DNA from: an uncultured Dehalococcoidia bacterium
GTDB taxonomy: Bacteria; Chloroflexota; Dehalococcoidia; Lucifugimonadales; UBA3495
Assembly: GCA_958296445.1 (NCBI GenBank)
Contig: OY282565.1
Span: 440,458 to 504,457 of the forward strand
Reading direction: 5' to 3'
DNA length: 64,000 nucleotides
Shown: piece after piece, positions 1 to 64,000 of the stretch
How the letters are laid out: each line of letters begins with the position of its first letter
Position numbering within the stretch: position 1 is the stretch's first letter
Translations under genes and position numbers: made by a program
Notes under the pieces: generated by a model
Database searches by the model: none
What the model was told of the DNA's origin: nothing
What the model saw: only the letters and a program-made list of their open reading frames with translations

Positions 1-2
1 TC

Positions 3-776
3 GGTTCGCAGATTCGGGCAGCCGCCTACGGACGCATCTTTGAGAACGTGGCGCGGAGCAAGTCCTATAGGGCGTTGCTGCTGGATATAGATTCGCCGGG
101 CGGGTCGGCTTCGGCTTCGGAGTCGTTGCACCGCAGCCTGGAGCGGGTGGCCGAAAGCAAGCCGGTGCTGGCCTACGTGCGCGGCATCGGGGCGTCGGGC
201 GGCTACTACCTCTGTTGCGCCGCCAGCCAGGTTTTCGCCTTGCCCACGGCGCTGGTCGGCTCCATCGGCGTCATTTATCTGCGCCCGGTGCTGGAGCAAC
301 TGCTGGGACGCGCCGGTATCGAGTTTTCGATTTTCAAGGGCGGCAAGTACAAGGATATGACCGGGTTCTGGCGCAGCCCCACCGCCGAGGAATCGGAGAG
401 ATTTCAGGGTTTGATTGAGGAGATTTACGGCAACTTTATTCAGGTGGTGGTCAAGGGCCGCTCGCTGCCCGAGGAAACCGTCCGCGAACTGGCGACGGGC
501 GAGGTTATGACCGGCCAGCGGGCGATAGAGACCGGGCTGATTGACCATATCGGCGACTTTACCGACGCGCTACAGGCGGCGGCGGAAGCGGGGCATACGC
601 GCCCCCGGGCCCGGCTGCTGCAACCCCGCCGCAGCCTGTCGCAAAGGCTGATGGGGCGTTCCTCGACGGAAACGGCGGCCTTGGCCGGGCTGGCCGGCGG
701 CCTGCAACGGATGCTTACCGGGGGGATATACTACCTGGATCCGGCCTATCTGGCCGGCTGGCCGGGGGATGGTTAG
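3..776 (+). CDS. sppA: Signal peptide peptidase SppA (S49), 5'-truncated by the window edge
   Basis: Motifs IDSPGGS, ASGGYY, GSIGV, GKYKD, ATGEVMTG. The frame is open back to the window start. Confidence 0.9.
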   Translation, partial: GSQIRAAAYGRIFENVARSKSYRALLLDIDSPGGSASASESLHRSLERVAESKPVLAYVRGIGASGGYYLCCAASQVFALPTALVGSIGVIYLRPVLEQLLGRAGIEFSIFKGGKYKDMTGFWRSPTAEESERFQGLIEEIYGNFIQVVVKGRSLPEETVRELATGEVMTGQRAIETGLIDHIGDFTDALQAAAEAGHTRPRARLLQPRRSLSQRLMGRSSTETAALAGLAGGLQRMLTGGIYYLDPAYLAGWPGDG

Positions 777-1228
777 GCCGCCGGGCTGCCTGCGGCGGGG
801 GCTGCGTCTTTTATTCCCGCGCCGGGAAACAGATGGGGCCGCAGCAGATCGGCGGCGGGTTCAATGGTCACTGCCATTGCCCAGCCGTCCGGGTCGTAGT
901 TGACGCAGATGCCGGGCATAACGATTTTTCTTACATAGGGCGGCTGGCCTGTCTGCAATTCCAGTGTGTCATTTTCCGGGGTGTAGCGAATTTGCAGATA
1001 CCCGCGGCTAACGCCGCCGCGTTGGGGTTTCTGTCCATCAGCGGGGAATAGATACGGCTTCAACAGCGTAGCGGCGGAATCAATCGTAACCGACACTACC
1101 GCATCGTTGTTCCGGTTGTAAGCAACCCAAAGCTGCGGGGCGATTGTTTCCCCTTCATAACGCGGTTCGTTCTTGTCCAGAACCAGAGTGTCACTGTCTG
1201 GGTAGTAAGCGATTCTTGGTTTTTCCAT
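773..1228 (-). CDS. Tandem DUF2283-like domain protein
   Basis: Two repeats of the (I/Y)xYxPxxDTL...V.Y..dG..v.vTI..A..LL.P.LFP pattern. AGGAG lies upstream of ATG 1228. Confidence 0.6.
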   Translation of the reverse strand: MEKPRIAYYPDSDTLVLDKNEPRYEGETIAPQLWVAYNRNNDAVVSVTIDSAATLLKPYLFPADGQKPQRGGVSRGYLQIRYTPENDTLELQTGQPPYVRKIVMPGICVNYDPDGWAMAVTIEPAADLLRPHLFPGAGIKDAAPAAGSPAA

Positions 1229-1362
1229 AATTATTATAATCTCCTGAATTATTTGGTTAGACGCCAATTTAGGTAGGCAGTTACAAGCCGGTCGTTTTCA
1301 ACTACAACACGAAGCTGTTTCTTGAGGGAATTGCGACATCCCCATTTTCTACCCTGTCTTTT

Positions 1363-1452
1363 TGTCACCCTGAGTGACCCCTTTGTCACCCTGAGCAAAG
1401 CGAAGGGTCTCACTGCCCAAGGTGAGATTCTTCGCTTTGCTCAGAATGACAG
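1363..1452. repeat. REP-like palindrome family A (GTCACCCTGAGCAAAGCGAAGGGTCTC...GAGATTCTTCGCTTTGCTCAGAATGAC)
   Basis: Imperfect inverted repeat seen directly; about ten copies occur in the window. Confidence 0.9.
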
Positions 1453-1522
1453 GTGCTTGCTCAGAATGTAATGATAGCCGGGGTTGGACACTACCCGCCG
1501 GGCGTAGGCCCGTCTTTCGGCG

Positions 1523-2323
1523 TTATGCATTGAGCAGCCGTTTGGCTTCTTGCCATAGTTCTTCTTTTTCGGGCAGGGGTAGGGCTTGGAAGTCTAGGTT
1601 GCGTTGGGCGGCTAGTTGCTCCATTGCGCGGTAGCGGGCGGCGAAGCGGGCGTTGGCCTGGCGCAGGACGTCCTCGGCGTGGGCGTCGGCCCAGCGAGAC
1701 AGGTTGACTAGGGCAAAGAATATGTCGCCCAATTCGTGAACCCGCTCGTCCGGCGTATTGGCCTGGCGGAACTCTTCGATTTCCTCGGCCACCTTGTCCA
1801 GCACGCCGGAGACGTCGTCCCACTCGAAACCGGCGCGGGCCACCCGGTCTTGCATGAGTTGCGACGCGGCTAGGGCGGGCAGGCTGGCGGGGATGCCGTC
1901 CACCGGGGACTTGGGGGTTCCGGCGGCGTTGCGTTCCGCGGCCTTGATGCGCTCCCAATTGCGCTCGACTTCCCGGGCGTCGGCTACGGTTTCTCCGGCG
2001 AAAACGTGGGGATGGCGGCGGATGAGCTTGCGGTTGATGCGCTCGATGACGCCGCCGATGTCAAAGCGGCCCGCTTCTTGGGCGATGTCGGCGTGAAAGG
2101 CGATCTGTACCAGCAAATCGCCCAGCTCTTCCGACAGCACGCCGGGGTCGCCCGCGTCTATGGCTTCCAGGGCCTCGTGGGCTTCTTCCAGCAGGTTGCG
2201 TTTGAGCGACTGGTGGGTTTGCTCTCGGTCCCAGGGGCAGCCGCCGGGGGCCCGCAGTCGGGCCACGATGTCCACCAGCGTTTGGAATTGGTCAATTTGG
2301 CCGTTGGTTTCATATTCTTTCAT
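1523..2323 (-). CDS. mazG: Nucleoside triphosphate pyrophosphohydrolase MazG
   Basis: LRAPGGCPWDREQTH, EELGDLL, KLIRRHPHVF and a second ELGD motif. ATG at 2323. Confidence 0.95.
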   Translation of the reverse strand: MKEYETNGQIDQFQTLVDIVARLRAPGGCPWDREQTHQSLKRNLLEEAHEALEAIDAGDPGVLSEELGDLLVQIAFHADIAQEAGRFDIGGVIERINRKLIRRHPHVFAGETVADAREVERNWERIKAAERNAAGTPKSPVDGIPASLPALAASQLMQDRVARAGFEWDDVSGVLDKVAEEIEEFRQANTPDERVHELGDIFFALVNLSRWADAHAEDVLRQANARFAARYRAMEQLAAQRNLDFQALPLPEKEELWQEAKRLLNA

Positions 2324-2329
2324 AGGGCG

Positions 2330-2337
2330 ATTATAAT
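2330..2337. promoter_or_regulatory. Palindromic ATTATAAT giving a TATAAT -10 element on both strands between divergent genes
   Basis: TATAAT reads at 2332-2337 (+) and 2335-2330 (-), 11 nt and 6 nt before the two start codons. Confidence 0.5.
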
Positions 2338-2348
2338 GAGTCACGCCA

Positions 2349-3107
2349 ATGTTTCAATCAGCATTTCATTCCGGCAGCCCCATTAACCGGCTGGCAAGCG
2401 GCCTGCGCTGGCTGCCCGCCGCGCTGTTTATTGTCGCCGTTCCGGTGTTTCTGGTGACCGGCAGCATAACTTGGGCTTTCAACAACATCGGCCTCTACGA
2501 AAGCGGATTTGAGAAGTACCGCATTTCTTGGGTCAGCGGCATCACGCCCGGCGGCCTGCGGCAAGTGGCGGTGGACATCCGCGCCTACTTCAACTCCGGC
2601 GACGAGCCGCTGAGGGTGCAGGCCCGCGTGTTCGGCGCCGAGCGGGAGCTGTTCAGCGAAAAGGAAGTCATCCACATGGCCGATGTGAAGCGGCTGCTGT
2701 GGTGGGTGTACGGGGCCTTTGCGGTGTCGGCGGCGTGTCTGGCGGGGGTGGCGGCGGCGGGGTTCGCCCGCAGGCGGCGCGAATACCTGCCCACGCTGGC
2801 CCGCCGGACGCTGTGGGGCGGCGGGCTTACCGCCGGGCTGTTGCTGGCCTTCGGCCTGCTGGCGACGGTCGGCTTCGATACGCTGTTCCTGCTGTTCCAC
2901 CGGATTAGCTTTGCCAACGATTTCTGGAAGCTGGACCCGCGCACCGACTACTTGGTTCTGCTGTTTCCGCAAGGCTTCTGGTTCGACGCTACGATATGGT
3001 TTGCGTTGCGGGCCTTGGCCGGGGGCGTCATCCTGGCGGCGGCCGGCGGGGGCTACCTAGCCTGGCGGCGGTGGCAAGGCGCGGCGAAAGCGAAAGGGCG
3101 CGGATAA
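2349..3107 (+). CDS. TIGR01906/DUF1461 integral membrane protein (Lit-like lipoprotein intramolecular transacylase family)
   Basis: EVIHMADVK and FHRISFANDFWKLDPRTDYLVLLFPQGFW motifs; four hydrophobic segments. Confidence 0.8.
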   Translation: MFQSAFHSGSPINRLASGLRWLPAALFIVAVPVFLVTGSITWAFNNIGLYESGFEKYRISWVSGITPGGLRQVAVDIRAYFNSGDEPLRVQARVFGAERELFSEKEVIHMADVKRLLWWVYGAFAVSAACLAGVAAAGFARRRREYLPTLARRTLWGGGLTAGLLLAFGLLATVGFDTLFLLFHRISFANDFWKLDPRTDYLVLLFPQGFWFDATIWFALRALAGGVILAAAGGGYLAWRRWQGAAKAKGRG

Positions 3108-3195
3108 CCGGCCAACTGCCAGTATCCGCGCCCCGGTGCGGTCACCCGGCGCGGCTAAAGGGAAAGGGGCAACCCGGCGGGCGGGAAATCCCGGC

Positions 3196-3426
3196 CTAGT
3201 GTCCGCAGCCGCAGCCGCCGGCGCAGCAGCCGCCACCGCCGAGGGGCGGCAGGGGGCCGGGGCTGAATGACTGCTCTTCCGATGCGTTCCCCACCCGGGC
3301 GAACACCGATATGGCCCGCTTGGCGGGCTGTTCGCAGTTGGGGCAGTCGGCGCCGGTGGCGCTCATCGGCTGGAGCTTGTCGAACTTGTGGCTGCACGTG
3401 GGGCAGTGGTATTCGTACAGAGGCAT
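3196..3426 (-). CDS. FmdB-family zinc-ribbon protein
   Basis: MPLYEYHCPTC...CPNC with a Gly/Cys-rich tail. Confidence 0.9.
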   Translation of the reverse strand: MPLYEYHCPTCSHKFDKLQPMSATGADCPNCEQPAKRAISVFARVGNASEEQSFSPGPLPPLGGGGCCAGGCGCGH

Positions 3427-3498
3427 AACGCGGCTCCAAATTCAGTGTCGTTAGCAGGGAATTTAACCGAACCGGGCGGCGGCGGTCAAGGGCGGGGC
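3399..3498. repeat. 100-bp direct repeat, copy 1 (fmdB start plus upstream region)
   Basis: Matches 4064-4163 with one mismatch seen. Confidence 0.9.
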
Positions 3499-3530
3499 AA
3501 GACGATGGATGCGTTGCGGCCCGCAGTTCC

Positions 3531-3624
3531 GTCATTTCCGCATAGGCGGGAATCCAAAGGCGTATCGGCCGGTGACGTTCTCTTACCGCAGACATTGCTG
3601 GATTCCCGCTTTCGCGGGAATGAC
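3531..3624. repeat. REP-like family C inverted pair (GTCATTCCCGC...GCGGGAATCC)
   Basis: GTCATTTCCGCATAGGCGGGAATCC followed by GGATTCCCGCTTTCGCGGGAATGAC. Confidence 0.85.
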
Positions 3625-3659
3625 GGGTTTGGACGGAATGATAGTGGTTGGCGGCGGTG

Positions 3660-3751
3660 ATGTGGTTGACCGGGGCGCGGAGGCGTTTTCCCGACTCCTC
3701 GGGTGCCCGGCTTACGGCGTAGAGAAGCACATTGGTGTCAACGAATCGCAT
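3660..3751 (-). pseudogene. Truncated PIN/VapC toxin (N-terminus only)
   Basis: MRFVDTNVLLYAVS is a typical PIN N-terminus and overlaps the antitoxin stop. Similarity is lost after about 26 codons, just before a REP-C element. Confidence 0.75.
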
Positions 3752-4028
3752 TGCGCTGGTACAGCTCTTCCCGGGGCAGATTGTCGGCCATTCGCAGCCC
3801 TATGCCCCGCTTCTCAAAGTCCGCGGCGACTTCTCTCAGGATTCTGCGCCGTTGCTCCAGATTGGTTTCTGAAGCCGGGTCTTTGGCTGACACCGCCTTG
3901 GCGTCATCGTGGGCCAGGTTTTGCAGAAAATTGCGAACCAGCGCCGAAACTGAGGTTCCGTTCTCGGCGGCCTTGATTCTGGAAAGCCGGTAGGTTTCGT
4001 CGTCTACCGACACGGTGATGTTTTTCAT
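3738..4028 (-). CDS. Ribbon-helix-helix (CopG/Arc-like) antitoxin
   Basis: MKNITVSVDDETYRLSRIKAAENGTSVSALVRNFL and a C-terminal REELYQR. Confidence 0.8.
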   Translation of the reverse strand: MKNITVSVDDETYRLSRIKAAENGTSVSALVRNFLQNLAHDDAKAVSAKDPASETNLEQRRRILREVAADFEKRGIGLRMADNLPREELYQRNAIR

Positions 4029-4063
4029 AGTTTCGCAGGTCTCCGGCTAGAATGGCGCCTTGT

Positions 4064-4163
4064 TGGGGCAGTGGTATTCGTACAGAGGCATAACACGGCT
4101 CCAAATTCAGTGTCGTTAGCAGGGAATTTAACCGAACCGGGCGGCGGCGGTCAAGGGCGGGGC
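4064..4163. repeat. 100-bp direct repeat, copy 2
   Basis: Matches 3399-3498. Confidence 0.9.
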
Positions 4164-4176
4164 GAGGTGTTGTGGA

Positions 4177-5052
4177 CTACTCGCCGCTGCTCAGGGTGGG
4201 GTAATCCAAAATATGGGATGCTCGCCGTCCTTCAAATATGAGCTTTGTGGGACCCATCAGAAAATACATTGTCCAGAGACGCCAAAGCAATTGCCATTGT
4301 TCACCGCCCAAGTCTGGCTTGGTAATAGGGAGACCCGATTCCAAAGCACTACCTGCACTAAACAGGGCGGCATGAGATTGCGGACGGTCAATCAGCGGTT
4401 CTTTCAGCGCATTGCTGAGAACGGTTATGTCCTTTTCAGTTCTATCGGGATTGCTCCGCAAAGCCTCAAGCAACAAATCTTGAGATCGCCCAAGGGCAGA
4501 CCGGGCTTGTTGCGCCATTATCGCGGTTATATCACCTAGCATCGAGACGTAGTAAGGATATGTATCTGGGGTTGCCTCTACCCTCTCGGTGGCGTTATCA
4601 ACGGCTGCAATGATGTCTTTGGCGGAAATATAGCGGTTTCCTAGGATAAACTGGGCATCCACTGGCCCTAAATCGCTGGCTGGTGCCATCATAATATGGT
4701 GAGATCCCAGAGCCAGCAATGTGGCGGCACTCTTGGCTTGGTTGGGCACAATCACCGTAAACTCTCGGCAACGCGCTTGGATCGAGCGTACCAACCTGAT
4801 CGCCGCCTCGCCATCGCCTCCGGGTGAGTCGAGCATAAGATGCAAGTCCTCATTGGGGTCAGCGTCGTAGATAATATCTTCAAACAGAGTGATACTCTCG
4901 TCAATGATAGGGCCTGCCATTACGGCCAACCGGCACGCATAGTCTTGCTCATAAGCGGCAATCATAGACTGCCGCTCATAGCGGTCTGCGTTATTAGCCC
5001 GGAAGAGCGGGCTTTGCGGAGGGTTAGACACGGTGTCGAAGCTGCCCATCAT
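4177..5052 (-). CDS. ClpP-fold serine proteinase (SDH_sah/S49-like)
   Basis: LDSPGG, AKSAATLLALG, LGPVDAQ and a SH motif. Lower GC than the flanks. Start uncertain (5052 or 5049). Confidence 0.8.
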   Translation of the reverse strand: MMGSFDTVSNPPQSPLFRANNADRYERQSMIAAYEQDYACRLAVMAGPIIDESITLFEDIIYDADPNEDLHLMLDSPGGDGEAAIRLVRSIQARCREFTVIVPNQAKSAATLLALGSHHIMMAPASDLGPVDAQFILGNRYISAKDIIAAVDNATERVEATPDTYPYYVSMLGDITAIMAQQARSALGRSQDLLLEALRSNPDRTEKDITVLSNALKEPLIDRPQSHAALFSAGSALESGLPITKPDLGGEQWQLLWRLWTMYFLMGPTKLIFEGRRASHILDYPTLSSGE

Positions 5053-5230
5053 TCCTGTCTCCTCGAGGGCGTATAGCCGGGCGTGGGAAAGTGACCGGCT
5101 TGCCCTTCCTGGCCTTTCGCGCCGCTTCGCGCTCCCGTTTGGCGAGGGCGATTTTTTCACGCCAGTCCAGGTCGTGTTTGCCGGAGGGCGAAATTGGGGG
5201 TTCCGAGTTTTCAGTCTTTCTCTCGATCAT
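5024..5230 (-). CDS. Small basic hypothetical protein upstream of the ClpP-fold protease
   Basis: 68-aa ATG ORF with a predicted helix (WREKIALAKREREAARKARKGK); overlaps the protease start. Confidence 0.4.
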   Translation of the reverse strand: MIERKTENSEPPISPSGKHDLDWREKIALAKREREAARKARKGKPVTFPRPAIRPRGDRNDGQLRHRV

Positions 5231-5395
5231 TGCGGTACTCTTTGATAATTTGTATTCGATTTATCTATACTACTTCTGATATTCTAATGGACTAGCCCTG
5301 CCATGTCAACCCCGGCTCGTCAGTGATCCGCTGGTATCTGGCGTGGGTATGCTTGGCGCGCCTCTGCGCTTGATATTAAGGGAGATTCGTTCAGC

Positions 5396-6880
5396 TTGCT
5401 TCGTGAGATAAGAACCGGGCCGGGGTTTAAGTGGTGGGTGTTTGCCACTATTGCCGTTGGCACTTTTGTGTCGGTGGTGGATAACGGGTCGGTGCTGATT
5501 GCGCTGCCGGAGATTGAGGAGCATTTCGGCTCCGACCTGCCTACGGTGCAGTGGGTGGTGGTGGGCAACGCCCTGGCTATCAGCGCCCTTATCCTGCCTA
5601 TGGGGCGGCTGGGCGACATCGCCGGGCGCAAGTGGGTATACATCGGCGGGCTGATTATTTTCGTTACCGGGTCGGCCCTGGCCGGGCTGGCCGCCAACCT
5701 GTCTTGGCTGATTACCGCCAAGGTGTTTCAGGGCATTGGGTCGGCGATGATTCAGGGCAACGGGATGGCTACCACCATTTCGTCTTTCAGCGGGGCCGAG
5801 CGGGGCAAGGCGCTGGGCACTCACATGAGCGTGGTGGGCAGCGGCGCCATCGCCGGGCCGGCCATCGGCGGACTGCTGGTTGCCGCCTTTGGCTGGCGGT
5901 CGGTGTTTTTCGTCAACGTTCCCATCGGCATATTGACCATCCTGATTTCGTGGTATGTGCTTCGCCCGGCGCGGGAGACGGCGGCGGAGCGGGCCGCGGG
6001 GCGGTTCGACTGGCCCGGCGCGGCACTGTCGGCTCTGGCGCTGCTGGCCTTTCTGCTGGTGGTGGGCAACGGCCACCGGCTGGGCTGGGATTCCCCGGCG
6101 GTGCTGCTGGGCGTGGCGGCCACCGCGGCCCTGCTGTCGGGGTTCATCTGGTGGGAACTGCGGGCGGAGTCGCCGATGCTGGACTTGCGGCTTTTCCGGC
6201 GCAAACTGGTCGCTATCGGCGCGGCGGCAAGCTGGCTGTCGTTTATGGGAATGTCGTCATCCCGCTTTATGATGCCTTTCTACCTGCAACGGGTGCTGGA
6301 GATAAGCCCGCGCGATGTGGGGCTGCTGCTGATACCGCCCGCGCTGTGTATGGTGCTGCTGGGGCCGGTGTGCGGGCGGCTGTCCGACCGTTTCGGCTGG
6401 CGGGCGCTTACGGTTTCGGGGCTGGCCTTGTCTATGGCCGCCAGCGTCATCATCGCCGCCAACCTTACCGGGACGTCGCCGGTGGTGTTTATCGTGCTGA
6501 TGCTGATGCTCCAGAGTTGCGGGATGGCACTGTTCAACTCGCCCAACAACAGCTCGATCCTCGGCGCGGTGGAGCGCAGCCAGTACGGAGTGGTGGCGGG
6601 GCTGACGCAGCTAATCCGCAACTCGGCCAACGTCACCAGCATCGCCGTAGCGACTACGGTGGTGGTGGTCACTATGGGGAGCTACGGGGTGGAGCCGAGC
6701 CTGGACGCGGTTTCGCCAGCGGTGGCCGGGGCTTTCGTCGCCGGGCTGAAGTGGGCCTTTTTCCTGATGGCCGGGATGCTGCTAACCGGGGTGGTTCTGG
6801 CCGTAATCCGCGGCGAGCGCAAACGCCCGGAACCCGCCGCGCCCACGCCCCCCGAACCGGCGCAGACGCCCGCGGACTAG
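5396..6880 (+). CDS. DHA2 (EmrB/QacA) MFS transporter
   Basis: GRLGDIAGRK, GPAIGG, WRSVFFVNVPIG and DWPG motifs; about 14 TM segments. Confidence 0.9.
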   Translation: MLREIRTGPGFKWWVFATIAVGTFVSVVDNGSVLIALPEIEEHFGSDLPTVQWVVVGNALAISALILPMGRLGDIAGRKWVYIGGLIIFVTGSALAGLAANLSWLITAKVFQGIGSAMIQGNGMATTISSFSGAERGKALGTHMSVVGSGAIAGPAIGGLLVAAFGWRSVFFVNVPIGILTILISWYVLRPARETAAERAAGRFDWPGAALSALALLAFLLVVGNGHRLGWDSPAVLLGVAATAALLSGFIWWELRAESPMLDLRLFRRKLVAIGAAASWLSFMGMSSSRFMMPFYLQRVLEISPRDVGLLLIPPALCMVLLGPVCGRLSDRFGWRALTVSGLALSMAASVIIAANLTGTSPVVFIVLMLMLQSCGMALFNSPNNSSILGAVERSQYGVVAGLTQLIRNSANVTSIAVATTVVVVTMGSYGVEPSLDAVSPAVAGAFVAGLKWAFFLMAGMLLTGVVLAVIRGERKRPEPAAPTPPEPAQTPAD

Positions 6881-6942
6881 GGGCGGCGTTATCCGCACGG
6901 GGCGGGATTGTCTGGATTGGGATTTTCGGGGTTATAGGGGCT

Positions 6943-7048
6943 TTGTCTGAACCGGGATTGTCTGAATCAGGATTTTCAGGATTCAGGGATTTTCAGGATT
7001 TGTCTTATCCAGTAAATCCTATAATCCGGTAAATCCTGATTCAGACAA
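6943..7048. repeat. Palindromic repeat family B (TGTCTGAATCAGGATTTTCAGGATT...AATCCTGATTCAGACA)
   Basis: Long inverted repeat built from 9-bp-period GGATT units. Confidence 0.9.
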
Positions 7049-7156
7049 AGGGCCGGACGCTCCGGGGTTATCTGCCCCCAATTGGACAATGGCGGGGGCG
7101 GTTGCTACACTGTTGGCGTAGTCCTAGGCATACAACGAACAGGCGGAGGAGATACC

Positions 7157-7363
7157 GTGGCAGACGTTAAAATCGAAATCCGGGAAAACGGGCCCAACCG
7201 CGTCACCGGCCCCATTGAAATCGTGGACGTGAGCGGCGCCAGCTACTCCATTCCCGAAGGGCGCTGGGTCAGCCTGTGCCGCTGCGGACACTCGGCGGAA
7301 AAGCCCTTTTGCGACGGCGCCCACCGCGACGCCGGTTTCCAGGCCGATTCGCAGGCCCGCTAA
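7157..7363 (+). CDS. CDGSH iron-sulfur domain protein
   Basis: LCRCGHSAEKPFCDGAH; GGAGGA RBS before GTG 7157. Confidence 0.93.
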   Translation: MADVKIEIRENGPNRVTGPIEIVDVSGASYSIPEGRWVSLCRCGHSAEKPFCDGAHRDAGFQADSQAR

Positions 7364-7462
7364 CCGCCGCCGCACACCCGGCTACCCAACGCAGGGGCGC
7401 TTGGCGAAAGCGCCCCTCGTCATTGGCAGGTATTCCGCACACTTTGGCAACAGGAGCGGCAA

Positions 7463-8086
7463 TTGACCGATGCAGACCGCGCCGCCGTTGAGTTCAAGCC
7501 TTTGACCGCCGGGCTTATTCATCACTTGGGAACGGTCTTGCGGGGGAATTTCGGCGCCGGGTGCTGGTGTATGTTTCCGCGCTTGACCGACGCGCAGACG
7601 CGGGAGCTGCCCGGCGAGGGGAATCAGAGCGCCCGCAAGCGGGAGGCGATGACCCGTCTGGCCGGCCGCCGGCCCGCCCCGGGGCTGCTGGCCTTTGAGG
7701 ACGGCGAACCCGTCGGCTGGGTTGCGGTCGCTCCGAGGGATGAGTTGACGCGAATCGTCCGCTCCCGGGCCACGCCCCCGGTGGACGCCGCGCCGGTGTG
7801 GGTCATTCCCTGCGTCACTGTCCGCAAGGGGCATCGGGGCCGGGGCATCGCCGTTGCGCTGATACGGGCCGCCGTGGCCTACGCCGGACAGCACGGCGCC
7901 CCGGCGGTAGAGGCGTACCCCCGCGCGGGCGGCGAGCGCACTGGCGACGACAACGCCTATTTCGGCACCGAACCGCTGTTCCGCCGCGCCGGGTTCGAGG
8001 TGGTACGGCAGCCGCTGGAACCCCGCCCGCGCCACTGGCTGCCGCGGGTTGCTATGCGTGTCGCTACGGGGGCGGGTTGCGGGTAG
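7463..8086 (+). CDS. GNAT family N-acetyltransferase
   Basis: GCWCM, PVGWVAVAP, HRGRGIA and VEAYP motifs. Confidence 0.88.
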   Translation: MTDADRAAVEFKPLTAGLIHHLGTVLRGNFGAGCWCMFPRLTDAQTRELPGEGNQSARKREAMTRLAGRRPAPGLLAFEDGEPVGWVAVAPRDELTRIVRSRATPPVDAAPVWVIPCVTVRKGHRGRGIAVALIRAAVAYAGQHGAPAVEAYPRAGGERTGDDNAYFGTEPLFRRAGFEVVRQPLEPRPRHWLPRVAMRVATGAGCG

Positions 8087-8100
8087 GGCGTCTTGCCCCT

Positions 8101-8170
8101 TTGTCACCCTGAGCGGAGCGAAGGGTCTCACCGCCCAAGGTGAGATTCTTCGCTTTGCTCAGAATGACAG
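8101..8170. repeat. REP-like family A
   Basis: Same palindrome as 1363-1452; lies between convergent genes. Confidence 0.9.
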
Positions 8171-8196
8171 ACTGCGCTCAGAATGGCAGACGGCGC

Positions 8197-8616
8197 CTAT
8201 GCCCCGGCGCCGTTGGGCGGGGCGTCCGCGGCAATTAGCGGCGCCAGCAGGTCAAGCAGCTCCGCGACGCTTTCTATGTCCTTGCCGATGATTGCCGCGT
8301 TCAGGTGCCTTTTGCGCTGGTAATAGTTTTGATGCAGTTCGTTGGCTCTGCTCCGCAGGTCGAGCAGGCGGTCGTTGCCGGTTAAGAGGTTGGCCCGGTT
8401 TAGGACGATGCTGAAATCCCGGTGGCGGTCGTATTCCCAGCCTTGGGCCTCGGCTACGGCTTTCGTCATGTGCGCCGCCGCGCCCCAGCCCTTTTCCGAC
8501 GCCTGATGCAGGTCATTGGCGGCTAGGTATTCCCGGCTTTTCGCCAAGAAATCGCGGGCTTGCTCTTGATAATCATTCACGGCTTCCCAAGTTTCGGCAA
8601 GCTCCGGGGCAGTCAT
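8197..8616 (-). CDS. PaREP1-family (HEPN-like) protein
   Basis: QASEKGWGAAAHMTKAVAEAQGW and LHQNYY motifs; AGGAG RBS. Confidence 0.8.
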   Translation of the reverse strand: MTAPELAETWEAVNDYQEQARDFLAKSREYLAANDLHQASEKGWGAAAHMTKAVAEAQGWEYDRHRDFSIVLNRANLLTGNDRLLDLRSRANELHQNYYQRKRHLNAAIIGKDIESVAELLDLLAPLIAADAPPNGAGA

Positions 8617-8669
8617 AAAAGCTCCTGATGGTTACGTTACGTTGCGGCGCGGCTACCGGGCGGCGCGGC

Positions 8670-9746
8670 TTACCGGCAGGGGCGGTGGGTGGGCTTGATG
8701 GCCCGCACCGAGGCTAGGCGCTCTTCGGCTAGGTGGTCGGCGGCGGCGGCGGTGGAGATTTCTTGGGCCTGCGAGGTTTTGATGACGCTGCCCATAATTT
8801 CGTGGATGCGCTCGGTTTTTTCGCGGGCGCGGTCGGGGCTGTAGCCCCTTTTGCCCATTTCGGCCTCGACGTTGATGACGCCGCCGGAGTTTACGATGTA
8901 GTCCGGGGCGTAGAGGATGCCGCGGCGGTGCAGTTCCTCGCCGTCGGCGTCGCTGAGCAGTTGATTGTTGGCCGCCCCGGCCACTACCCGGCATTGGAGC
9001 TGCGGGATGGTTTGCGGGTTCAGCACGCCGCCTAGGGCGCAGGGGGCGAATATGTCGCAGTCCACGCCGTATATGTCATCGGGCGCGACCACCGCCAAGC
9101 CCATATCGCGGGCGCGGTCTAGGGCGTCGTCATAGACGTCGGTGACAACCAGGCTGGCCCCGTCGTCCAATAGGTGTTGGGACAGGTAGCCCGCCACCTT
9201 GCCGAAGCCTTGAACGGCGACGGTTCGCCCGGCTAGGCCGGTTTGCCCCCAGACTTCTTTGGCGCAGGCTTTCATTCCCATATAGATGCCCAAGCCGGTC
9301 ATAATGGCGGTGTCGCCGCTGCCGCCCAGCGACAGGGGCAGGCCCATAACGTGGGGCGTTTCCTCTTTGATATACTCGAGGTCGCGGCTGGTGGTGCCGA
9401 CGTCGGTGGTGGTCAGGTAGCGTCCGCCGAGGGTGTCCACGAACCGCCCGTAGGCCCGCAGCAGTGCTTCGGACTTGACGGCGCGGGGGTCGCCGATGAT
9501 GACGCCCTTGCCGCCGCCTAGGTGCAGCCCGGCGGCGGCCGATTTGTAGGTCATAGCGCGGGAAAGGCGCAGCACGTCGTTGACGGCCTCATCCTCGCTG
9601 CCGTAGGGCCACATCCGGGTGCCGCCGCAGGCCGGGCCGAGGGTGGTGTCGTGGATGGCGATGATTGCCTTGAGTCCGGTGCCGGGGTCGGAGAACACCG
9701 CTACCTGCTCGTGGCCCCCGGCGCCCATCCCCTTAAGAATGTCCAT
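8670..9746 (-). CDS. Glu/Leu/Phe/Val dehydrogenase (leucine dehydrogenase-like)
   Basis: IAIHDTTLGPACGGTRM, GGGKGVI, QGFGKV, GAANNQL and YAPDYIVNSGG. Confidence 0.93.
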   Translation of the reverse strand: MDILKGMGAGGHEQVAVFSDPGTGLKAIIAIHDTTLGPACGGTRMWPYGSEDEAVNDVLRLSRAMTYKSAAAGLHLGGGKGVIIGDPRAVKSEALLRAYGRFVDTLGGRYLTTTDVGTTSRDLEYIKEETPHVMGLPLSLGGSGDTAIMTGLGIYMGMKACAKEVWGQTGLAGRTVAVQGFGKVAGYLSQHLLDDGASLVVTDVYDDALDRARDMGLAVVAPDDIYGVDCDIFAPCALGGVLNPQTIPQLQCRVVAGAANNQLLSDADGEELHRRGILYAPDYIVNSGGVINVEAEMGKRGYSPDRAREKTERIHEIMGSVIKTSQAQEISTAAAADHLAEERLASVRAIKPTHRPCR

Positions 9747-9803
9747 TTCCGGCGCCCCCTTTAAGTTTCCTGTATATCTATTATAAGTCATAGGCCGGGT
9801 TTT

Positions 9804-10005
9804 TTGTCTGAATCAGGATTTTCAGGATTATGGGATTTACCGGATGGGGCAATCCTGAAAATCCCCAAATCCGGCTAATCCTGATTCAGACAATCCCGCT
9901 CAAAGCCCGGTTTTTTGTCTGAATCAGGATTTTCAGGATTATGGGATTTACCGGATGGGGGCAATCCTGAAAATCCTCTAATCCGGCAAATCCTGATTCA
10001 GACAA
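9804..10005. repeat. Two tandem family B palindromes
   Basis: Two near-identical ~90-bp inverted repeats about 112 bp apart. Confidence 0.9.
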
Positions 10006-10086
10006 TCCCGCCCAAAACCCCGGGCGCCGGGCTTGTACCGGCTTCAGGTGTTACAATTGGCGGGCTTAAACTGCCGGAGGTTGCTG

Positions 10087-10611
10087 ATGCCTAACCAATA
10101 CTCCAGCCCACCCCCTACCGGGATCGACCCGGCCAAGACCTACACCGCCGCGATGGACACCAGCGCGGGCGTGATTACCCTGGAGCTGTTCGCCGCCGAT
10201 GCCCCGCTGACGGTCAACAACTTCGTTTTCTTGGCCCGCGACGGGTTCTACGAAAACAACCAGTTTCACCGGGTCATCAAGGATTTTATGATTCAGGGCG
10301 GCTGTCCCAAGGGCGACGGCACCGGCGGCCCGGGCTACCGCTTTCAGGACGAGCCGGTGACCCGCAGCTACGTCAAAGGCACGCTGGCGATGGCTAACGC
10401 CGGCCCCAACACCAATGGCAGCCAGTTCTTTATTGTCCACGGCGACAACGTGGGGCTGCCCCCCAACTACACCATTTTCGGGATGCTTACCGGCGGCGAG
10501 GACGTGCTGGACGCCCTAGCCGGCTCCCCGGTGTCCCGGGGGCGCGGCGGCGAGCCGTCCACGCCCAACCAGCGGCTGGCAATCAACAACATCACCATTG
10601 ACGAGGCATAG
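10087..10611 (+). CDS. Cyclophilin-type peptidyl-prolyl isomerase
   Basis: FHRVIKDFMIQGG and LAMANAGPNTNGSQFFI; GGAGG RBS. Confidence 0.95.
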   Translation: MPNQYSSPPPTGIDPAKTYTAAMDTSAGVITLELFAADAPLTVNNFVFLARDGFYENNQFHRVIKDFMIQGGCPKGDGTGGPGYRFQDEPVTRSYVKGTLAMANAGPNTNGSQFFIVHGDNVGLPPNYTIFGMLTGGEDVLDALAGSPVSRGRGGEPSTPNQRLAINNITIDEA

Positions 10612-10642
10612 GGCCGGTTGCCGGTTCGACGCCGGGCGCACG

Positions 10643-10680
10643 GAAAACGCGGCGGGCTGCTGAAAGCCCGCCGCGTTTCT
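10643..10680. terminator. Hairpin terminator between convergent genes
   Basis: AAACGCGGCGGGCT-loop-AGCCCGCCGCGTTT. Confidence 0.65.
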
Positions 10681-10700
10681 CTGTCCCTGTGGCTTCCCGC

Positions 10701-11988
10701 CTAGCCCGGCGCGGCTTGCGGCGCGGCGGCGCCCGGCGGCTGCGGGGGCCGCGCTTTCAGGAAAAGGAACGCGCCCAGCAGCGACATCCCGGCCAAAGCC
10801 AGGATCGGGATGAGGTAGCTGCCTTGAGTGTCGTACAGCCACCATACCACCGGAGGGCCGGAGAACTCCGCCAGCAGCCTCGAAAACAGGATGGAGAACG
10901 CCAGAATTTTGCCGAAAGAATCCAATCCGAAATAGTCGGCGAGGGTCGCTACATTAAGCGGGAGACGCCCCCCGGTTCCCATACCGAGCAAGGCGCCGGC
11001 CAGATAGAACGCTGGCAAACTGCTTGCAACGGTTAGCACGGTTAGCATAGCAAATCCCGCAACTTGCAACAGGGTGAAAAAGGCCATTGCTTTGTGCTTG
11101 GCAACACGGTCACCCGCCAGCCCGCCCGCCAAGTAGAAAACTATAGCAACGGTTGACTGTATTGAGCCGAAAACTTGCCAGTCCGCCGACGTAAGGCCCG
11201 CACCGCGCGTTATAGAAAATGGGTGGGACGTAAGAACACTGGATGATGCTAGGGCTTCGCCAACAACGATTAACCAAAAGGAGCGGGAGAGCAGGGCTTG
11301 AGCCGTTGAGTAGCTGCTTTGTTGCACCGGAGTATCGCCATCGGCCAGCAGTCCCATATCTCCGGGCCGGTTGCGCAGCCGGGCGAAAGCCAGGGCGGCT
11401 ACAATCAGGACGCACCCGCTCACTTCAAGGGCAGTAAACCGCCATCCCGCCTCGCCGGGATTCGGGTTCACGCTCCAAGCGATGAAAGGTACGACTGCCA
11501 TAGCCCCGATAGGCGCGACTAGGGATGCCGCGGCGATGGCGGTAGCCCGGCGGCGCACAAACCAGCGGCAGATAATAGTCATCAGCGGTATCGTGCCGCT
11601 CAGAGATCCCCCGGCCGCTATAAAGACAAAGGCGCCGAAGTACATCCATAGATTCTGCGCCAGACCGAGAAACACCCACGCCCCGGCCAGAATAAATAGA
11701 CCGGCCACCACTACCCTGCGAGGGCCGAAGCGGTCGCTGAGATAGCCTACAAGCAAGCCCGGCAGTAAGAAGCCGAAGCCAAGGACGCCGCCAATGACAA
11801 TGTTTACAGCCCCCCCCCAATTTGTTGATCATCCACTCGAACTGCCGATCCAGGGCCTCGATCCAGACGCCCAGAGCGCCATACAGCGGCACGGATGCCA
11901 CAAGCATCACCACCCCGGCGATGGCAACCATCCGCCAGCCGTAAAAAACGCGGGGCGTTCCCGGCAGGCCAAAGCGTCCCAGAGCCAT
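10701..11988 (-). pseudogene. MFS transporter frameshifted at a G9 tract
   Basis: The N-terminus (VFYGWRMV) and the remainder (GYLSDRFGPRRV) are in different frames. Shortening the G9 tract at 11810-11818 to G8 joins them. Confidence 0.8.
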
Positions 11989-12006
11989 TATGTCGCCTCC
12001 TATACG

Positions 12007-12489
12007 CTACTCCGGCGGAAACAGCGCCTCCAGTTCGTCCAGCCCGGAAACGGCGAAGGTTACGCCTTGGTAGAGGTAGAGTTCCCGCTGATTCTGGAAC
12101 AGTGACACTCTAATCTCCGGCCTTGCCCGCTCCATCAACTCATCGGCCAGCCTATCCTGTATATCATCTCGCAGACGTTCCGGCATTTCGTCCCAATAAT
12201 CGCCGCCGGTCACTTGCTCTGCCCCGAAAACATCTACAAACAGCACTTTAGCCGCCACTTCCTCGGGATTCCGAATTTCCCCATCATCCGTTGCGAGCGT
12301 CACATCCAAGCGAAGGCTGTAGGCTTTCTCCAACGCCCGGCCCTGGCGGGCCAGCGCGAACAGATACAGCTTGCCTTGCCCCTTGCTTGAATCCAAATGG
12401 TATTCGGTATGCACCAGCTCAATGGTGCCAGCGATTCTTTTTCCTTTATTGTCATAAGCCCGGATTTTTTCTATCTTGAACCTGCGCAT
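12007..12489 (-). CDS. Hypothetical protein, paralog 1
   Basis: GGAGG RBS; clearly similar to 12546-13013 (GDYWD.MP, GVTFAVS.LDELEALFPPE). Confidence 0.75.
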   Translation of the reverse strand: MRRFKIEKIRAYDNKGKRIAGTIELVHTEYHLDSSKGQGKLYLFALARQGRALEKAYSLRLDVTLATDDGEIRNPEEVAAKVLFVDVFGAEQVTGGDYWDEMPERLRDDIQDRLADELMERARPEIRVSLFQNQRELYLYQGVTFAVSGLDELEALFPPE

Positions 12490-12545
12490 ATTATCCTCCG
12501 GGAAAACCGCCCGATTAAGGGATCGTTGCCACAGGGCGGATGACG

Positions 12546-13235
12546 CTACTCCGGCGGAAACAGGGCCTCCAGCTCGTCCAGTTCGGAAACGGCGAAAGTC
12601 ACGCCCGAGTAGGGGTAGAGTTCCCGCTGAACCAAGGAAATTGCGCCTCCGGGCCCGGCCCGATCCATCAGCTCATCAGCCAGTTTATGTTGAGCGCGAA
12701 ACCTGTATCTTTGCGGCATATCGTCCCAGTAGTCCCCGCGCGACACCCGTTCCACGTCGAATATGTCGGTGAACAGCACTTTAACCTGCACATCCTGCGG
12801 GGCCGGGACGCCGCTGGACGGCGTCACCACCAGATGCAAACGGTCGGCGCGGGCCAAGGCCCGGCCATGCCGGGTAAGGCCGAAAAGATACGCCTTTCCC
12901 GTACCCTTCTCCGAATCCAGCCAGTAGCCGAAAGGCACCGGCTCGATAGTGCCTGCGATGGTTTTGCCTTTGGCGTCAACCGCGTTAATTTCCTCTACCT
13001 TAAACTGCCTCATACCGCCATCCTTTCCGGTTGCCGGATACGCCCGCAACGGAATACGCGCTGCCCTACGACGCCGCCATTTCGATTTTATCCAAACGAG
13101 GGGGCTGACGCGACGGGCAAGCCTCCAGATTCCCCAAAGGCTGAAATGGCCCAGCAGCCACGCTATAAAAGCCCCTAGAATCGCCGCAAGAAAAGCGGCA
13201 ACGGCGGGTATCCAGATTTCGGGTTGGGCCAACAT
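12546..13235 (-). CDS. Hypothetical protein, paralog 2, with possible N-terminal TM anchor
   Basis: The homologous domain starts at Met 13013. The in-frame upstream extension is hydrophobic, then basic. Confidence 0.7.
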   Translation of the reverse strand: MLAQPEIWIPAVAAFLAAILGAFIAWLLGHFSLWGIWRLARRVSPLVWIKSKWRRRRAARIPLRAYPATGKDGGMRQFKVEEINAVDAKGKTIAGTIEPVPFGYWLDSEKGTGKAYLFGLTRHGRALARADRLHLVVTPSSGVPAPQDVQVKVLFTDIFDVERVSRGDYWDDMPQRYRFRAQHKLADELMDRAGPGGAISLVQRELYPYSGVTFAVSELDELEALFPPE

Positions 13236-13255
13236 AATTTTATCGCGGCATAATT

Positions 13256-14584
13256 TTATCGCTCCCCTTGATTTCCGGCAAAGGCCGCGGGCGGCGCCGG
13301 GCGGGGGCCGCGCGGCCGGGGGCGGACGGCGGCTAGGAAGCAGACGGCGCCCAGCAGGTTCAGGCCGGCCAGTATCAGGAAGGCCAGCTCATAGCTCCCG
13401 TAGCGGTCGTGCATCCATCCGGCGAAGGGCGAGGCAATCAGCAGCAACAGGTTCATCGGCACCGTGGAAAACCCTAGAATCTTGCCGAAAGAACTCGTCC
13501 CGAAGTAATCGGCGCGGATGGCTACCGTCAGCGGGTTGCGCCCGCCGAACCCGGCCCCGAACAGCACGCCGAAAACGAAAAACATCGGCAAAGTCTGGGC
13601 AATGACCAGCATCAGCACGCCGACGGCCTGGAGCGACGTGAAAAAGGCCAGCCCCAACCGCTTGGAAAGCCGGTCGCCCGAGTAGCCGCCCACTAGCTGG
13701 AAAACCATCGCGACTCCGGTGTAAACCGAAATCACCCACCCGGCGTCCTGCCCGCTATAGCCTTTGTCCACCATCAGCAGCCCTAGGTGGGTCATAATCG
13801 CCAGTATGACCATCGAGGTGAGCCCGTGTCCGAAGGCGATCAGCCAGAAAGCGGGCGTGCGCAGGGCTTCGGCGGCGGTCATATCCTGTTGCCGGTTCGG
13901 GCCGGATGCGCCCGAACCGGCGGCCGCGGCCGGGCGCGGCGTTTCCCCGTCGGGCAGCAGGCCGTAGTCCTTGGGGTCGTTGCGAATCAGGCTTGCCAGC
14001 GGCCCGGCCAGCACCAGAATGCTGATGCCGATGATTAGCGCAGTCGTCGCCCAGCCGATGCGGCCGGGGGCGTCGGCCACGCACCAGGCGATGCCCGGCA
14101 CCAGCAGCAGCGCACCGAAACGGCTGATTACGTTGGCCCAGCCGATGGCCGAGGAGCGGCGGCGGGAAAACCACTTGTTGAGCATAGTCATCAGGGGGAT
14201 CCAACTGCCCAGCCCCTGGCCCACCGCCATCAGGATATAGGCCGCGTAGAACATCCAAAGGTTTTCCACGCGGGAGAAAAAAATGTAGGCCCCGCCCAAG
14301 ATAACTAGGCCGATTAACACCATCCGGCGGGTGCCTACCCGGTCCACCAAGTAGCCTTCCAGCGGGCCGATCAGCCCGCCTTCCACGCGGGTAAGGGTAA
14401 GGGCCAGCCCCAGTTGGGCCCGGGTCCAGCCGAAATGCCGCTCCAGGGCCACCGCCCAGACGGCCATAGCATGAAACAGCGGCACGGTGGCGATAACCAT
14501 AACCAGCCCGGTGATAATCACCAGCCACCAGCCATAAAAAACGCCGGAACCGTCCCGTCTGCCAAATATGTCAGGAAATCTCAA
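13256..14584 (-). CDS. MFS transporter (OFA/MCT-like)
   Basis: VFYGWW, GYLVDRVGTRR and AFWLI motifs; about 12 TM segments. Start uncertain (TTG 14584 after GGAGG). Confidence 0.88.
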   Translation of the reverse strand: MRFPDIFGRRDGSGVFYGWWLVIITGLVMVIATVPLFHAMAVWAVALERHFGWTRAQLGLALTLTRVEGGLIGPLEGYLVDRVGTRRMVLIGLVILGGAYIFFSRVENLWMFYAAYILMAVGQGLGSWIPLMTMLNKWFSRRRSSAIGWANVISRFGALLLVPGIAWCVADAPGRIGWATTALIIGISILVLAGPLASLIRNDPKDYGLLPDGETPRPAAAAGSGASGPNRQQDMTAAEALRTPAFWLIAFGHGLTSMVILAIMTHLGLLMVDKGYSGQDAGWVISVYTGVAMVFQLVGGYSGDRLSKRLGLAFFTSLQAVGVLMLVIAQTLPMFFVFGVLFGAGFGGRNPLTVAIRADYFGTSSFGKILGFSTVPMNLLLLIASPFAGWMHDRYGSYELAFLILAGLNLLGAVCFLAAVRPRPRGPRPAPPAAFAGNQGER

Positions 14585-14710
14585 ACCGGAAACGCCGCCT
14601 CCCCGAGCAAGCCAAAGGCCACAGCCAAGATTGCGGAATGCGTAAACCGCCCGCCCGCGATAATAGCACATACCCAACGCGGATATGCGCCCCTTGATAT
14701 GCGCCCCTTA

Positions 14711-14972
14711 TTGTCACCCTGAGCGAACCTTACTGTCACCCTGAGCGGCCCTTATTGTCACCCTGAGCGAAAGCGAAGGGCCTCGCCGCCCAAGCCGGGA
14801 TTCTTCGCTCCGCTCAGAATGACAGATGGGCGGAATCAGAATGACAGGGGGGCGGGGTTAGAATGACAGACGGCCAGACTCAGAATTACGGACGGCGGGA
14901 GTAATTTGGCAATCGTCCAAAGGCCGTGGATTCCCGCCTTCGCGGGAATGACGGGCTTTCGCGGGGAATGAC
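14711..14972. repeat. Cluster of family A half-sites and palindrome, a TIR-like motif and family C hairpins
   Basis: TGTCACCCTGAGCG x3, AGAATGACA x3, AGTAATTTGGCAAT and GGATTCCCGCCTTCGCGGGAATGAC. Confidence 0.85.
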
Positions 14973-15034
14973 GGACGGCGCGGTAATGATGAATGGCCCC
15001 GGCAATAACGGCCGCCCCCGGCAACGGACGCCGC

Positions 15035-15898
15035 TCAATCCCGGATTTCCAGCCAGATTTGGTAGACGCGGTTGCGGGGGGCGTCTAGGGTTGCCGACGC
15101 CTCGGCAACGGCGTCGCGGGCGCGGACGCCGGCCGCCCGCCGCTCCAGCAGGAAACGGCGGATGCTGCCGTCGGTGTTGGCGTCGGCTTGCGCGGGGGCT
15201 TCCGGCGCCGCCCCGGCGATTACTAGGGTAAACTCGCCGCGCGGCGCGTCGAAATGCTCCAGTGCCCCGGACGCCGTGCCGCGAAAAACCTCTTCGTAGA
15301 GCTTGGTAAGCTCGCGGCATACGGCGATGGGCCGCTCGCCAAAGACGAGGGCGATGTCTTCCAGGGTGGCCCGCAGCCGGTGGGGGGCCTCGAACAGGGC
15401 TTGCGTTAAGGGGCTGGCGGCGGCTTCCCGCAGCCGTTCCCGACGTTCCCTACGGCGACGGGGCAGAAAGCCGAGAAACTGGAAAGCGTCGGCGGGCAGG
15501 CCGGAAACGGCCAAAGCCGCAGTAACCGCCGACGGCCCCGGCACGGCTTCCACCCGAATCCCCCGCGCCGCGGCCGCGGCCACCAGCTCCCGGCCCGGGT
15601 CGCTTATCCCCGGCATACCGGCGTCGGACACCAGCGCGACATCGCCCGACTCTAGGGCCTGCAACACCGTATCCAGCCGTTCCTGCCAGTTATGGCCGTG
15701 GAAACTGACCAGCCGGGGCCGCGGGCGGGCCGGGGAATCCGGCAGCGAGTTCAGCAGCCGCCGCGCCACCCGCGTGTCCTCGGCGGCCACCACCGCAACC
15801 CCCCGCAGCACGCGGGCCGCCCGCGGCGACAGGTCTTCCAGGTTGCCGATGGGGGTGCCTACGATGTAGAGGGTGGTTTTATTCAACGGAGAGCGCAA
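15035..15898 (-). CDS. rsmI: 16S rRNA C1402 2'-O-methyltransferase
   Basis: TPIGNLEDLSPRA, AEDTR, SDAGMPGISDPG, FEAPHR and RELTKLYEE. Confidence 0.96.
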   Translation of the reverse strand: MRSPLNKTTLYIVGTPIGNLEDLSPRAARVLRGVAVVAAEDTRVARRLLNSLPDSPARPRPRLVSFHGHNWQERLDTVLQALESGDVALVSDAGMPGISDPGRELVAAAAARGIRVEAVPGPSAVTAALAVSGLPADAFQFLGFLPRRRRERRERLREAAASPLTQALFEAPHRLRATLEDIALVFGERPIAVCRELTKLYEEVFRGTASGALEHFDAPRGEFTLVIAGAAPEAPAQADANTDGSIRRFLLERRAAGVRARDAVAEASATLDAPRNRVYQIWLEIRD

Positions 15899-15902
15899 CG
15901 AT

Positions 15903-16346
15903 TTATGGATTTACCGGCGGCGCGGACAGCCCCAGCCGGTCAAGGTCGTCCGGGTCAAGGAACAGGACGCGGCCAGTGCGTTCTTCCATAAAGAGGGCGA
16001 AACTCAGCATAAAGTCGCGCCCCAGAATGGACGGCGCCCGATGCCGGGATTCCTGAATCCGTACCCAGAGCGTGACGGAGTAACCTTGAACCGACAGAGC
16101 GGATTCGACCATTCTTACCGCGGTCACGCCCCCAACCCCGGTGCTGGTGCCGCCGTCGGGAAGGATTGACAAGTCAAGGCCGATACTTTCGGCCATCGTG
16201 CGGGAAAGGGCTGTACGGTCGGCCCCGGTATCTATGAGCAGGTCAATGCTGCTGGTTCCGAGGTGCGGGAATTGGGGGAACTCGAACTCGCAGGTAAGAT
16301 ATGGGACACGGCGCACCCCGGCATCCGTGAATTTCCCGCTAATCAT
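15903..16346 (-). CDS. Retropepsin-like (clan AA) aspartic protease
   Basis: LLIDTGADRT, a GVGG flap and SILGRDF. Confidence 0.85.
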   Translation of the reverse strand: MISGKFTDAGVRRVPYLTCEFEFPQFPHLGTSSIDLLIDTGADRTALSRTMAESIGLDLSILPDGGTSTGVGGVTAVRMVESALSVQGYSVTLWVRIQESRHRAPSILGRDFMLSFALFMEERTGRVLFLDPDDLDRLGLSAPPVNP

Positions 16347-16680
16347 CGTCCATATCCCAGAGACTTGCTATGAGGATTTCCTGATTTTCGGTCATATATT
16401 CCCAAAGCGTCTCATTGCAGGCGACTCCCTTTTCTTCGAGCTGAACCGCCATCTCAAAGTAGTTGGCGGCGGCGCCCACTACCCGCTGCCATTTAATGGC
16501 AATCCACTGGTTGGGGTACTGCGCCAGCAAAGCGGCATAGTTGTTTCGGAAAAAATCCCCGTCTTTCCCCAGTTCCTCGATGGCGTTGGCCGCCGGGCGT
16601 CCGCCGCCGTCAGCGCAACCGTTCTTCAACTGCTCTAGCTTCTCTTCGTGTTCTGCGACAAGGTCGTCCAGAATGCTCAC
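16339..16680 (-). CDS. DUF5678-like protein
   Basis: LLAQYPNQWIAI...VVGAA motif; overlaps the protease start by 8 nt. Confidence 0.65.
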   Translation of the reverse strand: MSILDDLVAEHEEKLEQLKNGCADGGGRPAANAIEELGKDGDFFRNNYAALLAQYPNQWIAIKWQRVVGAAANYFEMAVQLEEKGVACNETLWEYMTENQEILIASLWDMDDD

Positions 16681-16882
16681 ACGCCCTCCCGCGCTGGCCG
16701 GATGCGCCCATTCTAGCCCCGCCCCGCAATCAGTAGTAACCGGCTGAAAGGCCCTTTCCGGGCAATCGGCGGGGGCGGACGGGCTGCGCCGGGCCGGGCG
16801 GTACGCCGCCCGCGTGTCTTGAATCCGCCAACTTATCGTATATCATTAAGGGAGATGGAATGCGCTTTAAGGCGGCTCCGAA

Positions 16883-17692
16883 TTGACTATCTGTCTTGCT
16901 CTGGTATGCGATGGCGGGAAAAGCGTTGTCGCAGTGGCCGACCGTATGGTCAGCGACGCATCTCTGGCCCTGGAATTTGAGCAGAGGACTCGCAAGATTG
17001 AGCTTATTGGCGCGAGTTTCTCTGCCCTAACCGCCGGGGATGCCCTGGCCCACACTGATTTGCTAAGGGACGCTACCGATTCAATAGCGGGCATGGCCCA
17101 AGCCAGTGTCCGTGACGTAGCGGCGGCGGTCGAGGGGTGTTTCATTCAGCACCGGCAAGCCCTTGCGGAAAAATCGGTTCTGCGGCGCGTCGGTATGGAC
17201 TATGACACCTTTCTGGAGAAGCAACAAAACTTGTCGGACGCTCTCATCCTAGCGCTTTCGTCGGAGTATCAATCGGTTGAACTCGGCGTAGAGTTATTGA
17301 TAGCCGGTATCGACTCATCCGGCGCCCATCTATACGAGATTTCCGACCCCGGAACCGCTAGGTGTTTCGACTCAATCGGATACGCCGCCATTGGCAGCGG
17401 ACTGCCGCACGCCGAGGGGTTTTTGACCGAGGCCGATTATTCGCCTGATATTTCCCTTAACCGGGGCGTTTGGCTGGCATACGTCGCCAAGCGGCGGAGC
17501 GAGCGGGCGCCGGGAGTCGGTAGCCGCTTCACCGACATTCTGACTATCGAAGCTGACAAAGGCGCCAGCTTCCTCGGCCAGACGAGTATGAACCAACTGA
17601 ATGCCATCTACCAAGGGTATGTTCAGCAACTAGAGAATGCGTCGCTGTCGGTGGAAAAATCAATCAAAGAATTGTCTTTGGAACCGGAATAA
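16883..17692 (+). CDS. Proteasome-beta-like Ntn hydrolase
   Basis: N-terminal M-T-I-C, ADRMVS, K, AGD, LLIAGID, AAIGSG and PGVG match the proteasome/HslV fold pattern. Confidence 0.75.
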   Translation: MTICLALVCDGGKSVVAVADRMVSDASLALEFEQRTRKIELIGASFSALTAGDALAHTDLLRDATDSIAGMAQASVRDVAAAVEGCFIQHRQALAEKSVLRRVGMDYDTFLEKQQNLSDALILALSSEYQSVELGVELLIAGIDSSGAHLYEISDPGTARCFDSIGYAAIGSGLPHAEGFLTEADYSPDISLNRGVWLAYVAKRRSERAPGVGSRFTDILTIEADKGASFLGQTSMNQLNAIYQGYVQQLENASLSVEKSIKELSLEPE

Positions 17693-17711
17693 CGAGGAGG
17701 AGGTGAGCCGA

Positions 17712-17849
17712 ATGGCTGCTAAGAAAAAACTTGGCAAATACCCTCCATTGAACCTGGACCCGATTGATTTGCGGACTCGTCTGGCCCTGCTAAAGATGGG
17801 CAAGTTCGATTTGGCTTTCAAGAAACCCAAGCCCCGCCGCCCGCGCTAG
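17712..17849 (+). CDS. Small basic hypothetical protein (45 aa)
   Basis: Strong GAGGAGGAGGTGA RBS; ATG lies 19 nt after the Ntn hydrolase stop. Confidence 0.6.
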   Translation: MAAKKKLGKYPPLNLDPIDLRTRLALLKMGKFDLAFKKPKPRRPR

Positions 17850-17924
17850 ACCCGCGCCGCGCCGCGCACCGCCGGAAAATCCCGCCGAAAAACCCTGCCG
17901 AAAATTCCTGGGAGGAAAACCCAA

Positions 17925-19601
17925 ATGCCGAAACTTACCGGGGCGCACCTGTTCATCCGCTGCCTGAAGCAGGAAGGCATCGAGAAAGTGTTTACCATCG
18001 TGGGCGACACCATTTTGCCGCTGGTGGACGCCGCCGAGGATGAGGGCATCCAGTTCATAGACGCCCGCCACGAGGGGGCCGCGTTGCACATGGCCGACGG
18101 CTATGCCCGCATCACCGGGCGGCCCGCCTGCGGCATATTCACCGGCGGGCCGGGGTTCGCCAACGCCATCTCCGCCTTGCCCGCCATCTACACCTCGGAA
18201 AGCCCGGTGGTGTTCGTGGCCGGCTGCGCCGAGCTGCCGGAAAAGGGCATGGCCGCCTTTCAGGAAATTGACCAGGTTAGCATGGCCGCCCCGGTGACCA
18301 AAGGCTCGTGGCTGGTTCACGACCACCGGCGCATCCCGGAATACGTGGCGACGGCCTTTCGCGCCGCCACCACCGGACGCCCCGGCCCGGTGCACCTCAC
18401 CCTGCCCATAGACTTGCAGGATGCGGAAATCGGCGAGGACGAACTGCCCCGGTATCTGCCCCAAGAATACCGCCCCACCGGGCGGCCCCAAGGCGACCCG
18501 GCCCTCATCGAGGACGCCGCCGCCCTGTTGCGCGGGGCGCGGCGGCCGGTCATCATCGCCGGCAACCCGGCCCGCTACTCGGTGGCCCCGGAGCAACTGG
18601 AGCGGCTGGCCGAAGCCGCCAACGCCCCGGTATTTACTGTCGAGCAGGCCCGGGGGCTGCTCGACGACCGGCATCCGCTCTGCTTCGGCTACGCCGACGG
18701 CGCCCTGAACCCCACCGCGCGGCGCTTCCGCGAGGCCGACGCCGTGTTGCTTCTGGGCAAGCGGCTCGACCACCGCTACCGCTACGGCGGGGTGTTCTCC
18801 GCCGAGGCCAAGCTGATTCAGGCCGACCCGTCCCCGGCGGAAATCGGGCGCAACCGCGGCGTCGCCGTGGGTATCCAAGGCGACTTGGGGGCGGTCACGG
18901 AGCAGCTCGCCGCCGCTCTAGACAAGGATGGCGGCAACCGCGACGGCAAGGCCGACTGGCTCAGCCAGCTACGGCAAGACCGCGACGCCTGGGACGCCGA
19001 GCTGCGGGGCCACGCCGCCGGAGAAGCCCCGATGCACCCGCTGGACGTCTATACCGGGCTGGAAAATCACCTAGACGACGATTCGGTAATTATTTTCGAC
19101 GGCGGCGACTATGTGCAGTGGGGCCGGGCCTATATGAAGGCCCGCAAGCCGGGGCGGTTTATGCGGCTGGGGCCGCTCTCCCACTTGGGCGCGGGCATTC
19201 CCTACGGCATGGCGGCCAAGCTGGCCCACCCCGAGGCCAAGGTGCTGGTGTTCATCGGCGACGGGGCCTTCGGCTTCTACGCTATGGAGTACGACACCTG
19301 CATCCGCCACAACATCCCCATCACCACCGTGCTGGGCAACGACGCCACTTGGGGCATAGACAAAACCTTTCAGGTGGCCTACTACGGCCGCGCCGTAGGC
19401 ACCGACCTGCGCCATATCCGCTACGACCGGATGGTAGACGCCATCGGCGGCTACACCGAACACGTAGAAAGCCCGTCCGATGTAGGGGAAGCCGTAGGCC
19501 GCGCTCTGGCCTCGGGCCAGCCGTCCCTAGTGGACGTAACCGTCCGCAGCGGCGCCAGCCCGCTGGCAACGGCGATGATAGCGCGGCGCACCGGCGGCTA
19601 G
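17925..19601 (+). CDS. ThDP-dependent enzyme (acetolactate synthase / 2-hydroxyacyl-CoA lyase family)
   Basis: RHEGAALHMADGYAR, GPG, FQEIDQ and GDGAFG...N motifs. Confidence 0.92.
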   Translation: MPKLTGAHLFIRCLKQEGIEKVFTIVGDTILPLVDAAEDEGIQFIDARHEGAALHMADGYARITGRPACGIFTGGPGFANAISALPAIYTSESPVVFVAGCAELPEKGMAAFQEIDQVSMAAPVTKGSWLVHDHRRIPEYVATAFRAATTGRPGPVHLTLPIDLQDAEIGEDELPRYLPQEYRPTGRPQGDPALIEDAAALLRGARRPVIIAGNPARYSVAPEQLERLAEAANAPVFTVEQARGLLDDRHPLCFGYADGALNPTARRFREADAVLLLGKRLDHRYRYGGVFSAEAKLIQADPSPAEIGRNRGVAVGIQGDLGAVTEQLAAALDKDGGNRDGKADWLSQLRQDRDAWDAELRGHAAGEAPMHPLDVYTGLENHLDDDSVIIFDGGDYVQWGRAYMKARKPGRFMRLGPLSHLGAGIPYGMAAKLAHPEAKVLVFIGDGAFGFYAMEYDTCIRHNIPITTVLGNDATWGIDKTFQVAYYGRAVGTDLRHIRYDRMVDAIGGYTEHVESPSDVGEAVGRALASGQPSLVDVTVRSGASPLATAMIARRTGG

Positions 19602-19616
19602 GCGCGGCAGGGGCTT

Positions 19617-20492
19617 ATGCTATTTTCCCGCCTGATCTGGTTCCTCCGGGTGGCCGTGATGTATTGGCCCCGCTTGGCCCTTTGGCCGGAGCTGTGGCGC
19701 ATGGCGTTCCGGTACGTTACCGGACTGCGGTTTGTTTCCGGCGGCCGGGCCAGGGCGCACCGGCGTCAGGCGGAAGAGAACGCCGCGGCACTGGCCTGGT
19801 GCGCCGGCCGGGCCGTATCCGGCGAAGACTTGGCCCGTTGCCTGCCTTTCCCCTTCGTCTTGACCGGCATCGGCGAGCAGCATCCCCAAGAGTTCCGGCA
19901 GGCCGCCAGCCGGGCGGCGGACTGTCCAGTGAACCTCGGCGGCGCCGGCAACATAGACCTGCTGTATTCTCTGAGCAAGGCCATCGGGGCGCGAAGCATC
20001 GTCGAAACCGGAGTAGCGCTGGGATGGAGCAGCCTGGCGTTCCTGCTGTCGGTTCGGGGACTGCCGGTTATGGGAGAGCAAGGCGCCCGCGTTTACAGCA
20101 CCAACCTGCCTCACCCTTTTAGCGTGCCCCCCCCCCCGAGGTGGCCTCCGGCAGTGGATGGATTCAGACGCTTGGGTTGGGTGTGTAGTGCCGCAACCGT
20201 TGCGGCATCAGTGGCGGCTGTTCCCGATGGCCGACCGGGAGGGACTGCCCCGCGCCTTGCGTGAGGCCGCGCCGGTAGACTTGGCCCACTACGATTCCGA
20301 CAAGTCGCCCCAGGGCCGCGCTTTCGCTTACGCCGCCATCTGGCAAGCCTTGCGGGAAGGCGGGATTCTGGTCTCCGACGACGTTGGCGACAAGGCGACA
20401 ATCTGGAATTCCGGCGTTTCGCCGAAAAGGTGGCCCGGGAACCCATCGTCGTCCACTGGAACGGCAAGTTCCAGGGTATCCTTATCAAATGA
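19617..20492 (+). pseudogene. Class I SAM methyltransferase (Methyltransf_24-like) with two frameshifts
   Basis: VETGVALGWSS in frame 1, HYDSDKS...GGILVSDD in frame 2, then GDNLEFRRF...GILIK-stop. The breaks fall at a C11 tract and an 8-bp duplication. Confidence 0.8.
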
Positions 20493-20667
20493 CGGCGGCG
20501 CGACGGTAACGCACCGGGGGCTAGGCGCGGCGGGGGCGGCGAACAAGGGCGGGACGGGAACGGATTATCCATATAAAGCGGCGCTCCGGTGACGCATACC
20601 GATACATATTCCCGTCGGCGTTAATCTGTATGCCGTTATCGAATATGGAAACCCGGTAGACATAGGG

Positions 20668-20697
20668 TTGACAATCGAAAGCAAAAGGGGGTATTGT
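20668..20697 (+). promoter_or_regulatory. Sigma70-type promoter
   Basis: TTGACA-18 nt-TATTGT upstream of 20752. Confidence 0.5.
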
Positions 20698-20751
20698 GGC
20701 GCATAAGGCAAACCCCCCGTTGCCCGGTGCATTATATTTTGGAGGGAAGGT

Positions 20752-22026
20752 ATGCTAAAGATAGGCCATGAGGTCGTCCGGCCTGGCAAGTACCACGGCG
20801 ACTCGCCCGTCACTATCCAGGTCCCCGAAGAGCTGGAATCGGTGCCGGGGATTCCCCTCACCAGCCGCGAAGTTGACTGGTACGCCAGGGAATACCCCCT
20901 GGAAACCATGAACATCACCGAGCGGGCATCCCGTGACTGGGCCAACGCCATCCGCGACCAGCACGTCGAGATGCGGGAAATCCGCAAGGAACACGACCGC
21001 CTGAATCAGCCCCTGATTCTGGCCGCCCGCATGACCAGCGAGCAGGAACCGACGGCGGAGCCCACCGGCGAAGACGTAACCGAGTCGATCAAGAACAAGG
21101 CCCGGGAACTCGGCTACATCGAAGTCGGCATCACCGCCTACGACCACCGCTACACCTACCAGAGCAAGAAGGACTGGGTCCAGTTCCCCAACGCCATCTG
21201 CTTGGCCTACGAACAGGACTTCGAGCCGACCCAGACCATCCCCAGCATTGACGCCGAGATCGTCCACTCCAGCACCTACCGCACCGAGGGCGCGGCCGGC
21301 CTGGAGCTGGCGAAGCACATCCAGTCCCTCGGCTACCGGGCGCAGGTGCACAGCCCCAACGACAACACCGGCCCCTACATCCCGATGTTCGTTGCGGCCG
21401 GCCTCGGCTCCCTAGGCGCCTGCGGCTACCTGCTGACCCCCCACGTCGGCTCCCGCTGCCGCATCATGATTATCACCACCGACGCCAACGTCACCCATGA
21501 CTCGCCGGTGGACTACGGCATCCACGCCTTCTGCCAGGTGTGCCAGGTCTGCGTGAACCGCTGCCCGGGCCGCGCCCTGATGCGCGACAAGATCTGGTGG
21601 CGGGGCATCGAAAAGAACAAGCTCTACTTCAAGCGCTGCCGCCCGGTCATGGCCCGCTACCTCGGCTGCGGCATCTGCATGAAGGTCTGCCCGATCCAGA
21701 AGTACGGCATGGCGACGGTGATGGAACACTACGCCGCCACCGGCCAGGTGCTGGGCAAGGGCACCCACGACCTGGAAGGCTACGAACTCGAGGGCAAGGG
21801 CTACTTCGGCCCCGGCGAAATGCCGGTCTTCGAGCGCGAATTCTTCTCGGCTATGCCTCACGGCGACACCGAGGAGTTCGCCTTCGACAACTTCCGCCAG
21901 CGCGCCATGGACAACGGCGGCGTCATCTCCGACGATATGCTGGAAGAGTTCCGCACGGAGGTCGCCCGCGGCCTGCAACAGTCCCGCGACAACATCGGCA
22001 TGATGCAGGAAGAAGACTACATCTAG
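20752..22026 (+). CDS. Reductive dehalogenase/QueG-like 2x[4Fe-4S] protein
   Basis: IKNKARELG..EVGI, AAGLGSLG, FCQVCQVCVNRCP and C-x9-CGICMKVCP; no TAT signal. Confidence 0.8.
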   Translation: MLKIGHEVVRPGKYHGDSPVTIQVPEELESVPGIPLTSREVDWYAREYPLETMNITERASRDWANAIRDQHVEMREIRKEHDRLNQPLILAARMTSEQEPTAEPTGEDVTESIKNKARELGYIEVGITAYDHRYTYQSKKDWVQFPNAICLAYEQDFEPTQTIPSIDAEIVHSSTYRTEGAAGLELAKHIQSLGYRAQVHSPNDNTGPYIPMFVAAGLGSLGACGYLLTPHVGSRCRIMIITTDANVTHDSPVDYGIHAFCQVCQVCVNRCPGRALMRDKIWWRGIEKNKLYFKRCRPVMARYLGCGICMKVCPIQKYGMATVMEHYAATGQVLGKGTHDLEGYELEGKGYFGPGEMPVFEREFFSAMPHGDTEEFAFDNFRQRAMDNGGVISDDMLEEFRTEVARGLQQSRDNIGMMQEEDYI

Positions 22027-22060
22027 CCTTCGCCCCGCATCGCAACCCGTCGGAATCACG

Positions 22061-22087
22061 GGGGGCGGCGTTTCGCCGCCCCCTTTC
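22061..22087 (+). terminator. Intrinsic terminator-like hairpin
   Basis: GGGGGCGGCG-TTT-CGCCGCCCCC followed by TTT. Confidence 0.6.
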
Positions 22088-22204
22088 CGTTGACGTCTCA
22101 TTCCATTCAGGTAAAATATCATTCATAAAGATTCCTTGAACGGAGTCGGTGAACAGGGTAGGGATCCTTTGCCCTGCCCATAAGCCCAAATAAAAGGAGG
22201 GAGT

Positions 22205-22516
22205 ATGCCAGAGTATTCTACTCTAAGGATGGACGTATCCGTCCTTACGGAAGAACGCGAGGACAGATGGGCTTTTTACGTCCACGAATTCGGTTTCACG
22301 GTTTACTCCGAAACCGAGCAGGGGGGAGAGGCCGCCGTTAATGATGCCATCAGTGCGTTGCTGAGCAGTTTCCGTGGCGACGACTCTAGGCTGCGGAAAT
22401 TTTTGGACGCCCATCAAGTAAAGCACAGCTTTGGGGCAGTGGAAGATGCTGGCGATCCACCCCTCACCAGCATGGTGCTCCGGGAAATAGAGGTGCCGCT
22501 TGCCGTTGCCGTCTAG
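22205..22516 (+). CDS. HicB-like protein
   Basis: beta-beta-beta-alpha pattern (EEREDRWAFYVHEFGFTVYSETEQGGEAAVNDAI); AAGGAGG RBS; TTGACG-16-TAAAAT at 22090-22117. Confidence 0.5.
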   Translation: MPEYSTLRMDVSVLTEEREDRWAFYVHEFGFTVYSETEQGGEAAVNDAISALLSSFRGDDSRLRKFLDAHQVKHSFGAVEDAGDPPLTSMVLREIEVPLAVAV

Positions 22517-22745
22517 CCTCACCGGCATCGAAGTCAACGCCTTGCTTGCGGAAATTGGCTTACGCGAAGACTACCGGACCGGCCAAGCCACCGTATTTGT
22601 AGATCCGGCGGACGATACCAAAACAGTAGTAATTCAGGAAGGTTGGGACATTTCAACCAGTGATCTAGTCCGCAATCTCGAACGGAATGGATTTGACTCC
22701 TCCAAGCTCTTGGATGCTTACGAAAAGTTGTATCGCGCAGGCTAG
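22500..22745 (+). CDS. HicA-like small protein
   Basis: LPSSLTGIEVNALLAEIG...TGQATVF...VVI...DIS..DLVRNL matches the HicA layout; overlaps the upstream gene. Confidence 0.5.
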   Translation: MPLPSSLTGIEVNALLAEIGLREDYRTGQATVFVDPADDTKTVVIQEGWDISTSDLVRNLERNGFDSSKLLDAYEKLYRAG

Positions 22746-22785
22746 TTTTCGACAATCCTAATTCGCAAGCAAGGCACCCGCCGAG

Positions 22786-22822
22786 CGAAAAGCGGGCCGG
22801 AACAAAATCCGGCCCGCTTTCG
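22786..22822. terminator. Hairpin terminator
   Basis: AAAGCGGGCCGGA-loop-TCCGGCCCGCTTT. Confidence 0.65.
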
Positions 22823-22862
22823 TATCTGCGCTTGAATAAATCCGATACACTGGCATGGCAGA

Positions 22863-22891
22863 TTGACGCGCCTATGGGAAATGCCTAGAAT
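22863..22891 (+). promoter_or_regulatory. Sigma70-type promoter of the DUF1800 gene
   Basis: TTGACG-17 nt-TAGAAT. Confidence 0.6.
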
Positions 22892-22933
22892 GCGCTTATT
22901 CCTTATGGCATTGCTTCTATCAGGAGAGGGAAT

Positions 22934-24376
22934 ATGCCGGAAACAAAAGTTGACGTTGAATTGATCGCCCACCTGCTGCGCCGGGCCGGGTTCGGCGCCA
23001 CCCGCGAAGAACTGGCCGCCTGCGCCGACAAGGGCTATGCGGCTGTCGTTGAAGAACTGCTGGCCCCCAGAGAAGAGCGGCGCATCAGCGACTACCTAGT
23101 GCGCCGGTTCCACCCGGAACTTTCCGGGATGATGGGCCCCCTGGCCCCCGGCGAAAACTGGCTGTACCGCATGGCGACCACCACTACCCCGTTGCAGGAG
23201 AAAATGACCCTGTTCTGGCACGGCATTTTCGCCACCGGCTACGCCAAAGTCATCCATGGCAAAGCGCTTTCCGACCAGACCCGGATGTTCCGCCGCCACG
23301 CTACGGGCAGCCTCCGCACCCTGTTGCTGGAGCTGTCCAAAGACCCGGCTATGATTATCTGGCTGGACAACCAAGACAACCACAAGGGCGCCATCAACGA
23401 AAACTACGGGCGGGAACTGCTGGAGCTGTTCTCTATGGGCGTGGGCAACTACACCGAAGCGGATATCAAGGAGTGCGCCCGCGCCTTCACCGGCTGGACT
23501 ATCGCCAACCGCCGGTATATGGAACTGCGCTCCCAGCGGGATTCCGACTGGCCCTATGGCCGCATTTCTTGGCATTTCGAGTTTCACCCCGAAGACCACG
23601 ACGACGACGAAAAGACGTTCTTGGGTGAAACCGGCAACTGGAACGGCGACGACATCGTAGACATCATCTGCCAGCAGCCCGCCACCGCCCGGTTCATCGC
23701 CCGCCACCTCTACAGCTTCTTCGTGGCCGACGAGCCGCCGGTGCCGGAGTGGCCCTACACCCCGCCCGCCGACCCCCAGGCCATTGAAATCCTGACCCAA
23801 GCCTACTTCGACAACGATTACAACATTGGCGCGATGCTGCGGACGCTTTTCAACTCCGATTTTTTCCAGTCGCCGGAAGCCCGCTACACCAAAGTCAAGA
23901 GTCCGGTGGAACTGGTGGCCGGCGTCCTGCGGCTCACCGGCGAATTTGACCGGCCCCGCTACGAAATCCTGGAGCGCTACAACCAGGCGTCCTATATGGG
24001 GCAGATACTCAACAACCCGCCCAGCGTCGAAGGCTGGCATCAAGGCACCGACTGGCTGGACAGCGGCACGCTGGTGGAGCGCATCAACTTCGCCAGCCAG
24101 CAGATTGGCGACACGGACAAGCCGGGCATCCGGGCGATGATTGACCGCATCAACGCCCAACTCAGCGAAACCACCTCCCCGGAGCGGCTGGTGGACGCCT
24201 GCCTAGAGGAAGTCGGGGCGCTGTCGGTAGAGGAAGCCACCCGCCGCGAGCTGGTCCGCTTCTCCGCCAGCAGCCTGTCCAAAACGCCCAACGGCCCGGG
24301 CCACACCCCCGCCCGCCAGCACATCGCCGACGTACTCCAGATGGTTGCCGCCACCCAAGAATTTCAGCGGTCATAA
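22934..24376 (+). CDS. DUF1800 domain protein
   Basis: HLLRRAGFG, LQEKMTLFWH, NENYGRELLELFSMG, ARAFTGW and PPSVEGW. Confidence 0.93.
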   Translation: MPETKVDVELIAHLLRRAGFGATREELAACADKGYAAVVEELLAPREERRISDYLVRRFHPELSGMMGPLAPGENWLYRMATTTTPLQEKMTLFWHGIFATGYAKVIHGKALSDQTRMFRRHATGSLRTLLLELSKDPAMIIWLDNQDNHKGAINENYGRELLELFSMGVGNYTEADIKECARAFTGWTIANRRYMELRSQRDSDWPYGRISWHFEFHPEDHDDDEKTFLGETGNWNGDDIVDIICQQPATARFIARHLYSFFVADEPPVPEWPYTPPADPQAIEILTQAYFDNDYNIGAMLRTLFNSDFFQSPEARYTKVKSPVELVAGVLRLTGEFDRPRYEILERYNQASYMGQILNNPPSVEGWHQGTDWLDSGTLVERINFASQQIGDTDKPGIRAMIDRINAQLSETTSPERLVDACLEEVGALSVEEATRRELVRFSASSLSKTPNGPGHTPARQHIADVLQMVAATQEFQRS

Positions 24377-24452
24377 GCAATCCCCACCCCGGCGGGCGGA
24401 GGCGTTCTGCTCCAGCGAATCAGGCCAAGAAAGTCAGAATGGTGGTGTCCCG

Positions 24453-25112
24453 GTGACCACGCAGAGCTTGAAACCGCGACAGGATTCAACGCAAACGCAG
24501 CCGCCGCCGGCCGCGGCCGAGCCGTATGGCCCCATAGTGCTGCGGCTGGCCCCCGCCGTGCGGCTAACGGACGCGCAGTTGGAAAAGCTGTGCGCCTTGA
24601 ACCCTGACATTCGCCTCGAGCTCAATGCCCAGGGAGAACTGGAGCTAATGCCCCCTGTACTCGGATTTACCGGAAACCAAGAATCCAACATTAACGCAGA
24701 TTTGGGCATTTGGGCCAGAGTCGACGGCAGTGGCCTAGTCTTTAGTGCGTCCACTGGTTTCACCCTGCCCAACCGGGCGTTGCGCTCCCCCGACGCATCG
24801 TGGGTTCTCAAAACCCGCTTGGCGGAATTGACCGACGAGCAGAAACGCGGGTTTCCGCAAATCTGCCCTGACTTCGTGATAGAACTGCGCTCCAGCTCCG
24901 ACAGACTGAGCGTGGTGCGCCGCAAAATGGACGAATATATGGAGAACGGCGCCCGGCTGGGCTGGCTGATCGACCCGCTGGAACTGCGGGCGCACATTTA
25001 CCGCCCCAATACGCCCGTCGAAATACTGGATCGTCCGCAATCCCTTTCCGGCGAACCGGAATTGCCCGGATTCACCCTGGACCTGAACCCTATCTGGGAG
25101 CCGGCCTTTTAA
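24453..25112 (+). CDS. Uma2-family endonuclease, array copy 1
   Basis: ELNAQGEL, RSPDASW, CPDFVIELRSSSD, KMDEY and LGWLIDP. GTG start chosen by homology with copies 2-5. Confidence 0.92.
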   Translation: MTTQSLKPRQDSTQTQPPPAAAEPYGPIVLRLAPAVRLTDAQLEKLCALNPDIRLELNAQGELELMPPVLGFTGNQESNINADLGIWARVDGSGLVFSASTGFTLPNRALRSPDASWVLKTRLAELTDEQKRGFPQICPDFVIELRSSSDRLSVVRRKMDEYMENGARLGWLIDPLELRAHIYRPNTPVEILDRPQSLSGEPELPGFTLDLNPIWEPAF

Positions 25113-25151
25113 CCGGCCCCCGCCAAAAACGGATGATATGGTGGTGTCCCG

Positions 25152-25811
25152 GTGACCACTCAGAGCTTGAAACCGCGACAGGATTCAACGCAAACGCAGC
25201 CCGTGCCGGCCGCGGCCGAGCCGTATGGCCCCATCGTGTTGCGGCTGGCCCCCGCCGTGCGGCTAACGGACGCGCAGTTGGAAGAGCTGTGCGCGTTGAA
25301 CCCTGACATTCGCCTCGAGCTCAACGCCCAGGGAGAACTGGAGCTAATGCCCCCTACATTCGGATTTACCTCAAACCAGGAATCCGGCATTAACAGACAG
25401 TTGGGCAATTGGGCCGAGGCAGACGGCAGAGGCCTAGTCTTTAGTCCGTCCATTGGTTTCACTTTGCCCAACCGGGCGTTGCGCTCTCCCGACGCATCGT
25501 GGGTTCTCAAAACCCGCTTGGCGGAATTGACCGATGAGCAGAAACGCGGGTTCCTGCAAATCTGCCCCGATTTCGTAATAGAACTGCGCTCCAGCTCCGA
25601 CAGACTGAGCGTGGTGCGCCGCAAAATGGACGAATATATGGAGAATGGCGCCCGGCTGGGCTGGCTGATCGACCCGCTGGAACTACGGGCGCACATTTAC
25701 CGCCCCAATACGCCCGTCGAAATACTGGAGCGTCCGCAATCCCTTTCCGGCGAACCGGAATTGCCGGGATTCACCCTGGACCTGAACCCTATCTGGGAGC
25801 CGGCCTTTTAA
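25152..25811 (+). CDS. Uma2-family endonuclease, array copy 2
   Basis: Same motifs; 219 aa. Confidence 0.92.
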   Translation: MTTQSLKPRQDSTQTQPVPAAAEPYGPIVLRLAPAVRLTDAQLEELCALNPDIRLELNAQGELELMPPTFGFTSNQESGINRQLGNWAEADGRGLVFSPSIGFTLPNRALRSPDASWVLKTRLAELTDEQKRGFLQICPDFVIELRSSSDRLSVVRRKMDEYMENGARLGWLIDPLELRAHIYRPNTPVEILERPQSLSGEPELPGFTLDLNPIWEPAF

Positions 25812-25850
25812 CCGGCGCCAGCCAAAAACGGATGATATGGTGGTGTCCCG

Positions 25851-26510
25851 GTGACCACGCAGAGCTTGAAACCGCGACAGGATTCAACGCAAACGCAGCC
25901 GCCGCCGGCCGCGGCCGAGCCGTATGGCCCCATCGTGCTGCGGCTGGCCCCCGCCGTGCGGCTAACGGACGCGCAGTTGGAAGAACTGTGTGCCTTGAAT
26001 CCTGATATTCGCATCGAGCTCAACGCCCAGGGAGAACTGGAGCTAATGCCCCCTGCATTCATATTTACCTCAAACCAGAACTCCGGAATTAACAGACAGT
26101 TGGGCAATTGGGCCGAGGCAGACAACAGGGGCTTAACCTTCGACTCGTCCGGCGGTTTCACCTTGCCCAATCGGGCGTTGCGCTCCCCCGATGCCTCGTG
26201 GGTTCTCAAATCCCGCTTGGCAGAATTGACCGACGAACAGAAACGCGGGTTTACGCAAATCTGCCCTGATTTCGTGATAGAACTGCGCTCCAGCTCCGAC
26301 AGACTGAGCCTATTGCGCCGCAAAATGGACGAATACATCGCCAACGGTGCCAGGCTAGGCTGGCTGATCGACCCGCTGGAACTGCGGGCGCACATTTACC
26401 GCCCCAATACCCCCGTCGAAACACTGGAGCGCCCGCAATCCCTTTCCGGCGAACCGGAATTGCCCGGATTCACCCTGTACCTGAACCCTATCTGGGAACC
26501 GGCCTTTTAA
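25851..26510 (+). CDS. Uma2-family endonuclease, array copy 3
   Basis: Same motifs; 219 aa. Confidence 0.92.
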   Translation: MTTQSLKPRQDSTQTQPPPAAAEPYGPIVLRLAPAVRLTDAQLEELCALNPDIRIELNAQGELELMPPAFIFTSNQNSGINRQLGNWAEADNRGLTFDSSGGFTLPNRALRSPDASWVLKSRLAELTDEQKRGFTQICPDFVIELRSSSDRLSLLRRKMDEYIANGARLGWLIDPLELRAHIYRPNTPVETLERPQSLSGEPELPGFTLYLNPIWEPAF

Positions 26511-26549
26511 CCGGCGCCCGACAAAACCGGATGATATGGTGGTGTCCCG

Positions 26550-27209
26550 GTGACCACTCAGAGCTTGAAACCGCGACAGGATTCAACGCAAACGCAGCCC
26601 GTGCCGGCCGCGGCCGAGCCGTATGGCCCCATAGTGCTGCGGCTGGCCCCCGCCGTGCGGCTAACGGACGCGCAGTTGGAAGAGCTGTGCGCCTTGAATC
26701 CTGATATTCGCCTCGAGCTCAACGCCCAGGGAGAACTGGAGCTAATGCCCCCTGTACTCGGATTTACCGGAAACCAAGAATCCAACATTAACGCAGATTT
26801 GGGCATTTGGGCCAGAGTCGACGGCAGTGGCCTAGTCTTTAGTGCGTCCACTGGTTTCACCCTGCCCAACCGGGCGTTGCGCTCCCCTGACGCATCGTGG
26901 GTTCTCAAATCCCGCTTGGCGGCATTGACCGACGAGCAGAAACGCGGGTTCCTGCAAATCTGCCCTGATTTCGTGATAGAACTGCGCTCCAGCTCCGACA
27001 GACTGAGCGTGGTGCGCCGCAAAATGGACGAATATATGGAGAACGGCGCCCGGCTGGGCTGGCTGATCGACCCGATGGAACTCCGGGCGCACATTTACCG
27101 CCCCAATGCGCCCGTCGAAATACTGGATCGTCCGCAATCCCTTTCCGGCGAACCGGAATTGCCCGGCTTCACGCTAGATCTGAACCCTATCTGGGAGCCG
27201 GCCTTTTAA
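26550..27209 (+). CDS. Uma2-family endonuclease, array copy 4
   Basis: Same motifs; 219 aa. Confidence 0.92.
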   Translation: MTTQSLKPRQDSTQTQPVPAAAEPYGPIVLRLAPAVRLTDAQLEELCALNPDIRLELNAQGELELMPPVLGFTGNQESNINADLGIWARVDGSGLVFSASTGFTLPNRALRSPDASWVLKSRLAALTDEQKRGFLQICPDFVIELRSSSDRLSVVRRKMDEYMENGARLGWLIDPMELRAHIYRPNAPVEILDRPQSLSGEPELPGFTLDLNPIWEPAF

Positions 27210-27248
27210 CCGGCCCCCGCCAAAAACGGATGATATGGTGGTGTCCCG

Positions 27249-27908
27249 GTGACCACGCAGAGCTTGAAACCGCGACAGGATTCAACGCAAACGCAGCCGA
27301 CGGCGGCCGCGGTAGAGCCGTATGGCCCCATAGTGCTGCGGCTGGCCCCCGCCGTGCGGCTAACGGACGCGCAGTTGGAAGAACTGTGCGCCTTGAACCC
27401 CGACATTCGCATCGAGCTCAACGCCCAGGGAGAACTGGAGCTAATGCCCCCTGCACTCATAATTACCGGGAAACGGAACTCAAGAATTACCGCCCGTCTG
27501 GATGTCTGGGCCGAGGGCGACGGCAGGGGCATAGCCGTAGACTCGTCCGGCGGTTTCACCCTGCCCAACGGCGCGTTGCGCTCTCCCGACGCATCGTGGG
27601 TTCTCAAAACCCGCTTGGCGGAATTGACCGATGAGCAGAAACGCGGCTTTACGCAAATCTGCCCCGATTTCGTGATAGAACTGCGCTCCAGCTCCGACAG
27701 ACTGAGCGTGGTGCGCCGCAAAATGGACGAGTACATCGCCAACGGCGCCCGGCTGGGCTGGCTGATCGACCCGTTGGAACTGCGGGCGCACATTTACCGC
27801 CCCAATACGCCCGTCGAAACACTGGAGCGCCCGCAATCCCTTTCCGGCGAACCGGAATTGCCGGGCTTCACCCTAGACTTGAACCCTATCTGGGAGCCGG
27901 CCTTCTGA
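27249..27908 (+). CDS. Uma2-family endonuclease, array copy 5
   Basis: Same motifs; 219 aa. Confidence 0.92.
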   Translation: MTTQSLKPRQDSTQTQPTAAAVEPYGPIVLRLAPAVRLTDAQLEELCALNPDIRIELNAQGELELMPPALIITGKRNSRITARLDVWAEGDGRGIAVDSSGGFTLPNGALRSPDASWVLKTRLAELTDEQKRGFTQICPDFVIELRSSSDRLSVVRRKMDEYIANGARLGWLIDPLELRAHIYRPNTPVETLERPQSLSGEPELPGFTLDLNPIWEPAF

Positions 27909-27943
27909 CCGGCCCCGCCAAAAACAACTTTCGAGGCGCAGCT

Positions 27944-28961
<1,018 letters not shown>

Positions 28962-28966
<5 letters not shown>

Positions 28967-29055
28967 CCGCCGGGAATACCGGAAACACCGGGAACGCCGG
29001 GAACACTAGGCACACCGGCAAGAACCATAAAATCTCCGTGAACTCCGCGGTTAAA
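28962..29055. repeat. Degenerate family E inverted repeat with internal 9-bp units
   Basis: TTAACCGC...GCGGTTAA ends with internal CCGGGAACA-like 9-mers. Confidence 0.55.
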
Positions 29056-29073
29056 CGAAAGGAGCTGAACATT

Positions 29074-30207
29074 ATGGTTTCGACGAAACGCGAGCGGTCT
29101 CTGGTCGTCATCGAGCTGAACGGCGGAAACGACGCCCTGAACACCCTGATTCCCTTCAACAACGGCCTGTATTACGACTACCGGCCCGGCATCGGCATAC
29201 CGCAACCGGAAGTGCTGCCCATCAACGGCGAATACGGCTTCAACCCCAATATGGCCCCGGTCAAGAATCTGTGGGACAGTGGCGAGCTGGCCGTCATCAA
29301 CGGCATCGGCTACCCCCAGCCCAACCGCTCCCACTTCCGCTCGCGGGACATCTGGTATACCGCCGAGCCGGAAAGCATCGGCACCCAGGGCTGGCTGGGG
29401 GCCGCCATCCGCGACCTCGACGCCCAAGGCGAGAACGTCCTTACCGGCGTCAACTTCGGGCGCGGCCTGCCCCGCGCCCTAGTCTGCAAGGGCGTGCCGG
29501 TGGCCTCGGTGGGCAACCTAGAAACCTACGGCCTGCTACCCGACATTGACGACGAAAACGTGCGCCACCACGCCCTAGACGCCCTAGGCCGGATGTACGG
29601 CCCGGCCGGGGGCCGGGACATCGTGGCCCAGGCCCTGAGCGAGAACGGCTCCCAGGCCCTGATGGGCGCCGACATCCTCCGCACCGCGCCGGAGCGGTAC
29701 TCCTCCGGCGTGGAGTACGCCGACACGCCCATCTCCCAAAGCCTGAAGAGCGCGGCCCAAGTGATGAGCGCCGGCCTCGGCACCCGCATCCTCTACGCCC
29801 AGCACGGCAGCTTTGACACCCACAGCAACGAGCTCCAGTCCCACGCCAAGCTGTGGCAGGACGCTTCGACGGCCATCAGCGATTTCACCGAAGACCTGAA
29901 GCAGCAGGGCCTTTGGGATGATACGCTGGTGCTGGTGTGGTCGGAGTTCGGGCGGCGCGTCCGCGACAACGGCACCGGCTGCGACCACGGCTCCGGCGGC
30001 GTGGCCTTCGTATTCGGCGGCTCGGTGCAGGGCGGGCTGTACGGGCAATACCCGTCGCTGCGCGAGGCCGACCTGTCCGAGGGCGACCTGGCCTACACCA
30101 CCGACTTCCGCTCCACCTACGCCACCATCCTAGACCGCTGGCTGGCCCTCGACCCCGACCCTATAGTCCACGGCCAGTTCGAGCAGTTCAACTTCATCAG
30201 CCGCTAA
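29074..30207 (+). CDS. DUF1501 domain protein
   Basis: LNGGNDALN, PNRSHFRS, FDTH, SEFGRR and DHG; AAGGAG RBS. Confidence 0.93.
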   Translation: MVSTKRERSLVVIELNGGNDALNTLIPFNNGLYYDYRPGIGIPQPEVLPINGEYGFNPNMAPVKNLWDSGELAVINGIGYPQPNRSHFRSRDIWYTAEPESIGTQGWLGAAIRDLDAQGENVLTGVNFGRGLPRALVCKGVPVASVGNLETYGLLPDIDDENVRHHALDALGRMYGPAGGRDIVAQALSENGSQALMGADILRTAPERYSSGVEYADTPISQSLKSAAQVMSAGLGTRILYAQHGSFDTHSNELQSHAKLWQDASTAISDFTEDLKQQGLWDDTLVLVWSEFGRRVRDNGTGCDHGSGGVAFVFGGSVQGGLYGQYPSLREADLSEGDLAYTTDFRSTYATILDRWLALDPDPIVHGQFEQFNFISR

Positions 30208-30332
30208 CCCCGGCCGCCCGGCACACGGAAATGTAGGGGCGGGCTTTATGCCCGCCCTTATATTGAGAAAATTGCGAAATTACTTCCGCTGTCTGTCCTT
30301 CGGAACAAAGCCCTGTCCTTCGGAACGAACCC

Positions 30333-30401
30333 CTGTCATTCTGAGCAAAGCGAAGAATCCCGACTTGGGCGGTGAGACCCTTCGCTCTGCTCAGGGTGAC
30401 A
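30333..30401. repeat. REP-like family A
   Basis: GTCATTCTGAGCAAAGCGAAGAATC...CCCTTCGCTCTGCTCAGGGTGAC. Confidence 0.88.
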
Positions 30402-30527
30402 TTGAGGGATTCAGACAACCCCCCGGCCCGCATCCAAACCGGGTTGACGGCGCGGCGGCCCGGCCATAAACTCGGATTACGGCATCCCGCAGCCGTCATT
30501 CCATCTGCGCCCGCCGCGAGGCCCGTT

Positions 30528-31286
30528 ATGACCACCAAGCCCGTTGCCCCGGCGCTGGACGCGCCTGACATCATCCAGTTTGCCCCCCCGCCGCCCGATG
30601 AGATGACTGCTTTTTTTAAGGTCAATTTCCCCGGCTACCCCAATTCCCTAGCCGACCACTTCGGCAGCCCGGAAACCACCATCATAACCAGCGAAATCGC
30701 GGCGGCCCTGATGCTCACCCCAGACTGGGAGGGTGTGCGTTATCCCGACCTGCTCATCGCTTTCAACGTTGACCCGGTAGCCGGTTTGGCCCGAAACGGC
30801 TATCTCATCCCCGAACAGGGCAAGCCGCCGGATTTCGTGCTGGAAATCGCCTCGGAAAGAACCGGATACCGCGACGAAACCGTCAAGCGCCTTGATTACG
30901 CTGGGATGGGCGTCCCCGAGTACTGGCGGTTCGACCCCACCGGCGGCCGTTTCTACCGCATCCACCACACCCACATAGCCGGCGACCGGCTGCTGAACGG
31001 CGAATACCAGCCCATAACCATCCACCGGATAGACGATGCGCATTACTGGGGCCACAGCGGCGTGCTGAACCTAGACTTGTGCTGGGAAAACGGCGAACTG
31101 CGCTGGTACGACCCGGCGGCCCAACGCTACCTGCCCACCTTCGACGACGAGCGGGCCGCCCGCATGGCCGCCGAGTCCCGCGCCGATGCCGAGGGCAACC
31201 GCGCCGACGCCGCCGAAGCCCGCGTCCGCCAACTGGAGGCCCAGCTCCGCCGCCAGCAAAACCCCGGCCCGCCGGAAACGCCTTAA
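30528..31286 (+). CDS. Uma2-family endonuclease (second subfamily) with coiled-coil tail, copy 1
   Basis: YPDLLIAF, PPDFVLEIAS and GVPEYWRFDP. ATG 30528 chosen by homology. Confidence 0.9.
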   Translation: MTTKPVAPALDAPDIIQFAPPPPDEMTAFFKVNFPGYPNSLADHFGSPETTIITSEIAAALMLTPDWEGVRYPDLLIAFNVDPVAGLARNGYLIPEQGKPPDFVLEIASERTGYRDETVKRLDYAGMGVPEYWRFDPTGGRFYRIHHTHIAGDRLLNGEYQPITIHRIDDAHYWGHSGVLNLDLCWENGELRWYDPAAQRYLPTFDDERAARMAAESRADAEGNRADAAEARVRQLEAQLRRQQNPGPPETP

Positions 31287-31363
31287 GTGCAGACGGTTAT
31301 ATTGGCGTGGTATGATGGCCGCGTTGCCCCAATCCCACCTTTGCGCCCGCCGCGAGGCCCGTT

Positions 31364-32173
31364 ATGACCACCAAGCCCTTTGCCCCGGCGCCGGACGCGC
31401 CGGATGCGCCGGGCATCATCCAGTTTGCCCCCCCACCGCCCGATGAGATGACTGCTTTCTTTAAGGTAAATTTCCCCGGCTACCCCAATTCCCTAGCCGA
31501 CCACTTCGGCAGCCCGGAAACCACCATCATCACCAGCGAAATCGCGGCGGCCCTGCTACTTACCCCAGACTGGGAGGGTGTGCGCTATCCCGACCTGCTC
31601 ATCGCTTTCAACGTTGACCCGGCCGCCGGGCTGGCCCGCAACGGCTACCTCATCCCGGAGCAGGGCAAGCCGCCGGATTTCGTGCTGGAAATCGCCTCGG
31701 AAAGAACCGGATACCGCGACGAAACCGTCAAGCGCCAAGACTACGCTGGGATGGGTGTTCCCGAATACTGGCGGTTCGACCCCACGGGCGGCCGATTCTA
31801 CCGCGTCCACCGGACGCACATAGCAGGCGACCGGCTGGTTGACGGCGAATACCAGCCCATCACCATCCACCGCACCGACGCCGAACATTACTGGGGCCAC
31901 AGCGACGCCCTGAACCTAGACTTGTGCTGGGAGAACGGCGAACTGCGCTGGTACGACCCGGCGGCCCAACGCTACCTGCCCACCTTCGACGACGAGCGGG
32001 CCGCCCGCCTTGCAGAGTCTAATCGTGCCGACGCCGAGCGAGCCGCCCGCCTTGCCGAGTCTAATCGCGCCGACGCCGAGCGAGCCGCCCGCATCGCTGC
32101 CGAGGCCCGCGTCCGCCAACTGGAGGCCCAGCTCCGCCGCCAGCAAAACCCCGGCCCGCCGGAAACGCCTTAA
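31364..32173 (+). CDS. Uma2-family endonuclease (second subfamily), copy 2
   Basis: Same motifs; extended -10 TGGTATGAT at 31308-31316. Confidence 0.9.
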   Translation: MTTKPFAPAPDAPDAPGIIQFAPPPPDEMTAFFKVNFPGYPNSLADHFGSPETTIITSEIAAALLLTPDWEGVRYPDLLIAFNVDPAAGLARNGYLIPEQGKPPDFVLEIASERTGYRDETVKRQDYAGMGVPEYWRFDPTGGRFYRVHRTHIAGDRLVDGEYQPITIHRTDAEHYWGHSDALNLDLCWENGELRWYDPAAQRYLPTFDDERAARLAESNRADAERAARLAESNRADAERAARIAAEARVRQLEAQLRRQQNPGPPETP

Positions 32174-32215
32174 GCGCAGACGACTGCGAAATTGCCCTTT
32201 GTCGCCCCGCCCCTT

Positions 32216-32340
32216 TTTCACCCTGAGCGTCCCTTTGTCACCCTGAGCGAAGCGAAGGGCCTCACTGCCCAAGCCAAGATTCTTCGCTTTGCTCAGAATG
32301 ACAGGCAGCCAGAATGACAGACGCCAGAGTGACAGACAGC
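32216..32340. repeat. REP-like family A cluster
   Basis: Palindrome plus extra half-sites. Confidence 0.88.
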
Positions 32341-32425
32341 GGTTGCAATTTCGCAATTTTCTCTTATATTGGCGTGGTATGATGGCCGCGTTGCCTTATC
32401 CCACCTTTGCGCCGCGAGGCCCGTT

Positions 32426-33226
32426 ATGATGCTGAAGCCCGTTGCCCCGGTGCTGGACGCGCCTGACATCATCCAGTTTGCCCCCCCGCCGCCCGATGAG
32501 ATGACTGCTTTCTTTAAGGTCAATTTCCCCGGCTACCCCAATTCCCTGGCCGACCACTTCGGCAGCCCGGAAACCACCATCATCACCAGCGAAATCGCCG
32601 CGGCCCTGATGCTCACCCCAGACTGGGAGGGCGTGCGCTATCCCGACCTGCTCATCGCTTTCAATGTTGACCCGGTAGCTGGCCTGGCCCGCAACGGCTA
32701 CCTCATCCCCGAGCAGGGCAAGCCGCCGGATTTCGTGCTGGAAATCGCCTCGGAAAGAACCGGATACCGCGATGAAACCGTCAAGCGGCAGGATTACGCT
32801 GGGATGGGCGTCCCCGAATACTGGCGGTTCGACCCCACGGGCGGCCGATTCTACCGCGTCCACCGCACGCACATAGCCGGCGACCGGCTGGTGGATGGCG
32901 AATACCAGCCCATAACCATCCACCGGACGGACGCTGAGCATTACTGGGGCCACAGCGATGTCCTGAACCTGGACTTGTGCTGGGAGAAGGGCGAACTGCG
33001 CTGGTACGACCCGGCGGCCCAACGCTACCTGCCCACCTTCGACGACGAGCGGGCCGCCCGCCGCGCCGCCGAGTTCCGCGCAGATGCCGCCCAAGCCCAG
33101 CGCGACACTGCCAGAGCCCAACGCGACGCTGCCCGAGCACAGCGCGACGACGCCCAAGCCCGCGTCCGCCAACTGGAGGCCCAGCTTCGCCGCCAGCAAA
33201 GCCCCGGCCCGCCGGAAACGCCTTAA
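32426..33226 (+). CDS. Uma2-family endonuclease (second subfamily), copy 3
   Basis: Same motifs; heptad-repeat tail. Confidence 0.9.
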   Translation: MMLKPVAPVLDAPDIIQFAPPPPDEMTAFFKVNFPGYPNSLADHFGSPETTIITSEIAAALMLTPDWEGVRYPDLLIAFNVDPVAGLARNGYLIPEQGKPPDFVLEIASERTGYRDETVKRQDYAGMGVPEYWRFDPTGGRFYRVHRTHIAGDRLVDGEYQPITIHRTDAEHYWGHSDVLNLDLCWEKGELRWYDPAAQRYLPTFDDERAARRAAEFRADAAQAQRDTARAQRDAARAQRDDAQARVRQLEAQLRRQQSPGPPETP

Positions 33227-33290
33227 GCGCAGATGATAGCGAAGGGCGTCACCGCCCAAGCTTGGAAACACCCCCCCAAAACCGCCGCGG

Positions 33291-34550
33291 CTATAGCTGG
33301 AAATCCGCCACCGGCGCGGCGGCGCTGGCGGGCTGCTCCTGACGGAGCGCGTCGGCCAGCTTGGCCAGCTCCGCCTCGTAGGTCGCTGGGTCGCCGGGCC
33401 GCAGGTCGAATATGACGTTTTCGGCGGCCATCGTGCGGGCGGCGCGGGTGCTGGGGCGCTTCAGCCCGTCGTCGGGCGCTACGAAATAGAGCAGCCAGCG
33501 GTCGGCGGACTGTTGCTTGTTGCGGGCCGCCGTGATGTCGTTAAGGATGGCTTCCGTATCCATCGCGCGGGACGAGGCTACCACTATCAGCTTGTCATAG
33601 TTGCGCAGCCACCGTTCCACTTCCTCTTGATCGGATGAGCTTAGGCGCGATACCAACGCGCTGCCCCGCACTCGCTCGGAAAACACCCAATTGCTGACCC
33701 CCAACGCGCTCAGGCCGTCGCTCAACCGGCGGGCAAATTCCTCGTCGCCGTCGCGGCAGGCTATGTAGCACTCCGTCAGAGCGGGCGGCGCGGCGGCGAT
33801 GGTTTCCTGGAAAGACGCCACCGACGGCGGAACCCCGGCCCCGGCCAGAAAAGCGGCGGGAACCAGCCCGCCGGAACGGTACAGCGTATCCAGCCCGATA
33901 GTGCTGGGCGCGTCGTGGCGCGTCTGCTCCAGCCCGGCCGCGGCCCGCAGGTCGCAGTCCTGAAACACGGTGTAGCCCAGCGCCGCGCCGGTTAAGTCGG
34001 CCCCGGTCAAGTCGCAGCCCCAGACTTGGGTTTGGAACAAGTCGGCGCCGTTCAGCGTCGCGCCCGACAGGTTGGCCCGCACCAGAGACGCCCCGGCAAA
34101 GCTGGCGCCGGTAAAATTCGCCCCGGACAAGTTGGCCCCGATAAGACTGGTGCGCTGGAGATTGACGTTGGTCAGATTCGCCCCGGACAAGTTGGCGTCC
34201 GACAGTATGGCGCGATCCAAGTCGGCCCCGGTCAGGTCGGCCCCCCGCAGGTCGGCCCCCCGCATATTCGCCCCGTTGAAAAGGGCGCCGGTAAGGTTGG
34301 CTTCCCGCATATCGGCATGATACAGATGGCAGGGGTTGAGAAAGCAGCCGGAAAGATTGGCCCGCCGCATCACCGCGCCCATCAAATCGGCGTGGCGCAG
34401 GTCGGAGCCGCTGATATTAACCTGCGGAACGCGGGCGTAACTCATATAGGCCGCGTTCAGGTCGAATGACTCATTGGGGTTGGCTTCCCGCCAGCGGGCC
34501 ACCACATCCCGGCCCCGCCGCACCAGTTGCACGTGCTCCATATTCGCCAT
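33291..34550 (-). CDS. Pentapeptide-repeat protein with C-terminal TIR-like domain
   Basis: A(D/N)L(S/T)G repeats, then PSTIGLDT, CYIACRDGDEEFARRL and YDKLIVVAS. Confidence 0.82.
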   Translation of the reverse strand: MANMEHVQLVRRGRDVVARWREANPNESFDLNAAYMSYARVPQVNISGSDLRHADLMGAVMRRANLSGCFLNPCHLYHADMREANLTGALFNGANMRGADLRGADLTGADLDRAILSDANLSGANLTNVNLQRTSLIGANLSGANFTGASFAGASLVRANLSGATLNGADLFQTQVWGCDLTGADLTGAALGYTVFQDCDLRAAAGLEQTRHDAPSTIGLDTLYRSGGLVPAAFLAGAGVPPSVASFQETIAAAPPALTECYIACRDGDEEFARRLSDGLSALGVSNWVFSERVRGSALVSRLSSSDQEEVERWLRNYDKLIVVASSRAMDTEAILNDITAARNKQQSADRWLLYFVAPDDGLKRPSTRAARTMAAENVIFDLRPGDPATYEAELAKLADALRQEQPASAAAPVADFQL

Positions 34551-34640
34551 AATCGCCGCTCCCGGACAACATCGGATAATAACCGGATTTTAGCACACAG
34601 GCGGGCGGCGGGGAATTTGGCCCGGCGGGATTCAGAGAAA

Positions 34641-34850
34641 CCTGTCATTCCGAGCAACCCCCTGTCATTCTGAGCAAAGCGAAGAATCTCGCCTTGGGCG
34701 GTGAGACCCTTCGCTCCGCTCAGGGTGACAAAGGGGCCGCTTCAGAGTGACAAAGTGGCAGAGCGGACAAAGGCGCAGGTTGACAAAGGGGGAACCCAAG
34801 GCGACATTCGCTTTGCTCAGGGTGACAAAGGGGCAGTACGCAATTTTCTC
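34641..34850. repeat. REP-like family A cluster ending in a TIR-like motif
   Basis: Palindrome, several GTGACAAAG half-sites, then CGCAATTTTCTC. Confidence 0.85.
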
Positions 34851-34854
34851 GACT

Positions 34855-35223
34855 TCAGGCCGCCGACTGGATGACGGCCCGGCGGTGGGTGCCTTCCCCG
34901 ATTTTGCGCTCCCCCCCGGATTCCGGCACGTGGTACGCCTCGACCCGGAAAGTCAGCCGGTTGCGGTCTACCTCCGTCAGCTCTGCTCTGGCCCGGATGG
35001 TGTCGCCGATGTCGGCGGGGGCCAAGTGGCGCACATTCACCTCGAACCCCACCGTGGTTTCACCAGCGGACAGGTGCGCGGCCACGCTTTCCATTGACGC
35101 CTGCTCCATCAACTGAATCATCGAGGGCGTGCTGAACTTGGGAACGTGGGGGGCCACGTTGGCCTCGCTTACCACGGTTTGCGTATCGCCCTTCAGTCCG
35201 GCCTTCAGGTCTGGGCCTGGCAT
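34855..35223 (-). CDS. FlK-like hot-dog thioesterase
   Basis: STPSMIQLMEQAS, TVG...VRHLAP and GEGTHRRAVI; ATG 35223. Confidence 0.88.
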   Translation of the reverse strand: MPGPDLKAGLKGDTQTVVSEANVAPHVPKFSTPSMIQLMEQASMESVAAHLSAGETTVGFEVNVRHLAPADIGDTIRARAELTEVDRNRLTFRVEAYHVPESGGERKIGEGTHRRAVIQSAA

Positions 35224-35333
35224 AATTCTAGCCTCGCTTCCGTCGGAATAAGAGGAAATCCATCGGATACCGATGTATTTATAATAGCAGAAAACGGCGG
35301 GCGTTTCCGCCCGCCCGCCGGGTCTGCCCGGGC

Positions 35334-35780
35334 CTACCCCGCCGCCGAGGGGTTCAGCGCCCGCTCGATGGCGAGCCACACCGGAGCCAGGTACAAGCGG
35401 GCGAAAGGCTCCGTATCCGCCAAATCGCCCGCCGCCACCCACTGGCACAGGTCTATGTCCTCCGACAGCTCCGGGGTCAGCGGGTCGGTGAGCTTGCCCG
35501 CGTAGTCCAGCAGGAACCAGTCCACCGTCTTGTTCACCGGGCCGTAGGAGTAATAGGAAATATAGCTGGAGCGGCAAAGGGGTTCCCGGATGGAGAGCAG
35601 GGCCGGATTCAGCCCCGTTTCCTCGCAAATTTCCCTTATGGCGCAGAGCTCCGGCGGTTCGTCGCCGTCCCGCTTGCCCTTGGGCAAGTCCCAGAGATGA
35701 TGCTTTCTTATCAACAGAGCGTGGCCGTCGGCCAGCACCAGCCCGCCGGCGGCCGCCATCTGCGGCAGCTCATCCCTCAT
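35334..35780 (-). CDS. NUDIX hydrolase
   Basis: AAGGLV and the NUDIX box WDLPKGK...CAIREICEETGL. Confidence 0.9.
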   Translation of the reverse strand: MRDELPQMAAAGGLVLADGHALLIRKHHLWDLPKGKRDGDEPPELCAIREICEETGLNPALLSIREPLCRSSYISYYSYGPVNKTVDWFLLDYAGKLTDPLTPELSEDIDLCQWVAAGDLADTEPFARLYLAPVWLAIERALNPSAAG

Positions 35781-36666
35781 GGATAAAAAACCGCTCCATA
35801 ATCGCCACCTGATCCCGGTTCAGCCCCGGGAAAAGCACCCCGTCCACCGTCAAGTCCAGCAGCTCCTCCGGTTCCGCCCCGTCCCGCAGCGACGGATGAA
35901 TCAGCCCCAGCTCCTCGTAGCCGAACCGCTCCAGTAGCCAATGAATCGCGTTCAGCAGGGCCTGCTGCTTGTTGTCGGAATTGATGATTACCCAAGGGGC
36001 GTAATCGGTCGAGGTGACCGCGAACATCCGCTCCTTGAAATAGGTTAGCAACTGCCACCGCTCGGCGGCCTTGCGGTCGTTGGGCGAGTATTTCCAATAC
36101 TGGAGTTCGCTGCCCTGCCGCAGCTTGAACCGCAGATCCTGGGACTCCTGGGACACCGAAAGGTAGATTTTTATCAGGGAAATCCCCTCATCCACCAGAC
36201 TTTGCTCCCATTCGTTGACCCGGTTCATAAAGTAATCGTACTGCCGCATCGAGCAGTAGCCCATAGTGGGCTGAATCATCGCGCGGGAGTACCAGGAGCG
36301 GTCAAAGACTACGATGTTGCCCTTTTCCGGCATCATCTTGTAATGCCGCCCCAGCCAGTTGCGCATAGCCTGGGGCGTAGGCGTCCCTTGGGTAACAATC
36401 CGGGCCGACTTGGGGTTGAGGTAGTGGGTGATGCCGGTGGAGGTTTTCCCCTTGCCCGCGGCGTCCCGCCCCTCCAGCACGATGGCTAACCGCTGGCCCT
36501 CGGACACCACCCACTCCTGCAACGAAAGCAGATGCACCCGCAAGGCCCGCAACTCGGCCCGGTAAGCCTGATAGGAAAGGTCGCGAAACTCCGGCACATC
36601 GTGGGTAAGAACCCTGGTTTCGGGTAATATGGCCGATTTTGTCTGCATACGTTCGACTAACATCAT
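35770..36666 (-). CDS. ppk2: Polyphosphate kinase 2
   Basis: EGRDAAGKG, FDRSWYSRA and TDYAPW. Confidence 0.92.
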   Translation of the reverse strand: MMLVERMQTKSAILPETRVLTHDVPEFRDLSYQAYRAELRALRVHLLSLQEWVVSEGQRLAIVLEGRDAAGKGKTSTGITHYLNPKSARIVTQGTPTPQAMRNWLGRHYKMMPEKGNIVVFDRSWYSRAMIQPTMGYCSMRQYDYFMNRVNEWEQSLVDEGISLIKIYLSVSQESQDLRFKLRQGSELQYWKYSPNDRKAAERWQLLTYFKERMFAVTSTDYAPWVIINSDNKQQALLNAIHWLLERFGYEELGLIHPSLRDGAEPEELLDLTVDGVLFPGLNRDQVAIMERFFIHEG

Positions 36667-36759
36667 ATCGCGTCACGCCCGACCCCGTAATGTGAGCATT
36701 GTGAGTATGCGGAACTATGTTAATCAGCGATAACGCGGTAGTCAACCAATAGCCCCCAA

Positions 36760-37503
36760 ACGATTGCGAAATTACTCCCGCCCCCCGCCATTCCGCCCGC
36801 CCGTCATTCCCGCGCCGCCCCCCGTCATTCCCGCCCCGCACCGTCATTTCCGCCCCGCACCGTCATTCCCGCGAAAGCGGGAATCCACAGCCCTTGTCTG
36901 AATCAGGATTTGCCGGATTATAAGGATTCGCCGGATGGGGGAAATCCTGAAAATCCTCAAATCCGGCAAATCCTGATTCAGACAATCCCCCCACGGCCTT
37001 TGCTCGCCGGAGCGTCTGGATTCCCGCGAAAGCGGGAATCCACAGCCTTTGTCTGAATCAGGATTTTCAGGATTAAAGGATTCGCCGGATGGAGTAAATC
37101 CTGAAAATCCTCAAATCCGGCAAATCCTGATTCAGACAATCCCCCCACGGCCTTTGCCTCGCCGTACCGTCATTCCCGCGAAAGCGGGAATCCACGGCCC
37201 TTGTCTGAATCAGGATTTTCAGGATTAAAGGATTCGCCGGATGGGGGAAATCCTGAAAATCCTCAAATCCGGCAAATCCTGATTCAGACAATCCCCCCAC
37301 GGCCTTTGCTCGCCGGAGCGTCTGGATTCCCGCTTTCGCGGGAATCCACGGCCCTTGTCTGAATCAGGATTTTCAGGATTAAAGGATTCGCCGGATGGGG
37401 TAAATCCTGAAAATCCTCAAATCCGGCAAATCCTGATTCAGACAATCCCCCCACGGCCTTTGCTCACCGGAGCGTCTGGATTCCCGCTTTCGCGGGAATG
37501 ACG
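36760..37503. repeat. BIME-like composite: four family B palindromes alternating with family C hairpins
   Basis: B copies at ~36894-36985, 37049-37139, 37201-37292 and 37355-37445 (about 153-bp period), preceded by ATTGCGAAATTACT. Confidence 0.92.
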
Positions 37504-37607
37504 GGATGATTTCGGCAATATCAATACACGTTAAGACTACCGCCCCCCGCCCCCCGCTTGAACCGATGGCGGCATTCGGATAACATTCAGGCAAGGGGCG
37601 TACAGTT

Positions 37608-38528
37608 ATGTCAAAAAAGCGGGATTTCACATCCGTCACCGATTTGTCCCCGGCGGAAACCCGGCGGCTGGTGCAGCGGGCCGCCGATGGCAAGGCCGCC
37701 GCCGGGCCGCCGGGCCGCGCCGCGCCGCTGGCCGGAAAGTCGGTGGCGCTGCTGTTTGAGAAGCCGTCGCTGCGCACCAAAGTCAGTTTTCAGGTCGGCG
37801 TGGCGCAGTTGGGCGGCTATTCCCTGTATCTAGGCGGCGAGGAAGTCGGCTTGGGAGCGCGGGAGCCCATTTCCGACGTGGCCCGTGTGCTGTCCGGCTA
37901 CGTAGACTGCATCGTGGCCCGCGTCTTTAGCCACCGGCACCTAGAGGAACTGGCCCGCTACGCCTCGGTTCCGGTGATTAACGCCCTGTCCGACTGGGAA
38001 CACCCCTGCCAGATTATGGCCGACCTGCTGACCGTTTACGAGCATAAAGGCGGCCTTGATGGGCTGACCCTGGCCTACATCGGCGACGGCAACAACGTGG
38101 CCCGCAGCCTGTGTCTGGCCCTGCCCGCGGTGGGAATGAGCTTCCATTGCGCCTCCCCCGACGGGTACGAACTGGACGCCGCATCGGTGGCCGCCGCCGA
38201 AGCCCGCGGCGGCCGGACGCGAATTATGCGCTCCCCGTCCGAAGCGGTAGCCGACGCCGACGTGGTCTATACCGACGTCTGGGCCAGTATGGGCCAAGAA
38301 ACCGAAGCGGCGCAGCGGCGCCAGCAATTCGCCGGCTACACCGTAGACCCGGCGCTGATGGCCCAAGCCCGCCCCGGCGCCCTGTTCATGCACGATATGC
38401 CCGCCCATTACGGCGAGGAAGTCCCGCCCGGTATGCTGGAGCATCCGCAGTCCGTAGCCTACCCGCAGGCCCATAACCGCCTGCACGCCCAAAAAGCCCT
38501 GCTGGAGTTCCTGCTGAACGACACCTAA
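37608..38528 (+). CDS. argF: Ornithine carbamoyltransferase
   Basis: FEKPSLRT, HPCQ, GDGNNV, YTDVWASMG and HDMPA (canonical HCLPA). Confidence 0.93.
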   Translation: MSKKRDFTSVTDLSPAETRRLVQRAADGKAAAGPPGRAAPLAGKSVALLFEKPSLRTKVSFQVGVAQLGGYSLYLGGEEVGLGAREPISDVARVLSGYVDCIVARVFSHRHLEELARYASVPVINALSDWEHPCQIMADLLTVYEHKGGLDGLTLAYIGDGNNVARSLCLALPAVGMSFHCASPDGYELDAASVAAAEARGGRTRIMRSPSEAVADADVVYTDVWASMGQETEAAQRRQQFAGYTVDPALMAQARPGALFMHDMPAHYGEEVPPGMLEHPQSVAYPQAHNRLHAQKALLEFLLNDT

Positions 38529-38539
38529 TCCCTAAACCT

Positions 38540-38625
38540 TTTCAACGCCGAGGACGCAGACAATTTATGACTCCCGGTATTATCTCTGCGCCCTCTGCGA
38601 ATCCTCTGCGCTCTCTGCGTTAAAA
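38540..38625. repeat. Family E repeat (AACGCCGAGGACGCAGA...CTCTGCG x3 TTAAA)
   Basis: CTCTGCG heptamers oppose CGCAGA; a related copy lies at ~40788-40870. Confidence 0.65.
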
Positions 38626-38662
38626 AAACCCGTTGTCAAAAAAACCGTCAAGGTAACAACCG

Positions 38663-40048
38663 ATGCCCCTGCCAATCATCGCCATTGTCGGACGCCCCAA
38701 CGTGGGCAAGTCATCCCTCTTTAACCGCATCGTCGGATGGCGGCACGCCATCGTGTCCGATGTGGCCGGAACCACCCGCGACCGGCTGATGGCCGACACC
38801 GATTGGGAAGGCCGCCGCTTTATCCTGCTGGACACCGGCGGGCTGGAGTCCGCCCCGGAGGGGCCGATTCGCGCCCGGGTCCAGGAACAGGCCGAAATGG
38901 CAATGACCGACGCCGACGTCATCATCCTGCTGGCCGACGTAGCCGACGGCGTAACCCCATCCGACATTATCGCCGCCGGACGCCTGCGCAGCGCCCAAAA
39001 GCCCGTGGTGCTGGCAGTCAACAAGGTGGACAACGACAACCGCGAATTCAACACCCCTGAGTTCTACCGGCTGGGAATGGGCGACCCCATCCCCATCAGT
39101 GCCTATCACAACTACGGAATTTATGAGCTGATGGAGCAGGTACTCGCCCATATCGAGGAGCAAGGCGATAGCAGCGAGGAAACGGAAACCGGAACCGGCG
39201 GCTACCCCGACTCCCCGGACGAAATAGAGGACGCCCCGCCGGATGCGGAGCTGAACCTAGCTATCGTCGGGCGCACCAACGTGGGCAAATCGGCGCTGCT
39301 CAACGCCATTCTGGGGCAGGAACGCTCCATCGTAAGCCCCACCGCCGGAACCACCCGCGACGCCATAGACACGCAGTTTTCCTACCGCGGCCGCGAGGTG
39401 GTGATGGTGGACACCGCCGGAATGCGCCGCCGCGGGCAGGTAGAGCGGGGCATCGAAAAGTACAGCGTCATCCGCGCCGTGGGCGCCGTTGACCGCTGCG
39501 ACATCGCCCTGATAGTAGTGGACGCCTCGGAACTGGCAACGGCGCAGGACGCCCACATCGCCGGGCTGTCTTGGGAGATGGGCCGCGGCGTCATCGTGGT
39601 AGTCAACAAGTGGGACCTGCGCGACGAGCAAGGCCGCTACGCCCGCGCCGAAGCCGAAGCGGAAATGCGCCAGCGCCTGCACTTTATGTCCTACGTGCCG
39701 GTGCGTTTCACCTCGGCCCTGCACCGACAAGGCATCGGCGGGCTGATGGACACCGCGATGGAGCTTTGGGACGAGCGCCGCCGTCTGGTAAGCAGCCGAG
39801 ACCTGCAATTTATGCTGGCCGACGCTATGTCCGAGCATCACCCCCCGATGGTGAAGCGCAACCGGGGCCAGCGGGCCCTAATCAACCGCGTGCGGCAAGT
39901 TGGCATAAACCCGCCCACCTTTCTGTTTACGGTCAATGACCCCCGGCTGATACACTACACCTATAAACGCTATCTGGAAAACCGCATCCGGGACGCCTTC
40001 GGATTCGACAGCACCCACCTGCGCCTAGTTTTCCGCCAAGCCGCCTAA
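38663..40048 (+). CDS. der: Ribosome biogenesis GTPase Der
   Basis: Two G domains (GRPNVGKS, GRTNVGKS), DTGG/DTAG and NKVD/NKWD. Confidence 0.97.
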   Translation: MPLPIIAIVGRPNVGKSSLFNRIVGWRHAIVSDVAGTTRDRLMADTDWEGRRFILLDTGGLESAPEGPIRARVQEQAEMAMTDADVIILLADVADGVTPSDIIAAGRLRSAQKPVVLAVNKVDNDNREFNTPEFYRLGMGDPIPISAYHNYGIYELMEQVLAHIEEQGDSSEETETGTGGYPDSPDEIEDAPPDAELNLAIVGRTNVGKSALLNAILGQERSIVSPTAGTTRDAIDTQFSYRGREVVMVDTAGMRRRGQVERGIEKYSVIRAVGAVDRCDIALIVVDASELATAQDAHIAGLSWEMGRGVIVVVNKWDLRDEQGRYARAEAEAEMRQRLHFMSYVPVRFTSALHRQGIGGLMDTAMELWDERRRLVSSRDLQFMLADAMSEHHPPMVKRNRGQRALINRVRQVGINPPTFLFTVNDPRLIHYTYKRYLENRIRDAFGFDSTHLRLVFRQAA

Positions 40049-40061
40049 TTTTCAGACAACA

Positions 40062-40781
40062 ATGAAACAGCTACCCTATCCGCTGCTGATTCAGGCCGCC
40101 GCCATTCCCCTGCTGGCCGGGGCGGGCGCCGCCGCCGTCCTGTACCTGCCGGGCCAGCCGCCCGGCTGGCAGTACGCCGCGGTCATTGTCCTGTCCTACC
40201 TGCTGGGGTCGCTGTCGTGGGGCTATATGCTGCTGCGCTGGCGGATGGGCGTGGACGTGCGCGGCTACGGCAGCGGGCGCACCGGAATGTCCAACGTGCT
40301 ACGAACCGGCGGCGGCAAAGCGGCGGCGGCAGTGCTGACCCTAGACGTCGGCAAGGGCGTGCTGGCCGTGGTTATGGCCCGGGAAATCACCGGCTCCAGC
40401 ACGGGGGAAGTGGCCGCGGCCCTAGCCGCCCTAGTAGGCCACAACTGGCCCGTGTTCCTAGGATTCCGGGGCGGCCGCGGCATCCTTACCGCCTTGGGCG
40501 GCCTTTCGATGATGACCCCGGTTCCGGCGGTAGTGGCGACCGCCAGCTTTCTGGCCGCCGCCTTCTGGAGCCGCTACATCTCCCTAGGCTCCATCATCGG
40601 AGTCTTGGCCGGGGCCGCGTCGCTCATCGGGCTGGCCCTGGCCGGCTGGTACTCCAGCACCTATATGCTGTTCGCCGGGGCCGCCACAGTAATGATAATC
40701 TGGCAGCACCGCGACAACATCCAGCGCATCCGCCAAGGCAACGAGCGACGGATGGGCGCCCCGGCCGCGCCGGTGGAGTAG
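40062..40781 (+). CDS. plsY: Glycerol-3-phosphate acyltransferase PlsY
   Basis: SYLLGS, GSGRTGMSNVLR, GHNWPVF and HRDNIQRI. Confidence 0.93.
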   Translation: MKQLPYPLLIQAAAIPLLAGAGAAAVLYLPGQPPGWQYAAVIVLSYLLGSLSWGYMLLRWRMGVDVRGYGSGRTGMSNVLRTGGGKAAAAVLTLDVGKGVLAVVMAREITGSSTGEVAAALAALVGHNWPVFLGFRGGRGILTALGGLSMMTPVPAVVATASFLAAAFWSRYISLGSIIGVLAGAASLIGLALAGWYSSTYMLFAGAATVMIIWQHRDNIQRIRQGNERRMGAPAAPVE

Positions 40782-40883
40782 GCATATTTCAACGCCGAGC
40801 ACGCAGAGGCCGCAGAGTATTTTGATTATCAGCCCAATCTCTGACTATCCGGCCCGGCCGCTGCGTTAAAACCGGATTTTCTC

Positions 40884-41903
40884 TTGGCATACCAAGCAGA
40901 ACAAGCAGGCCAGACGGTAATAGTCGGCGCAACCACCTGGGGAACCACTCTGGCCCTAGTGCTGGCCGACGAGGGGCGCCCGGTTACGCTGCTGGCCCGC
41001 AACCCGGCCGAAAGCGCCGGGCTGGAATCGGCCCGGGAGAACGCCCGCTTTCTGCCCGGCATAGCCTTTCCGCCCTCGCTGCGGGTATCGGCGGACGCCG
41101 CCGCCGCGCTGTCCGGGGCCGCGCTGGCCGTCATCGCCGTGCCGTCCCACCGGATGCGGCAGAACGCCCGCCGGATTAGCCCCCACCTAGCCGCCGATAC
41201 CGTAGTCGTAAGCGCATCCAAGGGGCTGGAGCTGCCCACCGCCCTGCGAATGAGCCAGGCATTGGCCGAGGAACTGCCCGCTAGTCTGCACCCGGGCATC
41301 TGCGCCCTGTCCGGCCCCAACCTAGCCAAGGAAATCGCCGACGGCAAACCGGCGTCCACCGTCATCGCCGGGGCCACCCCCGAGGCGGCGGAGCGGGCGC
41401 AGGCGGCGCTGCTGTCCAGCCGTTTCCGGGTCTACACCAGCAACGACCTGACCGGCGTGGAGCTGGGCGGCGCCCTGAAAAACATCGTAGCCCTAGGCGC
41501 GGGCATCTGCGACGGGCTGGAGTTCGGCGAGAACGCCAAAGCCGCGTTCATCACCCGGGCCCTAGCCGAGATTGCCCGCTTGGGCGTCGCCGCCGGGGCC
41601 CTGCCGCTGACCTTCGCCGGGCTGGCCGGGGTGGGCGACGTTATCGCCACCTGCGCCAGCCGCCTCAGCCGCAACCGCTACGTGGGCGAACAGTTGGCCC
41701 AAGGCCGTTCCTGGCCCGAAATCCGCGCCGCTATGGACAACGTAGCCGAAGGCGTAAACGCCACCGAAGCCGCCCTAAAAATGGCCGCCCCTCTCAGCGT
41801 CGAAATGCCCATAGCCCAAACCACCTACCGCATCCTGCACCAGGGCCTGTCCCCCCGCGAAGCCGCCGCCGAACTAATGGAGCGCCCCGTAGGCAGCGAG
41901 TAG
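40884..41903 (+). CDS. gpsA: NAD(P)H-dependent glycerol-3-phosphate dehydrogenase
   Basis: SKGLE, LSGPNLAKE, GGALKN and GLAGVGDVIATC. Start uncertain. Confidence 0.95.
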   Translation: MAYQAEQAGQTVIVGATTWGTTLALVLADEGRPVTLLARNPAESAGLESARENARFLPGIAFPPSLRVSADAAAALSGAALAVIAVPSHRMRQNARRISPHLAADTVVVSASKGLELPTALRMSQALAEELPASLHPGICALSGPNLAKEIADGKPASTVIAGATPEAAERAQAALLSSRFRVYTSNDLTGVELGGALKNIVALGAGICDGLEFGENAKAAFITRALAEIARLGVAAGALPLTFAGLAGVGDVIATCASRLSRNRYVGEQLAQGRSWPEIRAAMDNVAEGVNATEAALKMAAPLSVEMPIAQTTYRILHQGLSPREAAAELMERPVGSE

Positions 41904-41921
41904 CCGGGGGCCACCCCGCCT

Positions 41922-42037
41922 TTTGTCACCCTGAGCCTTTTGTCACCCTGAGCGAAGCGAAGGGTCTCACCGCCCAAGCCAAGATTCTTCGCTTTGCTCA
42001 GAATGACAGACAGCGGAAGTAATTTCGCAATTTTCCC
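41922..42037. repeat. REP-like family A followed by the TIR motif
   Basis: Palindrome, then GGAAGTAATTTCGCAATTTTCCC. Confidence 0.88.
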
Positions 42038-42039
42038 GG

Positions 42040-42540
42040 TTATTCCGCGGTGCTGCCGTCCCCGCCGTTCTGCCCGTTCCGTTGCCGCAGCCGCTCGTTT
42101 TCCGACTCAAGGGCATCAATGGTTTCCTGCATGGCGCGGATAACATCGCTCTGGCCCTGTTCCCCGTTGCCATTTGAGCGGTTGTTCATCTGGATCATCA
42201 GGGCTATCATTTCCCGATGCCGCCGGTTCTCATCCTCGCGCCGCCGAATCTCATCCTCGCGCCGCCGCTCCTCTTCCCTACGGAGTCGCTCCACTTCCTG
42301 GCGGCGCCACTCCTCTTCCCGATGGAGTCGCTCCTCTTCCCGGCGGCGCTCTTCCCGCCTTTCTTCGAGGAGTTCCCGATGACGGCGTTCCGCGCTGGAT
42401 TCCATTTCCAGATGGTCCCGCCGGCGTGCTCTGTTGTCGAAGTAGCCGGACAGCACTTGAGGCACCCCCAGAACAGCAAACATTATGGCGGCGTATGCGC
42501 CCGCCTGCATATACATTAACCACATAGGCATAGAATCCAT
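42040..42540 (-). CDS. Membrane-anchored charged coiled-coil hypothetical protein
   Basis: N-terminal TM segment followed by (RRREEE.)n heptads; TATAAT upstream. Confidence 0.65.
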   Translation of the reverse strand: MDSMPMWLMYMQAGAYAAIMFAVLGVPQVLSGYFDNRARRRDHLEMESSAERRHRELLEERREERRREEERLHREEEWRRQEVERLRREEERRREDEIRRREDENRRHREMIALMIQMNNRSNGNGEQGQSDVIRAMQETIDALESENERLRQRNGQNGGDGSTAE

Positions 42541-42667
42541 AATATACCCCAATTATAGTATATTGGTAGCCGGATAGATACAGGAAAGCGGCAGACTAGC
42601 CCCCCTACGCCCCCGCAACTAACCGCATAACACCCCTGTCGGCGCGAACCGGCCCGCCCCCCGCAAC

Positions 42668-43039
42668 TCAGCGCAGCCGCCCCAAGTCAAGGCCGGGCAC
42701 TCGCTCCAGCAGCCAGGCGGCGGCGGAGCGGCGGTGGCAGGGCGTCCCCGCCGGCTCAAAGCACAGCAGCGTAAAGTCGCCCGCGGCGGGCAGTCCCTCC
42801 AGAAAAGCGCGAAAGGCGGCGTCCTGCTGCCAAGTCGCATCCAGCTCGTCCCGATAACACGCATCCAAGTCGGCAAAACTCAGGCCGCCCTGCCGGTAGC
42901 CAGCCAGCAGAGCGCGGGACGGATACAACGCCGGCTGAACCTGCCAGTCGGCCTTGCGCCCCCGCGGATGCGCCCGCGATATGCGGTAACGCTCCCCAAC
43001 CCAATGCCCCGGTTCGTAAAAGCTGGCAGTATAGAGCAT
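42668..43039 (-). CDS. DUF488-like protein
   Basis: LYPS..LL and TLLCFEP...CHRR motifs. Confidence 0.65.
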   Translation of the reverse strand: MLYTASFYEPGHWVGERYRISRAHPRGRKADWQVQPALYPSRALLAGYRQGGLSFADLDACYRDELDATWQQDAAFRAFLEGLPAAGDFTLLCFEPAGTPCHRRSAAAWLLERVPGLDLGRLR

Positions 43040-43172
43040 TGGCCGCCCCTTATATCCTTATCAAAATTTGCTTTTACCCAGGTAGTACAGTAACATCAAT
43101 ATGCTTTGGCAATAAGCCACGTCAAGATACCCAGACCTCACACCCCAAATTGAAGCCCTGCCCGACGTTGAA

Positions 43173-43610
43173 TTGGTGTTTGAAAGCGTTGACGGCAAAA
43201 TATACCGCTACCGCATACACGGCGAGAGCGCCATAAACAGAGTTATCAAGAAAACAGGCGAGCCTATAATAAGCTCCCACTATGACGTATATATCCACGA
43301 AAACCGGCTGATCTACGCCAAAGACGCGCAGGTCAGGGATGACCCGGGCACGCGCTTCTTTCTGCACATAATCCCGGCTGACGCAAACGACCTCCCCGGG
43401 CACAGCCACAGCAGGGGCTATGACAACCTCGATTTCGGAGCCACGAACTGCGTCAGCCGGAGCGACGGGAAATGCGTTGCAGTGATTGAGCTTCCCGGCT
43501 ATGACATCAGCCAAATTCGCACCGGCCAGTACCGGCCTTATGCCGGATATATTCACTTCCTATCCGGCAAGCCCCCTATCTGGGAAGGCAGCTTCGATTT
43601 TCACCAGTAA
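43173..43610 (+). CDS. Hypothetical protein, possibly a remnant of a larger surface protein
   Basis: Protein-like motifs YDVY, FFLHI.P, DNLDF and LPGYDI..IRTGQY; no convincing start. Confidence 0.5.
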   Translation: MVFESVDGKIYRYRIHGESAINRVIKKTGEPIISSHYDVYIHENRLIYAKDAQVRDDPGTRFFLHIIPADANDLPGHSHSRGYDNLDFGATNCVSRSDGKCVAVIELPGYDISQIRTGQYRPYAGYIHFLSGKPPIWEGSFDFHQ

Positions 43611-43611
43611 C

Positions 43612-44691
43612 TCAGCCGCCCCGCCTCGACCATCCGCCCTTGGGCAAGCTCAGGATGAACGCCCGGCGGCGGCGAATGACGGGGCGGACTGTAAAGACCA
43701 CCGCGCCCACAATAATAACGCTGATATATGTAATAAAGCGGTCTACCAGCACCAGCGCCGTCGCCGATTCCTTGACCAGCGCCGCCAAGCGCACGGCCAG
43801 CCCGGCCACGCCCGACTCCACCGCCCCCACGCCGCCGGGCGTGGGAACCAGCGTAAGCATAGAACTGGCTAGGGTAAGGAATATCACCACCGCCGGATTC
43901 AGCTCAAACCCCAAAGCCATCGCCGCCAGATACATCCGGCCCGCCTCGGCCATCCACCCCAGCAGGCCCAGCACCGTCGTTTCCGGCAGCCGGTGCGACC
44001 CCACCATCGCCCCGTCGTGAAACCGCCGGTAATGGGGTGCCAGCCAGCGCGGCAACCGACGCGACAGCGGCCCCTGCGCCCACACCATAGCCGCCAGCAA
44101 CGCCGCCAGGGCCGCCGCCAGGGCCGCCGCCACGCCCAGCACGGCCCAGGCCACATTGCCGTCGCCCGCGCCAATCAGAAACGGCGCCACGGCCAGCAGC
44201 GCCAGCGCCACCAGCGCCGCGTCCAGCACCCGCTCGGCCAGCACCGTGCCGATGGTGCCGGAAAAAGTCGCCCCGTTTTCCTCTTGATACACATAGGCGC
44301 GAAAGGCGTCGCCCAGCCGCAGCCAGCCGATGGAGTTGACCACCCACCCCAGCAACACCAGTTGACTGCAATACAGCACGCCGGGGGTGCTGTCCCGCCC
44401 GTCCAGCCGGGCCGCCCGCAAAAGCAGTATCCGCCAGCGGGCGCCGCGAAATATAAAGGTGGTGTAGTGGACGGCAAAGGCCGCGGCCAGCAGCCAAGGA
44501 TTGGCCCCGCGCACCCGCTCCCAAGTCACCGCCAAATCAACGTCGAACCGGGTGACCAGAAACACCAGAAATCCCCCGGCCACCAGCAACGAAACCAGCG
44601 CGGGCAAGGAAAATATGCGCCGCCGCAACGACCCGAACCGCGCCGCCGGCCCGGCTTCCGGCCCCCCCTGCCCTTCACCACTAGCCGACAT
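43612..44691 (-). CDS. Lysylphosphatidylglycerol synthase TM / UPF0104 flippase-like protein
   Basis: RGARWR, RLGDAFRAY, ERVLD, PTPGGVGAVE and DRFITY. Confidence 0.88.
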   Translation of the reverse strand: MSASGEGQGGPEAGPAARFGSLRRRIFSLPALVSLLVAGGFLVFLVTRFDVDLAVTWERVRGANPWLLAAAFAVHYTTFIFRGARWRILLLRAARLDGRDSTPGVLYCSQLVLLGWVVNSIGWLRLGDAFRAYVYQEENGATFSGTIGTVLAERVLDAALVALALLAVAPFLIGAGDGNVAWAVLGVAAALAAALAALLAAMVWAQGPLSRRLPRWLAPHYRRFHDGAMVGSHRLPETTVLGLLGWMAEAGRMYLAAMALGFELNPAVVIFLTLASSMLTLVPTPGGVGAVESGVAGLAVRLAALVKESATALVLVDRFITYISVIIVGAVVFTVRPVIRRRRAFILSLPKGGWSRRGG

Positions 44692-44700
44692 CAAGCCCCG

Positions 44701-45154
44701 GCCCCATACTCGCCTTTGTCACTCCCGTAGGGGCGCACAGCCGTGCGCCCGTGCCCCCCGGCCCCATACTCGCCCTTGTCGCCCCCGTAGGGGCGCACAG
44801 CCGTGCGCCCGTCCCCCCCGGCCCATACTCGCCTTTGCCACTCCCGTAGGGGCGCACAGCCGTGCGCCCGTCCCCCCCGGCCCCGTACTCGCCTTTGCCA
44901 CTCCCGTAGGGGCGCACAGCCGTGCGCCCGTCCCCCCCGGCCCCGTACTCGCCTTTGCCACTCCCGTAGGGGCGCACAGCCGTGCGCCCGTCCCCCCCGG
45001 CCCCGTACTCTCCTTTGTCACCCTGAGCAACCACTTTGTCACCCTGAGCAAAGCGAAGGGTCTCACCGCCCAAGCCGGGATTCTTCGCTTTGCTCAGAAT
45101 GACAGGCAGCTTGCCCATAATGACAGACCGCGGAAGTAATTTCGCAATTTTCCC
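44701..45154. repeat. Five tandem ~60-bp units carrying REP family D (GTAGGGGCGCACAGCCGTGCGCCC), then a family A palindrome and the TIR motif
   Basis: Near-identical units at 44701, 44761, 44821, ~44880 and ~44940. Confidence 0.93.
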
Positions 45155-45198
45155 GTGACCGGCAGCCTGTGCAACCGGGCTTTGGCACCGGGCCATAA

Positions 45199-46098
45199 TT
45201 ACCGCAGTTCCCGGGGCATAGTAAAGGAAACGTCTTCCTCGACGCCGCTGATCATAGTCACCCGCTCCGGGGAAAGGGCCGCGATGACGCTTTCCACCAG
45301 CACCTCCGGGGTGGACGCGCCCGACGTTATCCCCACCTTTTCCGTGCCTACCAGCCATTCCGGGGCGATTTCCTCGGGGCCGTTAATCAGATAGGCCGGC
45401 ACGCCCTGGGCCGCCGCCACCTCGCGCAGCCGGTTGCAGTTGGAGCTGTTCTGCGCCCCGATGACCAGCACCAAATCCACGCTGCCCGCCATCCGGGTCA
45501 CCGCTTCCTGCCGGTTGGTGGTGGCGTAACAGATGTCGTTGCGAACCAGTGCCTGCGGAAACCGCGTCTGGATTGATTCAATGGCCCGGGCCGTATCGCG
45601 CACTGAAAGCGTGGTTTGGGTAAGAACCGCGATTTCCTCATCGTCGCCCCAGCCGGGCAGCTCCGCCGGGGCGTTATCGTCAACCAGCGTCATCTCCACC
45701 TGCCCCATAGTTCCCCGCACCTCCTGATGCCCCCGGTGGCCCACCAGCAGGACGCGCCGCCCCTCGCGGCTGTACTTCTTGGCCTCGTTGTGGACGCGGG
45801 TCACCAGCGGGCAAACGGCGTCAATGACGTGCAGATTGCGGGCCTTGGCCTTCTCGAAATCCTCCGGCGGCGAGCCGTGGGCCGAAAACACCACCAGCGA
45901 ACCCTCCGGCACCTCCTCGATTTCCTCCACGGTGATCGCCCCCCGGCTCTCCAGCTCATTGACCACATAGGGGTTATGGACAATCTGATGCTTGACATAC
46001 ACCGGCGGCCCATAACGCCGCAGGCAAACATCCACCACATCAATAGCCCGCACCACTCCGGCGCAAAACCCCCGCGGCGAACTAAGCAAAACCTCCAA
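45199..46098 (-). CDS. ispH: 4-hydroxy-3-methylbut-2-enyl diphosphate reductase
   Basis: PRGFCAGVVRAI, IVHN, SAHG, CPLV, ICYATTNRQ, SSN and GASTP. Confidence 0.97.
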   Translation of the reverse strand: MEVLLSSPRGFCAGVVRAIDVVDVCLRRYGPPVYVKHQIVHNPYVVNELESRGAITVEEIEEVPEGSLVVFSAHGSPPEDFEKAKARNLHVIDAVCPLVTRVHNEAKKYSREGRRVLLVGHRGHQEVRGTMGQVEMTLVDDNAPAELPGWGDDEEIAVLTQTTLSVRDTARAIESIQTRFPQALVRNDICYATTNRQEAVTRMAGSVDLVLVIGAQNSSNCNRLREVAAAQGVPAYLINGPEEIAPEWLVGTEKVGITSGASTPEVLVESVIAALSPERVTMISGVEEDVSFTMPRELR

Positions 46099-46172
46099 AC
46101 CGTCCCTCCTATCCTTAAAAAACCGGCCCTCAAAACCGGCCCTTGTCGCCGGGGATATGATAGCACAGCAAC

Positions 46173-47279
46173 CTACCCGTCATTAACCAAACAGTAACTG
46201 GTGCTGCGCCCACCCTCCGTGCTGCGGGCCAGAATGCCCCGCTCAACCAAGCCTGAGATGTCCCGAAAGGCGGTGACTTGGGAGCACTTACCTATTTTTG
46301 CCCATTTGGACGTAGTGAGTTTGCCCTGGAAATCTCCCAGCAACAAATTGATTACCTTGCTCTGCCTTTCGTTGATAGGAACCCCTGCGATGCGCTCCCA
46401 GAACCGCGCCTTGTTCAGCGTAGCGGCCAGAGTAGCATCCGCGCTTTCTATGGCCCGGCTCAGGCAAGCCACAAACCACATCATCCATTCGGTGACGTCC
46501 GTCAATCCCTTTCCGGTACTTTCCAGAACATCGTAGTATGAATTGCGCTCCAGACGAATTTGGGATGACATACTATAGAAACGTTGCGAAATACCTTCCG
46601 AGCGGGCCAGAGCCATGTCCGTTATGGCCCGCGCAATGCGTCCGTTGCCGTCATCAAAGGGATGTATGATAACGAACCACAAGTGAGCCAAACCTGCCAC
46701 CAGCACCGCGTCGGTGTCGGCGGGGGCGTCGAACCAGTCAAGAAACGCCCGCATTTCTTCCTCTACCCGGCCAGGGGACGGGGCCTCATAATGCACCCGC
46801 TGCCGCCCCATAGGGCCGGATACAACCTGCATTCCCTCAGTTCGGTAGCTGCCTACCGTCATCCCGCTCGGCCCGCTCCACACGGAAGGAAACAGCGCGG
46901 CGTGCCAGCCGAACAGCCGCTCATCAGTAAGGGGCCGGGCGTAATTCTGCGTGGCGTCCAGCATAAGCTCAACGATGCCTTCCACCCCGCGGTCAGGAGG
47001 CCGCAGACCGCCAATGTCCATACCAAGCTGCCGGGCTACCGAGGAGCGGACTTGCCCGGTGTCCAGAAATTCACCCTCAATCTCGCTGCTCTTCACCACA
47101 TCCGAAGTCAGCGTCTCCAGCATAGCCTCCTGCTGGAGACTGAAACCGATGGACTCCATGCGCCCGATTAGCCGTCCCTGCTTGTGGCGCATTTCCGCCA
47201 GACTGCGGGCCAGTTCCTCACCCCCCCAGTGCAGGCGAGGCCATTCAGGTTGTTGGTGGATGTATATTCTTTTCATCAT
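46173..47279 (-). CDS. Fic-family protein (DUF4172 + Fic + HTH)
   Basis: SSEIEGE and an intact Fic motif HPFDDGNGRIAR. Confidence 0.93.
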   Translation of the reverse strand: MMKRIYIHQQPEWPRLHWGGEELARSLAEMRHKQGRLIGRMESIGFSLQQEAMLETLTSDVVKSSEIEGEFLDTGQVRSSVARQLGMDIGGLRPPDRGVEGIVELMLDATQNYARPLTDERLFGWHAALFPSVWSGPSGMTVGSYRTEGMQVVSGPMGRQRVHYEAPSPGRVEEEMRAFLDWFDAPADTDAVLVAGLAHLWFVIIHPFDDGNGRIARAITDMALARSEGISQRFYSMSSQIRLERNSYYDVLESTGKGLTDVTEWMMWFVACLSRAIESADATLAATLNKARFWERIAGVPINERQSKVINLLLGDFQGKLTTSKWAKIGKCSQVTAFRDISGLVERGILARSTEGGRSTSYCLVNDG

Positions 47280-47321
47280 TTGGAATAATTATACCCTGTA
47301 TTCATTTCATTAGCAATTTCA

Positions 47322-47452
47322 AGATTTACCGGATTTAAGGATTTTCAGAATTTCCCCATCCCTTTAATCCCTCAAATCCGGTAAATCCTGATTCAGACAA
47401 AATCCGGCCAATCCCGAAAATCCTCAAATCCGGCAAACCCTGCCACAGACAA
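47322..47452. repeat. Degenerate family B repeat
   Basis: GGATT/AATCC 9-mers and AATCCTGATTCAGACAA. Confidence 0.75.
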
Positions 47453-47618
47453 AAATCCAAAGATTCCCCCCAGCCCGCCGCCCCGCCCCTACCCGCCCCG
47501 CCGCAGCCGTGTGCTATAATCCCCCCGCGTGTTCAACCCCCTTTCCCATCCTTCCCCGGGGCCGCCTTCGCGCCGAACCGGCCCCGGACTCAGCATCCCC
47601 GTTGGCAGGAGGCCGGAG

Positions 47619-64000: not shown

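What the first reader, a model, noticed from the sequence alone, without database searches (positions are those of the whole stretch)
24439..27925. Exact 699-bp array of five Uma2 nucleases with one shuffled hypervariable segment
Seen: five intact 219-codon genes with no indels, nearly identical except codons ~69-101 (24657-24755 in copy 1): VLGFTGNQESNINADLGIWARVDGSGLVFSAST (copies 1 and 4), TFGFTSNQESGINRQLGNWAEADGRGLVFSPSI (2), AFIFTSNQNSGINRQLGNWAEADNRGLTFDSSG (3), ALIITGKRNSRITARLDVWAEGDGRGIAVDSSG (5), plus a variable site GF(P/L/T/L/T)QI. The alleles are mosaic: copy 4 has the 5' end of copy 2 (PVP), the variable block of copy 1 and the KSRL of copy 3; copy 2 mixes blocks of copies 1 and 3. 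Known: Uma2 (DUF820) has a PD-(D/E)XK-like fold, its function is unresolved, and it is often expanded, usually as dispersed divergent copies. Inference: a recombination-diversified specificity repertoire (nucleic-acid or partner recognition) in the helix and strand preceding the catalytic PD, with the framework homogenised by gene conversion.
Basis: partly seen in the sequence, partly recalled or inferred. Interest (0 to 1): 0.85.

Follow-up and report, generated by a model that had tools for sequence, protein, structure and literature searches.

The report
Uma2 nuclease array with swappable variable cassette
Five tandem copies of an enigmatic nuclease-like gene are kept almost alike except for one 33-residue helix-and-strand segment beside the active site, a pattern that recurs in other arrays of this family and marks that segment as the likely specificity module.

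Summary
There are five intact 219-codon Uma2 (PF05685) genes at an exact 699-bp period, with no indels. 51 of the 119 variable CDS sites lie in codons 69-101.

The array is real. In short-read contigs each unique block has the depth of the single-copy flanks, and the block shared by copies 1 and 4 has twice that depth.

It is not an isolated oddity:
- The genome, from an uncultured Dehalococcoidia bacterium, holds 124 Uma2 genes, 95 of them in 31 tandem arrays.
- All 12 arrays of the full-length class vary most in the same HMM columns.
- In the 127 loci examined from other genomes, all 9 arrays with similar frameworks do the same, including cyanobacterial ones.

The framework is under strong purifying selection (omega 0.06) and groups by genome. 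The block is 3-7 times more diverged, mosaic (PHI p 0.01) and moves as a short patch.

Positive selection is not shown: block omega is 1.14, not different from 1, and 0.37 in a sister array.

In cyanobacterial pairs the block types are shared across species while the frameworks are homogenised within each genome (AU p 0.0004). So diversity is kept while the flanks are converted.

The block is helix 71-91 plus strand 94-98. Its variable face is exposed, and it flanks the invariant Thr73 at the family's active-site His position. Biochemical function remains unknown.

The parts
24439..27925 (+). Whole tandem array: five 699-bp units (about 14-17 nt leader, 660-nt CDS with stop, about 21 nt tail)
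   Evidence: Exact period and no indels. Homology between units starts about 14 nt before each GTG and ends about 21 nt after each stop.
24453..25112 (+). Uma2 copy 1 (219 codons + stop; GTG start)
   Evidence: Pfam PF05685 E 1.2e-39, 136 bits. The longer ORF from 24345 is not conserved in the other units.
25152..25811 (+). Uma2 copy 2
25851..26510 (+). Uma2 copy 3
   Evidence: The exact protein is also in the public protein collection as P0006.
26550..27209 (+). Uma2 copy 4 (block identical to copy 1)
27249..27908 (+). Uma2 copy 5 (most divergent block)
   Evidence: Pfam E 6.9e-39
24657..24755 (+). Variable cassette of copy 1 (codons 69-101: helix 71-91, strand 94-98)
   Evidence: Variable-site table. 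AF2 secondary structure with pLDDT 86-97 here. Short-read contig 24628-24818 matches exactly at 2x depth.
25356..25454 (+). Variable cassette of copy 2
   Evidence: Short-read contig 25395-25505 matches exactly at 1x depth.
26055..26153 (+). Variable cassette of copy 3
   Evidence: Short-read contig 26094-26284 matches exactly at 1x depth.
26754..26852 (+). Variable cassette of copy 4. It lies within a 164-nt tract (CDS 175-338) identical to copy 1.
27453..27551 (+). Variable cassette of copy 5
   Evidence: Short-read contig 27426-27602 matches exactly at 1x depth.
22934..24376 (+). Upstream neighbour, DUF1800 protein; conserved left flank of the locus
   Evidence: Pfam E 4e-107. Syntenic in 12 of 12 congeners fetched. 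A promoter-like site lies at 22863-22891 (a consensus match only).
27944..30207 (+). Downstream neighbours, NHL-repeat protein (27944-28966) and DUF1501 protein (29038-30207); conserved right flank
   Evidence: Pfam; synteny
30372..33226 (+). Second Uma2 array, of the long class: three genes with nearly identical domains and a C-terminal Ala/Arg/Asp/Glu-rich repeat of variable length

Best explanation
The array consists of five intact paralogous nucleases that are probably co-transcribed. They belong to the Uma2/COG4636 branch of the PD-(D/E)XK fold, in its PD-EXR-K variant with Thr at the family's His position.

Origin. The array arose by unequal crossing-over of a 699-bp gene-plus-spacer unit. 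The locus (DUF1800 - Uma2 - NHL - DUF1501) holds a single copy in most species of the genus.

Two evolutionary regimes act on each gene.
- The framework carries the catalytic D114, E144, R146 and K158. It is under strong purifying selection and is kept alike within a genome by gene conversion.
- A 33-codon cassette (the exposed face of core helix 71-91 plus strand 94-98, wrapped around the invariant Thr73) carries four allele types here. These are far more diverged than the flanks, are reshuffled by short-patch conversion, and are retained as different types.

Inferred function. The cassette is the part that makes each paralog functionally distinct. My first choice is a recognition surface for the nucleic-acid substrate next to the catalytic pocket, so that the array is a small germline repertoire of specificities. 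Copy number is changed by unequal exchange and the allele set by conversion.

Shown: anatomy, family, fold, mosaicism, the two regimes, and recurrence across arrays and phyla. Inferred: that gene conversion is the homogeniser, that selection retains cassette diversity, what the cassette recognises, and any role in defence.

My odds: two-regime evolution with retained cassette diversity 0.8; the cassette as specificity determinant 0.55; nucleic acid rather than protein as the ligand 0.35.
For: Family and active site.
- Pfam Uma2 scores 133-136 bits.
- A profile search hits PDB 1wdj at E 4.6e-42.
- The AF2 model has mean pLDDT 84.3. Its Foldseek top hits are 1wdj chains A and B (E 3e-21 and 3e-18, TM 0.78 and 0.93 by target length).
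- D114, E144, R146 and K158 are invariant in 68 aligned relatives. Across the genome's 124 Uma2 genes the same columns hold D in 122, E in 123 and K in 119.
- Thr73 falls in the column where 34 of the 52 genes that have a residue there carry His. Feder and Bujnicki 2005 (sections 6-8 read) placed that His at the predicted active site.

Two regimes.
- Framework omega is 0.06, with branch lengths of 0.12-0.24 substitutions per codon.
- Block omega is 1.14, with branch lengths of 0.84-1.23.

Mosaicism and cassette transfer.
- PHI gives p 0.010, and seven different splits occur among five sequences.
- Copies 1 and 4 share a 164-nt identical tract around the block, and all 21 of their differences lie outside the block (P 0.03).
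- G011 copies 3 and 4 share a 293-nt identical tract around theirs.
- The conspecific alleles P0002-P0005 are new combinations of block segments.

Recurrence.
- All 12 full-length-class arrays in this genome vary most in HMM columns 11-40.
- Block dS exceeds framework dS in 9 of the 10 arrays where it could be computed; two more are saturated.
- In 127 loci from other genomes, all 9 arrays with framework identity of at least 0.7 have a much lower block identity (mean 0.54 against 0.88).

Diversity is retained rather than drifting, in tandem pairs of three cyanobacteria.
- Frameworks group by genome: 98% identity within Spirulina, with 0 nt differences in the first 60 codons against 35 in the next 30.
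- Block types group across species. The AU test rejects the opposite grouping at p 0.0004 in each direction.
- Between species the same block type is 79-88% identical, about as conserved as the framework at 76-82%.

Exposure. Among 62 relatives outside this species, residues 69-101 form the most variable 33-residue window of the folded part. Entropy along the helix peaks at a period of 100 degrees per residue.

Locus history.
- 12 of 12 congeners fetched keep the flanks: 11 with one copy, G011 with five.
- G011's five copies form one clade, SH-aLRT 99.
Against: - Positive selection is not demonstrated. Block omega here does not differ from 1. It is below 1 in G011 (0.37) and is 0.23-0.62 in the other arrays where it could be computed.
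- For this array itself, cross-species sharing of block types is only suggestive. Copy 5 sits with G008 and G015, but the AU test does not reject monophyly of this species' alleles (p 0.29; G011 p 0.06). The strongest evidence for retention comes from distant cyanobacterial relatives (45-55% identity to these proteins) and is carried over by analogy.
- In one search I named the cyanobacterial groups after seeing the alignment.
- I had no model coordinates. Exposure and nearness to the active site rest on helical periodicity, on the column shared with the family's His, and on published modelling. I measured no distances.
- There is no biochemical evidence that any Uma2 protein cleaves anything, and no RNA data for this organism.
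- A barrier to conversion caused by sequence divergence could keep the block diverged without selection for diversity.
Confidence: 0.55

Rival explanations
1. Neutral by-product. The helix-strand segment is simply the least constrained surface of the fold. It diverges fastest after each duplication, and once it has diverged the mismatches stop conversion tracts. The flanks stay homogenised and the block drifts apart, with no selection for diversity and no separate function for the copies.
For: - Block omega is about 1 here.
- The same segment is the most variable part among single-copy orthologues too.
- Block dS is raised along with dN, as expected if conversion is simply excluded from the block.
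Against: - Block omega is 0.37 in G011 and 0.23-0.62 in the other arrays, so the segment is constrained.
- Block length is constant in all 30 sequences aligned.
- In cyanobacterial pairs each block type is as conserved between species as the framework.
- Conversion tracts can cross the whole block: copies 1 and 4 here, and copies 3 and 4 in G011. Heterology is therefore not an absolute barrier.
- All five genes stay intact, with framework omega 0.06.
Confidence: 0.2
2. The cassette is a protein-protein interface, not a nucleic-acid one. It might set which paralogs pair with each other (homo- or hetero-oligomers of a dimeric nuclease). Or it might be the surface targeted by an inhibitor, such as an antitoxin-like or phage-encoded protein, with the copies diversified to match or escape partners.
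For: - The solved Uma2 entries hold two or three chains each.
- The family typically occurs as cassettes of paralogs without a known antitoxin (Makarova 2009, passages read).
- In three cyanobacteria the same two block types travel as a pair, which would suit a heterodimer.
Against: - There is no evidence of any interface.
- Most congeners keep a single copy at this locus, so a partner paralog is not required.
- The block flanks the active-site Thr/His position, which fits substrate contact at least as well.
Confidence: 0.2
3. Selfish proliferation. Uma2 genes multiply because their nuclease activity provokes recombination (Feder and Bujnicki 2005). On this reading the array and its mosaicism are side-effects, and the host gains no repertoire.
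For: - 124 copies lie in 4.0 Mb, and congeners range from 13 to more than 110 candidates.
- Copy number at this locus is 1 or 5.
- The authors proposed this idea for the family.
Against: - The locus is syntenic and vertically kept in 12 of 12 congeners, embedded between conserved genes. I saw no mobile-element genes among the neighbours scanned.
- Purifying selection on the framework is strong.
- The idea does not explain why one segment alone stays different.
Confidence: 0.1
4. Artefact or targeted hypermutation. Either the assembly stacked strain alleles of a single-copy gene into a false array, or a diversity-generating retroelement rewrites the block from a template repeat.
For: - The genome is a metagenome-assembled single contig.
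- A-involving substitutions make up 30 of 45 biallelic block sites, against 21 of 64 in the framework.
Against: - Each unique block has the depth of the single-copy flanks, and the shared block has twice that depth, in three runs of one sample.
- G011 has its own five-copy array.
- No further copy of any block exists in the genome that could serve as a template.
- The only reverse transcriptase match lies at 2.52 Mb, about 2 Mb away.
- The substitution bias is what mostly nonsynonymous changes at first and second codon positions would give.
Confidence: 0.03

Closest known systems
Uma2 / COG4636 / DUF820 family (PF05685); solved member TT1808 of Thermus thermophilus (PDB 1wdj)
   Same: - The domain matches over its full length at 133-136 bits.
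- The fold matches 1wdj.
- The PD-EXR-K active-site variant, with Thr at the His position, is one Feder and Bujnicki 2005 described.
- Lineage-specific expansion and tandem duplication are known for the family.
   Different: - The papers I found do not describe a sharply bounded variable helix-strand cassette inside an otherwise homogenised framework, its transfer between copies, or cross-species sharing of cassette types.
- This is a Dehalococcoidia host, with 124 genes and 95 of them in arrays. Feder and Bujnicki called tandem duplications rare.
Multigene families under concerted evolution with a protected variable region (MHC peptide-binding exons, plant NLR clusters); named from general knowledge, not tested here
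   Same: The flanks are homogenised by gene conversion while a recognition segment keeps old, mosaic alleles, some of them shared across species.
   Different: This is a bacterial enzyme fold, tiny 699-bp units, all copies in one probable operon, and no demonstrated excess of nonsynonymous change.
Cassette-based variation systems (Neisseria pilE/pilS, Borrelia vlsE) and diversity-generating retroelements; named from general knowledge
   Same: A short segment of a gene is replaced by patches copied from related sequence.
   Different: There are no silent cassettes and no template repeat. Every block copy lies in an intact full-length gene of the array. There is no nearby reverse transcriptase, and all copies are co-oriented and complete.
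PADLOC candidate defence family PDC-S03, and Uma2 genes as accessory genes of Microcystis type III CRISPR clusters
   Same: - The proteins hit the PDC-S03 models weakly: E 1e-5 to 4e-5 for the array copies and 7e-13 for the long-class neighbour.
- Uma2 homologues sit inside two type III CRISPR clusters in Microcystis (PMC11855584, passages read).
   Different: The matches are weak, and the family is only a candidate. There are no CRISPR or other known defence genes among the neighbours scanned at this locus.

Membership tests
Uma2 (PF05685, COG4636) | Pfam model match above the gathering score over the whole domain | tested here: met
   Copies 1 and 5 score 136 and 133.5 bits against a cut-off of 27, over profile positions 2-171 of 172. 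All five places score 133.9-137.6 bits in the genome scan.
Uma2 (PF05685, COG4636) | PD-(D/E)XK core with the PD...E-X-X...K arrangement (Lys moved to the following helix), as defined by Feder and Bujnicki 2005 | tested here: met
   D114, E144 (then R146) and K158 are present in all five copies and invariant in 68 relatives. The definition was read.
Uma2 (PF05685, COG4636) | Restriction-endonuclease-like fold as in 1wdj | tested here: met
   AF2 model with pLDDT 84.3. Foldseek gives 1wdj_A at E 3.1e-21 and 1wdj_B at TM 0.93 (by target length), rmsd 1.7 over 150 columns.
Uma2 (PF05685, COG4636) | Nuclease activity | not testable with these tools
   No member has a published activity in the papers I found.
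Diversity-generating retroelement target | Template repeat matching the variable region, plus an adjacent reverse transcriptase | tested here: not met
   blastn of each block against the genome finds only the array's own copies, plus two short chance-level hits. The single RVT_1 match is at C1:2522663, about 2 Mb away.
Silent-cassette antigenic-variation system | One expression locus plus promoterless partial donor cassettes | tested here: not met
   All five units are complete ORFs with the same start and stop. There are no partial copies elsewhere.
Type II toxin-antitoxin pair | A small adjacent antitoxin gene in the same operon | tested here: not met
   The spacers are 39 nt and hold no ORF. 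The neighbours are DUF1800 and NHL proteins. Makarova 2009 also lists the family as a likely solo toxin.
Restriction-modification system | A cognate methyltransferase next to the nuclease | tested here: not met
   None of the nine neighbouring ORFs scanned with Pfam between 20752 and 31286 is a methyltransferase. The rest of the genome was not searched for orphan methylases.
PADLOC PDC-S03 (candidate defence gene) | A confident match to the PDC-S03 models | tested here: inconclusive
   E 4.1e-5 and 1.1e-5, at 21-23 bits. That library has no curated cut-off.

The most novel reading that the evidence does not exclude
Uma2 tandem arrays are a germline-encoded recognition repertoire that is shuffled by recombination. 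A fixed PD-(D/E)XK catalytic framework carries an exchangeable helix-strand specificity cassette. Bacteria with tens to more than a hundred copies would then hold a library of sequence-, structure- or modification-specific nucleases, or of partner-specific nuclease pairs. The library would serve self/non-self discrimination against phages and other invading DNA. Gene conversion would both preserve the framework and generate new cassette mosaics, making this a bacterial analogue of the way MHC or NLR clusters evolve.
Probability: 0.25. Interest if true: 0.85.

Novelty: new variant of a known kind. Interest (0 to 1): 0.68.

Why it matters
Uma2/COG4636 is among the most expanded protein families of unknown function in cyanobacteria, Thermus and, as shown here, a Dehalococcoidia genus with 13 to more than 110 candidates per genome. 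Since 2005 the literature has offered only 'predicted endonuclease, perhaps selfish, perhaps a solo toxin'.

This result locates a sharply bounded cassette beside the active site that differs between tandem copies while everything else is kept alike. The cassette is exchanged between copies and its types persist across species. That turns the open question into an experiment: swap cassettes between otherwise identical natural frameworks and ask what changes.

It is also a clean bacterial case of concerted evolution with a protected variable region.

Tried and rejected
- Homodimer prediction. I sent residues 26-219 as two copies with alignment A1. The result was no verdict (score 0.05 against a mark of 0.42), so it is not evidence either way.
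- The search of earlier findings.
- RNA evidence. No RNA holder was listed, so nothing can be said on expression.
- Parts of the array without contig cover (for example 26656-26903 and 27152-27399). I do not read these as absence.
- One contig joint, 27574 to 24936 ('goes back 2639', side 33 letters). It is out of register with the 699-bp period. I left it unexplained; it may come from a paralog or a relative.
- Run X5 held only a 218-nt piece at depth 2.7.
- Metagenome scan. It returned only relatives of 45-59% identity and no further alleles of this species. I used it only to test whether arrays elsewhere behave the same way.
- Donor search. No block copy exists elsewhere in the genome, so import from other paralogs and a DGR template were both rejected.
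- Cross-species block types within this genus. Suggestive only (AU p 0.29 and 0.06).
- Promoter and terminator scan. Counts were at shuffle level, with no + strand site inside the array. Co-transcription is an inference from the 36-76 nt gaps.
- Nei-Gojobori pairwise omega. It gave 0.6-2.0 for the block. The two pairs at 2.0 rest on 18 nonsynonymous against 3 synonymous changes, and I do not treat them as significant. ML supersedes these figures.
- Literature search was badly designed. With min_terms 2 it returned generic papers, none mentioning Uma2.
- The claim that the cassette pattern is not in print rests on five searches:
  -, Uma2 + endonuclease: 25 papers
  -, DUF820: 13 papers
  -, TT1808: 8 papers
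  -, COG4636: 10 papers
  -, Uma2 since 2015: 28 papers, none with the term in title or abstract

  These cover a library that lacks most subscription journals. Supplementary files were not opened.
- For most papers I saw only listings. I read passages of PMC3424549, PMC1274311, PMC9403480, PMC2701414, PMC8649781, PMC11855584, PMC13485200 and 10.64898/2026.07.12.738045, and sections 6-8 of PMC551604.
- Rows left out:
  - Alignment A1 used 68 of the 125 sequences at hand (4 window copies plus 64 of the 120 listed hits, chosen by eye to thin near-duplicates).
  - The trees used 30 rows: 21 locus copies plus 9 of the 12 proteins fetched.
  - The ML test used two non-overlapping pairs per array.
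  - One search counted only pairs with more than 80 framework and more than 25 block columns filled. That left 15 of the 16 arrays found.

Full report
1. THE OBSERVATION

The window holds five + strand ORFs of 219 codons. Each starts with GTG, at 24453, 25152, 25851, 26550 and 27249, and they are separated by 39-nt spacers. The period is exactly 699 bp and there are no indels. Tandem Repeats Finder missed the array because its longest period is 500.

Pairwise identity of the 699-nt units is 87.8-96.3%.

Of the 119 variable CDS sites, 51 lie in the 99 nt of the block. Homology between units begins about 14 nt before the GTG and ends about 21 nt after the stop. The repeated unit is therefore the gene with a short leader and tail.

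The GTG start is the first possible start after an in-frame stop. Its N-terminal motif is conserved across the genus.

2. IS THE ARRAY REAL?

Three runs of one sample hold the region as short de Bruijn contigs.

| Contig (run X1) | Depth |
|---|---|
| Unique to the blocks of copies 2, 3, 5 | 40.9, 42.1, 42.6 |
| Single-copy flanks | 36.8, 40.6 |
| Block shared by copies 1 and 4 | 74.8 |
| Contigs shared by about three copies | 108-110 |

Runs X2 and X3 give the same ratios. If the alleles were strain variants of one gene, their depths would add up to the flank depth. Instead each equals it.

Two caveats apply. The sample may be the one the genome came from, and no contig spans the array, so copy order rests on the assembly.

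Independent support:
- Another species (G011) has its own five-copy array at the same locus.
- The protein collection holds further alleles at 87-96% identity. Three list one 1.6-Mb contig as their longest, and two list one 22-kb contig.

3. WHAT THE GENES ARE

All five are full-length Uma2 (PF05685) proteins. A profile of 68 relatives hits PDB 1wdj (TT1808) at E 4.6e-42. The AF2 model has mean pLDDT 84.3, and its best Foldseek matches are 1wdj, 3ot2, 6okh and 9y1l, all uncharacterised Uma2 proteins.

The catalytic residues D114, E144 and K158, with R146 at the classical Lys position, are invariant in the 68 relatives. This is the 'PD-EXR-K' variant of Feder and Bujnicki 2005. They also noted that members of this variant carry Thr or Ser where most of the family has a His predicted to sit at the active site.

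In my HMM alignment of the genome's 124 Uma2 genes, Thr73 of these copies falls in the column where 34 of the 52 genes with a residue there have His. Thr73 is invariant in the five copies and lies inside the variable block.

4. CONTEXT

Relatives' record titles name uncultured Dehalococcoidia bacteria. The genome is one 4.0-Mb contig. It has 124 Uma2 matches. These fall into 60 groups: 29 singletons and 31 tandem arrays of 2-7 genes, so 95 genes lie in arrays.

Two other arrays also have exact periods: seven copies at 605 bp and three copies at 640 bp.

Two classes exist:
- A full-length class of about 190-230 aa, which includes this array.
- A long class of about 260-350 aa whose Uma2 domains are 97-99% identical within arrays.

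In the genus, all 18 species searched carry the family, with 13 to more than 110 candidates each. Other genera of the order have 0-23.

The locus itself is stable. In 12 of 12 congeners fetched the order is DUF1800 - Uma2 - NHL - DUF1501. Eleven have one Uma2 copy and G011 has five. The flanking proteins are 80-94% identical, but the Uma2 protein is only 59-76% identical.

5. TWO EVOLUTIONARY REGIMES

Nei-Gojobori estimates:

| Region | dN/dS | dS | dN |
|---|---|---|---|
| Framework | 0.08-0.22 | 0.10-0.25 | |
| Block | 0.6-2.0 | 0.14-0.69 | 0.21-0.57 |

A pairwise ML codon model on two independent pairs per array:

| Array | Framework omega | Framework branch length | Block omega | Block branch length | Block omega tested against 1 |
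|---|---|---|---|---|---|
| This array (G000) | 0.06 | 0.12-0.24 | 1.14 | 0.84-1.23 | 2dlnL 0.11, not different |
| G011 | 0.24 | 0.37-0.51 | 0.37 | 1.18-2.35 | 2dlnL 8.3, below 1 |

In the other full-length-class arrays of this genome, block omega is 0.23-0.62. Block dS exceeds framework dS in 9 of 10 computable cases, and two more are saturated.

So the signal is not an excess of nonsynonymous change. It is a block that is several times more diverged than its flanks at both kinds of site. That is what one expects if the flanks are repeatedly homogenised and the block is not.

Trees agree:
- On the framework, G011's five copies form one clade (SH-aLRT 99). This species' copies, with alleles P0001-P0005, form one tight group.
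- On the block, path lengths are about ten times longer. Copy 5 sits with G008 and G015, though the AU test does not reject a single origin (p 0.29).

6. RECOMBINATION

Among five sequences a single tree allows two informative splits. Seven are present, 716 of 1653 pairs of informative sites are incompatible, and PHI gives p 0.010.

Copies 1 and 4 share a 164-nt identical tract (CDS 175-338) centred on the block, while all 21 of their differences lie outside it. G011 copies 3 and 4 share a 293-nt identical tract around theirs. Whole cassettes therefore move between copies.

Conspecific alleles P0002-P0005 combine segments of the alleles seen here in new ways.

No block copy exists elsewhere in the genome, and the only reverse transcriptase is about 2 Mb away. 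Silent donor cassettes and a diversity-generating retroelement are therefore excluded.

7. GENERALITY, AND THE CASE FOR RETAINED DIVERSITY

All 12 full-length-class arrays of this genome concentrate their variation in HMM columns 11-40, the same segment.

In 127 loci from other genomes and metagenomes I found 16 tandem arrays, of which 15 could be evaluated. Block identity was below framework identity in 14 of the 15. In all 9 with framework identity of at least 0.7, the means were 0.54 against 0.88.

Three of these arrays are cyanobacterial pairs: Spirulina subsalsa, cyanobacterium UBA2566 and Jaaginema sp.
- In Spirulina the first 60 codons have no nucleotide difference, the next 30 codons have 35, and the remaining 110 have about 10.
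- The two block types are the same in all three organisms. The block tree groups by type and rejects the within-genome pair (AU p 0.0004).
- The framework tree groups by genome and rejects grouping by type (AU p 0.0004).
- I named the types after seeing the alignment.
- Between species a given block type is 79-88% identical, as conserved as the framework at 76-82%.

That is hard to reconcile with an unconstrained loop. Each type is conserved, and the two are kept different while everything around them is converted.

This evidence comes from relatives that are only 45-55% identical to the window's proteins. I carry it over to this array by analogy.

8. WHERE THE VARIATION SITS

The model places helix 71-91 and strand 94-98 in the block, with pLDDT 86-97.

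In 62 relatives outside this species, the most variable 33-residue window of the folded part starts exactly at residue 69 (1.50 bits, against 0.81-0.96 elsewhere). W87 and G94 are invariant, and L84, A88, D91, G92 and F97 nearly so. Entropy along the helix has its strongest period at 100 degrees per residue. One face is therefore conserved and presumably packed, and the other is variable and presumably exposed.

I had no coordinates, so distances to the catalytic residues were not measured. Nearness to the active site is inferred from Thr73 occupying the family's His column and from the published model.

9. MECHANISM PROPOSED

Shown:
- intact paralogs of a nuclease fold with a conserved active site
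- a unit that multiplies by unequal exchange
- a homogenised, strongly constrained framework
- a bounded cassette with old or fast-diverging, mosaic, transferable alleles
- the same pattern in many arrays and two phyla

Inferred:
- Gene conversion is the homogeniser.
- Selection keeps cassette types apart.
- The cassette sets what each copy recognises. My first choice is the nucleic-acid substrate beside the catalytic pocket, and my second a protein partner.
- The genes are co-transcribed with their neighbours. The gaps are 36-76 nt, and no promoter- or terminator-like site lies inside the array on the + strand, with counts at shuffle level.

A defence role is a lead only. It rests on weak matches to the PADLOC candidate PDC-S03 and on Uma2 genes inside Microcystis type III CRISPR clusters.

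10. COMPARISON WITH WHAT IS KNOWN

The following were already in print:
- the expansion of the family and its tandem duplication (Feder and Bujnicki 2005; Omelchenko 2005; Cheng 2022)
- its occurrence as cassettes of paralogs (Makarova 2009)
- the selfish-element and solo-toxin ideas

Steczkiewicz 2012 still lists the function as predicted endonuclease.

In the searches listed under Tried and rejected I found no description of the bounded variable cassette, its exchange, or the contrast with a homogenised framework. I therefore rate this a new variant of a known kind.

Interest is fairly high because the result gives a concrete experimental handle on a large family that has lacked a function for twenty years. 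It is held down by the absence of any functional evidence and by omega not exceeding 1.

Noticed in passing
window 30372-33226 (+), and 19 other arrays in the genome (e.g. C1:100502-104760, 2903045-2907410, 3448749-3453934): A second, long class of Uma2 genes (about 260-350 aa; only Pfam positions about 64-153 match) forms arrays with irregular periods of about 780-1210 bp. Within an array the Uma2 domains are 97-99% identical. In the window's three copies the difference is concentrated in a C-terminal Ala/Arg/Asp/Glu-rich helical repeat of variable length and sequence, just before a conserved tail. This is a different hypervariable module on the same family.
   Followed up: partly
genome C1:1595910-1600370 (-) and C1:3260566-3262430 (-): Two further exact-period Uma2 arrays: seven copies at 605 bp and three at 640 bp. 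Both are of the His-bearing type and vary in the same block. Within the seven-copy array two copies (at 1597120 and 1598330) are identical over the first 75 aligned columns, and block types recur in a mosaic way.
   Followed up: partly
window 24453-24530 and the same part of each copy (residues 1-25): The proteins carry a 25-residue N-terminal extension that TT1808 lacks and that the model predicts as disordered (pLDDT below 50). It has a nearly invariant first eight residues across the genus, followed by a variable Pro/Ala-rich linker. Cyanobacterial relatives start with a similar short motif. Its function is unknown.
   Followed up: no
window 33291-34550 (-): A 419-aa protein with pentapeptide repeats (Pfam E 3e-43) and a weak C-terminal TIR_2 match (E 6e-4, 20.7 bits, below the cut-off of 28). 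It lies directly after the long-class Uma2 array and is a possible defence-type gene.
   Followed up: partly
loci L013-L024 against the window: G011 has the flanking genes most similar to the window's (DUF1501 93%, Fer4 protein 94%). On the Uma2 framework tree, however, the window's copies sit with G009, G005 and G016, and G011's copies sit in the other main clade. The Uma2 gene's history is therefore discordant with its neighbours'. Exchange between species, or very uneven rates, could explain this.
   Followed up: no
window 22205-22745 (+): Two small overlapping ORFs (103 and 81 aa) without any Pfam match lie between the Fer4 protein and DUF1800. They are conserved at 78-80% identity in G009 but were not detected in the other 11 congeners' loci.
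   Followed up: no
window 24300-28000, short-read contigs: One contig in each of three runs joins 27574 back to 24936, which is out of register with the 699-bp period. Several loose ends run into unrelated sequence. These may come from other Uma2 paralogs or related strains in the sample.
   Followed up: no
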